This document shows positions 1-64,000 of a DNA stretch of 64,000 nucleotides, one piece after another (position 1 is the stretch's first letter; the number at the start of each line of letters is the position of its first letter). The stretch comes from a virus (lineage: Duplodnaviria > Caudoviricetes). The stretch is taken from the IMG/VR virus record IMGVR_UViG_3300010388_000214, positions 1 to 64,000 of that record. One strand, given 5' to 3'. Under the pieces are notes generated by a model that had not been told where the DNA came from, searched no databases, and saw nothing but the letters and a program-made list of their open reading frames with translations. A program made the position numbers and the translations under genes.

Positions 1-2
1 TG

Positions 3-452
3 CTGATTTCTCAGTCACGAAACAATATCTCTGCTATGTATACCTCACAGCAGCCCACTGGTGGACAAGCAACAAAGTTCTACTCGTCAACAGTTATCAA
101 ACTGTTCTCGTCTGAGTCCGATAACCAGGCGATTAAGGGCAAGATTCCTGTAGGAGACAAGCTTATCGAAGAGAAGATTGGTCGCAAGATTAACTGGGAT
201 TTACAGTTCTCTAAGACCTCTGCAGGTTTCCAGTCTGGCAGCTATGACTTCTACTTCAAAGGCCCTCAGATCGGCGTAGACGGCGTTGGAGACCTAGTTG
301 ACACCGCAGAGCTAGCAGGTATTGTAAACCGCACAGGGGCATGGTACATCGTTTCTGAGGACAAAAAAGTCCAGGGTAGAGAAGCATTCATTAACTATGT
401 TAAAGAGAATGAAGACTTCCGCAAGTCTATTGAGGAACAATTAAATGGCTAA
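3..452 (+). CDS. recA: RecA/UvsX-like recombinase, C-terminal part (5' end outside window)
   Basis: Open from base 3 (LISQSRNNISAMYT...); PTGGQATKFYSSTVIKL and GIVNRTGAWY...KVQGRE are RecA C-terminal motifs. Confidence 0.85.
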   Translation: MISQSRNNISAMYTSQQPTGGQATKFYSSTVIKLFSSESDNQAIKGKIPVGDKLIEEKIGRKINWDLQFSKTSAGFQSGSYDFYFKGPQIGVDGVGDLVDTAELAGIVNRTGAWYIVSEDKKVQGREAFINYVKENEDFRKSIEEQLNG

Positions 453-624
453 GTATGTAGTACATGCAGGATCATTCCCATGCCATGTTTGTCGTGTAGA
501 AGTTAAAACTATTAGACATTACCTAAGAGATAAGACTCTAACCTGGATGTGTCCAGATAGACACGTTTCAGAGGTAAGTCTTGAGACTAGAAAGTCGAGG
601 GCAGACTATGAGCGAGAAGAGTGA
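445..624 (+). CDS. small Zn-binding protein (59 aa, not in ORF track)
   Basis: MAKYVVHAGSFPCHVC...WMCPDRH; overlaps recA stop and next start. Confidence 0.65.
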   Translation: MAKYVVHAGSFPCHVCRVEVKTIRHYLRDKTLTWMCPDRHVSEVSLETRKSRADYEREE

Positions 625-895
625 GTCTAAGCGTATTGGTGCCAAGCAGCACAAGAACTCTGGTCGCAACACTCAAAAGGGTGATGCTACTTGGGAAAAC
701 TTTTGTGTTGACTTCAAAGAAGTAGGAAAGTCTTTTACTTTGAATAAAGAGGTTTGGGCTAAGGCCTGTACCGATGCAATAAAAAACAATGCAGACCCAG
801 CCATTATCGTGGTAATCGGTGAGGGTGCATACAAAACAAGACTAGCAGTGGTAGAGTTATCAATGTTAGAACAATTAGTTGAGGATACAAAATAA
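608..895 (+). CDS. PD-(D/E)XK Holliday-junction-resolvase-like nuclease
   Basis: SE...NSG...KGDA...VDFKE pattern; translationally coupled. Confidence 0.65.
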   Translation: MSEKSESKRIGAKQHKNSGRNTQKGDATWENFCVDFKEVGKSFTLNKEVWAKACTDAIKNNADPAIIVVIGEGAYKTRLAVVELSMLEQLVEDTK

Positions 896-1629
896 TGAAA
901 ATACTATTTCTAGACCTAGAAACAACACCTATGACAGCACATACCTGGGGTTTGTGGGACCAAAACATCTCGCTAAAGCAGATCCTAGCCTCTACGGAGG
1001 TCATGTGCTTTGGTGCACGTTGGTACGGTCAGAAGAAAGTTATCTTCAAGTCAGTACATCATGACGGCAAGCAGGAGATGCTTAATGAGATTCACAGACT
1101 TATGGACGAAGCTGATGCTGTTGTAGGGTGGAACTCTGCAGCATTTGACGTAAAGCACCTTAAGCGTGAATTCTTGGAGGCAGGAATGCTTCCTCACTCA
1201 CCCACCAAGGACATTGACCTCATGACTGTTGTCAAGTCACAGTTCAAGTTCCCATCCAACAAGCTTGATTATGTAGCACAACGCCTAGGTGTTGGTGCAA
1301 AGGTTGAGCACTCAGGGTTCGATCTTTGGATTAAGTGCATGGCTGGCAATAACAAAGCATGGGCAGAGATGAAGAAGTACCAGATTCAGGATGTTAATCT
1401 ACTTATTGATCTGTACGAGAAGCTTCTTCCCTGGATCAATTCTCACCCAACTGTTGGTATGTACGAGAACATTGATGATGCTTGCCCCAACTGTGGCTCT
1501 CAGAATCTACGTCCAGAAGGTGTCTACGTAGGCACTACAGGCTCCTACGACAAGTTCCAGTGCAACGATTGTGGCAAGTGGGTTAAGTCAAGCAAGAGTA
1601 ATCTTACAAGCAAAACTAGCGGTATCTAG
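895..1629 (+). CDS. RNase H-fold/DnaQ-like 3'-5' exonuclease with C-terminal Zn ribbon
   Basis: FLDLET, GWNSAAFD, YQIQDV; CPNCGS...CNDCG. Confidence 0.85.
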   Translation: MKILFLDLETTPMTAHTWGLWDQNISLKQILASTEVMCFGARWYGQKKVIFKSVHHDGKQEMLNEIHRLMDEADAVVGWNSAAFDVKHLKREFLEAGMLPHSPTKDIDLMTVVKSQFKFPSNKLDYVAQRLGVGAKVEHSGFDLWIKCMAGNNKAWAEMKKYQIQDVNLLIDLYEKLLPWINSHPTVGMYENIDDACPNCGSQNLRPEGVYVGTTGSYDKFQCNDCGKWVKSSKSNLTSKTSGI

Positions 1630-1651
1630 TCGAAAGTGGTATACTAAGGTA

Positions 1652-1966
1652 ATGGAAACAACAGTAGAAAACAAATCAACACTAGAAATGATTAACGGTT
1701 TAAGTGAAATTGCAGATTATATGGAGGATGAAGAACTCACTTCTGCACTTACTATGATCGCTAAGCTAATAATTAAACCAGATATTCCTCTGCAAGTTGC
1801 TACAGTCGAGATTGTTCGACTACAAGCAATTGCTGCCAAGATGTCGTTCAAGGCAACTTGGCTTACCAACGTAGACAAGGGAGACAGAGCGAAGAAGAAT
1901 ATCTACTATACTGCTGCAGAATCTGTAAACAATTTGGTTTCGGCACTTAAGTATATTACTCGCTAA
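1652..1966 (+). CDS. hypothetical protein (leaderless)
   Basis: ORF with TGGTATACT extended -10 six nt before the ATG. Confidence 0.7.
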   Translation: METTVENKSTLEMINGLSEIADYMEDEELTSALTMIAKLIIKPDIPLQVATVEIVRLQAIAAKMSFKATWLTNVDKGDRAKKNIYYTAAESVNNLVSALKYITR

Positions 1967-1969
1967 GGT

Positions 1970-2773
1970 ATGACTATGAAAAATTTACTAACACAGGTAA
2001 TGGAAAAGCCAGTAGACAAGAAGATCACAGAAGCTTTTAGCACTGAGGGTCTTGTTGAGGCTATCCAGCACGGTTACATTGCAAAGCGTGGACCAAAGCA
2101 CCAGCAGAAGAAGACATTTGCTCCTTCTACTATTGCCTATGGACACGGAGAATGTGCTCGTTACTGGTACCTTGCATTTGACGGGGGTACATTCGAGGAC
2201 AACGCAGATGCATTTGCAGGTGCCAATATGACTAATGGTACTCTGTCTCACAATAGAATCCAGGCAGCTATGGCTGATGCTGGAATCCTCAAGGATGCAG
2301 AGTTTAAGATTATCAACAATGACCCACCCATCTTTGGATACGGTGACGTCATTCTTGACTGGGAAGGCGAAGAACTTCTCGGTGAAATTAAGACTATGAT
2401 GAATGAGGGCTTCGAGTATCGCAAGATGAATCGTAAGCCAAAGCCTGGACACTTGATCCAGCTACTTATTTACATGAAGATTCTACAGAAGCGTAAGGCT
2501 GTTCTTATCTATGAGAATAAGAACAACCACGAACTACTTGTGCTTCCAGTAGAAATTAATGACTATTACATTAAGTGGGTAAATGATGCATTCGAATGGA
2601 TGCGAACAGTCCGTAAGGCATGGGTCGACAGAACCCTACCAGAAAAGACTTATCGCTCAAATTCGAAAATCTGTAAGAACTGTCCTTTGAGCAAGGTCTG
2701 TGCAGATGCAGGTTCGGGAGATGTAAGAATAAATCGCCTGGAGCCTATCGATGAAAACATGTCAATGGTGTGA
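1970..2773 (+). CDS. Cas4-like PD-(D/E)XK exonuclease
   Basis: ECAR, GTLSH, GYGD, GEIKT, QLLIY, CKNCPLSKVC Fe-S cysteines. Confidence 0.85.
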   Translation: MTMKNLLTQVMEKPVDKKITEAFSTEGLVEAIQHGYIAKRGPKHQQKKTFAPSTIAYGHGECARYWYLAFDGGTFEDNADAFAGANMTNGTLSHNRIQAAMADAGILKDAEFKIINNDPPIFGYGDVILDWEGEELLGEIKTMMNEGFEYRKMNRKPKPGHLIQLLIYMKILQKRKAVLIYENKNNHELLVLPVEINDYYIKWVNDAFEWMRTVRKAWVDRTLPEKTYRSNSKICKNCPLSKVCADAGSGDVRINRLEPIDENMSMV

Positions 2774-3038
2774 TGCAGCTTTTGATCCAAAAGTAAGCTA
2801 TCAAATTTATTGCTCTGAGCAGTGCAGAGATTCTGCAACTAAAGAGAAGATCACGCAAAGATACGCAATTGCAAGACGCAATAAGATGATGTCAAAGCCA
2901 AAGCTTTGTAAGAGCTGCAACAAACCGCTATCTGTTTATAATGATGACCTACTGTGCTCTTCTTGTGTAGTTAATCCAAAAGATGTTTCTAGAACTCTTA
3001 GAGAGATGAAAGGCCTTGCTAATGGAAAAGATAAGTAA
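2751..3038 (+). CDS. Zn-finger protein
   Basis: CQWC, YCSEQC, CKSC, CSSC. Confidence 0.7.
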   Translation: MKTCQWCDAAFDPKVSYQIYCSEQCRDSATKEKITQRYAIARRNKMMSKPKLCKSCNKPLSVYNDDLLCSSCVVNPKDVSRTLREMKGLANGKDK

Positions 3039-3576
3039 GTTTGTTTCAATTGATGCAAACAGCACTAGCATTGCCTTCGCTATCTGGTCTGATGATAACT
3101 TAACTAGTTATGGAAAGATATCTTGGGCAGGTAAGACTAACTATGAAAAGGTACAGCAGGCCTCTCAGGTAGTTCGTGATTTCTTTAATTACTACAAAGA
3201 CATAGACACGGTAGTTATCGAGCACACCGTATTTATGAATAGCCCTAAGACCGCTGCTGATCTAGCCCTGGTTCAGGGTGCTATTCTAGGAGCGATGTCT
3301 TTAGCAGGGGTAGAGACAATTAAGTCCACCAACCCAATTGCATGGCAAACCTTTATTAAGAATGGTAGACTTACTACACCAGAGAAACAGCTTATTCGTA
3401 ATGAGTTTCCTGGAAGATCTGATGCTTGGTATAAAAACAAGGAGCGAGAGTTCCGTAAACAAAGAACAATTAAGTTTGTTAGTGATCGATACAAAAAGAA
3501 CATTAGCGATAACGATGTTGCTGATGCTGTTGGTATTGGACACTACGCTATCTTTAACTGGGAAAAATTGGGTTGA
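3022..3576 (+). CDS. RuvC-like resolvase
   Basis: VSIDANS, VVIE, DNDVADAVGIG acidic residues of the RuvC fold. Confidence 0.75.
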   Translation: MEKISKFVSIDANSTSIAFAIWSDDNLTSYGKISWAGKTNYEKVQQASQVVRDFFNYYKDIDTVVIEHTVFMNSPKTAADLALVQGAILGAMSLAGVETIKSTNPIAWQTFIKNGRLTTPEKQLIRNEFPGRSDAWYKNKEREFRKQRTIKFVSDRYKKNISDNDVADAVGIGHYAIFNWEKLG

Positions 3577-3587
3577 CAAGGAGAGCT

Positions 3588-3743
3588 ATGGCTGCTAAAC
3601 TATATACTAACAAGGCTTGGCTGACCAAGCGTTATTTAATGGACAAGAAAACTCCAGAAGAAATTGCTAAGGAATGCGGAGCTTCTGTAGAAACCATTTA
3701 TGTCTATTTGGCAAAACACGGATTAAGGAAAAGTAAACGGTGA
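3588..3743 (+). CDS. small HTH DNA-binding protein (51 aa, not in ORF track)
   Basis: AAGGAG SD; LYTNKAWLTKRY...TPEEIAKECGASVETIYVYL. Confidence 0.75.
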   Translation: MAAKLYTNKAWLTKRYLMDKKTPEEIAKECGASVETIYVYLAKHGLRKSKR

Positions 3744-4027
3744 GTAACAGAAAACTAGAAGAGGCACTGGCCAAGCGTGAAGAGCAGGACATTCTGCGTG
3801 GACTACACGACCGTGGCCAGGACATGGTCAATCATCCAAAGCACTACACATCGGATCCTTCTGGTGTAGAGGCTATTGAGATTACTCGTCACCGTAACTT
3901 TAACATTGGTAATGCCATCAAATACCTATGGCGTGCTGGTCTCAAAGACGAGCAGAAGACCATTGAAGACCTTAAGAAGGCTATCTTTTATATTAGTGAT
4001 GAAATTAACCGTTTGGAGAACATGTAA
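3740..4027 (+). CDS. DUF3310 family (T7 gp1.7-like nucleotide kinase)
   Basis: DMVNHPKHY, GNAIKYLWRAGLK, EDLKKA.FY. Confidence 0.85.
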   Translation: MSNRKLEEALAKREEQDILRGLHDRGQDMVNHPKHYTSDPSGVEAIEITRHRNFNIGNAIKYLWRAGLKDEQKTIEDLKKAIFYISDEINRLENM

Positions 4028-4347
4028 TGGCACGTCCTAAAAAGTTTATAATTCCAGAGATTGCACGCAAGTACGTGCGAGAAGACTCTGTTACCCTTGA
4101 GGATGGCAACGTTATTGAGCGTGGAGACATGTTTAAAATTAAGGGCAAGAACAGTTTTGGTATTGGTGAGTGGGGTCTTATGTTTAAGTTTGACCACCTA
4201 GTTACTAATACAGAAAACGGTAAAGTCTACGTAGAATGTTTTGAGATGTTCCGTGGCAAAGCTGGGGTAATGCGAGCATTCCCAGTAGACCGTATCAAGC
4301 GTATTCCAAAGAAGAGGAGCAAGCGTGTCAGAACCAGCACTAGTTGA
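4027..4347 (+). CDS. hypothetical protein
   Basis: Coupled ORF in operon. Confidence 0.7.
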   Translation: MARPKKFIIPEIARKYVREDSVTLEDGNVIERGDMFKIKGKNSFGIGEWGLMFKFDHLVTNTENGKVYVECFEMFRGKAGVMRAFPVDRIKRIPKKRSKRVRTSTS

Positions 4348-4855
4348 ACATCTAGACCAGATGAACAAGATCGTTTCCAAGTACCTAGAGGGCAACGATC
4401 CTACAAAGATTTCTAAAGAGCTATCGCTCCCACGACAGAAGGTAGTAGCCTACCTGGAAGAGTGGAAAGTTATGGCATCTAACAATGCTGCTATCCGTGA
4501 ACGTGCACGTGAGGCACTGGTAGCTGCAGATACACACTATAATAAATTGATTAGTCAAACATACGAGGTAATTGATGACGCCACTACTCAGGCTAATCTT
4601 GGTGCTAAGACTACTGCTATCAAGCTTGTACTTGATATTGAGTCACGTCGCATTGACATGCTACAGAAAGCTGGCCTTCTGGAAAACAAAGAGCTTGCAG
4701 AAGAAATGATTGAGATTGAGAACCGACAGGATATCCTGATGAACATTCTTAAAGACATTGCTGCTGAGCACCCAGAGGTTCGTGACAAGATTATGCGTCG
4801 TCTATCTGAGGCATCTAGAAAGAATGAGACCATTACGGTAGTACACGATGTTTGA
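4325..4855 (+). CDS. probable terminase small subunit
   Basis: N-terminal HTH, helical body, directly upstream of and overlapping terL. Confidence 0.6.
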   Translation: MSEPALVEHLDQMNKIVSKYLEGNDPTKISKELSLPRQKVVAYLEEWKVMASNNAAIRERAREALVAADTHYNKLISQTYEVIDDATTQANLGAKTTAIKLVLDIESRRIDMLQKAGLLENKELAEEMIEIENRQDILMNILKDIAAEHPEVRDKIMRRLSEASRKNETITVVHDV

Positions 4856-6629
4856 TGATTTTTTAGAGGCACTCAAAGATAACCACTTTGCTGAAACACC
4901 AGTAGATGTGAAGACATTTGTAGAGGGCGAAGCCTACCTAGGACAGCCACAGCTCTCTGATATTCAGTATGACATTGTGCAAGCAATGAGTCAGATCTAT
5001 AAGCTAGAGGACCTCCAGGAGCTTATGGGGACAGCTGAGGGTGCAGCATACTACAAGAAGTACACCAAGAATGAACTGATTCTTCAGCTTGGCAAGGGTA
5101 GCGGTAAGGACTTCGTGTCTACCGTAGCGTGTGCATATGTAGTGTACAAACTCCTATGCCTTAAGGACCCAGCTCGTTACTACGGAAAACCATCTGGCGA
5201 TGCTATCGATATTATTAACGTGGCTATTAACGCACAACAGGCAAAGAACGTGTTCTTCAAAGGCTTTAAGACTAAGATTGAGAAATCTCCATGGTTTGCT
5301 GGAAAGTTCTATTCTAAGGCAGACTCCATCGAGTTCGATCATGCCATCACCGTTTACTCTGGTCACTCTGAACGAGAGTCCCACGAGGGTCTGAACCTCC
5401 TCATGGCGGTTCTTGACGAGATCTCTGGTTTTGCCTCTGAGGTTGGTACTGGTAATGAGCAGGGCAAGACTGCTGACAACATCTACAAAGCCTTCCGTGC
5501 ATCTGTAGACTCACGTTTCCCAGACCTAGGCAAGGTAGCTCTCCTATCATTCCCACGTTACCCTGGTGACTTCATTTCGCAGCGGTATGACGATGTAATT
5601 CTAGACAAAGAAGTAATCACTAAGACTCATAAGTTTATTATGAATGACGAGCTTCCAGAAGACATGGAGGGCAATAGTCTGGAGATTACGTGGGATGAAG
5701 ACGTTATCCTTAACTATAAGTATCCAGGCATGTTTGCAATCAAGCGTCCTACCTGGGTAGTTAACCCTACCCGTAAGATTGACGACTTTAAGCTTGCCTT
5801 CTACACAGACCTGGGTGATGCCATGCAGCGTTTTGCCTGTGTACCTACCTATAGCTCTGACGCATTCTTTAAGCAGGTAGACAAGGTTAAGTCTTGTATG
5901 ACTCTTCGCAACCCTATCGACAGCAACAAATCATTTGATGAAACGTTTGTGCCAGATCCAGAGAAGACTTACTACGTTCATGCTGACCTTGCACAGCTTC
6001 ACGATAAGTGTGCGGTAGCAATTGCTCACGTAGAGAAATGGGTAAATATCCAGGTAGTTAAAGACTACCAGCAAGTAGCACCTATCGTAGTAGTAGATGC
6101 AGTTGTGTGGTGGGAGCCAAAGATTGAAGGTCCTGTAAACCTTTCCGAGGTTAAGCAGTGGATTCAAAACTTAAGGCGACAAGGTTTCAACATAGGCATG
6201 GTCAGCTTTGACCGTTGGCAATCATTCGATATCCAGAATGAACTGAAGCAGGTGGGTATGAGAACTGAGACTGTTTCTGTTGCCAAGAAACATTACGAAG
6301 ACATGGCTATGCTTGTCTACGAAGAGCGACTGGCTATGCCTATGATTGATCTTTTGTTTGAAGAGCTAACAGAGCTTAAGATTATGAAGCAGAACCGAGT
6401 AGACCACCCTCGCAAGAAATCTAAAGACCTTGCGGATGCTGTGTGTGGTGCCATCTTTGGTGCTATCTCTCACACCCCAAAGAATATAAACCAGCAGGTG
6501 GAAATCCATACATTTAGGGATAAATCTAAACAGATAACTTTGAATCCTCAAGATAATGTGATAGAATTAAAACCTAAGCCGATGCCAGACGATGTCAAGG
6601 AATACCTTGGCCGCTTCGATCTAATTTAG
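4848..6629 (+). CDS. terL: terminase large subunit
   Basis: LGKGSGKD Walker A, AVLDE Walker B, HADLA..HD and KDLADA nuclease motifs. Confidence 0.9.
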   Translation: MFDDFLEALKDNHFAETPVDVKTFVEGEAYLGQPQLSDIQYDIVQAMSQIYKLEDLQELMGTAEGAAYYKKYTKNELILQLGKGSGKDFVSTVACAYVVYKLLCLKDPARYYGKPSGDAIDIINVAINAQQAKNVFFKGFKTKIEKSPWFAGKFYSKADSIEFDHAITVYSGHSERESHEGLNLLMAVLDEISGFASEVGTGNEQGKTADNIYKAFRASVDSRFPDLGKVALLSFPRYPGDFISQRYDDVILDKEVITKTHKFIMNDELPEDMEGNSLEITWDEDVILNYKYPGMFAIKRPTWVVNPTRKIDDFKLAFYTDLGDAMQRFACVPTYSSDAFFKQVDKVKSCMTLRNPIDSNKSFDETFVPDPEKTYYVHADLAQLHDKCAVAIAHVEKWVNIQVVKDYQQVAPIVVVDAVVWWEPKIEGPVNLSEVKQWIQNLRRQGFNIGMVSFDRWQSFDIQNELKQVGMRTETVSVAKKHYEDMAMLVYEERLAMPMIDLLFEELTELKIMKQNRVDHPRKKSKDLADAVCGAIFGAISHTPKNINQQVEIHTFRDKSKQITLNPQDNVIELKPKPMPDDVKEYLGRFDLI

Positions 6630-6636
6630 GAGAGAG

Positions 6637-7012
6637 ATGTTAGATGTAGTTTACTACTCCAACAGGTCTGGCAACACTAAGCGTTTTGTTGAAAAGCTGG
6701 GGTACGAAAGTATCTACTCAGTATCAGAATTACCATTAGCCACCAAAGAGTATGTACTTTTTGTACCCACTTACGGAGGAGGCGAAGGTGAATACGCAGT
6801 GCCAAGGCCAGTAGCAAAGTTCCTGAATGTTCAAACAAACAGAGATCTTATGCGTGGCGTTGTAGGTTTTGGAAATACAAACTTTGGTGAGCACTACTGC
6901 AAAGCAGCAGAACTAATTGTTGCAAAAACAGGTGTGCCACTTTTAGCAAAAATAGAACTTCTGGGTACTCCAGAAGACGTACAACTAGTACAGGAAAGGT
7001 TGAGGAAACTAA

Positions 7013-7035
<23 letters not shown>
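6637..7035 (+). CDS. nrdI: class Ib RNR flavodoxin NrdI
   Basis: [32 protein letters not shown]. Confidence 0.95.
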
Positions 7036-10088
<3,053 letters not shown>

Positions 10089-10089
<1 letters not shown>

Positions 10090-10262
10090 TGGCTAAAGAA
10101 ATTGACTTCGACGAATGGGTCGAAATCGGTACAACAAAGGGTTGGATCACTCCGCCTTTCTGCAACACTCATGACGGTGATCCGTATATGACTGATGAAG
10201 AAATGCAAGAGTGGGAAGACGGTGGGGACCCCTGCTGCCCTGTATTTAAGATTATTCAGTAG
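10089..10262 (+). CDS. hypothetical protein
   Basis: Coupled ORF with CNTHDG...GDPC motif. Confidence 0.65.
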
Positions 10263-10270
10263 GGGGTCTA

Positions 10271-10987
10271 GTGAAGATAACACTAACTCCATTTTCACAA
10301 ATGGCAGAGCTAGTCATTCCTGCACCACAAAAGGCATCTAACTTTTTGCCAGAGTGGTTTAAGAATGCACCCACGCATGAAGAAGGATATAACGGAAACA
10401 AGATATCCAGGACACATGCAGGAGGCACTACAGCAACCATGAAGGGGTGTAATCCTCTTCTGGATACGTTGACTGGGGGCTACATTTTCCAGCTTGCAGC
10501 AGACGTTGAGTTCCACTTTGACGGGCACGAGTTTGTTCCTAGGTGGCTTGTGGACTTCCCACTAGTCTCTGGGCAGGGGCATTATCAATCTATAGGTTTG
10601 CCTCGTCCAGATGAAAGGTCATACACTTCTTGGAAGTGGGTTGCTGGATGGAAGATGAATACTCCAAAGGGGTATAGCACTCTATTCACGCATCCGTTTA
10701 ATCGACATGACCTACCATTTAGAACATTCTCGGGTATTGTTGAGACTGATAAGTTTAGTATGCAAACAGACTTTCCTTTTCAGCTAATCTCAGATCCAGG
10801 CAAGGACCATGTTCTGATTAAAAAAGGTACACCAATCTGTCAAGCAATTCCGTTTAAGAGGGATAACTGGAAGTCAGAGATTGTAAAATATGACGACAAT
10901 AAAAGAACCAAGCAAATGTTTGATCTTTATTCTATTGCAGATAAGTCTTATCGCAATCAATTTTGGGAAAGAAAAACTTACAACTAG
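10271..10987 (+). CDS. conserved phage protein, possible dUTPase-like fold
   Basis: TPKGYS.LF.HP.N...PF...SGIVETD, IKKGTPICQ.IPFKR; apparent paralog at 41234-41977. Confidence 0.6.
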   Translation: MKITLTPFSQMAELVIPAPQKASNFLPEWFKNAPTHEEGYNGNKISRTHAGGTTATMKGCNPLLDTLTGGYIFQLAADVEFHFDGHEFVPRWLVDFPLVSGQGHYQSIGLPRPDERSYTSWKWVAGWKMNTPKGYSTLFTHPFNRHDLPFRTFSGIVETDKFSMQTDFPFQLISDPGKDHVLIKKGTPICQAIPFKRDNWKSEIVKYDDNKRTKQMFDLYSIADKSYRNQFWERKTYN

Positions 10988-10988
10988 C

Positions 10989-11018
10989 TTGACAAACAGC
11001 TAAGACTGTGAGTATAAT
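10989..11018 (+). promoter_or_regulatory. consensus SigA promoter for tRNA cluster
   Basis: TTGACA-N18-TATAAT. Confidence 0.8.
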
Positions 11019-11072
11019 TGAATAGTATCATCACCTAGCATCACTCAACGATATTCACTGGTGGTGGTATAT

Positions 11073-11144
11073 TGCTCCATAGCTCAACGGCAGAGCAGGA
11101 AGCTGTTAACTTCAAGGTTCCTGGTTCGAATCCAGGTGGGGCAG
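11073..11144 (+). tRNA. tRNA-Asn(GTT)
   Basis: Cloverleaf; anticodon loop CTGTTAA; GGTTCGAATCC T arm; no encoded CCA. Confidence 0.92.
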
Positions 11145-11335
11145 CGAATAACTAAATAGCGTATAAGTTTACTCTAGGTCTCTGAACAATACCTAGAGAA
11201 AATGATGCAACCGAAACTATCGTTGCTGCTTCCATTCGGATAGCCGTTCAGGGCGAGTCCACTAAGGGGGTATGCTAGGTTGTACAGCCATTGGGTGTTT
11301 CGCATAGGCTTAATCCTGTCCCACGAATGGCACTT

Positions 11336-11409
11336 GGCCCTATAGCTCAGTTGGTTAGAGCGTCTGCCTGTCACGTAGAAGGTCGCCAGTTCAAGTCTGG
11401 TTAGGGTCG
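11336..11409 (+). tRNA. tRNA-Asp(GTC)
   Basis: GGCCCTA/TAGGGTC acceptor; loop CTGTCAC; GTTCAAGT T loop. Confidence 0.92.
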
Positions 11410-11480
11410 CAATAGGTAAGAATGATCAGCTTACCTGCCGACAGTCGGTCGCTCGTAGGGAAAGCGATACCCCTACTCTT

Positions 11481-11552
11481 GCCCCTATAGCTCAACGGTA
11501 GAGCACCTGTCTTGTAAACAGGAGGTTGTGATCTCGGAATTCACTGGGGGCC
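11481..11552 (+). tRNA. tRNA-Thr(TGT) with atypical T loop
   Basis: GCCCCTA/TGGGGGC acceptor, normal D arm, CCTGT-CTTGTAA-ACAGG; T arm GTGATCTCGGAATTCAC lacks TTCRA. Confidence 0.75.
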
Positions 11553-11566
11553 GAAAAGGAGGCTTT

Positions 11567-11746
11567 ATGCCAATCTATGAATACAAATGTATCGAATGTG
11601 ATACAAAATTAACATTAGTTAAATCAGCAGATGATCGTGATAAAGATCTTCCTGCATGTAAGTCTTGCAATTCAGATATAAAGCGTGTATACTCTAAAGT
11701 AGGAGTTGCCTTTAAGGGCAGCGGCTTTTATTCCACAGACAAGTAA
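11567..11746 (+). CDS. FmdB-family zinc-ribbon protein
   Basis: MPIYEYKCIEC...CKSC...FKGSGFYSTD; AGGAGG SD. Confidence 0.9.
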   Translation: MPIYEYKCIECDTKLTLVKSADDRDKDLPACKSCNSDIKRVYSKVGVAFKGSGFYSTDK

Positions 11747-11755
11747 GGGGTTGTT

Positions 11756-12007
11756 TTGACAACTGTGATTGAACCAGAAATTGTAGAAGAAGTAAAGACA
11801 CGGGTACTAACGCTTAATGATCGTTGCGATGCAAAAGCGTGTGGTGCTGCAGCTCTTGTAAAGGTTTCTGGGGTATCTGGAGAGCTACTCTTTTGTGGAC
11901 ACCACTACAATAAGGCAGAAGACTCTGAGGCCATGAAGAAGTTTGCGTTTGAGATCATTGACGAACGCTGGTCAATGCAAGGCGAGAACCGCCTTAAGGG
12001 GGACTAA
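11756..12007 (+). CDS. actinobacterial-type small Zn-binding protein
   Basis: DRCD..CGA.A...LLFCGHH. Confidence 0.7.
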   Translation: MTTVIEPEIVEEVKTRVLTLNDRCDAKACGAAALVKVSGVSGELLFCGHHYNKAEDSEAMKKFAFEIIDERWSMQGENRLKGD

Positions 12008-12333
12008 TGTCTAGACACAATGACATGCTTGAAGAAATGATTCTGGCAGGTGCTGCAGAGGTAGCTGGTATTGATGATAACGGTGAGCTTACCTATAGCT
12101 TTACCAAAAAGATGCCAGACCTTTATCCAGAACTTGCTCAAACTATTGAGGCTGGAATCTATAGTCACTTCCTTGTTCTTTGGGAAAAAGGTTTTGTAGA
12201 TATTACAATGGCAGACGATGACCCCGTAGTAACCCTAACTGAAAAGTCTAGGGACTTGACAGAGCTAAGTAAGCTAACCGATCACCAGCAGCTTATTATG
12301 CAAAACATTATTGAATACTTTTCTGAAGAGTAG
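12007..12333 (+). CDS. hypothetical protein
   Basis: Coupled ORF. Confidence 0.7.
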   Translation: MSRHNDMLEEMILAGAAEVAGIDDNGELTYSFTKKMPDLYPELAQTIEAGIYSHFLVLWEKGFVDITMADDDPVVTLTEKSRDLTELSKLTDHQQLIMQNIIEYFSEE

Positions 12334-12345
12334 TATAATTAACTG

Positions 12346-12759
12346 ATGGAGTTTTTTGTTGGTGCAATAATTACCCTAGTTGCAATAGTTGTAACCAGGA
12401 AGTTTATTGTGCGAGACATTGAGAATAAAAATAAAATAGATATTGTTTATAGTCAATCAAATGTATATGAGCTTATCAGACCTTTTATTCCAGACAGCCT
12501 AATCAGGCAGCTAGCCCCAAGCCAAAGTAGTAAGCACTACGACAAGATCTTTACCAAAATTTTGGTGGTAGATGAAATGGCTTACTGGATTAAAGAGAAC
12601 ACATTCTATAGTGCAAGCCTTGTGGATGGCAATGTGGACAAGGCAACAGCTAAGCCAGTTGACACAATGGCTATGGACAAGGTACAATTAGATAAGATGA
12701 TTAATATCATTGAAACTTTAACGAAGGGCAACTTTAATGATTATAGGAATTCAGGGTAG
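12346..12759 (+). CDS. membrane-anchored hypothetical protein
   Basis: N-terminal TM segment; TATAAT six nt upstream. Confidence 0.7.
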   Translation: MEFFVGAIITLVAIVVTRKFIVRDIENKNKIDIVYSQSNVYELIRPFIPDSLIRQLAPSQSSKHYDKIFTKILVVDEMAYWIKENTFYSASLVDGNVDKATAKPVDTMAMDKVQLDKMINIIETLTKGNFNDYRNSG

Positions 12760-13090
12760 TAAGAACTTCTCAGACTACAATGTCTTTCTTCGTGCTATGG
12801 GAACAGCTCTATCTAGCATGTCAGAAGGAGACGAGCAGTTCACCATTATGTCTGCAGGACCAGCAAGGTTAAACTCTATGGGTATGGAATTTACAAACGT
12901 ATCTGAGCGTAGCCTGAAGGCCCGTGGCATTCATGCAAAGATTGTTAAGGTTCCCGTTGCTTGGTTTGATAAGAATATGCAGGTAGTGGATCACTTCATG
13001 TATTTCAGTCTTCCCAAAGAGACCGTGTCACCCCTGGTGGCTAAGGCAGAAGACTTAGATCTTGATGTAGGAATCTATCGGTATGCTTAG
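12737..13090 (+). CDS. SLOG/YspA-like protein
   Basis: IGIQGSKNFSDY N-terminus resembles SLOG GSR.F.DY motif. Confidence 0.45.
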   Translation: MIIGIQGSKNFSDYNVFLRAMGTALSSMSEGDEQFTIMSAGPARLNSMGMEFTNVSERSLKARGIHAKIVKVPVAWFDKNMQVVDHFMYFSLPKETVSPLVAKAEDLDLDVGIYRYA

Positions 13091-13439
13091 CAAAAGCGAA
13101 GAGGCCTTTCTTTCAGTAGCAAGATATCTTTCTAAGAAATCTGCTGCTAGACAGAAGCACGGAGCAGTTGTGGTTAAGTCAGGGCGTGTCCTTGGTACTG
13201 GCTACAACAAGGATAAGAATCATCCGACACAGGTGTCACCAGAACATATCAAAACGCATTGTAGTCGTCATGCTGAAATAGAGGCGATGAAAGATGCTAA
13301 CTGGAATGTACGTGGTGCAGTTCTTTATGTTGCCAGACTAAATCGTCAGGGTAGCGATAGGAACAGCAGACCTTGCAAACACTGCGAGGTAGTAATACAA
13401 ACAATGCAAATCAAAAAAGTAATATACACAGAAGGTTGA
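13083..13439 (+). CDS. dCMP/cytidine deaminase family
   Basis: HGAVVV..G, GYN, HAE, PCKHC. Confidence 0.85.
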   Translation: MLSKSEEAFLSVARYLSKKSAARQKHGAVVVKSGRVLGTGYNKDKNHPTQVSPEHIKTHCSRHAEIEAMKDANWNVRGAVLYVARLNRQGSDRNSRPCKHCEVVIQTMQIKKVIYTEG

Positions 13440-13444
13440 GAAAG

Positions 13445-13654
13445 ATGCAAATCACATCACTTAATCAAATGGAAGAGATTGTCGCAAACAACAAGTCCCT
13501 CAGCTGGGATGGTTGGACAGTTCTCCACACAAAGCAGGACCCAACCGCATGGTCAAAGACCAACGGTGTATTTAGAAATTCACAATGGCATGTACAGAAC
13601 CGTTACGAGCCTGTCGAGAATGGATGGAATATCCCATTAAAGCTTGTGAGGTAA
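13445..13654 (+). CDS. hypothetical protein
   Basis: Trp-rich ORF (LSWDGW). Confidence 0.65.
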   Translation: MQITSLNQMEEIVANNKSLSWDGWTVLHTKQDPTAWSKTNGVFRNSQWHVQNRYEPVENGWNIPLKLVR

Positions 13655-13655
13655 C

Positions 13656-13940
13656 ATGGACAAGCATGAGTGGAAAGATCTAGGATCTTGCAGGGACTAT
13701 GACACTAACTTATTCTTTGATAAGTATGAAGATAATCTTGAACTCAGGCCTGCCATTGACAAGCTATGTTCTGACTGCCCAATGGTAAAGCAATGTTTTG
13801 CTGTTGGTGTCTCTCAGAAAGAATGGGGAGTCTGGGGAGGTGTGTATATTGAGAATGGAAAAATTTCCAGGGAATTCAATAAGCACAGGTCTAAAGAGGA
13901 TTGGTCTCAAACCTGGCAATATCTAACGATGGATAATTAA
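13656..13940 (+). CDS. whiB: WhiB-family Fe-S transcription factor
   Basis: C...LFF...CSDCP...QC...GVWGG. Confidence 0.9.
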   Translation: MDKHEWKDLGSCRDYDTNLFFDKYEDNLELRPAIDKLCSDCPMVKQCFAVGVSQKEWGVWGGVYIENGKISREFNKHRSKEDWSQTWQYLTMDN

Positions 13941-13942
13941 TT

Positions 13943-14158
13943 ATGGAAATGTGGTCATGGGTATTAGCTGCAATTGGTGTAGCTGGAATATTCTTTGTTG
14001 GTCAAAAGACTATTTGGGGTTGGCTAATTCTATTAGCTAACGAATGCATATGGTTTGTTTATGCCATTGCAACAGAACAATATGGTTTCATATTTTCTGC
14101 CATAGCATATGCCACGGTATATGTTAGATCCTATTTACACTGGAAAAGAGATAAGTAA
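13943..14158 (+). CDS. small membrane protein (PnuC-like half)
   Basis: Three hydrophobic segments, WGW motif. Confidence 0.55.
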   Translation: MEMWSWVLAAIGVAGIFFVGQKTIWGWLILLANECIWFVYAIATEQYGFIFSAIAYATVYVRSYLHWKRDK

Positions 14159-14394
14159 TGTACACAGATGAAATGAAGAGAGCCTTCTACTCTGTTACGC
14201 CACCTAAAAACTTTGGCGTTCAGATTGTTGACAACGAGCATTTCCTGACAGTAAAGGCAAGTGCAAAGCAATTCTTTAACTTGCTTGACGAAGATAAGCG
14301 TGATGCTGTTGAGTATATGGTTCGAGTCAAGAAGGCACTAGAAGACAATGGTGCAATCGTAATGCTTGTAAGAGATGGCGAAGAAGGTTTGTAA
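14158..14394 (+). CDS. hypothetical protein
   Basis: Coupled ORF. Confidence 0.7.
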   Translation: MYTDEMKRAFYSVTPPKNFGVQIVDNEHFLTVKASAKQFFNLLDEDKRDAVEYMVRVKKALEDNGAIVMLVRDGEEGL

Positions 14395-14775
14395 ATGAAT
14401 ACAGAATTGCTTTCTCTGATTGGCTTTATCGTATATACACTATTGTTTTGCCTAGTCGCATTTGGCTACTCCAGGTCTCTGATTAATAATAAAAGCATTA
14501 GAAATCAGCTTGCAGCAGAAGTAATTGAAAAAGCAGCACTAACAGCACGCATCGATCAACTAGAAGGTGCACGTGACTCTGACAAGATTGAGAATACAGA
14601 AGGCTTTCTACGCTTTGTATCTGAATCTCGTGAGTGGGCTTTTGAGTATATTGAGGATGTGCAGCAAGCACTACTCGCCTACGATATAGCTCTCAGTACT
14701 GATGATGCAAAAATAATTAATGATGCATATAAAAAGTTAATCAGCTTCTTGCCAGATGACGATGTGGTATCATAG
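14395..14775 (+). CDS. membrane-anchored hypothetical protein
   Basis: N-terminal TM; FLRFVSESREWAFEYIEDVQ. Confidence 0.7.
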   Translation: MNTELLSLIGFIVYTLLFCLVAFGYSRSLINNKSIRNQLAAEVIEKAALTARIDQLEGARDSDKIENTEGFLRFVSESREWAFEYIEDVQQALLAYDIALSTDDAKIINDAYKKLISFLPDDDVVS

Positions 14776-14831
14776 AATTGCCTGCTCTTCGGAGGGGTAA
14801 TACAAATAACTCGCTTAAAAGGAGTGATAAT

Positions 14832-15287
14832 ATGGTAAAAACATACAAAACAATGATGGACGTATTTAACGATCCATTCCTCATTGGGTTTAGTCGGGAA
14901 TTCGATAGGCTCAATACACTACAGAAGACAAACTCTTCTATCTCATATCCACCATACAATGTGGTAAAGTATACGGATGACGAATATGATCTGATGCTTG
15001 CAGTTGCTGGCTTCTCGATTGACGATCTGTCCGTAACCATAGATGATGGAAATCTGATTGTGGCTGGAGAGATTTCAGAATCACCAGCTGCTGAACCAGA
15101 GTATCTCTACAAGGGTATTGCCACACGCAAGTTTACTCGTAAGTTTGCACTTGGTGAATATATGGAGGTAGAGAAGACATCTCTAAAGGATGGAATCCTA
15201 CGCATTTTCATTAAACGTAATATTCCAGAAGAACAAAAGCCAAAACGCATCGAAATCATCGATCACAGTGCTAACAATAAGTATTAG
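14832..15287 (+). CDS. hsp20: small heat-shock protein Hsp20
   Basis: YPPYN, AVAGF, YLYKGIATRKFTRKFAL, DGIL, PEEQKP; AAGGAG SD. Confidence 0.95.
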   Translation: MVKTYKTMMDVFNDPFLIGFSREFDRLNTLQKTNSSISYPPYNVVKYTDDEYDLMLAVAGFSIDDLSVTIDDGNLIVAGEISESPAAEPEYLYKGIATRKFTRKFALGEYMEVEKTSLKDGILRIFIKRNIPEEQKPKRIEIIDHSANNKY

Positions 15288-15299
15288 TAAGTAGATCGC

Positions 15300-15326
15300 A
15301 GTCCTGAGCATGACTTAAAACTGCTC
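15300..15326 (+). ncRNA. small H-type pseudoknot motif, copy 1
   Basis: AGTC-CT-GAGCA-T-GACT-TAAAAC-TGCTC; five covarying copies at 32-35 kb. Confidence 0.65.
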
Positions 15327-15327
15327 T

Positions 15328-17235
15328 TTAATGATATGCTTTTGCTCTGTAGTTAATAAAGATGTTTTCGTAGCCACGGGCACGGAAGTCTTGGCACACA
15401 ACGACCATTTCGCAATCGCCTTCACCAGTCTTCTTATTGATCCAGTGGTGTCTAGCACCTTCCTGGAATGGCTTGGCACGGTACAGGCATAGTCCGCTAG
15501 AGGTAGACAGGTACCTTCCATAATGCTTTGTTCGGTATCCGTCTTCAAGGGGGAACACACCAGGCTGGTATTCATCTGTAGTCCTGGTAGCCCATACGTC
15601 ATAGAATGTACCGTTTGGACGAACAGACATGGCAGAGACAACGTCAAAGTCTGGCTCAAGTGTTTCAAATTCAAGAAGCTCCCTGATGTCACCCACACCA
15701 AACTTTACGTCACCCTCAAACATGAGCACGTAGTCGGCGGTATCTAAGAAGCCTGCAGCCTCAATAGCCTTGTTTCTAGCAATGGACAGATTCATAACTC
15801 TTTCTTCATCCTTAACAGAACCAAAATACTTAGTGTTAACATTCTCACTAATGATCGAGATACCCTTAAGCATGGACCAGTCAAAGCTAAACAACAACCT
15901 CTTAGTGCTATCGGTAGAGTCGTTCTCATAAATAGACAAGTAGAACTCATGTTCTGGGAAAGCCTTTACCACATCAGCGATCTGCTTGTGGTACTGCCCC
16001 ATTTGCTTTTCTCTATTACGAATAATAGAATACATAAGTATCTTCTTTTTAGGGATCAATTTCTTGATTGCTTTGTTTAGTGCCTCTGCACTTAGCATTG
16101 ACTCTACAACATCTTTAAATTCACCCTGGATCTTCTCCCAGTCAAAGCTCTTAGCAAGCTTGTAGCTGCTTTCTGACAAACTAGCGTATACCTTGGTATC
16201 CCCTAGTTTTAAAATGGCTTCTACCATTTCGTCAGAATTGTCTCCAATCAGCATACATGAGCTAATTTCTTCTCCAGAGAACCCTCTGGCACCGACGGTA
16301 GAAGAAACAATGGGAAGGCCATAGCTTAACGCCTTCATAACCTTAAGGTGTGTGCCTGCTCCACTCTCCATGGGGTTAATGAATACACCAGAAGACTTAA
16401 ATAAATAGTCTAATGTTTCGTCATCGACCTTGCCAAGGATTTCGATGTTGTCAGATGGCTTCATTGTTTTAAGAGCATTGCTTGCGTCACCAACAACCTT
16501 GAAGGTGTAGTCTGGCAAAGCCTGAGCAATTGGAAGAAGGTTCTTTGCTGCAACAACGTTTGGTGGGTGACCGCTACCAACAAACAAAACAACTTTGTTG
16601 TTTCTGGATACATCAGCATCTGGCTTTCTAATCTGCGTACCGTTTGGAATATACACAGACTTCTTGTTTGTCTTGTAGAACTCACGAATCTTCTGCTCGT
16701 CTTGAGTTGAACAGTAAGTGTAAAGGTCACAAAGATTTAGGGCAAGCTCCTCCATCTGAGCCGTAACCTTTAGGTCTAAAGAGTTTACTTTGTATAGTTG
16801 TTCAGCAAGTGTGATCTCTGCATTGTGTGACGCATAGATAACTGGTAAGTTATTTACATTAAGTTCATCAAATAAAGGTGCTGTTGCAAAGTGATCGAGA
16901 ATAACTAAATCAGTATCCTTTAACTCTTTTCTAACAACATTCTTAAACTTTGTCATAAAGTCTTTTAGCAAGTAAATGGTTAGGTCACGACTTTTGCCAT
17001 CCAGTCTCTGCCTCTGGTTGTTGCCTCTTCTTGCTGTGCCTGGGTCAGCTGCATAAACAGAAAACTTTGTGCCATCTGCGAGGGTAGTGCTATGATCTTC
17101 TCCACCCCAACTAAAAGCCACAACGTGTACGTCATGCCCACTAATAGATTCTAAGAGTTTAAATGATCTTTCTGACCCACCAGAACTTGTGTCTAACATG
17201 TTTGGGTTTGCTGAGATTACTAATATTTTTGCCAT
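15328..17235 (-). CDS. two-domain glycosyltransferase (GT4-like plus GT-A domain)
   Basis: SGGSER, LFVGSGHPPN, GAGTHLKVMKALSYGLPIVSS; second domain IYENDSTDST...ARNKA. Confidence 0.85.
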   Translation of the reverse strand: MAKILVISANPNMLDTSSGGSERSFKLLESISGHDVHVVAFSWGGEDHSTTLADGTKFSVYAADPGTARRGNNQRQRLDGKSRDLTIYLLKDFMTKFKNVVRKELKDTDLVILDHFATAPLFDELNVNNLPVIYASHNAEITLAEQLYKVNSLDLKVTAQMEELALNLCDLYTYCSTQDEQKIREFYKTNKKSVYIPNGTQIRKPDADVSRNNKVVLFVGSGHPPNVVAAKNLLPIAQALPDYTFKVVGDASNALKTMKPSDNIEILGKVDDETLDYLFKSSGVFINPMESGAGTHLKVMKALSYGLPIVSSTVGARGFSGEEISSCMLIGDNSDEMVEAILKLGDTKVYASLSESSYKLAKSFDWEKIQGEFKDVVESMLSAEALNKAIKKLIPKKKILMYSIIRNREKQMGQYHKQIADVVKAFPEHEFYLSIYENDSTDSTKRLLFSFDWSMLKGISIISENVNTKYFGSVKDEERVMNLSIARNKAIEAAGFLDTADYVLMFEGDVKFGVGDIRELLEFETLEPDFDVVSAMSVRPNGTFYDVWATRTTDEYQPGVFPLEDGYRTKHYGRYLSTSSGLCLYRAKPFQEGARHHWINKKTGEGDCEMVVVCQDFRARGYENIFINYRAKAYH

Positions 17236-17278
17236 TGTAATAATAGTATACCATCTCCGCTGTGTTATAATTATAGGT

Positions 17279-17725
17279 ATGGAACAACTCATTAGCCTAC
17301 TGAAGGCACTGCTAGCAGACAACATTACATTACGCTTTAAGGCACAAGGATACCACTGGAACGTCGAGTCGGATGACTTCGCACAGTTCCACAGTTTTTT
17401 CGGAAAGATCTACGAAGACTTTGAGGGTGCAACCGATGCACATGCAGAGTGGATCCGTATGCTTAACGCCTACGCTCCTTACAGAATCTCAGAGTTCTTT
17501 GACTCTACCTCTATCTCAGAGCCACTGATTGTCGGAGATGCAGAAGAAATGATTGCAGATCTTTACGATGCGGTAGAGAAGCACAAGGAAGACCTTATTG
17601 CTGCAGGTATTGTAGCCAATGGACTTAACGAGTTTGGCCTTGCAAACTTCTTGGCAGAGCGACAGACTGCTTGCCAGAAGTGGTGCTGGCAGTTACGCTC
17701 TAGCATGGAGATGGAAGAAGACTAA
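17279..17725 (+). CDS. dps: Dps/ferritin-like protein
   Basis: YHWNVE, QFHSFF, D.HAEWIR, K..WQLRS. Confidence 0.85.
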   Translation: MEQLISLLKALLADNITLRFKAQGYHWNVESDDFAQFHSFFGKIYEDFEGATDAHAEWIRMLNAYAPYRISEFFDSTSISEPLIVGDAEEMIADLYDAVEKHKEDLIAAGIVANGLNEFGLANFLAERQTACQKWCWQLRSSMEMEED

Positions 17726-18087
17726 TGCCATACAAGATTAGCGGTAAGGGTAACGCACTTGGTTGCTCTGGATACGGAGTACAGGATGATGCTGGTAAGA
17801 CAGTTGGATGTCACGCTACCCGTGCAGAGGCAGAGGCTCATGTAGCAGCTCTTTACGCTAACGTAGAAGATGCTAAAGACATGTCTTTTACTGTTGACCC
17901 AAAGTACCCTGGAGCTGGTATTAAGCGTCCAGAGCAGGGTAGAGCAGGTGGAAAGACTGGTTCTGGCATTAGAAGTCAGTACGGTAAGAAGCCAAAGAAA
18001 ACAAATCGTGGACGCTCTCCAGATGCACTTAACAGTAACGGTGCACTTGGAACAACTGGTGGCGGCATGTCTCTTGGAGGAATATAA
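17725..18087 (+). CDS. hypothetical protein
   Basis: MPYKI...VGCH.TRAEA..H..ALYAN motif plus G/K-rich tail. Confidence 0.65.
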   Translation: MPYKISGKGNALGCSGYGVQDDAGKTVGCHATRAEAEAHVAALYANVEDAKDMSFTVDPKYPGAGIKRPEQGRAGGKTGSGIRSQYGKKPKKTNRGRSPDALNSNGALGTTGGGMSLGGI

Positions 18088-18605
18088 TGGATGATTTAAT
18101 TAAGGCACAAGGACCCTGCTGGGATGGATATATGCAGCGAGGAATGAAGCCTGGTGAAAACGGTAAGATGGTCCCCAACTGCGTACCTGCAAAGAAGGCA
18201 GACGATCTATGGGAAGACGATGACACAGTTGAGTATGACACTGAGTCCATGGCAAAGGCAGAAGGCTACTCTCCTCCTGCTGGTGCACGCTCTGCTGCTC
18301 GTAGAGCAATTAAGTTTAAGGAAGATGGGAAGGCAACTGGTGCAGGTACAGCTGTAGGTTGGACTCGTGCAGGTCAGCTTGCTAGAGGAGAGACCCTGTC
18401 TCTTAGTACTGTTAAGCGTATGTACTCATATTTTTCTCGTCACGAGGTAGACAAGAAGGGTAAGGATTGGGCAAACCAGTCAAACCCATCTAACGGATAC
18501 ATCATGTGGCTTGCATGGGGTGGAGACGCAGGGTATTCCTGGTCACGTGGCATCGTAGAGCGTGAGAAAAATAAAAAATTCTGGCAAGGCTCAGCCTTTG
18601 AGTAA
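18087..18605 (+). CDS. hypothetical, possible head-associated protein
   Basis: GPCWDGY...VPNCVP and RMYSYFSRH...WLAWGGDAG motifs seen in phage proteins. Confidence 0.6.
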   Translation: MDDLIKAQGPCWDGYMQRGMKPGENGKMVPNCVPAKKADDLWEDDDTVEYDTESMAKAEGYSPPAGARSAARRAIKFKEDGKATGAGTAVGWTRAGQLARGETLSLSTVKRMYSYFSRHEVDKKGKDWANQSNPSNGYIMWLAWGGDAGYSWSRGIVEREKNKKFWQGSAFE

Positions 18606-18624
18606 TTAGTGGTACAATTAAAAC

Positions 18625-18906
18625 ATGAGTACATTACACAATCTTTATACAGTGGGAACCACACAGGTTGCCGTCTCCGAGCCATCTACAACATCTGGTC
18701 GTGACGTCACTATTCAAAACGTAAACGCTTCTGGATACATCTATGTAGGTGGCACAGGAGTGACTACCGAAAATTATGGATATAGAATTTCAGCCAACCA
18801 CGCTATCTCTTTTGAGTTAGACTCACAAGATGAACTATACGTTATTGGATCAACAAGCAACATGAAGGTTGCTGTAATCTCTATCAACTTAGAAGGAAAG
18901 CAGTAA
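18625..18906 (+). CDS. hypothetical beta-rich virion-type protein
   Basis: Leaderless ORF; IQN...YIYVGG..VT..NYG. Confidence 0.6.
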   Translation: MSTLHNLYTVGTTQVAVSEPSTTSGRDVTIQNVNASGYIYVGGTGVTTENYGYRISANHAISFELDSQDELYVIGSTSNMKVAVISINLEGKQ

Positions 18907-19358
18907 TGGCTAGGTTTACTAATCCAGCAACCGCATCAGACCTAAACCTTGTTGTTGTAGATACGTCATACGTTCTAGGTGGTGGAACCCTGAATGGTAG
19001 TCAGCCAACTTTTAATGGCGATCCACTTTTTGCTGGTAGCTATGTAAAGGTTGGAAGTCTTGTACACTTTAGAGCCACGGTGACGATGACAAACATTACT
19101 GGTTTTGGTACTGGACAATACTACATGACGCTACCGTTTAACGCCAAGTATGAAGAGTATATTCGTGGTGGTCATCTTCACGATAACTCTACCAACAAAT
19201 TTTACTCCATCTCTGCACAAACTACACCAGGATCAAATGTCATTAAGCTTTGGACTACAGCAAATAATGGTGACGACGTACCGTTTACATCGTCTGTTCC
19301 ATTTAACTTGGCAGTAGCAGATGACTTCCATGTCTCTGGTAGCTACATCGCAGCTTAA
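18906..19358 (+). CDS. tail-fibre-tip-like protein
   Basis: GSYVKVGSLVHF...LPF...SGSY pattern. Confidence 0.55.
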   Translation: MARFTNPATASDLNLVVVDTSYVLGGGTLNGSQPTFNGDPLFAGSYVKVGSLVHFRATVTMTNITGFGTGQYYMTLPFNAKYEEYIRGGHLHDNSTNKFYSISAQTTPGSNVIKLWTTANNGDDVPFTSSVPFNLAVADDFHVSGSYIAA

Positions 19359-19359
19359 G

Positions 19360-19681
19360 TGGAAGTGCAGGGAATCGAACCCTGGTCCTAGTATGAGGCT
19401 AACCGTACTTCTACATGTTTAGCTAGTTTAACTAATACAGACAGAGATGTTACTAGCAACACTCTGCCCAACTATACCATCCTAAGAAGCGTCACTTTAT
19501 TTTAAGAACTTGCCGCTCAGCGTGACCACTGCTAACAAGGTGCTTTCGCAGACAACCTAAGCTGCTAGAGCGTATTCGGCGTTATATTTTGCACTTATCC
19601 GATTGACACAAGTGAATTGTTTGTGCCCGTCAATACATGCTTCTCCAGATATCCGATACTAGTCGAAAACCTTTCACTCCC
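19360..19681 (-). ncRNA. ssrA: tmRNA
   Basis: 5' GGGAGUGAAAGGUUUUCGAC; 3' GGGUUCGAUUCCCUGCACUUCCA with G3.U alanine identity pair; tag frame 19592-19557 encodes AKYNAEYALAA*. Confidence 0.93.
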
Positions 19682-19689
19682 CTATTTAG

Positions 19690-20112
19690 TTATGAGTCTA
19701 GTGTAGCATATTCTTCTGGGAATAATCTAGCATTGGTACGAAGTTTGTGGCAGTTTGAGCAGACCACATCGCACTTTGCAATCTCTTCCCAGGCCTTGTC
19801 GGGACCGTACTTTTTTAGGATGTGGGAGACCTGACCAAACTTCTTAAACTCTGGTAGGTGATCAAACTCTAGTACATAGTGGGGGTAGTCCTTCTCACAA
19901 TCAATGCAACCCATACGTTCTTTGTATGCCTGGATCGCCTCTAGCTCGCTGCCGTGCTCATGACGCATCTTCTTTGATACGTTAACTTTAGAGTCTCTAT
20001 TTAAATGATAAGAGATGACGGTCATTTCACAATTCAATTCACGTTGGATATCTGCATAAGAGGCACCTGCCATTCTCATGTTAACGATTCTCTGTTTGAT
20101 TGTAAGACTCAT
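19690..20112 (-). CDS. HNH endonuclease with N-terminal HTH
   Basis: CIDC...LEFDH...KCDVVCSNCHKLRT. Confidence 0.85.
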   Translation of the reverse strand: MSLTIKQRIVNMRMAGASYADIQRELNCEMTVISYHLNRDSKVNVSKKMRHEHGSELEAIQAYKERMGCIDCEKDYPHYVLEFDHLPEFKKFGQVSHILKKYGPDKAWEEIAKCDVVCSNCHKLRTNARLFPEEYATLDS

Positions 20113-20145
20113 TGATAATAGTATAGCAGATGATATAATTGATTG

Positions 20146-20835
20146 ATGGATTACGTTTATATCACCCGTGGCGGTGACAATGAGGAGCTTCGATACTCTT
20201 TAAGATCCATAGCTAAAAACGCTCCAGAAGGCCGTGTGTGGCTTGTAGGAGGTAAACCAGATTGGTTTGCTGGTGGACACATTCCAGTTAGGGATACTGG
20301 TGGCAAGTTTAAGAACATAGCCGCATGTTTGTTGGCTGCAGCAAGCTCAGAAGAAATCTCCGAAGACTTTGTTTTAATGAATGATGACTTCTTTATTTTA
20401 GAAAACATCGCAAACTTTTTACCCCTATACGGTGGCACCCTTGCTTCTAAGATTGCCGCATACACGGACCTGCTAGGTCCCACAGCATACTCAGGTCTAC
20501 TTGGCAGAGCCATGAAATACATGCAGTCTAAAGGGGTAAAGGAACCTTTAGACTACGACATCCACGTGCCGTTACCAATTAATAAAACAAAGTTTCTTGA
20601 GGTTGTCCCACGTGATACGCTTGCTCCACGTTCTGTATATGGAAACCTGGCAAACATCGGCGGTAGCGAGATCGTTGACGTAAAGACATACAACAATGCT
20701 AGGTATAGATCAAAGTCCTATACATACGACAAAGACAATTCACCATTCATATCAACCAATGATGATTCGTTTGCTATCTTATATGATAACGTTCTTAAAG
20801 AAATGTTTCCAGAGCCATCACAGTACGAGTCCTGA
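20146..20835 (+). CDS. Stealth-like sugar-phosphate transferase
   Basis: EELRYSLRSI, LMNDDFF, STNDD motifs. Confidence 0.6.
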   Translation: MDYVYITRGGDNEELRYSLRSIAKNAPEGRVWLVGGKPDWFAGGHIPVRDTGGKFKNIAACLLAAASSEEISEDFVLMNDDFFILENIANFLPLYGGTLASKIAAYTDLLGPTAYSGLLGRAMKYMQSKGVKEPLDYDIHVPLPINKTKFLEVVPRDTLAPRSVYGNLANIGGSEIVDVKTYNNARYRSKSYTYDKDNSPFISTNDDSFAILYDNVLKEMFPEPSQYES

Positions 20836-21468
20836 GTTAATCCAGATTTGATCCTGGATACCCTCCCACTGATACGATGTATGGCAAAGTAAGAAGCCAC
20901 GCTCAAGCATAAGGTCTATAACCATGTTGTTATTCTTGTGTCCTGGGTGTCTGTCAAACATTTCTGTTTCTAAATGAAATAGTTTGACATTGTGAACGTA
21001 GTCACCCATGCCCATAATAAATTCATAGCTGTACCCCTCAATATCTACCTTGACAATATCTATGGTTTTTTCCTGCAGCTTATTGGATTCAATAAACGTA
21101 TCCATTCTTGTTACTGGCACAGTAATCGTATTGTATGTGGCTTCCTCAAAGAATGAAAAGTTTTCGATAGAGGAAGACCCCTCATGATCCTTGTCATCAG
21201 AAACTATTTGAGTAAACTCTGTTGTGCCATCATACTCGTGAACGGCAGTATAAAAGGTTTTAAATCCTGGGTAGTTTTTCTTAATGTTTTCAATCGCCAA
21301 TGGGTTGGCATCGATTGCGTAGACATACCTAGTCTTAAGTTTGTTTCCTATATAAGACGCATCGTGACCATCACGAGAACCAACATCAAATAGTATGGTT
21401 GCTTTGTCCCCAAAGTATTCTTTATACTGTTCTACTATTGGATCAAGCCATTCATTATTCTTAATCAT
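20818..21468 (-). CDS. FkbM-family methyltransferase
   Basis: FDVGSRDG, IDANP, IVKVDIEG. Confidence 0.85.
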   Translation of the reverse strand: MIKNNEWLDPIVEQYKEYFGDKATILFDVGSRDGHDASYIGNKLKTRYVYAIDANPLAIENIKKNYPGFKTFYTAVHEYDGTTEFTQIVSDDKDHEGSSSIENFSFFEEATYNTITVPVTRMDTFIESNKLQEKTIDIVKVDIEGYSYEFIMGMGDYVHNVKLFHLETEMFDRHPGHKNNNMVIDLMLERGFLLCHTSYQWEGIQDQIWINSGLVL

Positions 21469-21485
21469 ATTATCTAATTATACAG

Positions 21486-21558
21486 TACCCTCGACAGGAT
21501 TCGAACCTGCGGCACATGGGGTAGAAACCCATTGCTCTATCCACTGAGCTACGAAGGC
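21486..21558 (-). tRNA. tRNA-Arg(TCT)
   Basis: GCCTTCG...ATGGG-TTTCTAC-CCCAT...GGTTCGAATCC. Confidence 0.92.
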
Positions 21559-21566
21559 ATGTGATG

Positions 21567-22277
21567 CTAAAGCTTAATAGCTCTAGCAAACACTACACGA
21601 GATGCCATCTTGGATGCACTAATGATAGCGATAGGTGCAGCTACAGATAGCACAACACCTGCCCACATTTGTGGATTAACAATGTCCCAGTTCCAGAAGT
21701 CCAGGGTGTGGAAAGCGTTAGCACCAACTGCAATAGCAGCAAATGAGATCATTCCCCATAGTGCACCACCAGTCTTCTCTGGATTGCCGTCATCGTCTAC
21801 ACGAGATGCAAGGACAAGGTATGCAACAAGAAAGATAAGATACATAAGCTCAATAAAGAAGAAGAACAGTCCAGCCATCCATGCGGCAGACAGTCCTACA
21901 AACTCAGCTACAGAAGTAATACCATTAAAGGATACGATAGCAGATGAAACAAATGCGATACCTACAGCCACAAGCCAGGTCACAAGAACGATCTTCTGGT
22001 CTACCTGAATCTTAGCAGCACGCTTAGACTCCTGAATACGGTATAGCTCTTCACGCTTTGTGAGTGGGCTTGGCACGGGAACATTGTCGTCTAGCCAACC
22101 ATCCTCACCTGCAAGCTCCCACTCATTTTCTGGTGAAGCTTCGTAGCTTGGCACAATAGTCTCCTCGAATGGTACAGAGACTGGTGTTCCATACCCAGTC
22201 TGATCTACTTTGTCTGACACGTTAGTCTCCTTGTTTTTAAATCTTCCATAGCCAATTCGTGAGTATGCGTTTGACAT
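21567..22277 (-). CDS. four-TM membrane protein
   Basis: Acidic N-terminus and four hydrophobic helices; GGAG SD. Confidence 0.7.
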   Translation of the reverse strand: MSNAYSRIGYGRFKNKETNVSDKVDQTGYGTPVSVPFEETIVPSYEASPENEWELAGEDGWLDDNVPVPSPLTKREELYRIQESKRAAKIQVDQKIVLVTWLVAVGIAFVSSAIVSFNGITSVAEFVGLSAAWMAGLFFFFIELMYLIFLVAYLVLASRVDDDGNPEKTGGALWGMISFAAIAVGANAFHTLDFWNWDIVNPQMWAGVVLSVAAPIAIISASKMASRVVFARAIKL

Positions 22278-22318
22278 CTCACTCCTAAAACTAAGTACAT
22301 CCATTATAGCTTATTTAG

Positions 22319-22603
22319 TTAACCAATGATGGCTAAAATGTCACGGTATGCAATGATAAGAAGTTCTTCACCATCATGCTCAATCTCTGTACCCTGGTAC
22401 TTAGAGAATGCTACACGGTCTCCAACCTCAACATCAATTTCAATAACGCTACCGTTATCAAGAACCTTTCCAGGTCCCTTTGCAAGGACAATTCCAGTAC
22501 CCTGCTTTTCTTCCTGTACGCCTGCAAGAACAAAGCCAGACGATGTGGTCTGCTCTTCCTTGTCTCGACGTAGAACTAGTTTATCTTCAATTGGTTTAAG
22601 CAT
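22319..22603 (-). CDS. groES: GroES co-chaperonin
   Basis: LKPIEDK, TTSSGFVL, GPG, VGDRV.FSKY.GTE, DILA. Confidence 0.93.
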   Translation of the reverse strand: MLKPIEDKLVLRRDKEEQTTSSGFVLAGVQEEKQGTGIVLAKGPGKVLDNGSVIEIDVEVGDRVAFSKYQGTEIEHDGEELLIIAYRDILAIIG

Positions 22604-23300
22604 TTTTAATCTCCTTAGCTGCTTTAAATACCTCTGGGAATGCATCTGTAGATAGTTGTTCTACAGCCTGTGCATACTTCTGAATCTCCCACTGTGCATC
22701 ATGCTCTAGACGTTGGTCTAGAAATGTCATGACACCCTGCAGGGATGTGGTCCAACGCCAACGTACGTACATGCCGTACGCAGGAAGGAATAGGCGTGCT
22801 AGCTCTGGTGCAATACCATCATCCATAGCCTTATGGTACGCAGTAGTCCCGATACCAATGATGTCTAGTAGTGCATCAAAATGCTTCTGTCCTAGTTCAA
22901 GATCAACTGGCTCACCGCTACCCTGCTTAGAGTTCTCAGGCTTGCTTCGCCATTCACCTGGAAGCGGAACATAGAACTTCTCTTCCTCAGTAATGTAGCG
23001 ACGACTAGATTCGTTCCAGCCATTCTGATCGTCCACATGAGTAGAGCTAACAGCATACTTCCACCATTGACGTGCAACAAACAGTGGTGCATAGACCTCA
23101 AAGGTCATAGCTGCATGTCGCAATGGGCTAGTGTGTCCTTCACGAATCAAGAACTGAATTAGTTTAGCATCACGAGGTTCGAAGTCACCAGACTCCTTAT
23201 CGTATGATACACGGGCAGCATTAACTACCGACAGGTCATCTCCGAGGGTATCAACAAGGCGAACGTAGCCTTCATCCAATACATCAATTACCGACTCCAA
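22596..23300 (-). CDS. thyX: flavin-dependent thymidylate synthase
   Basis: AARVSY, HTSP, NESSRRY, PELAR.FLP, AQWEI. Confidence 0.93.
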   Translation of the reverse strand: MESVIDVLDEGYVRLVDTLGDDLSVVNAARVSYDKESGDFEPRDAKLIQFLIREGHTSPLRHAAMTFEVYAPLFVARQWWKYAVSSTHVDDQNGWNESSRRYITEEEKFYVPLPGEWRSKPENSKQGSGEPVDLELGQKHFDALLDIIGIGTTAYHKAMDDGIAPELARLFLPAYGMYVRWRWTTSLQGVMTFLDQRLEHDAQWEIQKYAQAVEQLSTDAFPEVFKAAKEIKNA

Positions 23301-23524
23301 ATGTAGCCTCCAATGCCACCAACAATCATCATGAGAAAGATTACTAGAGCGTAGAACTGTCCAAAGAAGATTGACAGGATAGTTATAACTAGAGCCATTG
23401 CCCCACCTACGATAGCTAGAGCCAGGGGGAACCCAATAGCACCAACAATGATTGCTGACAAGGTTTTGTTCTCGTTATAAAAATTAATAAAGGTTTGCTT
23501 AACGGACTTCATATAGTTCATCAT
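23288..23524 (-). CDS. small membrane protein
   Basis: Two hydrophobic segments. Confidence 0.6.
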   Translation of the reverse strand: MMNYMKSVKQTFINFYNENKTLSAIIVGAIGFPLALAIVGGAMALVITILSIFFGQFYALVIFLMMIVGGIGGYIWSR

Positions 23525-23831
23525 CTTTTGCTTCTCCAAAGCTGTTGTCTAGGACACGGTAATAGTCTCCGTATCGATCGTACTGGTCATAACAGAAATC
23601 ATAAATTGCTGTGTGATACCAGCGAATTGGTTTTTCGTTATCTGCTCGTACAACTATCTTGGTAACGATTCTACTGCAAAGATTACCCCACTTCTGAAGC
23701 AGTGGGTCGTAATGACGATGCACAAGAACCGCATTCCAGTCTGAATAACTTAGTGTTCTTTCTGCCTTTAGGTCAACAATAGGACCAAGGTCAATGGTTC
23801 CAGTATCAACTGTAACTTTTTTCTTTGCCAT
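23499..23831 (-). CDS. hypothetical protein
   Basis: ORF with purine-rich SD. Confidence 0.6.
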   Translation of the reverse strand: MAKKKVTVDTGTIDLGPIVDLKAERTLSYSDWNAVLVHRHYDPLLQKWGNLCSRIVTKIVVRADNEKPIRWYHTAIYDFCYDQYDRYGDYYRVLDNSFGEAKDDELYEVR

Positions 23832-23936
23832 ATTCTCTCTCTCGTTTATGGTCTTATTAGTTTACAGCACTGTGTGGTTTTTCGCAAGTACAAATGAAAC
23901 CGCAGTTTTCACACACACACTATTATAACTAGTTAA

Positions 23937-24149
23937 TTAGACATCTTCCATGCCAAGCACTGCATAGGCAAGTGCAATGGCGTTGCGAATAACAGGCGAG
24001 TGTCGATTCTCAATGTGTAAAAGAGCATACTCAAGGCTAGCAACATTGGCCTGGTAGAGTGGACGAAGCTTTTCGTCATCTTCTAAAAGATCTTCACTCC
24101 AACGATTAAGGGTGTTGATAGCTTTAGCAAGCAATAGTTCGGGTTTCAA
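23937..24149 (-). CDS. hypothetical protein
   Basis: TTG start with AGGAG SD. Confidence 0.55.
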   Translation of the reverse strand: MKPELLLAKAINTLNRWSEDLLEDDEKLRPLYQANVASLEYALLHIENRHSPVIRNAIALAYAVLGMEDV

Positions 24150-24242
24150 AATTGTTTCTCCTAATTAATTATAAAGTAGATAAAGATTCCTACCACTATA
24201 CAGAATACCACACCTGCCGTTAGAATGGCAGATTTAAGGTCA

Positions 24243-24440
24243 TCATTCTTGTACATCTTCTACCATTCGAAGACGCAGACCAGTCTCTGTGGTAGTGACA
24301 TCAAGTGCCATATCTGGTCTGATTGCAGCAAGCTCTTCATCGGAAATCTCTACATCGTTTCCTAGCTTGTGCATCGCAATTGTAAAAAGAGACTCAAGGT
24401 TACGAAGATACTTCTCTTGGTCTGTTGGTTGTTCGCTCAT
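24243..24440 (-). CDS. hypothetical protein
   Basis: GGAG SD. Confidence 0.6.
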   Translation of the reverse strand: MSEQPTDQEKYLRNLESLFTIAMHKLGNDVEISDEELAAIRPDMALDVTTTETGLRLRMVEDVQE

Positions 24441-24529
24441 TACTTCTCCAAAATAGTTTATTTAAATGTGTAGGAAAACATCATGCCCACCCTTAATATT
24501 ATTTCATAAAGGTGGGCAGATGTCAACCA

Positions 24530-25108
24530 TTAATTAACACGAATAATTACAGAGTAGGTGTATGGATCAGAATCAATGTTAGTGTGAGTAACACCGTTCC
24601 TCCATCCAAAACCACCATGCACAGCCGTACCGTCACCTGCATAGATTGCAACGTGACCAGGACGCATCATAATGTCCCCAGGCTGAATTTGTGAATGATC
24701 CACCTGAACGCCAAACTGTCCAAATTGCATTGGACCTAAGTCTGGCACTGAGTATCCGATAGCACGCAAAGAGTTTTCAACCATTGCAGTACAGTCCTCT
24801 GCCCAGCCAAGCTGTGCAAAAGCAGCACCAAGTAATCCTTGGTTTCCAGGTAGTGAAGATGTCGATGGCTTTGAGTTGACAGGCTCGACCTCAATCGATG
24901 CCTCAACAACAACCGCATCTCTTTGTACTTTTGGCAAAGCATCAGAAGTAATACTGATAGTCTGACCAATAGCACGGGAATCTGTTTTGACTTCTTGAAC
25001 TTCTACTTGATTAGATTGAGGGAATTCGATTCCGTAGGCTGGTGTGCTAGTTACACACACCAAGCCAGTTCCAACAATCAGACCAAGAGTCCTCTTAAAA
25101 TAAAACAT
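24530..25108 (-). CDS. secreted NlpC/P60 peptidoglycan hydrolase
   Basis: Signal peptide; DCT, QPGD, GHVAIYAGDG..VHGG. Confidence 0.85.
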   Translation of the reverse strand: MFYFKRTLGLIVGTGLVCVTSTPAYGIEFPQSNQVEVQEVKTDSRAIGQTISITSDALPKVQRDAVVVEASIEVEPVNSKPSTSSLPGNQGLLGAAFAQLGWAEDCTAMVENSLRAIGYSVPDLGPMQFGQFGVQVDHSQIQPGDIMMRPGHVAIYAGDGTAVHGGFGWRNGVTHTNIDSDPYTYSVIIRVN

Positions 25109-25152
25109 GTTCACCAGTATAGCAGCGTATTTTATAAATGGCAAGTCCGACA

Positions 25153-25626
25153 CTAGCATCCAGCATAATTATATGCGTCAAGTTCAAGCCAGTCACGATT
25201 TGTAATGACACCTTTTTCCATGCTGATCAGGTCTTTTACATACTGATCGTAATGACGAAACTCGTGAACAATTACACAAGAAATATATTCTTCTCCATAG
25301 CTATCAGCTACGTGTGTAACGGTAATGTGATGGTTTCCTGGAAAATAGCATCCAGTCACTTCAGACGAGTCCTGTCCATAAACAGGACACGTTCCATAGA
25401 ATACTGGAAGGGTAATCCCCATGCTCTCTGCCAAACTATTTAGATATGGATCTCCAGGTTTGGTCAGCATGACTGGCTCAGGTTTTGGGGTAGGGATAGG
25501 GTCAACCTTTGCATACGTAACCGTATGGTTAGCAATAGAAGGCTCAGCCTTATCCTGTTCCCAGAAAAAACTAGATAGCGGTATTGCCAGTGAGGCAACC
25601 ACTCCAATCACAAATAGTTTCATCAC
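25153..25626 (-). CDS. secreted HExxH metallopeptidase-like protein
   Basis: Signal/TM, Pro linker, VHEFRH...ELDA. Confidence 0.6.
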   Translation of the reverse strand: MMKLFVIGVVASLAIPLSSFFWEQDKAEPSIANHTVTYAKVDPIPTPKPEPVMLTKPGDPYLNSLAESMGITLPVFYGTCPVYGQDSSEVTGCYFPGNHHITVTHVADSYGEEYISCVIVHEFRHYDQYVKDLISMEKGVITNRDWLELDAYNYAGC

Positions 25627-25817
25627 TGATCTTTGTTAATCTTGCTAGCAAGCATCGCCTGTACGTGCTTAAACTCTTGAAGTACACGACGTACCTTGAA
25701 TAGCTCATACTGTGTCAGCTCAATCTCGGTGCTGCCAGCAAACTCTTTATCGGTCTCTACATAAACTGGATACCATTCATCCTGCTCAAAGATAACCTTA
25801 ACTGTCTTATTATCCAT
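25623..25817 (-). CDS. hypothetical protein
   Basis: Coupled ORF. Confidence 0.6.
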   Translation of the reverse strand: MDNKTVKVIFEQDEWYPVYVETDKEFAGSTEIELTQYELFKVRRVLQEFKHVQAMLASKINKDQ

Positions 25818-26043
25818 ACAAGGCCTCCAAACCTTTGCGTACGCAAACCTCTACTCCGTCAGAGTATTTGTGCTCAAACTGTACAGCCACGTCGCTCCAC
25901 CAATCTGGACGGGTGTTGCTTGCAACCCTATCTGTAACAGTATAGATATGCACTTCATCCGTACCTTTGAGTTCTTCATCACGCCCAATATGGACGGTAT
26001 TGATGTATTTATCATTAATCCTAATATCAACATGAATAGGCAT
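25810..26043 (-). CDS. hypothetical protein
   Basis: GGAGG SD. Confidence 0.6.
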   Translation of the reverse strand: MPIHVDIRINDKYINTVHIGRDEELKGTDEVHIYTVTDRVASNTRPDWWSDVAVQFEHKYSDGVEVCVRKGLEALYG

Positions 26044-26428
26044 TAGAACCTCCACTCACAACAGATAGCATTGATATAAGACATAGCAGTCTTAGCATCA
26101 ACGTGTCCGTTTAGATTATCGTTTACAATTTCGGTAATTGCTGCCATTGGGTCAAGCTGAGTGTCCCAACCTCGCAAGTCTACTGTTGCCATTACACACC
26201 TTACAGTTGTCGTCTGAACATTCCTGGCAGATGCCAGTACTACTATTATGAACTATTGACGACTGATTGTCAATAGGTTGAGTAGAAGTATTCATTCTTT
26301 TCATCCGCAAAGTTTAAGTAACTAACTAGGTTTTCTGCTTCCTGCACACTTAACTTTCTGATTGCGATCAAGTGTCCGTCTGACTTTCTTCTTATAAAAT
26401 AATTCATACTTTTATTTTATCACGAGAC

Positions 26429-26457
26429 TTGACATACCGCTAGCCTAACTGTATTAT
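26429..26457 (+). promoter_or_regulatory. SigA promoter
   Basis: TTGACA-N17-TATTAT at divergence point. Confidence 0.65.
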
Positions 26458-26718
26458 TGGAGTATGAGTAAATTTGGACAATGCTATAGCAACCAACATG
26501 AATACTGTTTGGTTGCCATAGGGAAAAGAGTCTGCGATTGTGACTGCCACAGGTAGCGAATACTTTCGGGGTAGAGAAGAACGAGAAGAAGAAATCATAC
26601 AGTTACTAATAAAGGAACTATACAACGTAAGCTGTTGTTGTGATACATCTTCATTCGGAGAACACTATCTATCCTGTAAACAACCAGATAACATTATTGA
26701 TTTGATTAGGAATAACTA

Positions 26719-26916
26719 ATGACCACTAAGAAAGAACAACTAGCGTTTGCGGCAGGTGTCGTCTTTGAACGTAATCGTATTATTGATTTAATCGCACAGC
26801 AAATTCAGGATTGCCCTAATGGCATTGAAGATGGGTGCGATGGCTGTAAGCAGGACATGGCATTCATTAACGTACTGCTTTCTCAGTTTGAGGCTGAAGA
26901 TGAAAATAATTCGTAG
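26719..26916 (+). CDS. hypothetical protein
   Basis: ERNRII motif, CDGC. Confidence 0.6.
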   Translation: MTTKKEQLAFAAGVVFERNRIIDLIAQQIQDCPNGIEDGCDGCKQDMAFINVLLSQFEAEDENNS

Positions 26917-27039
26917 ACACTATAAAAGCGTCACCAAGCACTACCGCTTTAACACCTGGAAAAGTGGTAACTACCGTGCCTTCGACCTGTACTGGGGAAA
27001 GCATTTGTTTGTGTTAGGATTTGAGATAGGAAAGAAGCG

Positions 27040-27408
27040 ATGAACATTGAAGAAGAGATTCTACATTTAACTAAAGCTTGGCTTAATTACATTGCACCAG
27101 ATCATCACAAAGATCGTGACTGCCATTTCTATGTAAAAAAGATTTGGTCATACGGTGACCAGCCTTACTATCAGGCATATCATTATGGGTACGTTGCCTC
27201 AGACTTCGAGGGTACCAAGTGTGACACACTAGAAGAAGCACAAGAAGAACTAAGAGACTTCCTCTACATGTCTATACACAAAGAATATGAGTGGCTTAAG
27301 AAAGTCATTAATAAAGCTAGCAAGAATGAAGATGGCTGGGGTCCAGAAGACTTTGAAGAGCGACTGACTGGTTTGGATAGACTAAAGGGCTGGAACGACT
27401 ATCGATAG
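27040..27408 (+). CDS. hypothetical protein
   Basis: DHHKDRDCH motif. Confidence 0.65.
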   Translation: MNIEEEILHLTKAWLNYIAPDHHKDRDCHFYVKKIWSYGDQPYYQAYHYGYVASDFEGTKCDTLEEAQEELRDFLYMSIHKEYEWLKKVINKASKNEDGWGPEDFEERLTGLDRLKGWNDYR

Positions 27409-27589
27409 TCTTCACCCATAACGTCACCAACGCATTGGTCACAAAGATCGATCCATAGTTGGTCGACCTGATCTCCACATCTTAAACACTTCATAGTTTA
27501 ATTATACACTACGCTAAGTTCGGCGTGCGAAAGCTCGGCGGGAGAAATAAAGGGTTGACAAGCAACCCATACAGGAGTAAAATTATAGT

Positions 27590-27868
27590 ATGAGAAACAT
27601 TAATGAGATTACAACCGAGCAGCTACGTGAAGCCTCCAGTAAAGGTTTTGTGGCATCCCTCGGTTATCGATCTATTGCTGACAACGAGTTTGACTACTGG
27701 CTTGTACGTGAACGACACCGTGTAGCTGATCTGGCTATAGCTAAAGAACGTAAGCGTATCTTTGTTAGCATTATGGCTAACGTAAACAAAACAGTAGCTG
27801 CAGCAAAGCGTGGCGATAATCCTATCGATATGACTTGGCTATTTGAAGAACTAATGAAGGAAGACTAA
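27590..27868 (+). CDS. hypothetical protein
   Basis: TTGACA...TAAAAT leaderless promoter upstream. Confidence 0.6.
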   Translation: MRNINEITTEQLREASSKGFVASLGYRSIADNEFDYWLVRERHRVADLAIAKERKRIFVSIMANVNKTVAAAKRGDNPIDMTWLFEELMKED

Positions 27869-28149
27869 TGATTGTAGATTACAACCACACATGGATGCTT
27901 GGCGATGACTGGGACTGTGATACCTGTGGGTACACCTATAACTCACTCCGACTTGAGGAGTTTGACGATGATCTTTGGTGTTTAACGATGCATGTGGGTT
28001 GTTATGGTGGTGAGTCTGCAATGTCTAATGACGAAAACTTTGCGGTATTGGCAGAAGCAATCATTATTGACTGCCTTAGCTATGAGAACTTCTCAGAGTC
28101 TGATGCAGACTATTTACGTAAACTAATTAAGGAACTATCTAATGTCTGA
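27868..28149 (+). CDS. hypothetical acidic protein
   Basis: Coupled ORF, CDTC. Confidence 0.6.
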   Translation: MIVDYNHTWMLGDDWDCDTCGYTYNSLRLEEFDDDLWCLTMHVGCYGGESAMSNDENFAVLAEAIIIDCLSYENFSESDADYLRKLIKELSNV

Positions 28150-28480
28150 TTACACACCTACAACAGAAGAAGTACTTTATTGCTCTAGCTGCTGGGCCGA
28201 CCTTAAGCTTTACCCACCAGCCACAGAACTGGTATTTGAACGTGATTTCACCGTGAATACTGAAACAGTGCGTAAGGTTTACCGCTATGTCAGAACAGAT
28301 GCCACCGAGTTTGACCGTTGGCTTGCTGAAGTAAAAGCACAAGCAGTAGCGGAATGGCAAAAGCAACACTGGGCTGAGTTCAACAAGAGTCTTGCCCTAG
28401 ACCCTTACCGACAGGGAGAAAAGATTATCCTAAGTAACAACGACTATGATCAACTACGCAAAGCATTGGATGAAGAATGA
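28142..28480 (+). CDS. hypothetical protein
   Basis: YTPTTEEV...EFDRWLAEV motif. Confidence 0.6.
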   Translation: MSDYTPTTEEVLYCSSCWADLKLYPPATELVFERDFTVNTETVRKVYRYVRTDATEFDRWLAEVKAQAVAEWQKQHWAEFNKSLALDPYRQGEKIILSNNDYDQLRKALDEE

Positions 28481-28568
28481 AAGAGTTTTTATTTAAACCA
28501 CGATTTTCAATAGCGTGGTTAATGTTGTTTATAACTATATCGGTAGTGATGCGAGCTTGGATGGGATT

Positions 28569-28862
28569 ATGATCGAGGGTATCTTAGCACTCTTCGCAAT
28601 ACTTATCGGAGCATTAGTTGCACCATACATCAAAGACTACTTTAATCCAGAGCTAAAACCTACTGGAGTAGAGGGTGAGGTACATTACGTAACGGGAGGT
28701 GCCACATACAAGTTTCCTGTTTATGCAGACAAAGCTCCACCACTCAATCCACATCTTGGTATGTCTTGGCTAAACCTTAATGATTCTAATATATATGCTT
28801 GGGATGGACAGGTTTGGAAATTACGTGTAGAACCCAAAGAAGGAGATCTGTGGCTATGGTAA
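28569..28862 (+). CDS. membrane-anchored hypothetical protein
   Basis: N-terminal TM; P..P..G.SW...YAWDG..W. Confidence 0.55.
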   Translation: MIEGILALFAILIGALVAPYIKDYFNPELKPTGVEGEVHYVTGGATYKFPVYADKAPPLNPHLGMSWLNLNDSNIYAWDGQVWKLRVEPKEGDLWLW

Positions 28863-29110
28863 GTTACGAATACATTGAGTCCCAAATTATGGGGGCAGCT
28901 CAAGAAGCAATTGACTATGCTAAAACTACCTATGACAAACTATATACGTGGCAACCAGTATGGAAAACTCTTCGCTTTGATGGAGAGGTTTGGAAAGAAG
29001 TAAGTGCACCAGGAAATGTCACATGGCGTTGGTATGGTAATCCTAATGATAAGGTAAACAGTATCTTCAATCCTACTCCTGGAGATCTATGGATGGAGAG
29101 CAAACCATAA
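28856..29110 (+). CDS. hypothetical protein
   Basis: Trp-rich; PTPGDLW. Confidence 0.5.
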   Translation: MVSYEYIESQIMGAAQEAIDYAKTTYDKLYTWQPVWKTLRFDGEVWKEVSAPGNVTWRWYGNPNDKVNSIFNPTPGDLWMESKP

Positions 29111-29149
29111 ATTTCGGGGTATAAATAATATCCCCCATCATCCCTATAT

Positions 29150-29850
29150 TAACAATTAACCCTAGTCAGAACACATCGTCTTGATTAGGGTTTTTTGCTT
29201 TGCCAAACCCCCTATCCCCATATCCCCCATAACCCCATATCCTGGTTTGACAGAGATCTAAATACCCCCAAAAGTTATCCACAATTGTGTAAAAGTTATC
29301 CACAATTATGTTACTGATTATATAATTAGACAGGGTTTGGAGATGTTGTGGTTTGTCTATTGGGTAAGAGAACGCCTGTATCAAGGCCGATCGTAATCCC
29401 AAACCTCCAAACCTCCCTATCCAAACCTTTCAAACCTCATATCCTGGTGTCCAAACCTGTGGATAAACCTGTGGATAACTTATCAAAACCTGTGGAAAAC
29501 TATCCAAAACCAGGAGAAAGTGTTTCTATATATAGGAGAAATGCTTATAAATATCAAGAATGGTTTGTTATTTGATATGCCGCCAAACCTTTCAAACCTT
29601 ATATAGTTATACATTGATCGGCGGTATTTTGGAGGGCATCGTAATGTCTAACCTTTAAACCAAGTATTAAGCCAGAACATAACTATACATGCTATTAACA
29701 CTATAGGTAATACTACTTCCATTTGATCTCCTTTCTTGGTTTGATATTGATGGTTTGATATTCCCCCAGAAAAAGTCCAGCGATTTTTTGAAGCCCATCG
29801 TAATGTCTTTCGTAAATAGGGTTTGAAATGTAACGGTTTGGTAACGAGTG
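29150..29850. repeat. non-coding repeat block with DnaA boxes and CAAACC repeats
   Basis: TTATCCACA at 29275 and 29296; TGTGGATAA at 29458 and 29470; TGTGGAAAA at 29491; more than a dozen CAAACC/GGTTTG units; lies between convergent gene blocks. Confidence 0.75.
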
Positions 29851-29889
29851 CCCCCAGCCTCCCAGGCTTCCCTGAGAGGAGGAGGTCGA

Positions 29890-30162
29890 TCACTCTTCTA
29901 ACCCGAGCAAGTCCTCTAGACTATCAAACCCTTCGTCTTCTAGTTCTAGTCCTGCTAACAACAATTCAAATGTCTCGTTGATGAACATCTCTGACTTAGC
30001 CGTAGCCGCAACTATCTCTGTAGAAATAGCATAAGCCAATGGCAACCCTAGGTCATTGTATTGGATAAAGTCCTGAAACTCCTGGTCTCCCTTGTATCCT
30101 ATCCACAACTCCGCAAGGATATCGCAACGGCTAGAAAAGGGAGTGGTGAGCGAGTCGGTCAT
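29890..30162 (-). CDS. hypothetical protein, paralog of 30337-30621
   Basis: TPFSSRCDILAELW..Y...LPLAY. Confidence 0.7.
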   Translation of the reverse strand: MTDSLTTPFSSRCDILAELWIGYKGDQEFQDFIQYNDLGLPLAYAISTEIVAATAKSEMFINETFELLLAGLELEDEGFDSLEDLLGLEE

Positions 30163-30340
30163 ACTGTTCTTCTTTCTCAAGTTGTGCTACCTCAGCAATG
30201 TGCTGGATACGATTGAATTGTACGCTAGACGAATGAATTGCTAAATACTTGCCAACGTGGTCAAGGTCTAGCGTGATGTCGTTTAGAATATCTGCTAACA
30301 TCTTGGCAATCTTCTGTTCTTTGGTTTGGCTTCGTCTCAC
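30131..30340 (-). CDS. hypothetical protein
   Basis: Coupled ORF. Confidence 0.6.
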   Translation of the reverse strand: MRRSQTKEQKIAKMLADILNDITLDLDHVGKYLAIHSSSVQFNRIQHIAEVAQLEKEEQYDRLAHHSLF

Positions 30341-30621
30341 AATACATCTTCTCCTGTCGGCAACAATTCTTCGAGGTCTGTATATCCCTTGTCGCTAACC
30401 TCTAGCAAGTCAAGGAACAAACCCCAAGCCTCGTCAATCAAATCGTAGGCGTGCTTGCCTTTGGGTTCAATCATTTCCAAACTTAGCATAAACGCTAATG
30501 GCAAACTCATTGTGGCATAATCCACAAAGTTCTTCCAACGACCCTCGTCATCTTCTCTGTCATAGGCAACCCAGAAGTCACCTAGTATCTTACACTTGTT
30601 CTCAAAAGTAGTTTTTGTCAT
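30337..30621 (-). CDS. hypothetical protein, paralog of 29890-30162
   Basis: TTFENKCKILGDFW..Y...LPLAF. Confidence 0.7.
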   Translation of the reverse strand: MTKTTFENKCKILGDFWVAYDREDDEGRWKNFVDYATMSLPLAFMLSLEMIEPKGKHAYDLIDEAWGLFLDLLEVSDKGYTDLEELLPTGEDVL

Positions 30622-30633
30622 AGTCTATCCAGT

Positions 30634-30999
30634 CTACAGGTTGTAGGTTACAAAGTCAAGCCATACCCTGACGGATTCGGGAATGGTCTTATATACATCT
30701 TTAAATGAATTAGCATCTATCCAGAAGTCGTCATCACCATAGTAGTCTCCACCATGTTCTGGTGTAAGGCCTAGGGTCAAAGCACGGTACTCTTCTTGTG
30801 TGAGTACTAGGTTCAGTGATTCCATTTCATCACTAATAGAATAGTTATCACCATCCCACTCTAGACGATATGGACACAGCATCCATTCCGTGTAAGCTTC
30901 CTCGGGAGGAAGAATCGTAGACATGTCAGCACCACGATTGTAAACGTTGATGTCGAAGTTATCAGTTACTAGTTCTTTAACCATAGAGGTCATAGTCAT
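30634..30999 (-). CDS. hypothetical acidic protein
   Basis: ORF with AAGGA SD. Confidence 0.65.
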   Translation of the reverse strand: MTMTSMVKELVTDNFDINVYNRGADMSTILPPEEAYTEWMLCPYRLEWDGDNYSISDEMESLNLVLTQEEYRALTLGLTPEHGGDYYGDDDFWIDANSFKDVYKTIPESVRVWLDFVTYNL

Positions 31000-31369
31000 C
31001 CTTACTCATTTCACAAAATTGGCAAACTTGAATTGTCTTCATATCCATTTCACGGAGGTAGTCCATCCAAAGATGTTCACCTGTGATGTCGCATTCATCA
31101 GCCTCGTACAGGTCAATCTCAATGTCGCCTGCCTCACCTTCCCACGGTACCTCGGTAACGTAGTAGCAGAGACGATTAACAAACATAGCACCATTAGTGA
31201 TTACACTAAAGTCGCCACCGTCGAGGAATGTCCAAACACGATTGTCTTCAATAATAGATTCAATAAACTCTAAGTCGACCCCATAGGTCTCATAGATACG
31301 GATTTCATTATGGTCATTTGTAATTGGCTTGTACTTGTCAAACCATTCATCATACTCTAATTCAGTCAT
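30977..31369 (-). CDS. hypothetical acidic protein
   Basis: YETYG, VWT..DG, FVNRL.YYVTE.PW. Confidence 0.7.
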   Translation of the reverse strand: MTELEYDEWFDKYKPITNDHNEIRIYETYGVDLEFIESIIEDNRVWTFLDGGDFSVITNGAMFVNRLCYYVTEVPWEGEAGDIEIDLYEADECDITGEHLWMDYLREMDMKTIQVCQFCEMSKDDYDLYG

Positions 31370-31499
31370 ATATCCATTCTCTCAGCTATGGGGTTAAAAG
31401 TCAATAGTTATTATGGATTCATTCTTTGGGCTACCGCTCGTTCAAACTCAGCCTCAAGTCGATCAATCTCGTCGATCATTTCATACCAGTTCTTGCTCA

Positions 31500-31676
31500 T
31501 TAGATCTCCTCTAGTTCGTCAATAAAGTTAGCAGGGGTGTCGGATCCAAACATCTGATCAGCTTCTTCTGGTGTCAACCAGATCACACCAGGAGGGTTTG
31601 GGGTATAAAAGTATTGTGCACTTTTATAATCAAAGTATAATTCAAGACTCTCTAAGTCATCACGCATTGTTATCAT
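31500..31676 (-). CDS. hypothetical protein
   Basis: GAGGGAG SD. Confidence 0.5.
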   Translation of the reverse strand: MITMRDDLESLELYFDYKSAQYFYTPNPPGVIWLTPEEADQMFGSDTPANFIDELEEI

Positions 31677-31913
31677 ATTCTTGCTCTCCCTCGCATAGTG
31701 GACAAAAGGGGGTACAGTCAAAGCTACCCTCATGGTTAGGACATTCAATCATGTTAACCAGTATATCTTGAATCAATGGATAAAGCAACATCGACACGGT
31801 CAAGGTCATAAGCTTCTTCAAGCTCTTCCCAATCGGCAGCAGTCCAATGGCTAGTCTTAACAATAACTACCTTATCAGCACTACCGTAGTTACCGTCGCT
31901 AGCAAAGTAATGA

Positions 31914-32093
31914 CTACTCATCTTCTTCTTCATCCTCTAGATATTGGTCAACCTCAATAGAGTAGACACCGTCATATGACGTGCCGTCTTCCTGATAGTC
32001 ATACTCCCAAGCCAAAGCTTCTGCTTCTTCGGGGGTATCAGCTTCAACATCAAAAGAGTAATCAACTCTCATATTAACTAAGAACTTAGCCAT
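31914..32093 (-). CDS. small acidic protein (59 aa, not in ORF track)
   Basis: GAAAGGA SD; MAKFLV...VEADTPEEAEALA...EDEEEDE. Confidence 0.65.
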   Translation of the reverse strand: MAKFLVNMRVDYSFDVEADTPEEAEALAWEYDYQEDGTSYDGVYSIEVDQYLEDEEEDE

Positions 32094-32326
32094 TAGTATC
32101 CTTTCAATATGTCTGACAGTTGGTCTAACTGTTCTGGGGTTAGTCTTCCGATTACACTTGTGTCGATTGCGTTAGCAAACATATCCTGTATTTCGTTCAT
32201 ATAATAAGTATGACTTAGATAAAATGGTTTGTCAATATTTCTGGGCGTTTTGTTACCCTATCGTAATCATTGCACAATGACTATATATATAGTTATAAAC
32301 ATTGGCGGCCCCCGATCCTGGTGGGG

Positions 32327-32353
32327 TAGGCAGTTTATTCTCATGCCTAGGAG
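32327..32353 (-). ncRNA. small pseudoknot motif, copy 2
   Basis: CUC-C-UAGGCA-U-GAG-AAUAAAC-UGCCUA just after the DUF932 stop. Confidence 0.65.
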
Positions 32354-32360
32354 TGTCCGC

Positions 32361-33380
32361 CTATGCGGTAGCTAGTTGAACAACCTTGAGCAAACGGTTC
32401 TTCTCTGCGTTGATAGCAGGGTCAAAGCCAGATGCGGAAGCCAAGACTGATTCGTTGTTACCCTTGCGACCAGAACGGTACCAGTCGAGACGCTCAGTCA
32501 TTGCGTTGAACGCACCCCAAGCGGTTCCACTAATCATGTGGTTGAACTCACCCTGATAGATGTCCTCAATCAGTTCCAGCTTGGTCTGCCACTTGGACAG
32601 AGAACCCTTAGAGTCTTTCTCTGGCATGGGGTAAGCAAGAGCAACGATTTCGTCAAACTTAGCCTTAGAGATTTCAGTCTCAATCATAGCCTTTGCCATG
32701 ATGTCGAATTCATCCATGTATGCGTTAGCAAGTCCCAAAGCCTCACGAGCTGCGATAACTTTACCCTCAGCGGTCTGAGTGTGACGAATCTTGAACGACT
32801 GCTTGATGTTACGGTTGCGACCTACACCACCACCGATAGCAAGGTTCAGAGTGTTAGCACAGACAACACGCACAGGGGTGATGCTTGCCTGAATCGCTAC
32901 AGAACCGTCATGAGATGTGTTGACGAGGAGGTAGGTGTTTACCTTGTCACCAACACCGTTAGGGTCTAGGACAGTCTCACGCTCAAGAGCAATGGAACCA
33001 AACACCTGACGACCACCCTTGATAGAACCAGCAGTCTCCCAGCGACCACCACCGTCTAGGATGTTGTCACCAAATGAGAACAGGTCTTCATTCTGGAGGG
33101 TACGGTAACGCTCACCAACAACGCCAAGCACGTCAGTCTGCTTCTTGTCGAATGGGTTAGAGCGAGCAACAAAATAGTTAGTCTTGTCTGAGGTAAAGTT
33201 CTCAGGCATAGGGATTTCTTCAAGACGAACATTCCAGTTGTCCAAGTGTGCCAACTCTAGCATCTTGGTTGTGTTTACTTCTTCCTCGAACACAGTACCC
33301 AAACCATGCCAAGCTGGTTCACGGAAAGAGGCAAAGGTAGTCTTGCCAGTTACTGAGTCGATTTCTAGTTCGTGTGCCAT
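32361..33380 (-). CDS. DUF932 (phage/plasmid-like TIGR03299) protein
   Basis: PAWHGLG, LGVVGERY..LQN, ETAGSIKGG, SHDGS, VRVVCANTL, GTAWGAFNA.TE. Confidence 0.88.
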   Translation of the reverse strand: MAHELEIDSVTGKTTFASFREPAWHGLGTVFEEEVNTTKMLELAHLDNWNVRLEEIPMPENFTSDKTNYFVARSNPFDKKQTDVLGVVGERYRTLQNEDLFSFGDNILDGGGRWETAGSIKGGRQVFGSIALERETVLDPNGVGDKVNTYLLVNTSHDGSVAIQASITPVRVVCANTLNLAIGGGVGRNRNIKQSFKIRHTQTAEGKVIAAREALGLANAYMDEFDIMAKAMIETEISKAKFDEIVALAYPMPEKDSKGSLSKWQTKLELIEDIYQGEFNHMISGTAWGAFNAMTERLDWYRSGRKGNNESVLASASGFDPAINAEKNRLLKVVQLATA

Positions 33381-33522
33381 GTGGCTACTTCTTTCTTTAG
33401 GGGATGAATTGCTTACTTATATAAGTATGACAGTGTTTAGCTATCTTGTCAACCATCTGGGGGGTATTTTCTTACCTTCGTAATTAAACTGTTACATTCG
33501 GGGGGCCGCAGGGTATTTAGAG

Positions 33523-33552
33523 TGAGCAGTTTCAGATCAATGCTCAGGACCT
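33523..33552 (-). ncRNA. small pseudoknot motif, copy 3
   Basis: AGGUC-C-UGAGCA-UU-GAUCU-GAAAC-UGCUCA. Confidence 0.6.
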
Positions 33553-33613
33553 GGCCTAGGGGAAAGAAAGGAATAAGAACCCTAGGCCATCATCGGTAAC
33601 CCCTTACCGAGAA

Positions 33614-33808
33614 TTAAAACAAACGTTGCTTGTGGTCCAGAAAGGTACCAGTAATGAATGCACGTACATGTGCGTAAGCTTCTGCACGTCCTTCTTCATA
33701 TGCAGCTTCGAAAGGACATCCGTCGGTCTCTTGTTCATTCATCGACTCAACAGCTTCGTCTTCCTTCTTGTGGAAGTACTGCAGCAGCTCAGATACTAGT
33801 TCATCCAT
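33614..33808 (-). CDS. hypothetical protein
   Basis: Coupled ORF; YEEGRAEAY. Confidence 0.6.
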   Translation of the reverse strand: MDELVSELLQYFHKKEDEAVESMNEQETDGCPFEAAYEEGRAEAYAHVRAFITGTFLDHKQRLF

Positions 33809-34005
33809 TAGTTGCCTACGAATTCAACTACAGTGTCAGCTTCTTGGTACTCGACCATGTCAAGCTTTTCTTCAGTGATATCAAACTCAGGCCAGTAATC
33901 AGCATCCTCGTTACCCTGCGAGACGTGAAAGATTGCAAGAGCTTCGTCTTCACTGTCCGCCTGCACGGAATAGGTATTGCCAGATGTTATAAAGTATGTA
34001 GCCAT
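33808..34005 (-). CDS. hypothetical acidic protein
   Basis: AGAAGG SD; VQADSEDEAL. Confidence 0.6.
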   Translation of the reverse strand: MATYFITSGNTYSVQADSEDEALAIFHVSQGNEDADYWPEFDITEEKLDMVEYQEADTVVEFVGN

Positions 34006-34145
34006 GTTGGCCTTCTTTCTTTGTCGGTAATACAAGTATGACAGCTGTGGGGGGTATTTGTCAACCTTCGTAACCTAAACGTTACATTTGCGAGGGGCCG
34101 CCCAAATCCCCTAGCCATCACGACAAACGATCAACTAGGGGTGGG

Positions 34146-34209
34146 TGAGCAGTTTTTATTCCACCAGCATACTCAGGCTAATGAGGCAGTTTTATCTCAT
34201 ACCCAGGAG
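34146..34209 (-). ncRNA. small pseudoknot motif, tandem copies 4 and 5
   Basis: CUC-CU-GGGUA-U-GAG-AUAAAAC-UGCCU then UAGC-C-UGAGUA-U-GCUG...AAAAAC-UGCUCA. Confidence 0.6.
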
Positions 34210-34215
34210 TAATTA

Positions 34216-34659
34216 CTAGAGTAGGTCAATCACCGTGTTGTAGGTAGTTGCCGAGACTTCCTCCTGAGAGGTCATCTTCAGTACCTTTAGGTTACGCTCT
34301 AGCAGGGACTTGCGTGTCGTATACTCACGACCAAAGTGCTGTGACTCATTTGGCTTGCTTGGTTCTTTGGGTGCTTCTGGCAAACCAAGCAGGTCAGAGT
34401 TCACGCTAACACGAACAGAGTTACCGTATTCATTTGATACACGGATAGGCGAGTCATACTCGTTGCCAATTAGTTCTGGCTTACCAAGTGCTTTGATAAC
34501 AGCCTCAACAACTGCTTTCTGGTGGTCTGCCTTAGCCTTGCGGTACTCCTCCATTTGAGCAGGGTACACAGCCAAGTCAGCCTCAATCTTAGCAAGAGAT
34601 GCCTCAATGTCAGCAATGAGAGATGCGGTAGGGATTTTCACAGAGAGTGAACGAGCCAT
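34216..34659 (-). CDS. hypothetical protein
   Basis: 147-aa ORF with typical codon use. Confidence 0.75.
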   Translation of the reverse strand: MARSLSVKIPTASLIADIEASLAKIEADLAVYPAQMEEYRKAKADHQKAVVEAVIKALGKPELIGNEYDSPIRVSNEYGNSVRVSVNSDLLGLPEAPKEPSKPNESQHFGREYTTRKSLLERNLKVLKMTSQEEVSATTYNTVIDLL

Positions 34660-34699
34660 AATTGTTTATCTACTTTCTTATTTACTAGGGGTTAGTGTC

Positions 34700-34730
34700 T
34701 GGGTAGTTTAGACAGACATACCCAGGTCTG
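34700..34730 (-). ncRNA. small pseudoknot motif, copy 6
   Basis: CAGAC-C-UGGGUA-U-GUCUG-UCUAAAC-UACCCA. Confidence 0.65.
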
Positions 34731-34826
34731 TTTTCCTTTTGGAAAGTGTGTAGGTGGGGGTCTGGCTAGACACGGCTACCTCTCGGAAACCAGACATTAC
34801 GGGTAGCGAACCCACCTACGGTTAGA

Positions 34827-34973
34827 CTACTTTACGGTAGTCCAGCGAGTGTCACCGTTTGCGAGGGTGAGACGAACACGGCTTGAGCCAGTTGCGTTCT
34901 TCACGATTTCCTCAACGATACCCGATACACCAGATGCCTGAGTGGTAAAGGTTTCTCCGATTACTGCGTTCAT
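34827..34973 (-). CDS. small beta-rich protein (48 aa, not in ORF track)
   Basis: AAGGA SD; MNAVIGETFTTQASGVSGIVEEI...RWTTVK; TTGACA-N17-CATACT promoter upstream. Confidence 0.65.
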   Translation of the reverse strand: MNAVIGETFTTQASGVSGIVEEIVKNATGSSRVRLTLANGDTRWTTVK

Positions 34974-35140
34974 TTTATTACTGCTTCCTTGTAGTGAGCC
35001 AACTTTGACTGATTTGTTTTACCAAGTCGTTTACTTGATATATCTAGTATGACATCAAATCTGGGGGGTGTCAAGCCTTATCGTAACCTTTTTTATAACA
35101 GGTTGGTAACGGTCGGGGGCCGATCCCCGTTGGGGGTAGC

Positions 35141-35701
35141 CTATGAAGCACTACCCCGAACGATGACCCAGATAAGAGCTTGAGCAGTACGAGGTGTCAG
35201 ACCAAACTCTCCTGCAACTTTACGCACAGCACGAGACAGTTCTACATACTGAGACTGAGAGGGGGAGTCAGTTCCCAGGTTAGCTGCACGACACATCCAA
35301 ATGTCAATAACTACAGCGTCTTTGTCACCTGCAATAGCACGAGCGAATGCATTAGTCTTTGGACCTTTGAGAGCGTCAAACCCTAAGTCAATGCTAGTCT
35401 GTGCCATTTTGTAGTTGTTAGGCAAACCCTTTACCTCATGACCAAGCGAGAATGCAATAGCCTTAGAGATATTACTAGCCCAACGCTCACGAGGTGAGAA
35501 TGCAGAGACAACGCTTGCACCAACTTCAAGTGTGGTGTTTAGGTTGCGAGCAACTTCTTCTGCAACTTCTTCTGCATCCCGATACCAGACACTAGCCTCT
35601 TCGACCTGACCGAGAGTAGCATTCATGAGTAGGTTGCGATACATGCCAGTGTAGTTCTTGATACGGGTGGTTACTTCTGGCTTTACGATTGTGGTTGTCA
35701 T
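35141..35701 (-). CDS. hypothetical protein, possible HhH-glycosylase-like fold
   Basis: WY, SAFSPR..W..N, GPKT.AF, VVIDIWM, QALIW. Confidence 0.6.
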   Translation of the reverse strand: MTTTIVKPEVTTRIKNYTGMYRNLLMNATLGQVEEASVWYRDAEEVAEEVARNLNTTLEVGASVVSAFSPRERWASNISKAIAFSLGHEVKGLPNNYKMAQTSIDLGFDALKGPKTNAFARAIAGDKDAVVIDIWMCRAANLGTDSPSQSQYVELSRAVRKVAGEFGLTPRTAQALIWVIVRGSAS

Positions 35702-35844
35702 GGGGTGTTCCTTTCCTTATATAAATAACTATACAGTTACCCACGGACATTTGCAAGGGTATTCTTAACTATCTTAATAACGAATAGGTAACGGATCAGC
35801 GGCCCCCGTGGGGGTAGAGAAGTCAATCCCCACCCCCAATGGTA

Positions 35845-36327
35845 TTACCAAGAAGCCTGATATATAAATGAAATATCGCTTGTGATAGTTTTGTCTAGCA
35901 GAGTCTTCAACTCTTTCTTAGTACGCTTGAGGTCTTCCCAGTACCACTTGTCTATTTCAGTAGAACCAAAGAAGAAACCAGAAACAGGCTCTAACTCAGA
36001 CGTATCTTTAGTTGCGATAACATCTGTAACAGTAAACAGCAACTCTTCCAACCTCTCACGGCTAACATAAACAGGCTGGCACTCGTCTACACCGTTAGCA
36101 CAGTTAGTGATAAACCAGTTATGGATTTGGTTAGACTTACGCCAATAGATAGCAGTCTCAGTTACAGACAGGCCAACGCTTTCGTCTGAGGCTAGGCTGT
36201 TGAGGTTTGAGGCGGTAAGAACTTCGAGATAGTCTCGGTTCTTCTCACGCTGATAGTCACCATCTACAACCTTGTAGTTGTTAGCAGGAATAAACTTACG
36301 GACTTCCAGGTACATATCGAGACCCAT
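35845..36327 (-). CDS. conserved phage protein (MGLDMYL family)
   Basis: MGLDMYL, YWRK.NQIH.WF, GFFFGS, YQASW. Confidence 0.75.
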   Translation of the reverse strand: MGLDMYLEVRKFIPANNYKVVDGDYQREKNRDYLEVLTASNLNSLASDESVGLSVTETAIYWRKSNQIHNWFITNCANGVDECQPVYVSRERLEELLFTVTDVIATKDTSELEPVSGFFFGSTEIDKWYWEDLKRTKKELKTLLDKTITSDISFIYQASW

Positions 36328-36544
36328 TAGGGACTCCTTTCTTTTGAGGTTTGGTTACAGTTTAGCAGTACCCACGGACATTAGTCAAGGTCATCTACTA
36401 AAATAATTTCTTTGTTGAACTGGATTGCTTCCTCTAGCATATGGAGCATACCCAATTCTTTTGAGGTCAGGTTGTGGGTGGTGAACAGGTCTGTGGGGGT
36501 ACCAGTCTCAGTGTCCACTACTCGGATAAATAGGTCTAGTGCCA

Positions 36545-36748
36545 TTAGTTCTTATACTCCCTAATTGTAAATTCTTCTGTACCGTTTTCTAGTGCATCTT
36601 CATATTCTTCGACAGTACTGAAATAATAAAACACACCGTCGTCATTTACTTCTGAGTAATCAGTAATAAAGTCATCAGAGATAACGACATAAGTAAAAAA
36701 CTCGTCTCGTGGGTCATCTCGCCAAGTGACTAGGACTTCCTTTTCCAT
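36545..36748 (-). CDS. hypothetical acidic protein
   Basis: AAGGAG SD. Confidence 0.6.
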   Translation of the reverse strand: MEKEVLVTWRDDPRDEFFTYVVISDDFITDYSEVNDDGVFYYFSTVEEYEDALENGTEEFTIREYKN

Positions 36749-37095
36749 TATGCATACTCCTTGATTGCTCGGTTCTTTACAGTGCTACGGGTTCGCAGTC
36801 TGTTTGGTCGGTTGTCATGTGTGCCAGAGGCATTGGACTTACGCAGTTCACGCATACCAATAATGTATGCCGTGTTCTGAATTTTCTGGGGTGGTTTCGC
36901 TTTCTTCATAAACTAATTATGACATGACCCACTGACATTCCCGATTTTGGGGGGCCGCCCGAAGGCCCATTCTAGATGAATTCGAATGGGTCTCGGTCTT
37001 GGAAGATATCCTCGAAGTCCTGCATGGTATATGCTCCAGGGTTAGCCATGTAGTCTCGGTAGTCTGCCATGATCTCTTCTGCTTGCTCGTCCATA

Positions 37096-37284
37096 TTATC
37101 CTCTCCTAGGTTTTGCTTTTAGTTCTCCACGGTGGAATCTAGTTACAAACTCTCTCGCTGCTGGCCAGTACTCTAGGTTGAATGCTCGCTCATTATGCAT
37201 CTCAACCATATCCAAGGCTAGCTGTTCGATTAGCTTGCGGTCAGTAATGATTACTGGCTTTATGTATGTCTCACGCTTAGTCAT
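37096..37284 (-). CDS. hypothetical protein
   Basis: Coupled ORF. Confidence 0.55.
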   Translation of the reverse strand: MTKRETYIKPVIITDRKLIEQLALDMVEMHNERAFNLEYWPAAREFVTRFHRGELKAKPRRG

Positions 37285-37565
37285 TAGTCTAACTCACTCT
37301 CGATAATCCACATACCCAAGCGGTATGACTCAACGATATCCCAAGCCTTGACCCACTCACTGCCACGGAATGTAACACCCTCTGGCAACTTGATTTTGAG
37401 GTGACCCTCTCCGTCATTCACGGTGTCAATAGCCTCGACTGCTGTATCAACCATCTGCTGAGGAATTGGAGGATAGCAATTCGTCTGGAAGTGTAGGCTA
37501 ATTTGCTGTTCAAGTGTGAAGCCTAGTTCGTCATCTTGAAGTGCTAGTGCTGATAAGTTTCCCAT
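37284..37565 (-). CDS. hypothetical protein
   Basis: AAGGA SD; H...NCYPPIP...LPEGV. Confidence 0.7.
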   Translation of the reverse strand: MGNLSALALQDDELGFTLEQQISLHFQTNCYPPIPQQMVDTAVEAIDTVNDGEGHLKIKLPEGVTFRGSEWVKAWDIVESYRLGMWIIESELD

Positions 37566-37803
37566 TAGTTTTCCTTTTCTTTTGATACTATAAACCTATC
37601 ACAAGCCACGGACATTATCAACGTAATCGTAAGATCTTTTGGTAACAGTTAGATAACGAAGGGCCGCCTCGCACTCCCCTAGAAGGGGAGCTTGAGGTTT
37701 TTGTTTGCTTCTTTTAGTTCGTTTATCTCATTACGCTGAGCAACGATAATGATACCAGCAATGATTAGGCTGAACCACATACCCCAGAACAATAGGTCTA
37801 GCA

Positions 37804-37992
37804 TTAGTTTACCTCCACCTTGTAGCAAGCGTCTACAAACTTTACAGCCAAGAAACGGTCATTGTCCTCAGCAAACATAGCACAGAAGTCGTTCACCATA
37901 TTGTCAAACTTTTCTTCCAAGCCAATAGACATTTCCTGGTAGAAGTCGTTCAGGATTTCAGCGGTAGCAACGTAGTCTTTACGTGTCATCAT
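37804..37992 (-). CDS. hypothetical protein (MTRKDY family)
   Basis: MTRKDY..TAEIL...DNDRF...KF..AC. Confidence 0.7.
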   Translation of the reverse strand: MMTRKDYVATAEILNDFYQEMSIGLEEKFDNMVNDFCAMFAEDNDRFLAVKFVDACYKVEVN

Positions 37993-38280
37993 TTTATTTA
38001 TTTCCTATTCTTAGTTAGCGAATGTGTCGAGAATGTTTTTGTAGGCGTCACGCTTACCGATAAAGTAAGACTTAGAGAGTTCCGAGGCGTAAGGGTCTGC
38101 GATGAAGTCATCAGCAATTTTGATTAGTTCGTTCAGAACCTTTACGGAGAGTGTTACAGTTGTCATTAGTTTTCCTTTCGTTATGTCTAAAGTCTATACC
38201 CACCCACTGACATTCTCAACCCCGACACGCCGTGTTTCTTAAACTTTCTTAAAACTTTTTTGGCGATCGGGGGCCGCTTC

Positions 38281-38529
38281 CTAGTAGTCGTCTCCATAGA
38301 AGCCACCATCGTTTGCTCCACCGTAGTCCTCGTCGTCACCCCAGCCAGCAGAGGCAAGAGCATCGGCATCCATCCAGGACTCGTCAGACCAGTCGTCTGC
38401 GGAGTCAGCGAAGAGGTCTTCCTCACGCTGGTCCTCGTCGGTCAGGAAGATAAGTTCGTTGTCCTCCCCGAGGATTGCGTCTGCCAAGACAGAGGTGTCG
38501 AACTCTTCGATTGCGAGAATGTTGGTCAT
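38281..38529 (-). CDS. extremely acidic small protein
   Basis: GAAAGGA SD; about 27 D/E and one basic residue in 82 aa. Confidence 0.7.
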   Translation of the reverse strand: MTNILAIEEFDTSVLADAILGEDNELIFLTDEDQREEDLFADSADDWSDESWMDADALASAGWGDDEDYGGANDGGFYGDDY

Positions 38530-39224
38530 GAGTTTTCCTTTCGTTGTAAAACAAATCTAACACAAACCACAGACATTTTCAAGCGGTTTGCAGCGTTTAT
38601 CTTAATTAACTTAATAACTTTTTGGTAACGACGGGGGGCCGCCTGTGTATAACTTATCCACAGGTTAACATTCGGGGTACATTCCATAAATTACCTGTGG
38701 GAATACCCCAGGAATATCCCTAGAGTTGTCGATAATTATCTGAGCTTCCTCACGGGTAAAGACAATCTGTGACATTATGTCTTGGAATGTCTTTTCATCT
38801 CTTAGAGTTATTTCATAGCCTAGCTTTTCCATTACTTGAGACCCTTTCCTGCTGGGTGGAGAGCAATAGCACGCTCTAACTCACGGTGCTTTCGCAACTC
38901 AGCAAGTGAGGTGTTGTAGTGAGCAAATTTAGTCTTGAAGCCACATTCTGGGCAAGTGTACTGAGTCATTTCAATTTCCTTTTCTTTGTTATCTAAAGTC
39001 TAGCGGTACCCACGGACATTATGCCTTGAAGGCAGACATTGCCACAATTTTAGTTGTGTACATTTTCTTGGCAATTGCCTGAGCGTGCCAAGTGTTGGAA
39101 GCCATAGCGAATACGGTGAAACGCTCACCTGTTGCTAACTTACCTGAGACTTTGTATTCAATCATTTTTATTTCCTAACTCTTAGTTTCTTTATATCTAA
39201 ACTCTACACCCACCCACGGACATT

Positions 39225-39371
39225 CTAACTGTTGTAGTCGAAACATACATTCTGGTTAGGATATTCCAATTCGAATTCTTTACGCTTAGCGTCTACGGTA
39301 TCGCGATCGCGACCCCAGAATTCGTTTAGCAACTTTCCAGTTCCTCTTTCAATTACTTGTACAATCCACAT
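39225..39371 (-). CDS. hypothetical protein
   Basis: GAAAGGA SD. Confidence 0.5.
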   Translation of the reverse strand: MWIVQVIERGTGKLLNEFWGRDRDTVDAKRKEFELEYPNQNVCFDYNS

Positions 39372-39539
39372 ATTTGGATTCCTTTCTCTTAGATTCTTTT
39401 TCTTACTTTCTTTATATCTAAAGTCTATACCCACCCACTGACATTTTGGGGTGCGACACGCCGTAACGTAAGAAAAAACTTATCCACAAAGTTATCCACA
39501 GGGGGCCGCCAAATCGGCGGTATGTCAAGTGACACGCCG

Positions 39540-39719
39540 TTAGTCACCAATCATTTTACGATAGGCGTTGAAGACATCCTTGTCAGTGTACTGACTCTGT
39601 GCCGATAGCAATTCGTCATACTTAGCCTGACTTGCTTTCCAGATACGACCGTCATCTGACATAGCATCTTCAAAAGCACGCATCTTTGCCGATAGTAGGC
39701 TTTTCATTAGTTCATCCAT
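39540..39719 (-). CDS. hypothetical protein
   Basis: GAAAGGA SD. Confidence 0.55.
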   Translation of the reverse strand: MDELMKSLLSAKMRAFEDAMSDDGRIWKASQAKYDELLSAQSQYTDKDVFNAYRKMIGD

Positions 39720-39735
39720 TTTGGAATCCTTTCTT

Positions 39736-39879
39736 TTAGTTACGAACACGGCTAATTGAAACCGAGTAAAAGTCATCACGAGCATAAGCCCGTTCGATGG
39801 CTTCGGCTTCATTGAAACCTACGAACATAGTTTCGTGAACGAAACCACCATCTTTTTCTTTGATAATTACTTTGAACAT
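39736..39879 (-). CDS. hypothetical protein
   Basis: AAAGGAG SD. Confidence 0.55.
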   Translation of the reverse strand: MFKVIIKEKDGGFVHETMFVGFNEAEAIERAYARDDFYSVSISRVRN

Positions 39880-40841
39880 TTTAGTTCTCCTTTCTAAGAG
39901 ACTTTCTTTTTTATTTCCATATTTAGTTTTTCTTTCTATATTTACATAGTAACAGTACCCACTGACATTTTGGGGCATTTTCGGGGGGTTTTTGGTAACG
40001 GAATTATAACGAAGTTATACACAGAGTTATCCACAGGGGGCCGCCAATTTTGGCGGTATGTCAAGTCGACACGCCGTTAGTCCCAATAACTACTATTGGA
40101 TCGACCATATGAGTTAGTCCACCAGGTAGGCACACTGTATTCGTTATCGATTGATTCTGTAGTTGTTTCATTATCCATATTAGTTATCTTCTTTCATTAG
40201 TTCTACTTGTACGCCTAGCAGTTCTTCTGCTGACATATCCTCTATATCGATTACACCTTCTGGTGTGAGTATCTTGAAGAATCCCATTAGAATTCGCAAC
40301 CATATGCGTCTAGGCATATCTTGCAGGATTCTTCCTGACATTCATTACAGAATACTGATTCTGTATAGTTATCACAGATATCGCAAAACGCTAATCCAAT
40401 TTCATTTAGTAAGTTCATTATGAACTCCTTTCTTTAGTGAGAATCTTATTTGCTTATTTCTAAGGCTCATATTCTCTATTTATTTTTTCTTTCTTTCTTT
40501 ATATTATCAGTCTATACCCTATCCCAGAAAAAGCAAGCCCAAAAGCCACAAAATTTCAGCCTATTTTTTGTAGGCTACTTACAAGAGTTATCCACATAGT
40601 TATCCACAGGCGGCCCCTCATTTGCCAGGGTATGTCAAGGCAACACGCCGATGATGATAAGAATAGTATTGATCAGTAGCAAGGCTATACATACCCACCC
40701 TGCTACCCCACCTACCCTATCCAAGAGACCACACACCCAAGATGAATGCATAGAAGCCTAGCATTATCAAGAACATCATTCCTGTATAGACAATGCCACG
40801 AACAAATCCACGTACGAGATAGTATAGCTTAGAGTGTTCCA

Positions 40842-41054
40842 TTAGAACTCCTTCGATTCAATGTGTTCCCATACTGCACCAACAAGACCACCAAGGCAAG
40901 AGACAGCAACTACACCAAGCATCCAAGTGATAGCAATCGGTGCCATACTCTGAGTGATAGGAGTGTAGTCAATGCTTGATGCCCAATCGAATGAGAAGGC
41001 AAAGCTTGTGATGAAGAGTGATGCTAGTACAATCATTAGTGCTACGAGTTTCAT
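40842..41054 (-). CDS. small membrane protein
   Basis: Two hydrophobic segments; first gene after the 41086 promoter. Confidence 0.6.
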   Translation of the reverse strand: MKLVALMIVLASLFITSFAFSFDWASSIDYTPITQSMAPIAITWMLGVVAVSCLGGLVGAVWEHIESKEF

Positions 41055-41233
41055 TTTCTGTCCTTTGTTATTTCCTGATATATATATTCAATCACGACCC
41101 ACGGACAATGTCAAGCGACACGCCGTGTGCTCACTAAAAAGTACCCCCCACCCAGTACTCAAATCATGTATCGTACATCTTTAAAAATTATTCAGATTTT
41201 CTGTAATTCTGATTTTCAAAATTTTTCAGATTT

Positions 41234-41977
41234 TTACTCAACAACGTTTTTACGGATCTCAGACAGAACCATCTCTGGCATCATAGACTGCTCTGAGTGC
41301 TGGTAGCGATAATCCAAAGTCTTGTTGCGGCCATAGATGTTTGGTGAGTTACTAGTCTCCTTAGTCAGAGCAAGTAGATTCTCGTTAAACATGTAACGCT
41401 TAAACACAACCTTCTTGTCAGTCATGATCTCAAGGAAGAACAGTGGGTCATCCTCTTTGACTGAAAACTTTCGGGTAGTCTTAGGAATGTGGTAATCCAA
41501 GTTCCAAGAGCGATACCACTTACCAATATTAAACTCTCCTGGTGACATACGTGCACCTTCCATTGGTGATACAGCAGGAAAGTATGGAGCTGTAAATCTA
41601 GCTACGACTGGTTCTGATGAAAAGAACAACCATGATAGATTATAGATAACATCAATTTGGTCGGGGAAGCTAGAAGGTCTCTCATGATACATTCCTGCAA
41701 TAGACTTTACATTCATACGAGGACTCTTTGCTGGGTCTGGTTCGTTCTCAAAGTAATAGTCTGGAATTTCAAATTCGTCATCGATAGCTGATCTAAATAC
41801 AAACACATTGTCTAATGTATTTCGTGCAGCAGGACATTGCGACATAAGAGATCCAGGAATCTTCTCACGATGAAGGTTTGTATAAACATTCTCTGGTTTG
41901 CGATACAGCATAGCCATAGACTCTGTGCTTGGCATGTAGTTTGCTGGTGCCCAGTAGATCGTAATTTCTTCTGACAT
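41234..41977 (-). CDS. conserved phage protein, apparent paralog of 10271-10987
   Basis: QCPA, PGEFNIGKWYR, EDDPLF. Confidence 0.65.
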   Translation of the reverse strand: MSEEITIYWAPANYMPSTESMAMLYRKPENVYTNLHREKIPGSLMSQCPAARNTLDNVFVFRSAIDDEFEIPDYYFENEPDPAKSPRMNVKSIAGMYHERPSSFPDQIDVIYNLSWLFFSSEPVVARFTAPYFPAVSPMEGARMSPGEFNIGKWYRSWNLDYHIPKTTRKFSVKEDDPLFFLEIMTDKKVVFKRYMFNENLLALTKETSNSPNIYGRNKTLDYRYQHSEQSMMPEMVLSEIRKNVVE

Positions 41978-42160
41978 TTATGGTAGCTTCAACTCGGGGG
42001 TAGACTTAATCAAGTTATAAGTCAAAGCCCATTTATTTATAAGCTTATAAGACACATGTAGATCCTTAGCGATCTGTCGAACTGTCTTGGTTTGTAGCTG
42101 TTCAGCTAGCCAGGTCTTATCCTGATAGTATTTGACGTATCCGTCTTTCATTGTTTCCAT
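41978..42160 (-). CDS. small HTH protein, paralog of 3588-3743
   Basis: YQDKTWL...TVRQIAKDLHVSYKLINKW. Confidence 0.7.
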   Translation of the reverse strand: METMKDGYVKYYQDKTWLAEQLQTKTVRQIAKDLHVSYKLINKWALTYNLIKSTPELKLP

Positions 42161-42242
42161 ATTCTCTCCTTTATGGTTTGGTATCTAAATTTTATCAGAC
42201 ACTATTTCTTTTTGCAAGTACAGGTATCTCCACACATAAACG

Positions 42243-42443
42243 TCACCACTTCCCCATAGGGCATACGGCCTTCTCTAACGTTGTTTTGAGCTTCATGTAA
42301 CATCCACACTTACGACATTTTGTTAGACGCTTATCTAGCCACTCACAGCCTTTACAAATTTCTAAACGCTGCTCAATGAGTTCTCTATCTGATCTCGGTT
42401 GTGATGGATCAAACAGATCTGTAAACTTTACGTCTTTGGCCAT
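42243..42443 (-). CDS. small Cys-rich Zn-binding protein
   Basis: RLEICKGC...CRKCGCYM..K...CP.GKW. Confidence 0.75.
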   Translation of the reverse strand: MAKDVKFTDLFDPSQPRSDRELIEQRLEICKGCEWLDKRLTKCRKCGCYMKLKTTLEKAVCPMGKW

Positions 42444-43105
42444 ACATCTATTTTATCACGTCTTAAGCATTGAGTTCAGATAATTCATTTCGTGCTCTGC
42501 ACTAACAAAGCCAGTGCCTTCAGTGGTCTTACAGTCTACACAAAATTTAATAATCATGTATCCGCCATTGTGGCTATCGGTTTGACCTATTTTCCAATTA
42601 TGTTTACAATCCATAATCTACTATATCAAATTTTCGACGGTATCAATCAGCTTGTCTGATTCCGAAGGAGGCATTGTCCACAAAAGGATAACTCCCCATA
42701 ATCGGTCATAGTATTAAACCAATATATATCTGATCTATGCCGTATGAGGAGCTATAGATATATTGTACACCCATTTGAAAAGGTTTGTCAAGGTTTGAAA
42801 GAAAAACCCCTAGCCGTAAATTAGAATGTGAGATCTACGGTTAGGGGAGCTTGGTTTTCTTGACTGGGACTTCTATTATATCAAAAGAAAATCCCCCACC
42901 TGCCGCAGCCTCCGATGGGGGATCCAATAGGTCGTCGGCTTTCGCAGAGGTCTCTATTGTTACTCTTTGTGGGAAGGACTTCCTTCACCATGATGTGGCC
43001 TAGTAAACTACGCCGAGAAGGACCTTGTCTTCTCATTAATACGATTATAGCAAAGAAAATCTCCCCTTGCAAGCAGAGGGGGAGATCGAGACAATTCTAT
43101 TGTAG

Positions 43106-43176
43106 CACCCCACCGAGGAATTGAACCCCGTCCAACAGGTTTGGAATCTGTCATGCTGCCGTAACACTTGTGAGAT
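43106..43176 (-). tRNA. tRNA-Trp(CCA)
   Basis: ATCTCAC/GTGGGGT acceptor, loop TTCCAAA, GGTTCAATTCC; TTGCAA-N17-TATAAT promoter at 43264-43236. Confidence 0.85.
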
Positions 43177-43783
43177 AGACAACCTAGCCACCGTAGATCC
43201 TAAGATTTCCTGCGTAGCTAGGTCTTAACATATTAATTATAGCAAATATTTTTACACATTGCAATAACATGTAAAGAAAATCGCAAAAACTTTACATATC
43301 GCCTAACATGTCTTATGTCAAATGAAAGACAACTTTACTTTGTAGAAAACAAATGAAAGCTAAATGAGGTTTACTTTCATTTAATGCCTTATATAGTCGT
43401 CATAAAGTTGGTTAATGCCTGTTATATTCGTCATTATTCAACTATTCGGGATTTCCGAACAGTTCACTTATTCGGTTTTTCCGAACAACTCAAATCAGTA
43501 CGTACCTTCCGAAAACCAGGAAAAGTTGGTGTCAAACCACAATAATTGGTTTAAATCGGAACGAACATTCTTATCTGTTACCATTTCGTTATCATTCTGT
43601 TACATATCTGTAACATTTACCCATATTCAAACCATATCTCGGATTCTGGGAGGTTAAGGTTTGAGGTTTGGGTATGTAATTCTCACCGCGAACTTTACGC
43701 CGTCGAGCTTTGCGATGCTTATTCATCTTAGTTATCAACATGTTGTGGATAACTTTTAAAAAGGACACTATAATAGTAATATC

Positions 43784-44098
43784 ATGACAATTTCGGAATG
43801 GCAGGGGATTCTAGGTTTAATCATAGCAATATCAGCTGTAGCAGGAATTGTCTTTGCTATTCTCCGTTTCTATATCAGAGCATTTGCTAAACAAGAATTA
43901 GAAGACATCAGACACGAACTTAAGCCTAATAGTGGATCGTCTATGAAAGATCAGGTAACACGGCTAGAAGCAAATCAGAAAGTGATTACGGAAACTCAGA
44001 AAACAGACAGTGAAAGATTTGATCACAAACTAGACAAGCTGGAAGATAAGGTCGACAAGATGTTCGAAATAATCCTTAAGCACTTTGGTAACAACTAA
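43784..44098 (+). CDS. TM plus coiled-coil protein (lysis-cassette type)
   Basis: N-terminal TM; ELKPNSGSSMKDQV.RLE. Confidence 0.7.
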   Translation: MTISEWQGILGLIIAISAVAGIVFAILRFYIRAFAKQELEDIRHELKPNSGSSMKDQVTRLEANQKVITETQKTDSERFDHKLDKLEDKVDKMFEIILKHFGNN

Positions 44099-44390
44099 TC
44101 CCTTATATATTAATATATATATACTAGATATCTTAGCTAGCTGTTATAGTTCTCTTATCAATTATTACAATTATACACACAAGTTCCTATGTCTTGATAC
44201 CAAAACCTCATATTCTTTGATAACATTTTGATAACGTTATGATTATGTTATAATTTTATATAGCTACTACTTAGGTTTTCTCTCTCATACCCACTTACCT
44301 AGGTAGTAGCTTTTTTAATGCCCTCCTGATTTCTTATTATTTAATGGTATAATTAAACTGATCTTGTTAAAGATCTAAGGAGAGTTTATT

Positions 44391-45185
44391 ATGAGTCAAT
44401 TTCAAAACTGGCTAAATAGTGTTAACGGTAAAGCCATTGAGATGGATAAGTCGTACGGAGCACAATGCTGGGACCTATGGTCACACTATGGAGTCAACAT
44501 GCTTGGCGTTACATTCTGGAAAACAGGAACAAACGCTGGTGGGGGATGCCCACAACACTCAGGCTTCACATGTGGCCTGTGGAAGACATTTGATCGTTCA
44601 GGTCTAGGCGAATGGCTGACCCCTGTACAAGGTCCACCTCAGCGTGGAGACGTAGCTATTTGGGAGTGGGGTTCCCCTGCAGGTCCTAACAGCCACGTTG
44701 CCATTGTTGTAGAAGACCGTGGAAGCAACGTATACTGCATGACACAGAATCCTGGTGCTGCACACTACGCAAACCTTTCAAAGGCTGGTATTCTCGGATA
44801 CCTTCGCCCAGACAACCAGTCCTTCTTTGATGGTCCTGGTGCTGGTTCAACTCCTGCTGCAACTGGAACAATTGCTGAACTAGCAGCTGCGGTTATCCGT
44901 GGTGAGTTTGGTAACGGTCCAGACCGTGTAGCAGCTCTTGGTGCAAACTATGATGCTGTTCAGGCAGAGGTTAACCGTATTCTAGGTGGTGGCTCAGCAG
45001 CTCCTGCTCCTGCACCAGTATCTAGCGGTACACAGCACGTCGTAGTTCCAGGTGATACACTCTGGGATTTGAGTGCTGCATACCTCGGAGATCCAACTAG
45101 ATACATGGAGATCTTCAATGCGTCAAACTTTAGTTCTGGAAATCCAAGCTTGATTTATCCAGGAGAAATCGCTATTATTCCTTAA
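44391..45185 (+). CDS. endolysin: CHAP-like catalytic domain, CW_7 repeat and LysM
   Basis: YGAQCWDL, GD, HVAIV, QN; LAAAVIRGEFGNG.DR..ALG..YDAVQAEVN; HVVVPGDTLW...LIYPGE. Confidence 0.9.
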   Translation: MSQFQNWLNSVNGKAIEMDKSYGAQCWDLWSHYGVNMLGVTFWKTGTNAGGGCPQHSGFTCGLWKTFDRSGLGEWLTPVQGPPQRGDVAIWEWGSPAGPNSHVAIVVEDRGSNVYCMTQNPGAAHYANLSKAGILGYLRPDNQSFFDGPGAGSTPAATGTIAELAAAVIRGEFGNGPDRVAALGANYDAVQAEVNRILGGGSAAPAPAPVSSGTQHVVVPGDTLWDLSAAYLGDPTRYMEIFNASNFSSGNPSLIYPGEIAIIP

Positions 45186-45201
45186 GGAGGAGAGAAAACA
45201 T

Positions 45202-45708
45202 ATGGAAAAGACACACTTCGTTAAGCAGGTATTTGACTACCTGTACCCGAGTAAAAACCGTGTAATCGCAGCTGTTGCGTTTGTTCGCACATTCAAGCAG
45301 GCAATTACTGGTACATCTGTAGTTGGTGGATCTGGATTGATCGCTATCAACGCAGGAGACATTGCAAACCTTAACTGGGAAGTTGTTATGTACACAGCAA
45401 TTGCTGTAGTTCTAACAGCTATCATTGCAGGTGCATCAGCTTTTGATGACGTATCTCGCAATGGTCTAAACAGCAAGTACATGGATGCGGCAACAACTCC
45501 AGAGCCTTCTGTTATTGTAGACCCAGCAGTGGTCAAGCAGTTATTGCGTCCAGCATCTTTTGTTCCTGCACCTGCAGAAGCACCAAAGGCTGCAGCTAAG
45601 CCAGCTACCCGTAAAAAGGCAACACCAAAGGCTACAGCAGCAGCTAACAAGGTTGTAGAGAACACCTTGAAGGCTGACCAGGCTCCAGCAGTTGAAGAGC
45701 CAATGTAA
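45202..45708 (+). CDS. holin-like membrane protein with Ala/Lys/Pro-rich tail
   Basis: Follows endolysin; RTFKQA and hydrophobic helices. Confidence 0.6.
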   Translation: MEKTHFVKQVFDYLYPSKNRVIAAVAFVRTFKQAITGTSVVGGSGLIAINAGDIANLNWEVVMYTAIAVVLTAIIAGASAFDDVSRNGLNSKYMDAATTPEPSVIVDPAVVKQLLRPASFVPAPAEAPKAAAKPATRKKATPKATAAANKVVENTLKADQAPAVEEPM

Positions 45709-45722
45709 TAACATTACAAGCG

Positions 45723-45760
45723 GATACCCCTCGACTAATACTCGGGGGGTATTCTTTTTG
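45723..45760 (+). terminator. intrinsic terminator
   Basis: GATACCCCTCGA...TCGGGGGGTATTC followed by T run. Confidence 0.7.
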
Positions 45761-45773
45761 CTATACTTAGGTT

Positions 45774-46511
45774 ATGAATAGAAAATTAGACTGGATTCCC
45801 AGATTTGACGAAAGGTCAAAGAACTTTCCCGTAAGAGGGATTTTAAAGAAACGTGTAGCACGTAAAAATGTTTTGTGGGTAGCAGGTCCAATCCTGGATC
45901 AGAAATCAGAAGGTGCCTGTGTAGGATTTGGGTGGACAGCACAAGCACTTGCCACTCCATTTGTTGTGAATCTTAAGACGCTTCCAGGAAAAGCACCAAA
46001 GACGCCACAACCTTTTGCTCGTTATGTATATACAAGTGCACAAAAGGTAGACGAGTATCCAGGAGAGTCTTACGAAGGAACTTCTGTTCTAGCTGGAGCA
46101 AAGGTTATGGAAAAGCATTTAGCTATAGCTTCATATTCTTGGGCATTCAACATTGATGACATCATTGATGCACTAATTCAAAAAGGACCAGTTGTGCTTG
46201 GTATTAACTGGTATGACGGAATGTACGAGGCACCAAATGGTGTGCTTTCTGTAACTGGAGATCATGTTGGCGGACACTGTCTTCTAGCTATTGGTTATAC
46301 TGTTTCTTCTCCTAAGTTTGGTGGCAACCCTACTGTTACCCTGCAAAATTCTTGGGGTAAAAAATGGGGTATCAATGGATTGGCAGAGATATCTGTACAA
46401 GATCTAAGAAAGCTAATGATGGAACAAGGAGAAGCTTGTATTCCATCCAAAACAGCATACGTAAAAAAAGCATCAATGGTTGACGCTATCAAGGGCATTT
46501 TCTCTAGGTAG
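45774..46511 (+). CDS. papain-like C1 cysteine peptidase
   Basis: LDQKSEGACVGF, GGHCLLAIGY, QNSWG..WG..G. Confidence 0.85.
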   Translation: MNRKLDWIPRFDERSKNFPVRGILKKRVARKNVLWVAGPILDQKSEGACVGFGWTAQALATPFVVNLKTLPGKAPKTPQPFARYVYTSAQKVDEYPGESYEGTSVLAGAKVMEKHLAIASYSWAFNIDDIIDALIQKGPVVLGINWYDGMYEAPNGVLSVTGDHVGGHCLLAIGYTVSSPKFGGNPTVTLQNSWGKKWGINGLAEISVQDLRKLMMEQGEACIPSKTAYVKKASMVDAIKGIFSR

Positions 46512-46593
46512 CCTCTTTAAAAATGCCAATGGTGTATAATGTAATTACTTAAACTTTTATTTAGTTGAGAATTTCTTGGAGGCCCAATTTTAG

Positions 46594-49334
<2,741 letters not shown>

Positions 49335-49335
<1 letters not shown>

Positions 49336-49850
49336 TGAGTCAGCTAAGAGTAAATAGCATTGGAAACCTAGATGGGTCTAAAATAGATTCTACTAGCGAT
49401 ATTGTTGATGTTGCCTTACGTAATGATGTTGCTTATGCACAAATTAATAAAATTGCCCTAACAAGTTTTGGATCTGGACATCAAAATATTTTATGGGATG
49501 AAGTTGCCATTAGTAAAAATATCAGTCTTTTATCAAATCAAATTTATTTTTCATTACCTGGCGTATATCAAATTACAGTGGGTATGAGAATTGGAAATAC
49601 TGCTTCAGATTCTTGGACAGGTATTAACGTTTTCTATCCTGCTACTAGCACTATTATTGCACGAAGCTATGGAACTGGTAACGTTGCAAATGATCCAGGA
49701 CCATTTCAGTTTACTTTGCTAGCAGAAATTACCCAAGTAAATGTACCATATCAAGTTAGACTGTATAGAGCAGGCGGAAGCTTGGTTCAAAGTACCCCAG
49801 ATACAGAAGCAGGTAGAGCTATAGTTATGAATATTGTGAAGGTGAGCTAA
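49335..49850 (+). CDS. tail-associated protein
   Basis: MSQLRVNSI N-terminus, beta-rich. Confidence 0.6.
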
Positions 49851-50824
49851 TGAGTACTTTAAAAACAAACAAGGTTGAAAACGTTGCTGGAGATGTGGGA
49901 ATTCAGTTTGATCCAGTATCTAAGCGTATTGAGCTTCTTAGTCATGGTTTTGTTTTAAATTTTGATGGTGTCAACATTGTTCCACAGGATAAGAGCAGAT
50001 CACAATTTACTTTTTCTGCTTCAGATCAAAGCTGGGTGGTGCCAGTGGGTGTAACAAAAATTTATGTTAAGTTATGGGCAGCAGGAGGAGCAGGTGGAGG
50101 ACCTGGATGGTCAACAGGCGGTTTTGGTGGCGGTGCAGGGCATACTCGTGGAATTATTCCAGTAACCCCAGGCGAAACATTAACTATTCGTGTACCACGT
50201 GGTGGATACGCAAATCCAGGAGCAACAAACGCACCATTTGGTGGTGGGTCTTCTACAGGTGGTGGTGATAATCAGTACGCTGGAGGTGGTGGAGGATATT
50301 GTGGAATATTCCGTGGAACAACACCTTTGCTAATTGCTGGTGCTGGTGGTGGCGGCGGCTGTCAAACTGGAAGTTACGGACAGAACCACGGTGGTGCTGG
50401 CGGAGGCCTAACTGGTCGTAGAGGTGAGTGTGGAAGAAATAACGTTGGATATACTGGCGGTGGTGGAACTCAAACTGCAGGTGGAACTGGAGGTAACGGT
50501 GGCAACTCTACTGGAAATTCTGGGTCATATCTTCAAGGTGGATCAGTAAACGGAAACGTCTACGGCGGTGGTGGCGGCGGTGGCTACTATGGTGGTGGCT
50601 CAGGATCTTACGGTGCATCGGACATGGCTGGCGGTGGCGGCGGATCTGGATATGTTGCTCCGTCAGTAATTATGGGGTCAACATATTCGGGTACTGGAAG
50701 ATATCCAGCAGGAACAGACGACATTGATTACCCTGCAAGCACTACGTCAAACTACACATCTATTGGTTTTGGTGGGGTTCAGCAGTCGCATGGTGGAGAC
50801 GGATTTTTGGTAATATATTACTAG
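49850..50824 (+). CDS. glycine-rich tail/adhesin protein
   Basis: WVVP.GVT.IYVKLWAAGGAGG; many GGGGG tracts. Confidence 0.75.
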   Translation: MSTLKTNKVENVAGDVGIQFDPVSKRIELLSHGFVLNFDGVNIVPQDKSRSQFTFSASDQSWVVPVGVTKIYVKLWAAGGAGGGPGWSTGGFGGGAGHTRGIIPVTPGETLTIRVPRGGYANPGATNAPFGGGSSTGGGDNQYAGGGGGYCGIFRGTTPLLIAGAGGGGGCQTGSYGQNHGGAGGGLTGRRGECGRNNVGYTGGGGTQTAGGTGGNGGNSTGNSGSYLQGGSVNGNVYGGGGGGGYYGGGSGSYGASDMAGGGGGSGYVAPSVIMGSTYSGTGRYPAGTDDIDYPASTTSNYTSIGFGGVQQSHGGDGFLVIYY

Positions 50825-50834
50825 GAGATAAATT

Positions 50835-51434
50835 ATGGCATCAACAATTAAAGTAGACAATATTCAAAACTCGTCAAGTCAAGACCTATTTGTCAATGGG
50901 TATCCAAGGCAGCCTGGTTCTGTAATTGAGTACCTAACTGGTCCTTGTGATGGATTAACCGCAACTGTTGGATCTGGAACATACACATTTCAAAACGTAA
51001 CCGCCACACAAGATTTTTCTACAACTTATTTAGATATTACTGGTAGCACTATTGCCTATACTCCACCTCCAGGAACCTCTCGGGTAATTTATAGATTTGA
51101 CTTTTCTTATGGTTGGCGTGATACAGCTCACTCAATTCAGCATTACAAATTTTTTATTGACGGCACAGAAGTTGTTTATGCAAGACATAGCAAGTCAGCA
51201 CAGTATCTTGAAAATAAGTCAACGTTTGAGTGGACAATCCCTATTGGCGGATCTCCCAATACAAATACTGGTCGACAGTCTGGATGGACAACTCCAAAAA
51301 CACTAAAGCTTCAGGCAAGACGTTACGCTAACGTATCTAATGGTGGAGTAATCCACGGTTCCTACTATTGGGACGGTGGCGGTTTGTCGAACCAGTTTTG
51401 TATGCCAACACTGAGCATTATCGCTATTGCTTAG
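50835..51434 (+). CDS. tail-associated protein
   Basis: MASTIKVDNI N-terminus, beta-rich. Confidence 0.6.
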   Translation: MASTIKVDNIQNSSSQDLFVNGYPRQPGSVIEYLTGPCDGLTATVGSGTYTFQNVTATQDFSTTYLDITGSTIAYTPPPGTSRVIYRFDFSYGWRDTAHSIQHYKFFIDGTEVVYARHSKSAQYLENKSTFEWTIPIGGSPNTNTGRQSGWTTPKTLKLQARRYANVSNGGVIHGSYYWDGGGLSNQFCMPTLSIIAIA

Positions 51435-51448
51435 GATATAATTATATA

Positions 51449-52258
51449 ATGGCTGAAATAGACTTTCCAGATACACCATCTGACGGTGACGAATATGCTA
51501 ACTATGTTTATAGTTCCTCTTCTGGGTGGAACAAAAAACCACCTGCACATCTTTACGATCTTGACGACGTAAGTATGGCTGGATCTCCAACTCACGGTAC
51601 TACTCTTGAGTACGACATCGTTAGAGGTTGGGGAGCAGGAGTTGGATTAGTATTCCCAGTTGGAGGAATTAGTGTATTTGCTGGAGCCACCCCTCCGTCA
51701 AACTATTTGCTTTGTGATGGATCTGTGGTTGCAAGATCTTTATACCCCAAACTTTTTCAAATCATTGGAACTACGTATAACACTGGAGCAGAAGCATCTA
51801 CAGACTTTAGGCTTCCAAACCTTAATGGTCGTGTAGCAGCAGGTGCAGATAGCTTTGACACAAATTTCGGGTATCTGGGAAGAGTCGGTGGATCTAAGAC
51901 TCACACTCTTACAGTTAACGAAATGCCTTCTCATACCCATATTCAAGACGCACATACGCACACTCAAAACTCACACTCACACACACAGGATTCACACAAT
52001 CATGGTATGACGATTGGTTTTCAGCCAAACAGCTGGGAAGCAGCAAACTTTGGGCTAGGGTACTTTGGTAGCTTGCAAAATGCCTGTGCCGTTACTGGTG
52101 GTTGGGACATTGGAACTACAGGTACTGCACCAAATATCGCAAATACAACAGCAGTAAACCTAGAAAATACAGCCACAAATCAAAATACTGGTGGAGGACT
52201 TTCTCACACAAATCTTCAGCCATACATTTCTATGAAATATATAATTAGATTTGAATAA
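51449..52258 (+). CDS. tail-collar-domain fibre, paralog 1
   Basis: IDFP..P.DGD; YLLCDG; H.LT..EMPSHTH; NLQPY. Confidence 0.85.
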   Translation: MAEIDFPDTPSDGDEYANYVYSSSSGWNKKPPAHLYDLDDVSMAGSPTHGTTLEYDIVRGWGAGVGLVFPVGGISVFAGATPPSNYLLCDGSVVARSLYPKLFQIIGTTYNTGAEASTDFRLPNLNGRVAAGADSFDTNFGYLGRVGGSKTHTLTVNEMPSHTHIQDAHTHTQNSHSHTQDSHNHGMTIGFQPNSWEAANFGLGYFGSLQNACAVTGGWDIGTTGTAPNIANTTAVNLENTATNQNTGGGLSHTNLQPYISMKYIIRFE

Positions 52259-52273
52259 GGTATAATTAGTTTT

Positions 52274-53074
52274 ATGGCAGATCTAAACTTTCCCACTTCA
52301 CCGCTAGATGGCGATACTTATGGTGACTACGTTTATGATTCTGCAACTGAAAGTTGGATTCTCAATTCAGATATTCTTCTTAGTAACGCTAAAGACGTAG
52401 ACTTTTCTGGATTAGCTGATGGTGACACAATATCTTACTCTACAGCTACTAGCAAATGGGTAGCTAATTCTGGTAGAAGAATACCTGTCGGTGCACTCTT
52501 CCCTTATCCGTCACTTTTGGCTCCAGAGGGCTACATTTCTTGTCAGGGACAAATACTCTCTCAAACAGAATATGCAGACCTCTACTCTGTCGTTGGCTCT
52601 TTGTATAATATTGGAGGAGAGCCATCTGGATCATTTAGAATCCCAAACTTGACCTCAAGAGTTCCAGTTGGGTATAGTTCTGGGGTATCCGAGTTTGATC
52701 CAGTAGGAAAGTACTCTGGAGGAAATACTCATAGGCTAACCATTAGCGAATTGCCATCACATACACACACTCAGGATGCACACAGTCACAGCCAAAACGC
52801 ACACAACCATACACAAGATTCTCACAGCCATAGTGCAACAACTTCTTTCTACAACTATGGTGGCAACTTTGGTTATGGATATTTTGGTTCGTTTAGAAAC
52901 CGTGTAGGCGTTACTGGTGGTTGGGGTCTAGGTACGACATCTGCCCAGCCCACCATCAACGGAACGGCAGCTGTTAATCAAAATGCCACCGCTCAAAATA
53001 TGAATACTGGTGGCGATGTTCCACACAACAATACTCAGCCGTATCTAACGCTTAACTATGTAATAAAATATTAG
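52274..53074 (+). CDS. tail-collar-domain fibre, paralog 2
   Basis: Same architecture; PEGYISCQG; HNNTQPY. Confidence 0.85.
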   Translation: MADLNFPTSPLDGDTYGDYVYDSATESWILNSDILLSNAKDVDFSGLADGDTISYSTATSKWVANSGRRIPVGALFPYPSLLAPEGYISCQGQILSQTEYADLYSVVGSLYNIGGEPSGSFRIPNLTSRVPVGYSSGVSEFDPVGKYSGGNTHRLTISELPSHTHTQDAHSHSQNAHNHTQDSHSHSATTSFYNYGGNFGYGYFGSFRNRVGVTGGWGLGTTSAQPTINGTAAVNQNATAQNMNTGGDVPHNNTQPYLTLNYVIKY

Positions 53075-53098
53075 TCGTTAAGGTATAATTAAATTATA

Positions 53099-53908
53099 AT
53101 GACTATTAATTTTCCCAACTCTCCTACAGATGGCGACAGGTATGATGGATTTATTTATACTTCCGCTACAGATACCTGGGACATTATTGCTATTGATTCC
53201 ATTACTGATGCTGGAGACGTAAGCATACCTTCTACACCAGCAAATAACGCATCTTTTGGTTTTGATCATGACTCTCAACAATGGGAAGCAATGGCTCCAG
53301 CTGTATCCGTTGGACAGGTATTTGCATATTCTGGAACAACAGCACCAGAAGGATACCTTATTTGTAATGGGCAAGAGGTTAGCCAAACCACATATTCAGA
53401 TCTATTTTCCGTATGCTCTACTTCTTATAATACTGGTGAAGAATCTTCTGGAAATTTTAGAGTGCCAGACTTAAAAACAAGAATTCCAGTTCAGGTAGAT
53501 GCTTCAGACTCCAGTTTTAATCTTCTGGGTAAGACTGGTGGCAGCAAGAATGTAACTTTGGATACTACCCAAATACCATCTCACACACACACACAACTTC
53601 CACATAATCATATTCAAAATGCCCACAACCATACTCAGGCATCACATAGTCACACTTTGGGTGTTCCCTTCTACCCATCTGGTTGGGAAGCTGGTGGCTA
53701 TGGAACAGGGTATTATGGATCATTCCGAAACCGTGTAATTATTTCTGGTGGTGGTACAGGTATTGGTAGTGATGGTCGTGCTCCTGCAATTCAAAACCAG
53801 ACAGCCACAAACCAAAACACCACAGCAGTAAACCAAAATACTGGTGGTGGTCAAGCACACAATAATTTACAATCTTACGTTGTGGTACAATATATTATTA
53901 AGACTTAA
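53099..53908 (+). CDS. tail-collar-domain fibre, paralog 3
   Basis: Same architecture; PEGYLICNG; HNNLQSY. Confidence 0.85.
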   Translation: MTINFPNSPTDGDRYDGFIYTSATDTWDIIAIDSITDAGDVSIPSTPANNASFGFDHDSQQWEAMAPAVSVGQVFAYSGTTAPEGYLICNGQEVSQTTYSDLFSVCSTSYNTGEESSGNFRVPDLKTRIPVQVDASDSSFNLLGKTGGSKNVTLDTTQIPSHTHTQLPHNHIQNAHNHTQASHSHTLGVPFYPSGWEAGGYGTGYYGSFRNRVIISGGGTGIGSDGRAPAIQNQTATNQNTTAVNQNTGGGQAHNNLQSYVVVQYIIKT

Positions 53909-53918
53909 TGGAGGAACT

Positions 53919-54170
53919 ATGCTGGTACCTAGTAATGCTACAGCTGAGGCTATCGAAAAGATGCAACAGCAAAATTTTAGCTACCAAAATCAGCTAGATA
54001 CTCTGACTGCACTAATGGCAGATAATGAAAGATTGATTCAAGAGCTTTTGCCTGCTGGCACATGGGAAGAGGTTGAGGATCCAGACACAACCGACACCCC
54101 AGACGGAGAGGGACTGTTGCCAACGCCATTCCCACCACCAACTAATCCAGAATTGGATACAACAAGCTAG
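53919..54170 (+). CDS. hypothetical protein
   Basis: GGAGG SD. Confidence 0.55.
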   Translation: MLVPSNATAEAIEKMQQQNFSYQNQLDTLTALMADNERLIQELLPAGTWEEVEDPDTTDTPDGEGLLPTPFPPPTNPELDTTS

Positions 54171-54182
54171 TAGGAAATAATC

Positions 54183-54470
54183 ATGCCAGTAAACTTTCCT
54201 ACCAGTCCAGCTCTCAACGACACGTATACCTACTCTGGTCGTGTCTGGAAGTGGAATGGAAAAGCATGGGAGTCTATCAGCTCTAGCTATGGACCAACTG
54301 GACCTCAAGGTCTGTCTGCGTATGAAGTAGCAGTCGATAACGGTTTCATTGGAACAGAATCCGAATGGCTAGCTGCATCTCTAAACACAATAGAGGGCAA
54401 TAATATTAAAGTTACAGTAGCTGAGAATGCACCAACAAGTCCCGATACTGGCGACTTGTGGTTTTGGTAG
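54183..54470 (+). CDS. short tail-associated protein
   Basis: NFPTSP, GLSAYEVAV.NGF.GTESEWLAS. Confidence 0.7.
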   Translation: MPVNFPTSPALNDTYTYSGRVWKWNGKAWESISSSYGPTGPQGLSAYEVAVDNGFIGTESEWLAASLNTIEGNNIKVTVAENAPTSPDTGDLWFW

Positions 54471-54481
54471 GTGATTAGCTA

Positions 54482-55576
54482 ATGCCAAGAACCCAGGGTA
54501 ATGGTGTAACAATTGGTTCCAGCGTCAATAATAACTATTTCTTTATTGACTGGTCAGAAACCGTAAACTATAGTGCAAACACTTCAACCATTAGCTGGTC
54601 GGCATATTTTCACTACACATCTTCTGACGCACAGCTGGACGATGGAGATGCAAGTATTGGTGGAAATCTTGTTTGGGATGTTCCAGGCAGAGTTAAAAAC
54701 TATGCAGGCACATTCACCACAAGAGACCATTTTTTGGCTTCTGGATCAATTACTTTAGGTCATACCAATGATGGTGGTGGTACCTTTAACGTATCTGGTA
54801 GCGTTTTTGGTTCTCTTTCAGCTAGATCTTCCGCTTCCGCAAACTATAGCTTTACAGCAATTGATAGAACCCCAACTACTCCATCAATTAGTGGTGGGCT
54901 TAGGGCTACAGATGGACTAAGCTTTTCTGCAGTCGCAACTGGTGGGGTGAATAACTCTGGACCCACTGTAACCTTTACGCTGCAAAGATCTACAAACAAT
55001 GTAGACTTTACCGATATATCTTCTACAACAACATCTGGTGCCACGCTTACAGCTTCAGGACTTACTGGAAGCACAGTTTATTACTTTAGAATTAAGGCGT
55101 CAAACTCTGTTAGTACAAAGTATTCGTCATCCATTACTTCTAACGGCGTACCAACCGCACCAGCATCGCTAACATACGTAAAGACTGGAAGAAATGTCGC
55201 CCTTACAGCAACCGCATCTTCATCTGCTGGCGGAGGAACAATCTCCTCTTATTCCGTACAATACAGAACTAGTTCGGATGGCGGTTCTAGCTGGGGTAGC
55301 TGGGGAAATACTCAGACTATGACATCTCTGCAATATACATACTCGCTATTGCCACCAGCATTAACCTATGACTTTAGAGTATACTCTACAAACGAAGTTG
55401 GAAACAGTCCTACAACATCTATTGCTACACCATTCTTTGTCGCAGCTGGTGGAAAGAGGTGGAATGGCACAGCGTTTGTCGCAACCCAGACCGCCAAGAG
55501 GTGGAATGGGACATCCTGGATAGATCTAACAACTGCTAAAAGGTGGAATGGGTCATCGTGGGTAGATCTTTCTTGA
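54482..55576 (+). CDS. minor tail protein with Fn3 domains
   Basis: YYFRIKASN, YDFRVYSTN; C-terminal (KRWNG..W)x3. Confidence 0.75.
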   Translation: MPRTQGNGVTIGSSVNNNYFFIDWSETVNYSANTSTISWSAYFHYTSSDAQLDDGDASIGGNLVWDVPGRVKNYAGTFTTRDHFLASGSITLGHTNDGGGTFNVSGSVFGSLSARSSASANYSFTAIDRTPTTPSISGGLRATDGLSFSAVATGGVNNSGPTVTFTLQRSTNNVDFTDISSTTTSGATLTASGLTGSTVYYFRIKASNSVSTKYSSSITSNGVPTAPASLTYVKTGRNVALTATASSSAGGGTISSYSVQYRTSSDGGSSWGSWGNTQTMTSLQYTYSLLPPALTYDFRVYSTNEVGNSPTTSIATPFFVAAGGKRWNGTAFVATQTAKRWNGTSWIDLTTAKRWNGSSWVDLS

Positions 55577-55605
55577 TGTATAATATTATTAACAGATAGG
55601 AAAGT

Positions 55606-56658
55606 ATGAGAGTAGCAGTTTACACAATTGCATTAAATGAAGAACAGTTTGTGCAGCCATGGTATGAGTCTGCAAAAGAAGCAGACTACCTACTTATTGC
55701 AGATACTGGATCTACCGATGAAACAGTGCAGCGTGCACTTGAGCTTGACATTGACGTTGCTCATATATCAGTTAAACCGTGGAGGTTTGACGATGCCCGT
55801 AACGCATCCTTGGCTGCCTTGCCAGATGATATAGATATCTGCATCGCACTAGATATGGACGAAGTGCTTTTGCCAGGGTGGAGAGAAGAGCTTGAAAAGG
55901 CTTATGCTCAGCAAGCTACTAGGCCAAGATACAAATATACCTGGAACTGGAAAGAGGACGGCTCTCCAGGACTTCAGTATGGCGGAGACAAGATTCACGC
56001 ACGTCATGGCTATAGGTGGAAGCATCCAGTACACGAAGTGATAGTGGCCGATCGCATACAGGAAAAACAGGTTTGGTGTAATTTAGAAATTCACCATCAC
56101 GCAGACAATTCAAAGTCAAGATCTTCCTACCTGCCATTATTAGAGCTTTCGGTAACGGAAGATCCATTCAATGATCGTAATGCATTTTACTACGCCAGAG
56201 AGCTGACATTTTATGGACAGACAGATAAGGCAATTAAAGAACTTAACCGATACCTGTCACTACCAACCGCAACCTGGGGTGCTGAAAGAGCCAGGGCACA
56301 CAGGTATTTAGCACAGTACGACACTGACAATACAGAGATTCATCTCAAGAATGCAATTAGTGAAGATGCTGGTAGACGAGAGCCAATCGTAGACTTGGCA
56401 ATGATGTATTACAAAAAGGGTGAGTGGAGAAGCTGCTATAGAGCAGCCTTAGACGCTTTGCAAATAAGGGAAAAGCCTCTAGACTATCTCTGCGAAGAGT
56501 TTGCCTGGGGAGATGCTCCGTACGATTTAGCCGCTATATCTGCATACCATCTAGGCCTAACGCCAACAGCCATTAAGTATGGCAAAAAGGCTGTAGCCCT
56601 GAACCCAAACGATGAAAGACTGAAGGCCAACCTGAAGTTTTATTTAAACAAAGACTAG
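55606..56658 (+). CDS. GT2 glycosyltransferase with TPR repeats
   Basis: IALNEE, DTGSTD, RFDDARN, LDMDE, PVHE. Confidence 0.88.
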   Translation: MRVAVYTIALNEEQFVQPWYESAKEADYLLIADTGSTDETVQRALELDIDVAHISVKPWRFDDARNASLAALPDDIDICIALDMDEVLLPGWREELEKAYAQQATRPRYKYTWNWKEDGSPGLQYGGDKIHARHGYRWKHPVHEVIVADRIQEKQVWCNLEIHHHADNSKSRSSYLPLLELSVTEDPFNDRNAFYYARELTFYGQTDKAIKELNRYLSLPTATWGAERARAHRYLAQYDTDNTEIHLKNAISEDAGRREPIVDLAMMYYKKGEWRSCYRAALDALQIREKPLDYLCEEFAWGDAPYDLAAISAYHLGLTPTAIKYGKKAVALNPNDERLKANLKFYLNKD

Positions 56659-56676
56659 TTATGTTATAATTGGGAT

Positions 56677-57192
56677 ATGGCTAATATTGGATCCTCAACA
56701 TTTGACTCGCTGATTCCTGACATCACCGACATTGCCGATATTCAAAAAGCTTTCAAGCTTTATCACTTTGGAAATACTGAGCTAACATCAACTTCTGGTC
56801 AGGGTATTTGGGGACACCTAACCTCTATTAGTTCTGCTGTTGCCACTAAAGCAAATATTGCTAGCCCCACATTTACTGGTACAGTCACGATGCCAGCTGG
56901 AACAATTTCTTCTGTAGCACTAAAGCTGGTTGCAGGCACAAACCTAACAACTCCAGTAGCAGGTGCTGTAGAGTTTGACGGAACAAACTTATACTTTACC
57001 CCATCTTCTAGCAGAAAAACTGTAGCTTTTACTGATTCGAACATTACTGGTACTGCCGCAGCTGCACAGTCTGTTTTATATTATGGAGGATCTTCTGGAT
57101 CCATGAATTATTCAGCACCCAACAAGAAAATCTTTACTGGATCGACTCCACCATCATCTGGTGTAGCAGTTGGCGATATTTGGATGTGGTAG
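56677..57192 (+). CDS. tail-associated protein
   Basis: KANIASPTFTGTV, GAVEFDG. Confidence 0.65.
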   Translation: MANIGSSTFDSLIPDITDIADIQKAFKLYHFGNTELTSTSGQGIWGHLTSISSAVATKANIASPTFTGTVTMPAGTISSVALKLVAGTNLTTPVAGAVEFDGTNLYFTPSSSRKTVAFTDSNITGTAAAAQSVLYYGGSSGSMNYSAPNKKIFTGSTPPSSGVAVGDIWMW

Positions 57193-57195
57193 TCA

Positions 57196-58644
57196 ATGGC
57201 TTCGGGTACAGGTTCTTCCGATAGAGGCTATTATCTAAGAGCCAATATTACGCAGGGTCAGCAAGACTCTACTAATAACAGAACCTATTGCTATGCATCA
57301 ATCGAGCTTGTAGCGACAAACCAGTATTTCTCTAACTGGACTGGCGAAGGAAACTTCCAGGTAAACGGAGGCGTAGTCCAATACTACGGCGGTAAGTACT
57401 ACATGACTGGTACATATACATCGATTACTATTGGTTCTTGGGAAGGATGGGTTGGACATAATAGTGTTGGTGAAGCAACTCTAAGTGTCTACTCTCTGTT
57501 CAATATTCCAAACGGAGCAAGTTATACTCCAAGAAATATTTCCGTATCATATCAGGAAACTCTGCCAAACTATACCAGATTACCAAGCAAGCCAAGCATC
57601 ACTCTAGACTCTAGAGATCGTGGAACTATTAACATGACTGCTAGTTCTTCGGTACCTTCTGGTGCACCAGCAATTACATCTTATACGTGGGAATACAGCA
57701 CAAATGGGTCTAGCTGGACAAGTATTGCTGGACAGACCACCTCTACACTTAACTGGACTGGTGCTACTGCAACCACCCAATACTATATAAGAGTTTATGC
57801 AACAAACACTGAAGGAAACAGCTATTCTGACTCAAGTGCATTAATTTCTGCAGCACCAAGTCAGCCAATAGCAGCTACGCTATCAAGAGACGGAACATCA
57901 ATCTCTGCAGTACTATCCACCCCAGCAGCCAATGGTAGCAGTCTAACAACCTTTACAGTTCAAGTAGATACAGTTTCTTCCTTTGACTCATTAGGACTTT
58001 CCACAACTAGTGGTATTTTAGCAAGCCCGTTTGCAATCCCAGAACTTTCACCAGATACTACCTACTATTTGAGATACAAGGTTGGATCTACCAACAGAGG
58101 AGACTCTGACTATTCCGCATCTTCAAATGTAACCATTCCTCCAGTTCCTTCGGGACCCACAATTACAACAGCACTAACAAAACAAGTTAGAAAGGTAACC
58201 ATTGACTGGAATGCCCCATCTGTTTCTGGTGGAACTACAATTCTGGGGTACCAGGTAGAAGCCAGGTATAGCGAAGATGGTGGATCTACCTGGGTAAATA
58301 GTTTTGAACAAATAGCTACTCCTGCAGCTGGAACTACCATTTTAGAAACTGCAGATTTAAATATTGCAAAAACTTATCAATTTAGAGTACGGGCAGTAAC
58401 AGATGTAGGGCTGACAGCCTACTCTTCCACGGCTTCTCTGACGGAATACAATAGTATTTTTATTTCTGCATATGGCTATCGTCACGACGGAACAAACTTC
58501 AATACTGCAATTCAGTTTGCTGCAAGATATACTGGAAGTTCTGGAGATTCCATTGTTGTAAATGGAACAACCTACACTGGCTGGAAAACAATAGAAAACG
58601 TAAAACGCTATACTGGCTCAGAATTTATATCTTTGACTCAATAG
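57196..58644 (+). CDS. minor tail protein with Fn3 domains
   Basis: YYIRVYATN, YYLRY, W.AP...YQFRVRAV. Confidence 0.75.
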   Translation: MASGTGSSDRGYYLRANITQGQQDSTNNRTYCYASIELVATNQYFSNWTGEGNFQVNGGVVQYYGGKYYMTGTYTSITIGSWEGWVGHNSVGEATLSVYSLFNIPNGASYTPRNISVSYQETLPNYTRLPSKPSITLDSRDRGTINMTASSSVPSGAPAITSYTWEYSTNGSSWTSIAGQTTSTLNWTGATATTQYYIRVYATNTEGNSYSDSSALISAAPSQPIAATLSRDGTSISAVLSTPAANGSSLTTFTVQVDTVSSFDSLGLSTTSGILASPFAIPELSPDTTYYLRYKVGSTNRGDSDYSASSNVTIPPVPSGPTITTALTKQVRKVTIDWNAPSVSGGTTILGYQVEARYSEDGGSTWVNSFEQIATPAAGTTILETADLNIAKTYQFRVRAVTDVGLTAYSSTASLTEYNSIFISAYGYRHDGTNFNTAIQFAARYTGSSGDSIVVNGTTYTGWKTIENVKRYTGSEFISLTQ

Positions 58645-58691
58645 ATAAATAATTAAAACCTAGTATGGTAAGATTGTTTTAGGTGAATTAA

Positions 58692-61600
58692 TTGTCAACT
58701 CCATCAAATCTTTATGCAGAAAAGGTGTTTTCGGAACATCCAATTGCACTGTGGGCACTTGACGATAAATGTGACTACATCAGTTATGTCAGCGAATCAA
58801 ACAGAAGATTCTATGACTACACAACTCAGTGGTTGTATACTGGCATGACGCCATCTTCTGGGGAGAGTGGAACGGTTGTAGAGTTTTCTGCAACTTCTGC
58901 TATCGTGGACGAAAAATTTGTTTTTCAAGATTCTGCGGTAACGAAGATTACACCTCCAGCACTCACAGTAGGTCAAACAGGAACTTTTACAATAAGTAGC
59001 AGGTTTACAATTGATGTAGTTAGTAGATCCTTTTCTGTCGCACTCTATCAATACTCTGACGTAGCACTAACTAGCGTAGAGATTTCTGCTACGGCAACTG
59101 GATACTCTCAGACCGAAACTTTCTCCAGTCTTCAGGCAAACAAGCAAAACCATCTCTGTGCAACTTTTAGTACAACAGAAGAAGTCAATGACATAACTAT
59201 TTCAATTGAGATTACCTATCCATACTCTGCAACAGCTACAGAAATATACTTAAACGGATTTTCTATTGGATCTTTTAGTGAAGAGTTTTCTGCAACTTCT
59301 TTGGGAATTGACTATCAGCAACAGCTTCCTACAGACATTGCACTATCACAGCGTAATGGAGTAAAGGCGTTGGCCTATGGGTCAGAACAGGACTACGGAT
59401 ACTACCTTTTATCTGACACAACACTACTTGCAAAAAACTCAAGTATCCCCATGGTTTACGGTGCATCAAACTCCACTATTCTTCACGAGGCAAATCAGAC
59501 AGAACCACACATGATCCTTCCAGGAAAAGGCTTTATGAATGAAAAGGGGAAGACTAATACCCTAACTCTAGAGGCATGGCTGAGAATTAATTCAAACAAT
59601 GCATCTGAAAGAATTATTGGGCCAATTGCATCAGAGGACGGACTTTACGTAGACGGGCCATTCCTGGTTCTTAGAATTGATGACAAGACATGCTCTCACT
59701 TTGTCGGGGAATGGTTTAGGCCAATGCTAGTAGACGTTATTGTTAGCAAGTCTACAGCATCCCTAATGGTAAATGGAGAATCTGTTGCATCAATAGATCT
59801 TTCGGACTCAACCCATAACTACGCTTCGCCAGAAGATTCAAGTGGAAAAAGTCAGGACTGGATTGGGTTTTACTGTTATGGAAATGTGACTTCTGTAGAG
59901 GTAGACTGTGTTGCCATTTATCCATATGAAGTTAGTGAAGTGTTGGCTAAGAAGAGATTTGTTTCTGGCCAAGGAGTGGTGTATCCACAAGACATTAACG
60001 TAGCCTATTCTGGTGAATCTATTTTTATCGACTACATATATTCGAACTATGCAAAAAATTATGAGTTTCCAACAATATCTAGCTGGCAGCAAGGCTTCTT
60101 TGATAACTTGGATGTTTCTTCAAAAAAACTGTCATCGCCAACATATCAGCTACCTAGCGTTTCGTCTAGTGGCGGATCTGCATACACCATATCTAAGCTA
60201 CAAAAAGATCTAAATCCAACCCACGGTGCAATTTCACTAAAAGAGCCATCAGACTGGTCTGACAAGAACTCTTACCTTTATTTTCCATCACTCAACATCT
60301 TGCAAACCACAGTTTCTGCCATCTTGGGAATTTTTTATAAATCAGAAACTGATTCTTCCACAAATAGGCAGACGTTAATTAAAATTGTTAATACGTTAAA
60401 TGATAGCTATGTTCGAATTTCGTTGGAAGATGAAACTCTTAGATATTCTTACAAGGTGATGGGTCAAGCAGAACTAACTTTAGATTATAGTGATGAAAAC
60501 GAAACAGTAGACATTACAAAGGGAGATCTATTCTCGGCAGGAATCAATATTTCAAAAATTTCTGAAAAATATCCAGAGCTAAAGGAATTTTTCTCAAACA
60601 GAAGTTCTCTATCCGTAATGATTGCAGGCGACTACTCTGGAACAGACTCTTCGCTAGATACAACATTTAGTGGAAGAATGTCTAGCATTAGTTTTTGTAC
60701 TGAAAAAAATGTACAAGAGTTTGACCTATTCTTTAGTGCGGACGGCATCTTGGATACTACCGAAACAACACTTCCTGCAGCAAGTTATAGCCTAGTTCTT
60801 AGCGATGTTTCTGGGGTATCGAAAATAGAGGTTAGTACAAAGTCTTACTGGCAATCACATGTTCCACTTTCTTCTCTCTCAAAACTACAAACTAGCTCTA
60901 CTGGGGTAGTTAGTGACGGAATTGACTTTGTTCAGATTAATCTTGACTACCCACAAACTAGGCCAACAGCTACCGCAGAACTAGATCCAAGACTGGATGA
61001 TGTAAAAACATTTGTAACCTTTCAATATATTTCTGATGGGGCAAATAAAGATCTATCTGAATTTACATCGCTAACATTTGATTCAGAAAAGGTGTTTTTG
61101 GTAGAACCAGGATCAAGCTCAGAAGACTGGACGGAAACAAAGTATCAGGTTATTGACGGAACGATTGTTTATCCACCAGAACTGCAAGACGGAGAGTCCT
61201 ATGTAGACATAGCACTTTGCATTCATATGGAAATTGTTGCGAACAATTCTTTAAGTAATAAATTGGTTACCAGATTCCTAAAACTTGGATCTCAAAGCTT
61301 GTCTAATAATGCCTCTGTAGCGTCTTCGCCAATAAACAAGATTGGAACAAAGTTTGGCAAGGGGCTTTATCCATATAAAGAAAATGCTACTAATGGATTC
61401 CCTGGAAACATTTCCTATAAAGCTAAAAACCCATTTAGAATATTTAGAGGTTCTGGACCTCACCTTTACTTAACTCATAATTCTGGAATCTCTGTTGCTG
61501 GAGAGTATGATAGTAATGTAAATAGGGGTCTGTTTGCAAGACTAAACAGAGATGCTTTTGCTAATACAAACATCAGCTCTCTGCAAATGTCGGTCCTCTG

Positions 61601-62237
61601 GAATAATAAATTATTTCCAGAGACTCCACAAAAGATTTTTGAAATTGATGCATCTACTGGTGTTTACAACTTCTACGTGGAGGCCGTAGACGGGTTACGC
61701 AGACGTGGAAAAATTACTGTAACTCTTACGTCTGGTACCGTTGAGTCTGGAACCAACACAGTATTCTTCTATTGGAACGGTAACGTTGTTACCAATCCCG
61801 TTATGACACTGGGAGAGTGGGGAATGCTCGGCATCGTATTTAAGCCATACCTGGTGTTTAATAACTCTGTCGGGTATATTAAATTTACTTCGCCAATGAT
61901 AGTCAACAACCTTTCTACATATCAGTTAGACTCTTCATCTCAAGCTCAGCAGATCGTTTACAAGACCTGGCAAGATATTGAAGACAACCCATCCGAAGAC
62001 GAATGGGACGAATGGTATGTGGAGGGCGGAACCTCAAAAACATGGGAAGATGCGTTTTATAAAGTCGCAACATTCAACCCATCTATTGATCCTGCAGAAA
62101 TTTACAAGACATATATTGGTACAAACAAGATTATTGCAGATAGTTCTTCGCAGTCTGGTCAGGTTAGGTTAAATAAGTATGAGTATGTAACATATGGTGG
62201 CGTACAGCGTGACAGTTATCCAGTCGGTCTCTTATAA
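58692..62237 (+). CDS. large minor tail protein (LamG-like domain)
   Basis: HPIALWALDD, TLEAWLRI; 1181 aa, beta-rich. Confidence 0.7.
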   Translation: MSTPSNLYAEKVFSEHPIALWALDDKCDYISYVSESNRRFYDYTTQWLYTGMTPSSGESGTVVEFSATSAIVDEKFVFQDSAVTKITPPALTVGQTGTFTISSRFTIDVVSRSFSVALYQYSDVALTSVEISATATGYSQTETFSSLQANKQNHLCATFSTTEEVNDITISIEITYPYSATATEIYLNGFSIGSFSEEFSATSLGIDYQQQLPTDIALSQRNGVKALAYGSEQDYGYYLLSDTTLLAKNSSIPMVYGASNSTILHEANQTEPHMILPGKGFMNEKGKTNTLTLEAWLRINSNNASERIIGPIASEDGLYVDGPFLVLRIDDKTCSHFVGEWFRPMLVDVIVSKSTASLMVNGESVASIDLSDSTHNYASPEDSSGKSQDWIGFYCYGNVTSVEVDCVAIYPYEVSEVLAKKRFVSGQGVVYPQDINVAYSGESIFIDYIYSNYAKNYEFPTISSWQQGFFDNLDVSSKKLSSPTYQLPSVSSSGGSAYTISKLQKDLNPTHGAISLKEPSDWSDKNSYLYFPSLNILQTTVSAILGIFYKSETDSSTNRQTLIKIVNTLNDSYVRISLEDETLRYSYKVMGQAELTLDYSDENETVDITKGDLFSAGINISKISEKYPELKEFFSNRSSLSVMIAGDYSGTDSSLDTTFSGRMSSISFCTEKNVQEFDLFFSADGILDTTETTLPAASYSLVLSDVSGVSKIEVSTKSYWQSHVPLSSLSKLQTSSTGVVSDGIDFVQINLDYPQTRPTATAELDPRLDDVKTFVTFQYISDGANKDLSEFTSLTFDSEKVFLVEPGSSSEDWTETKYQVIDGTIVYPPELQDGESYVDIALCIHMEIVANNSLSNKLVTRFLKLGSQSLSNNASVASSPINKIGTKFGKGLYPYKENATNGFPGNISYKAKNPFRIFRGSGPHLYLTHNSGISVAGEYDSNVNRGLFARLNRDAFANTNISSLQMSVLWNNKLFPETPQKIFEIDASTGVYNFYVEAVDGLRRRGKITVTLTSGTVESGTNTVFFYWNGNVVTNPVMTLGEWGMLGIVFKPYLVFNNSVGYIKFTSPMIVNNLSTYQLDSSSQAQQIVYKTWQDIEDNPSEDEWDEWYVEGGTSKTWEDAFYKVATFNPSIDPAEIYKTYIGTNKIIADSSSQSGQVRLNKYEYVTYGGVQRDSYPVGLL

Positions 62238-62255
62238 TATGGTATACTTGTAATC

Positions 62256-62627
62256 ATGGAAAAGATTATGAAGGGTCAGATTGGTAAGACCAAGATCCAG
62301 GTTATTGAAGAGCCATTCTCAAACGCAGGTGTATATGTTTGGAAAAAGGCTAGCGGCAAGTTTTTTACAGATGGGGAAGGCAACGTTCTTAACATTCCAT
62401 CGATGCGTGGTGACGAAAGCAAGATTCGAGAAATCTCTGATGCAGCTGCGTACCACGGTGAGCCAGACGGAGAAGCTATCTTCTTCCCCAACGTTGCCAG
62501 GGTATCTGACGAAGAGCACAGCGAACAGCTTGATCGTATGAAGCAGGGACTAATCCCATCGATGAACGACCTTGGTGCATTGATTGCAGCCAAGAAGACA
62601 CAGGAGATGTACGGTAACGATGACTAA
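62256..62627 (+). CDS. hypothetical protein preceding portal
   Basis: Leaderless; overlaps portal start. Confidence 0.7.
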   Translation: MEKIMKGQIGKTKIQVIEEPFSNAGVYVWKKASGKFFTDGEGNVLNIPSMRGDESKIREISDAAAYHGEPDGEAIFFPNVARVSDEEHSEQLDRMKQGLIPSMNDLGALIAAKKTQEMYGNDD

Positions 62628-64000
62628 CGAAGTAACTAGAATTCCTATTCCAATTAGAATAGAAGACGGATTTGAGGAAGTAAAGACTCCATCAAACGAC
62701 CCATTCTTTAAGGCATGGGACGAGGTAAAGAACTATAACGGCATTGATGCAAACTTTAAGCGTCGTGCTTCTCGTATCTCTAAGGTAGAAATGTCTGAAG
62801 AGTACATGGACTCTGCTAACGCATATGCAACTGGTAGAGATGACGCAAAGTCAAAGAAGCTCAACCCTGGTGTGGTTTATCGTAATGCTTACGGAATCTT
62901 TGACGTAATCACACCCCCATACGACGTATACCAGCTTGCTGGATACTACGACACATCATTTGCAAACCACGCAGCCATTGACGCAAAGGTTGAAAACACC
63001 GTCGGTCTTGGCTACGACTTTATTGTTTCTGACAGAACCATGATGAAGCTTGAGATGACAGAAGACAAGGAAGCGGTTGGCAGAGCACGTAAGCGTATTG
63101 AGCGTGCAAAGGTTGACCTTCGTAGCTGGCTTGAAAGTCTTAACGAAGATGAAAGCTTTACAGAAACTCTAGAAAAGGTTTACACAGATGTTCACGCAAC
63201 AGGAAACGGCTACATCGAAATCGGCAGAACCGTAAATGGCGAAATTGGTTATGTTGGCCACATCCCAACAACCACAATGCGTGTACGTCGACTACACGAT
63301 GGTTTTGTTCAAATCATTGCAAACAAGGTTGTTTACTTCCGTAATTTTGGGGCAAAGAATCAGAACCCAATCACAACTGATCCACGTCCTAACGAGATTA
63401 TTCACATCAAGGAGTACTCTCCGCTAAACACATTCTATGGTGTACCAGACACAATTGCAGCTATGGCATCCTTGCTTGGTGACGCATTTGCTTCTCAGTA
63501 CAACATTGACTACTTCCAGAACAAGGCCGTGCCACGCTATGTGGTTACCCTAAAGGGTGCATCTCTTTCTACAGAGGCAGAGGACAAGTTGTTCAGATTC
63601 CTTCAGACTGGTCTTAAAGGGCAGAACCACCGCACACTCTACATCCCTCTTCCAGGAGACTCTGACCAGAATAAGGTTGAGTTTAAGATGGAGCCAATTG
63701 AAAACGGTATTCAGGAAGGTTCTTTTAACCAGTACCGCAAGCAGGTAAGAGACGACATCCTCATTGCTCACCAGGTCCCACTATCCAAGCTTGGTGGCGG
63801 AGATAGCTCTAACGTTGCAGCTGCCCTGTCTCAGGATAGAACCTTTAAGGAGCAAGTTGCAAGACCTGCACAGCGTAACCTAGAAAAGGTTTTGAACAAG
63901 ATTGTTCGTGAAAAGACCGATGTTCTAGAGTTTAAGTTTAACGAGCTAACTCTTACAGACGAGACAGCACAGTCTCAGATTCTTGAGCGTTACGTACGCA
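62620..64000 (+). CDS. portal protein (runs off the window)
   Basis: PPYD, GLGY, GNGYIEIGR, EIIH...YGVP, YFQNKAVP, HQVP..KLG. Confidence 0.88.
   Translation, partial: MTNEVTRIPIPIRIEDGFEEVKTPSNDPFFKAWDEVKNYNGIDANFKRRASRISKVEMSEEYMDSANAYATGRDDAKSKKLNPGVVYRNAYGIFDVITPPYDVYQLAGYYDTSFANHAAIDAKVENTVGLGYDFIVSDRTMMKLEMTEDKEAVGRARKRIERAKVDLRSWLESLNEDESFTETLEKVYTDVHATGNGYIEIGRTVNGEIGYVGHIPTTTMRVRRLHDGFVQIIANKVVYFRNFGAKNQNPITTDPRPNEIIHIKEYSPLNTFYGVPDTIAAMASLLGDAFASQYNIDYFQNKAVPRYVVTLKGASLSTEAEDKLFRFLQTGLKGQNHRTLYIPLPGDSDQNKVEFKMEPIENGIQEGSFNQYRKQVRDDILIAHQVPLSKLGGGDSSNVAAALSQDRTFKEQVARPAQRNLEKVLNKIVREKTDVLEFKFNELTLTDETAQSQILERYVR

What the first reader, a model, noticed from the sequence alone, without database searches (positions are those of the whole stretch)
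35728..41107. Phage early genes wired to the host PafBC DNA-damage promoter (11 copies)
Seen: eleven minus-strand promoters of the form TGTC(C/A/T)GTGG-N7-TAnnnT, i.e. TGTC.G, exactly 10 nt, then a -10 element. Examples: TGTCAG tgggtgggta TAGACT (38212-38191, 39443-39422), TGTCCG tgggtactgc TAAACT (36380), TGTCTG tggtttgtgt TAGATT (38575). Nine have a TAnnnT -10; two are variants (CATAAT, TTGAAT). Each lies just upstream of a small gene, and most lack a good -35. Established: the actinobacterial RecA/LexA-independent damage promoter (RecA-NDp, tTGTCRgtg-N8-TAnnnT, also written TGTCGG-N10-TA-N3-T) is read by the WYL-domain activator PafBC, which is switched on by single-stranded nucleic acid and uses a -26 element instead of -35. 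Inference: the phage uses the host damage sensor, perhaps triggered by its own incoming or resected DNA, to fire its first-wave genes. It might also titrate PafBC. I know of no such phage circuit. Neighbouring cassettes at 32-35 kb use ordinary TTGACA-N17/18-CATACT promoters, suggesting two regulatory tiers.
Basis: partly seen in the sequence, partly recalled or inferred. Interest (0 to 1): 0.92.

Follow-up and report, generated by a model that had tools for sequence, protein, structure and literature searches.

The report
Phage promoters mimicking host PafBC sites
An uncultured phage of actinobacteria, like its many environmental relatives, drives a block of small genes from promoters that look exactly like those read by the host's DNA-damage activator PafBC, which suggests that the phage borrows the host's alarm system to switch on its own genes.

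Summary
Eleven minus-strand sites, TGTCNGTGG-N7-(TAnnnT-like), lie at 35728-41107. Each is 6-66 nt upstream of a small gene. No other such site exists in the 95.6-kb virus record.

The phage is an uncultured actinophage of about 43% GC. It carries WhiB, and its terminase is 53% identical to those of Streptomyces Stanwilliamsviridae phages.

The key new result comes from 80 related IMG/VR loci. TGTCAG and TGTCGG are by far the commonest hexamers 10 nt upstream of TAnnnT on the gene strand (525 and 89; the next hexamer has 60). The spacing is sharply N10 (614 sites, against at most 189 at any other spacing). This is the published PafBC consensus, tGTCgg(N10)tA(N3)T. The preferred next trinucleotides (TGG, ACC) are also the two commonest in actinobacterial recA promoters.

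No WYL, HTH_PafC, sigma-70 or AsiA domain was found in the phage or in four complete relatives. Six cultured relatives lack the motif.

- 6 of 11 sites do have a TTG-type -35, and 6 of 11 have an extended -10.
- Position 5 is C in 6 of 11 sites here, which is atypical.
- The host is unknown, not Mycobacterium.
- Early timing, the ssDNA trigger and titration are untested.

Best reading: the promoters are read by host PafBC (confidence about 0.6).

The parts
41086..41107 (-). Promoter 1: TGTCCG-N10-TTGAAT. A perfect TTGACA lies 17 nt from the -10, and TGn is present. It drives the 70-aa gene 41054-40842 and the 41-aa gene that follows.
39946..39967 (-). Promoter 2: TGTCAG-N10-TACTAT. No -35 (2/6); TGn present. 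It drives the 47-aa gene 39879-39736 and the 59-aa gene 39719-39540.
39422..39443 (-). Promoter 3: TGTCAG-N10-TAGACT. No -35 (2/6). It drives the 48-aa gene 39371-39225. An ACGGCGTGTC element starts 21 nt upstream of the TGTC.
39201..39222 (-). Promoter 4: TGTCCG-N10-TAGAGT. Weak -35 (3/6). It drives the 48-aa gene 39165-39019.
38997..39018 (-). Promoter 5: TGTCCG-N10-TAGACT. No -35 (2/6). It drives the 45-aa gene 38969-38832 and the 55-aa gene 38832-38665.
38554..38575 (-). Promoter 6: TGTCTG-N10-TAGATT. TTGAAA lies at 17 nt, and TGn is present. It drives the very acidic 82-aa gene 38529-38281.
38191..38212 (-). Promoter 7: TGTCAG-N10-TAGACT. TTGAGA lies at 17 nt. It drives genes 38166-38011, 37992-37804 and 37804-37679. 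An ACGGCGTGTC element starts 21 nt upstream.
37593..37614 (-). Promoter 8: TGTCCG-N10-TAGGTT. TTGATA lies at 17 nt, and TGn is present. It drives the 93-aa gene 37565-37284 (a family found in 64 of 81 loci) and the genes that follow.
36916..36937 (-). Promoter 9: TGTCAG-N10-CATAAT, with TGn. The -10 ends 6 nt before ATG 36909, so the mRNA for the 53-aa gene is probably leaderless.
36359..36380 (-). Promoter 10: TGTCCG-N10-TAAACT. TTGACT lies at 18 nt, and TGn is present. It drives the 160-aa gene 36327-35845.
35728..35749 (-). Promoter 11: TGTCCG-N10-TATAGT. TTGCAA lies at 17 nt. It drives the 186-aa DUF7178 gene 35701-35141.
32207..35074 (-). Second promoter class, four copies of TTGACA-N17/18-CATACT at 35074-35046, 34064-34035, 33452-33424 and 32235-32207. 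They stand in front of clade-conserved genes: a 48-aa gene, the 147-aa gene, and the DUF932 gene 33380-32361.
42189..43264 (-). Canonical sigma-70-type promoters upstream of the block: TTGCAA-17-TATAAT at 43264 and 43072, TTGACA-18-TACAAT at 42791, and TTGCAA-17-TAAAAT at 42217. They precede tRNA-Trp and the small genes at 41978-42614.

Best explanation
The 11 sites are promoters of the PafBC class. Each has a -10 element read by the host housekeeping sigma factor and, exactly 10 nt upstream, a TGTCNG '-26 element'. In actinobacteria that element is read by the PafB half of the ssDNA-activated WYL activator PafBC, which sits between sigma domain 4 and the DNA ('sigma adaptation').

The phage encodes no such factor. 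The most economical reading is therefore that host PafBC-RNAP transcribes this block of about 23 small genes. Expression would then be licensed or boosted when single-stranded DNA appears in the infected cell, whether from DNA entry, resection or phage replication.

About half of the sites also carry a TTG-type -35 and/or an extended -10. I expect these to give basal SigA-only transcription on top of the PafBC-dependent mode.

What is shown: the motif, its geometry, its position before genes, its conservation across the clade, and its identity with host recA-type promoters.
For: 1. The published PafBC consensus is tGTCgg(N10)tA(N3)T, with the -26 element at -23 to -28 and the GTC triplet read by PafB R46/R50 (PMC8635444, passages). 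All 11 window sites have TGTC.G, and 9 have TAnnnT exactly 10 nt on.

2. In 80 related IMG/VR loci (1.34 Mb), among all hexamers 10 nt upstream of TAnnnT on the gene strand, TGTCAG (525) and TGTCGG (89) rank first and second; the third has 60. For TGTC[AG]G-Nk-TAnnnT the count is 614 at k=10, against 189 at k=16 and at most 72 at every other k from 4 to 17. The other strand gives 36.

3. Anchoring on TGTC[AG]G alone, 466 of 676 unique gene-strand contexts have TAnnnT at N10, against 25 of 240 on the other strand.

4. Position 5, which I left free, is A 525, G 89, T 31, C 10 of 655. That is R in 94%, as in the host consensus.

5. Positive control in hosts: 29 of 34 recA loci from published genomes of the sampled actinobacterial class carry TGTCNG-N10-TAnnnT upstream of recA, against 0 of 34 on the opposite strand. 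Position 5 there is G 22, A 4, C 2, T 1.

6. The three bases after TGTCNG were not forced either. In phage sites TGG makes up 32% and ACC 20% (background 1.8% and 1.2%). In host recA sites ACC (6 of 29) and TGG (5 of 29) are likewise the top two.

7. In a complete 1.49-Mb genome with 49% GC in two 20-kb samples (G039), such sites precede recA, a RadA-like gene (6 nt from its start) and a LysM gene. Tandem WYL ORFs resembling pafBC were found in 6 of 6 small actinobacterial genomes examined.

8. No WYL, HTH_PafC, AsiA or above-cut-off Sigma70_r4 domain was found in the phage. WYL was searched in five relatives, four of them 100% complete; the other three families were searched in the four complete ones. 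Sigma70_r2 was searched in the phage record only.

9. Gene content of the block varies between relatives while the motif is universal. The one weak HTH candidate (41978-42160) turns up in only 2 of the 85 stored loci searched.

10. An actinobacterial host is indicated by WhiB at 13656-13940, by the Streptomyces-phage-like terminase and DUF932, and by a probable leaderless start.
Against: - No transcription or binding data exist for these sites. The host is unidentified, so PafBC in the true host is assumed, not shown.
- In this window position 5 is C in 6, A in 4 and T in 1 of 11 sites, and never G. In relatives C is rare (10 of 655), and in host recA sites it appears 2 times in 29.
- 6 of 11 window sites have a TTG-type -35 at 17-18 nt, and 6 of 11 have TGn. 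In relatives 159 of 485 have TTG at that position and 283 of 485 have TGn. In the 29 host recA sites, by contrast, the position of the T of TGn holds T in 8 and the position of its G holds G in 5, with C commonest there. The phage promoters could therefore work with SigA alone, whereas PafBC promoters are described as not recognised by RNAP-SigA alone (PMC8635444, passages).
- The six cultured relatives tested (Yaboi, Francob, Faust, Wakanda, Weasels2, Francesca) infect Streptomyces or Rhodococcus, genera I recall as having PafBC (not tested here). They show no enrichment: 2-7 hits per genome against 0-9 for the reversed control. Being an actinophage does not imply this wiring.
- One Aquiluna-titled genome with pafBC-like genes has no such site before recA.
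- Small, fast-evolving phage activators of the MotA/AsiA kind would escape Pfam searches.
- An activator that is inactive without ssDNA is an odd choice for genes needed at once.
Confidence: 0.6

Rival explanations
1. A phage-encoded factor, not host PafBC, reads the TGTCNG element. This would resemble sigma appropriation at T4 middle promoters, where MotA and AsiA replace -35 recognition with a box near -30. The block would then be a delayed-early or middle class, switched on by a product of the canonically promoted genes.
For: The architecture (an upstream box replacing -35, plus a normal -10) is the same as at T4 middle promoters, a comparison the PafBC authors make themselves (PMC8635444, passages). 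Canonical promoters lie upstream at 42.2-43.3 kb and downstream at 32.2-35.1 kb, and could supply such a factor first. A 60-aa weak HTH protein is encoded at 41978-42160. Most small proteins here have no known family. Cultured relatives on Streptomyces and Rhodococcus hosts do not use the motif.
Against: Such a factor would have to copy the host consensus by coincidence: TGTCRG, N10, and even the TGG/ACC flank. No WYL, HTH_PafC, AsiA or above-cut-off Sigma70_r4 domain was found in the phage or its complete relatives, and no Sigma70_r2 in the phage record. The HTH candidate is found in only 2 of the 85 stored loci searched. The best-conserved neighbouring protein (147 aa, in 75 of 81 loci) gives a confident model (pLDDT 84.5), but none of its 23 PDB fold matches reaches E <= 0.001.
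Confidence: 0.15
2. The sites are ordinary SigA promoters (extended -10 with or without -35). The conserved TGTCNG in the spacer would be an operator for a repressor or other regulator, from phage or host, that shuts the block off or tunes it. Alternatively it would be a spacer feature that tunes promoter strength.
For: 6 of 11 sites have a TTG-type -35 at 17-18 nt and 6 of 11 have TGn. In relatives 159 of 485 have TTG and 283 of 485 have TGn. Extended -10 promoters need no -35 (general knowledge). In Streptomyces phage Yaboi the homologous region uses plain GTTGCA-N17/18-TAGACT promoters.
Against: An operator need not keep single-base register with the -10, yet the spacing is N10 in 614 cases against at most 189 at any other spacing. 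The element is a 6-bp asymmetric word, which is unlike a typical repressor site. 5 of 11 window sites and most related sites have no -35 at all. Identity with the host activator's site would again be a coincidence.
Confidence: 0.15
3. The repeat is only a relic of recent duplication of promoter cassettes within this genome and has no function of its own.
For: Some copies are near-identical over 30-60 nt, for example 39443 and 38212 (families D1-D4).
Against: Across 485 unique related sites the N positions are nearly random, while positions flanking the anchored TGTC.G and TA...T that were left free (A-rich -3 to -1, position 5, T at +6, TGn) stay conserved; anchoring on TGTC[AG]G alone recovers TAnnnT at N10. 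The element is found in every related locus that has upstream flank.
Confidence: 0.02

Closest known systems
PafBC-dependent (RecA-NDp) promoters of actinobacteria, read by sigma adaptation
   Same: A TGTC(R)G element centred near -26, exactly 10 nt from a SigA-type TAnnnT -10. It is non-palindromic. The flank preference is the same (TGG/ACC), and sites sit directly before genes, some of them leaderless.
   Different: The sites are in a phage genome, in a block of 7-27 per genome before small genes of unknown function rather than DNA-repair genes. Many carry an extended -10 and/or a TTG-type -35, which the host recA sites lack. In this window position 5 is mostly C. Dependence on PafBC is not shown.
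T4 middle promoters (MotA box plus AsiA, sigma appropriation)
   Same: A phage promoter class in which a box between -35 and -10 replaces -35 recognition by the host primary sigma factor.
   Different: T4 encodes its own activator and co-activator. Here no such proteins were found, and the box equals a host activator's site.
Early promoters in the terminal repeat of Streptomyces Stanwilliamsviridae phages (e.g. Yaboi)
   Same: A homologous genome region next to the DUF932/DUF945 gene, with many small leftward genes, each with its own promoter and a TAGACT-like -10.
   Different: Yaboi uses a GTTGCA -35 at 17-18 nt and has no TGTC element. Six cultured relatives show no enrichment.
LexA/SOS-controlled phage genes, such as damage-inducible antirepressors of temperate phages (recalled, not read here)
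   Same: A phage ties its gene expression to the host DNA-damage regulator.
   Different: Those systems work by relief of repression, usually in temperate phages. Here the mechanism would be activation through the LexA-independent pathway. The phage has no detected integrase or resolvase.

Membership tests
PafBC-dependent (RecA-NDp) promoter | -26 element tGTCgg/TGTCRG with a conserved GTC triplet | tested here: met
   11 of 11 window sites have TGTC.G. Position 5 is R in only 4 of 11 here, but in 614 of 655 related sites. Host recA sites also tolerate C (2 of 29) and T (1 of 29).
PafBC-dependent (RecA-NDp) promoter | Exactly 10 nt between the hexamer and a TAnnnT -10 | tested here: met
   9 of 11 sites are exact and 2 of 11 have a variant -10 (CATAAT, TTGAAT) at the same distance. 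In relatives N10 gives 614 sites, against at most 189 at any other spacing.
PafBC-dependent (RecA-NDp) promoter | No -35 consensus; not recognised by RNAP-SigA alone | tested here: inconclusive
   5 of 11 sites lack a -35, 6 of 11 have a TTG-type hexamer at 17-18 nt, and 6 of 11 have TGn. In relatives the information content at -35 is at most 0.25 bit, yet 159 of 485 have TTG. Activity with SigA alone cannot be tested here.
PafBC-dependent (RecA-NDp) promoter | The host encodes PafBC | tested here: inconclusive
   The host is unknown. pafBC-like tandem WYL ORFs are present in 6 of 6 small actinobacterial genomes examined. These genomes are not shown to be the host.
PafBC-dependent (RecA-NDp) promoter | Transcription depends on PafBC and on ssDNA or DNA damage; PafBC is bound in vivo | not testable with these tools
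   This needs reporter assays, in vitro transcription, ChIP or 5'-end mapping.
T4-type sigma appropriation (MotA/AsiA) | A phage-encoded activator and an anti-sigma co-activator | tested here: not met
   There was no AsiA match at E <= 1 and no Sigma70_r4 match above the cut-off in the phage or 4 complete relatives. MotA itself was not searched, and divergent analogues cannot be excluded.
Canonical SigA (-35/-10) promoter | A TTGACA-like hexamer 16-18 nt from a TAnnnT | tested here: inconclusive
   Met by 6 of 11 sites (4-6 of 6 matches) and not by 5 of 11 (2-3 of 6).

The most novel reading that the evidence does not exclude
A large clade of uncultured environmental actinophages has rebuilt the promoters of its whole takeover-gene block as copies of the host's PafBC (-26/-10) promoter. 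The host's single-stranded-DNA alarm would then be the switch that licenses phage gene expression.

Each phage carries 7-27 sites on the gene strand of a genome of about 100 kb. A 1.4-1.9-Mb candidate-host-like chromosome has only about 9-13 raw pattern hits, of which few look real. A replicating phage could therefore also draw PafBC-RNAP away from the host's repair and defence genes.
Probability: 0.3. Interest if true: 0.9.

Novelty: new variant of a known kind. Interest (0 to 1): 0.74.

Why it matters
PafBC and sigma adaptation are known only as a cellular DNA-damage response. If phages write PafBC promoters into their own genomes, this would be the first case of a virus using that pathway as its gene-expression switch. 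It would be a host-factor counterpart of T4's self-encoded sigma appropriation.

It would give a ready-made set of hundreds of natural promoter variants for working out what PafBC-RNAP actually reads, including the TGG/ACC flank and the tolerance at position 5. It would suggest that infection itself activates PafBC. It would also link an abundant group of uncultured phages to actinobacterial hosts by a regulatory signature.

The idea is directly testable with existing M. smegmatis or Corynebacterium pafBC mutants and the published in vitro transcription assay.

Tried and rejected
- **Near-identical DNA in cultured phages:** none found.
- **Phage-encoded reader:** no match for WYL, Sigma70_r2, HTH_PafC or AsiA, and none above the cut-off for Sigma70_r4. 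One sub-threshold Sigma70_r4 hit (15.3 bits) occurred in relative G082.
- **The 60-aa weak HTH at 41978-42160:** all Pfam hits are below their cut-offs, and it is found in only 2 of the 85 stored loci searched. I rejected it as a universal reader.
- **The clade-conserved 147-aa protein 34216-34659:** no Pfam or PHROG family was informative. The AlphaFold model is good (pLDDT 84.5), but none of its 23 PDB fold matches reaches E <= 0.001. It gives no lead.
- **The 247-aa protein 41234-41977:** no Pfam hit.
- **Temperate lifestyle, i.e. damage-inducible prophage genes:** no integrase or resolvase in the record, which is 88% complete.
- **Host identification through WhiB in genome contigs:** 4 hits, all on contigs of MAGs titled Methylococcus, Chitinophagaceae, Polynucleobacter and Aquiluna. 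I read them as mis-binned phage contigs, so no host call was made.
- **An alternative -10 further downstream, with ATGTCA acting as a -35:** the unforced profile peaks at N10, not N16. Rejected.
- **Raw pattern counts in five small host-like genomes:** not above the reversed control. Only the sites conserved between G039 and G069 and placed before repair genes were informative.
- **Rafique et al. 2025 (PafBC and mycobacteriophage resistance):** cited in PMC12848934 but not held, so I have not read it.
- **Supplements:** supplementary files were not opened. The supplements of the PafBC papers, with regulon lists and logos, may bear on the flank preference and on tolerance at position 5.
- **Recalled motif:** the wording 'tTGTCRgtg-N8-TAnnnT' comes from the finding and from recall. 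I did not see it in a paper. The form I verified is tGTCgg(N10)tA(N3)T.

Full report
**1. What is in the sequence**

The word TGTCNGTGG occurs 12 times in the 64-kb window against 1.75 expected; 0 of 100 shuffles reach 12. Eleven copies lie on the minus strand between 35741 and 41107.

The full form TGTCNGTGG-N7-TANNNT occurs 9 times on the reverse strand of the whole 95,625-bp virus record and never on the forward strand. The reversed control pattern gives 0. The two remaining copies have CATAAT and TTGAAT at the same distance.

Every site is intergenic. The -10 ends 6-66 nt before an ATG, and all but one of these starts is preceded by a purine-rich ribosome-binding stretch. The exception is site 36937. 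Its -10 ends 6 nt before ATG 36909, so that transcript is probably leaderless.

The 11 units carry about 23 genes of 33-186 aa. Almost none has a known family; the exceptions are DUF7178, a weak PHROG hit for an 82-aa acidic protein, and two weak PHROG hits of unknown function.

A weight matrix built from relatives finds 10 sites above 12 bits in the whole record, all in this block.

**2.

Immediately upstream of the TGTC, 6 of 11 sites carry a TTG-type hexamer: TTGACA, TTGAAA, TTGAGA, TTGATA, TTGACT or TTGCAA. It lies 17-18 nt from the -10. The other 5 match TTGACA at only 2-3 of 6 positions. Four of the six were also picked up by the generic sigma-70 scan.

Six of 11 sites have an extended -10 (TGn). 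Position 5 of the element is C in 6 sites, A in 4 and T in 1, and never G.

The four neighbouring TTGACA-N17/18-CATACT promoters are confirmed (4 found, 0.07 expected). More canonical promoters lie upstream of the block at 42.2-43.3 kb. The leftward-transcribed region therefore has at least three promoter classes. Nothing in the sequence says which fires first.

**3. What the phage is**

- The record is an IMG/VR virus contig, 88% complete by CheckV, with about 43% GC.
- Its terminase is 50-53% identical to those of Streptomyces phages of the Stanwilliamsviridae and 36-41% identical to two Rhodococcus phages.
- The DUF932 gene next to the block is 53-56% identical to a gene in the left end of those Streptomyces phages.
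- A WhiB gene lies at 13656-13940. The literature treats WhiB as a marker of actinophages (PMC10202952, text part 1; PMC10914622, passages).
- No integrase or resolvase was found.
- The host is unknown. A WhiB-based scan of genome contigs hit only contigs binned with unrelated freshwater taxa and one Aquiluna-titled MAG. I read these as mis-binned phage contigs.

**4. The motif across the clade**

A scan of IMG/VR with the DUF932 protein gave 214 confirmed relatives, of which 80 loci were kept (35-45% GC). On their gene strand TGTCNG-N10-TANNNT occurs 655 times (485 unique sequences), with few hits on the other strand of any locus (at most 3).

Two unbiased tests isolate the signal:

- Among all hexamers 10 nt upstream of any TAnnnT, TGTCAG (525) and TGTCGG (89) rank first and second. 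The third has 60.
- Anchoring only on TGTC[AG]G, 466 of 676 unique gene-strand contexts have TAnnnT at exactly N10, against 25 of 240 on the other strand. The information profile peaks at those three positions.

Spacing is sharp: 614 sites at N10, 189 at N16 (a second A/T-rich stretch), and at most 72 at any other spacing.

Position 5, which was left free, is A 525, G 89, T 31, C 10. The clade consensus is therefore AAA-TGTCRG-W-S-S-N4-TGn-TAnAAT, with almost no -35 signal (at most 0.25 bit). Even so, 159 of 485 sites have TTG at the -35 position and 283 of 485 have TGn.

In four complete relatives and one 84%-complete relative the sites cluster in one block of about 10-15 kb on one strand, with 7-26 on that strand per genome. 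One relative has 26 sites, all beginning TGTCGG and most reading TGTCGGTGG.

Gene content of the block differs greatly between relatives. The spacers are nearly random. The element is thus kept by selection, not by recent duplication.

**5. Comparison with the host system**

The published PafBC consensus from ChIP-seq is tGTCgg(N10)tA(N3)T. PafB's HTH contacts -23 to -28 and reads the GTC triplet. PafC's HTH contacts sigma domain 4, and no -35 is needed (PMC8635444, passages).

PafBC binds only RNAP-SigA that is already on such a promoter, and only with ssDNA bound (PMC11804915, passages). Its level does not change under stress (PMC6789036, passages).

As a control I fetched recA loci from a class-level sample of actinobacterial genomes. 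Of 34 loci from published genomes, 29 carry TGTCNG-N10-TAnnnT upstream of recA and 0 of 34 carry it on the opposite strand. Position 5 is G 22, A 4, C 2, T 1. The C and T variants seen in the window therefore occur naturally in host promoters.

The trinucleotide after the hexamer was not forced in either set. In phage sites TGG makes up 32% and ACC 20%, against backgrounds of 1.8% and 1.2%. In host recA sites ACC (6 of 29) and TGG (5 of 29) are likewise the top two. I regard this shared flank preference as the strongest independent sign that the same machinery reads both sets.

Two complete 1.49-Mb genomes, about 49% GC in 20-kb samples, have the site before recA. In one of them it also stands before a RadA-like gene (6 nt from the start) and a LysM-domain gene. 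Tandem WYL ORFs of 309-344 aa were found in 6 of 6 small actinobacterial genomes examined. In the one pair that I scanned against Pfam, one ORF has HTH_PafC+WYL+WCX and the other WYL+WCX.

**6. Is there a phage-encoded reader?**

- No WYL, HTH_PafC or AsiA match, and no Sigma70_r4 match above the cut-off, was found in the phage or in four 100%-complete relatives; WYL was also sought in a fifth, 84%-complete relative. Sigma70_r2 was searched in the phage record only and gave nothing.
- A weak 60-aa HTH protein just upstream of the block is found in only 2 of the 85 stored loci searched.
- The best-conserved neighbouring protein (147 aa, in 75 of 81 loci) folds confidently but matches nothing solved.

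A small, fast-evolving activator cannot be excluded on this evidence.

**7. Cultured relatives**

Six cultured relatives show no enrichment of the pattern: Yaboi, Francob, Faust, Wakanda, Weasels2 and Francesca (2-7 hits per genome against 0-9 for the reversed control). Yaboi's homologous region uses GTTGCA-N17/18-TAGACT promoters.

The -26 element is therefore an innovation of the uncultured clade. It replaces, or is overlaid on, an ancestral -35/-10 design. The window's phage, with its frequent TTG hexamers and TAGACT -10, looks intermediate.

**8. Weighing**

Three independent properties coincide with the host PafBC promoter: the core word with R at position 5, the single-base-exact spacing, and the flank trinucleotides. 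No phage factor is evident.

A phage-encoded factor gets 0.15. Plain SigA promoters with a regulatory spacer element get 0.15. The remainder goes to other readings.

The extended -10 and partial -35 elements argue that PafBC, if used, boosts rather than strictly gates many of these promoters. 'First-wave' timing, triggering by incoming DNA, and titration remain untested. One relevant comparison of counts: a phage genome of about 100 kb carries 7-27 gene-strand sites, while a whole 1.4-1.9-Mb host-like chromosome gives 9-13 raw hits, no more than the control.

**9. Prior knowledge**

I ran the following full-text searches:

- PafBC + phage: 61 papers, 20 listed.
- RecA-NDp: 9 papers.
- PafBC with mycobacteriophage, actinophage or prophage: none of the 20 listed papers holds PafBC.
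- Sigma adaptation + bacteriophage: 6 papers.
- PafBC + early genes: 0 papers.
- Stanwilliamsviridae: 13 papers, 10 listed.

None of the listings pointed to a description of phage promoters of the PafBC type. I saw titles and abstract starts only, except for the papers named above. One paper on PafBC and mycobacteriophage resistance (Rafique et al. 2025) is cited in PMC12848934 but was not available. Supplements were not consulted.

**10. Limits**

All evidence is sequence-based. 

Noticed in passing
window 29275-29499; 38654-38662; 39480-39500; 40027-40035; 40588-40608; 43744-43752: Perfect DnaA-box 9-mers (TTATCCACA/TGTGGATAA) occur 11 times in the window. Four exact copies plus one near copy cluster in both orientations at 29.3-29.5 kb, a candidate phage origin. 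Direct pairs 12 nt apart lie in intergenic regions of the promoter block. In the 80 related loci there are 394 exact copies in 1.34 Mb against about 10 expected; the reversed-word control gives 14.
   Followed up: partly
window minus strand, starts 41126, 40077, 39540, 39464, 38233: A second conserved word, ACGGCGTGTC, has 5 copies here and 128 in related loci against about 2.6 expected. It sits 2-3 nt upstream of a TTGAC -35 hexamer of canonical promoters, or 20 nt (start to start) upstream of TGTCRG in 13 related cases. It is probably an upstream promoter or activator element with an unknown reader.
   Followed up: partly
window minus strand 40044, 39509, 38642, 38277, 36958, 34101, 33509: GCGGCCCC follows the ends of transcription units. 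A similar GCCGCCCCGG precedes the promoters of Streptomyces phage Yaboi, yet the word is almost absent from the environmental relatives (3 copies in 1.34 Mb).
   Followed up: partly
window 36909-36937: The start is probably leaderless: the -10 CATAAT ends 6 nt before the ATG of a basic 53-aa protein. In relatives, 80 of 655 sites have ATG or GTG 5-8 nt after the -10.
   Followed up: partly
window 19357-19681 (-): The phage encodes a tmRNA (Rfam 93.8 bits) with tag peptide AKYNAEYALAA. It also has tRNAs at 11073, 11336, 11481, 21486 and 43106.
   Followed up: no
window 38281-38529 (-): An 82-aa, extremely acidic protein (Asp/Glu-rich C-terminal half) is encoded under promoter 6. Its composition recalls DNA-mimic anti-restriction proteins. 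It has only a weak PHROG hit of unknown function.
   Followed up: no
window 34216-34659 (-) and 34827-34973 (-): These two genes sit under CATACT-class promoters and are among the most conserved in the region (75 and 74 of 81 loci). The 147-aa protein gives a confident model, a long helix plus a small beta domain, with no solved-structure match.
   Followed up: partly
L091-L094 (genome contigs): Contigs encoding close relatives of the phage WhiB (61-76% identity) are binned in MAGs titled Methylococcus, Chitinophagaceae, Polynucleobacter and Aquiluna. They are probably phage contigs mis-binned into bacterial genomes.
   Followed up: no
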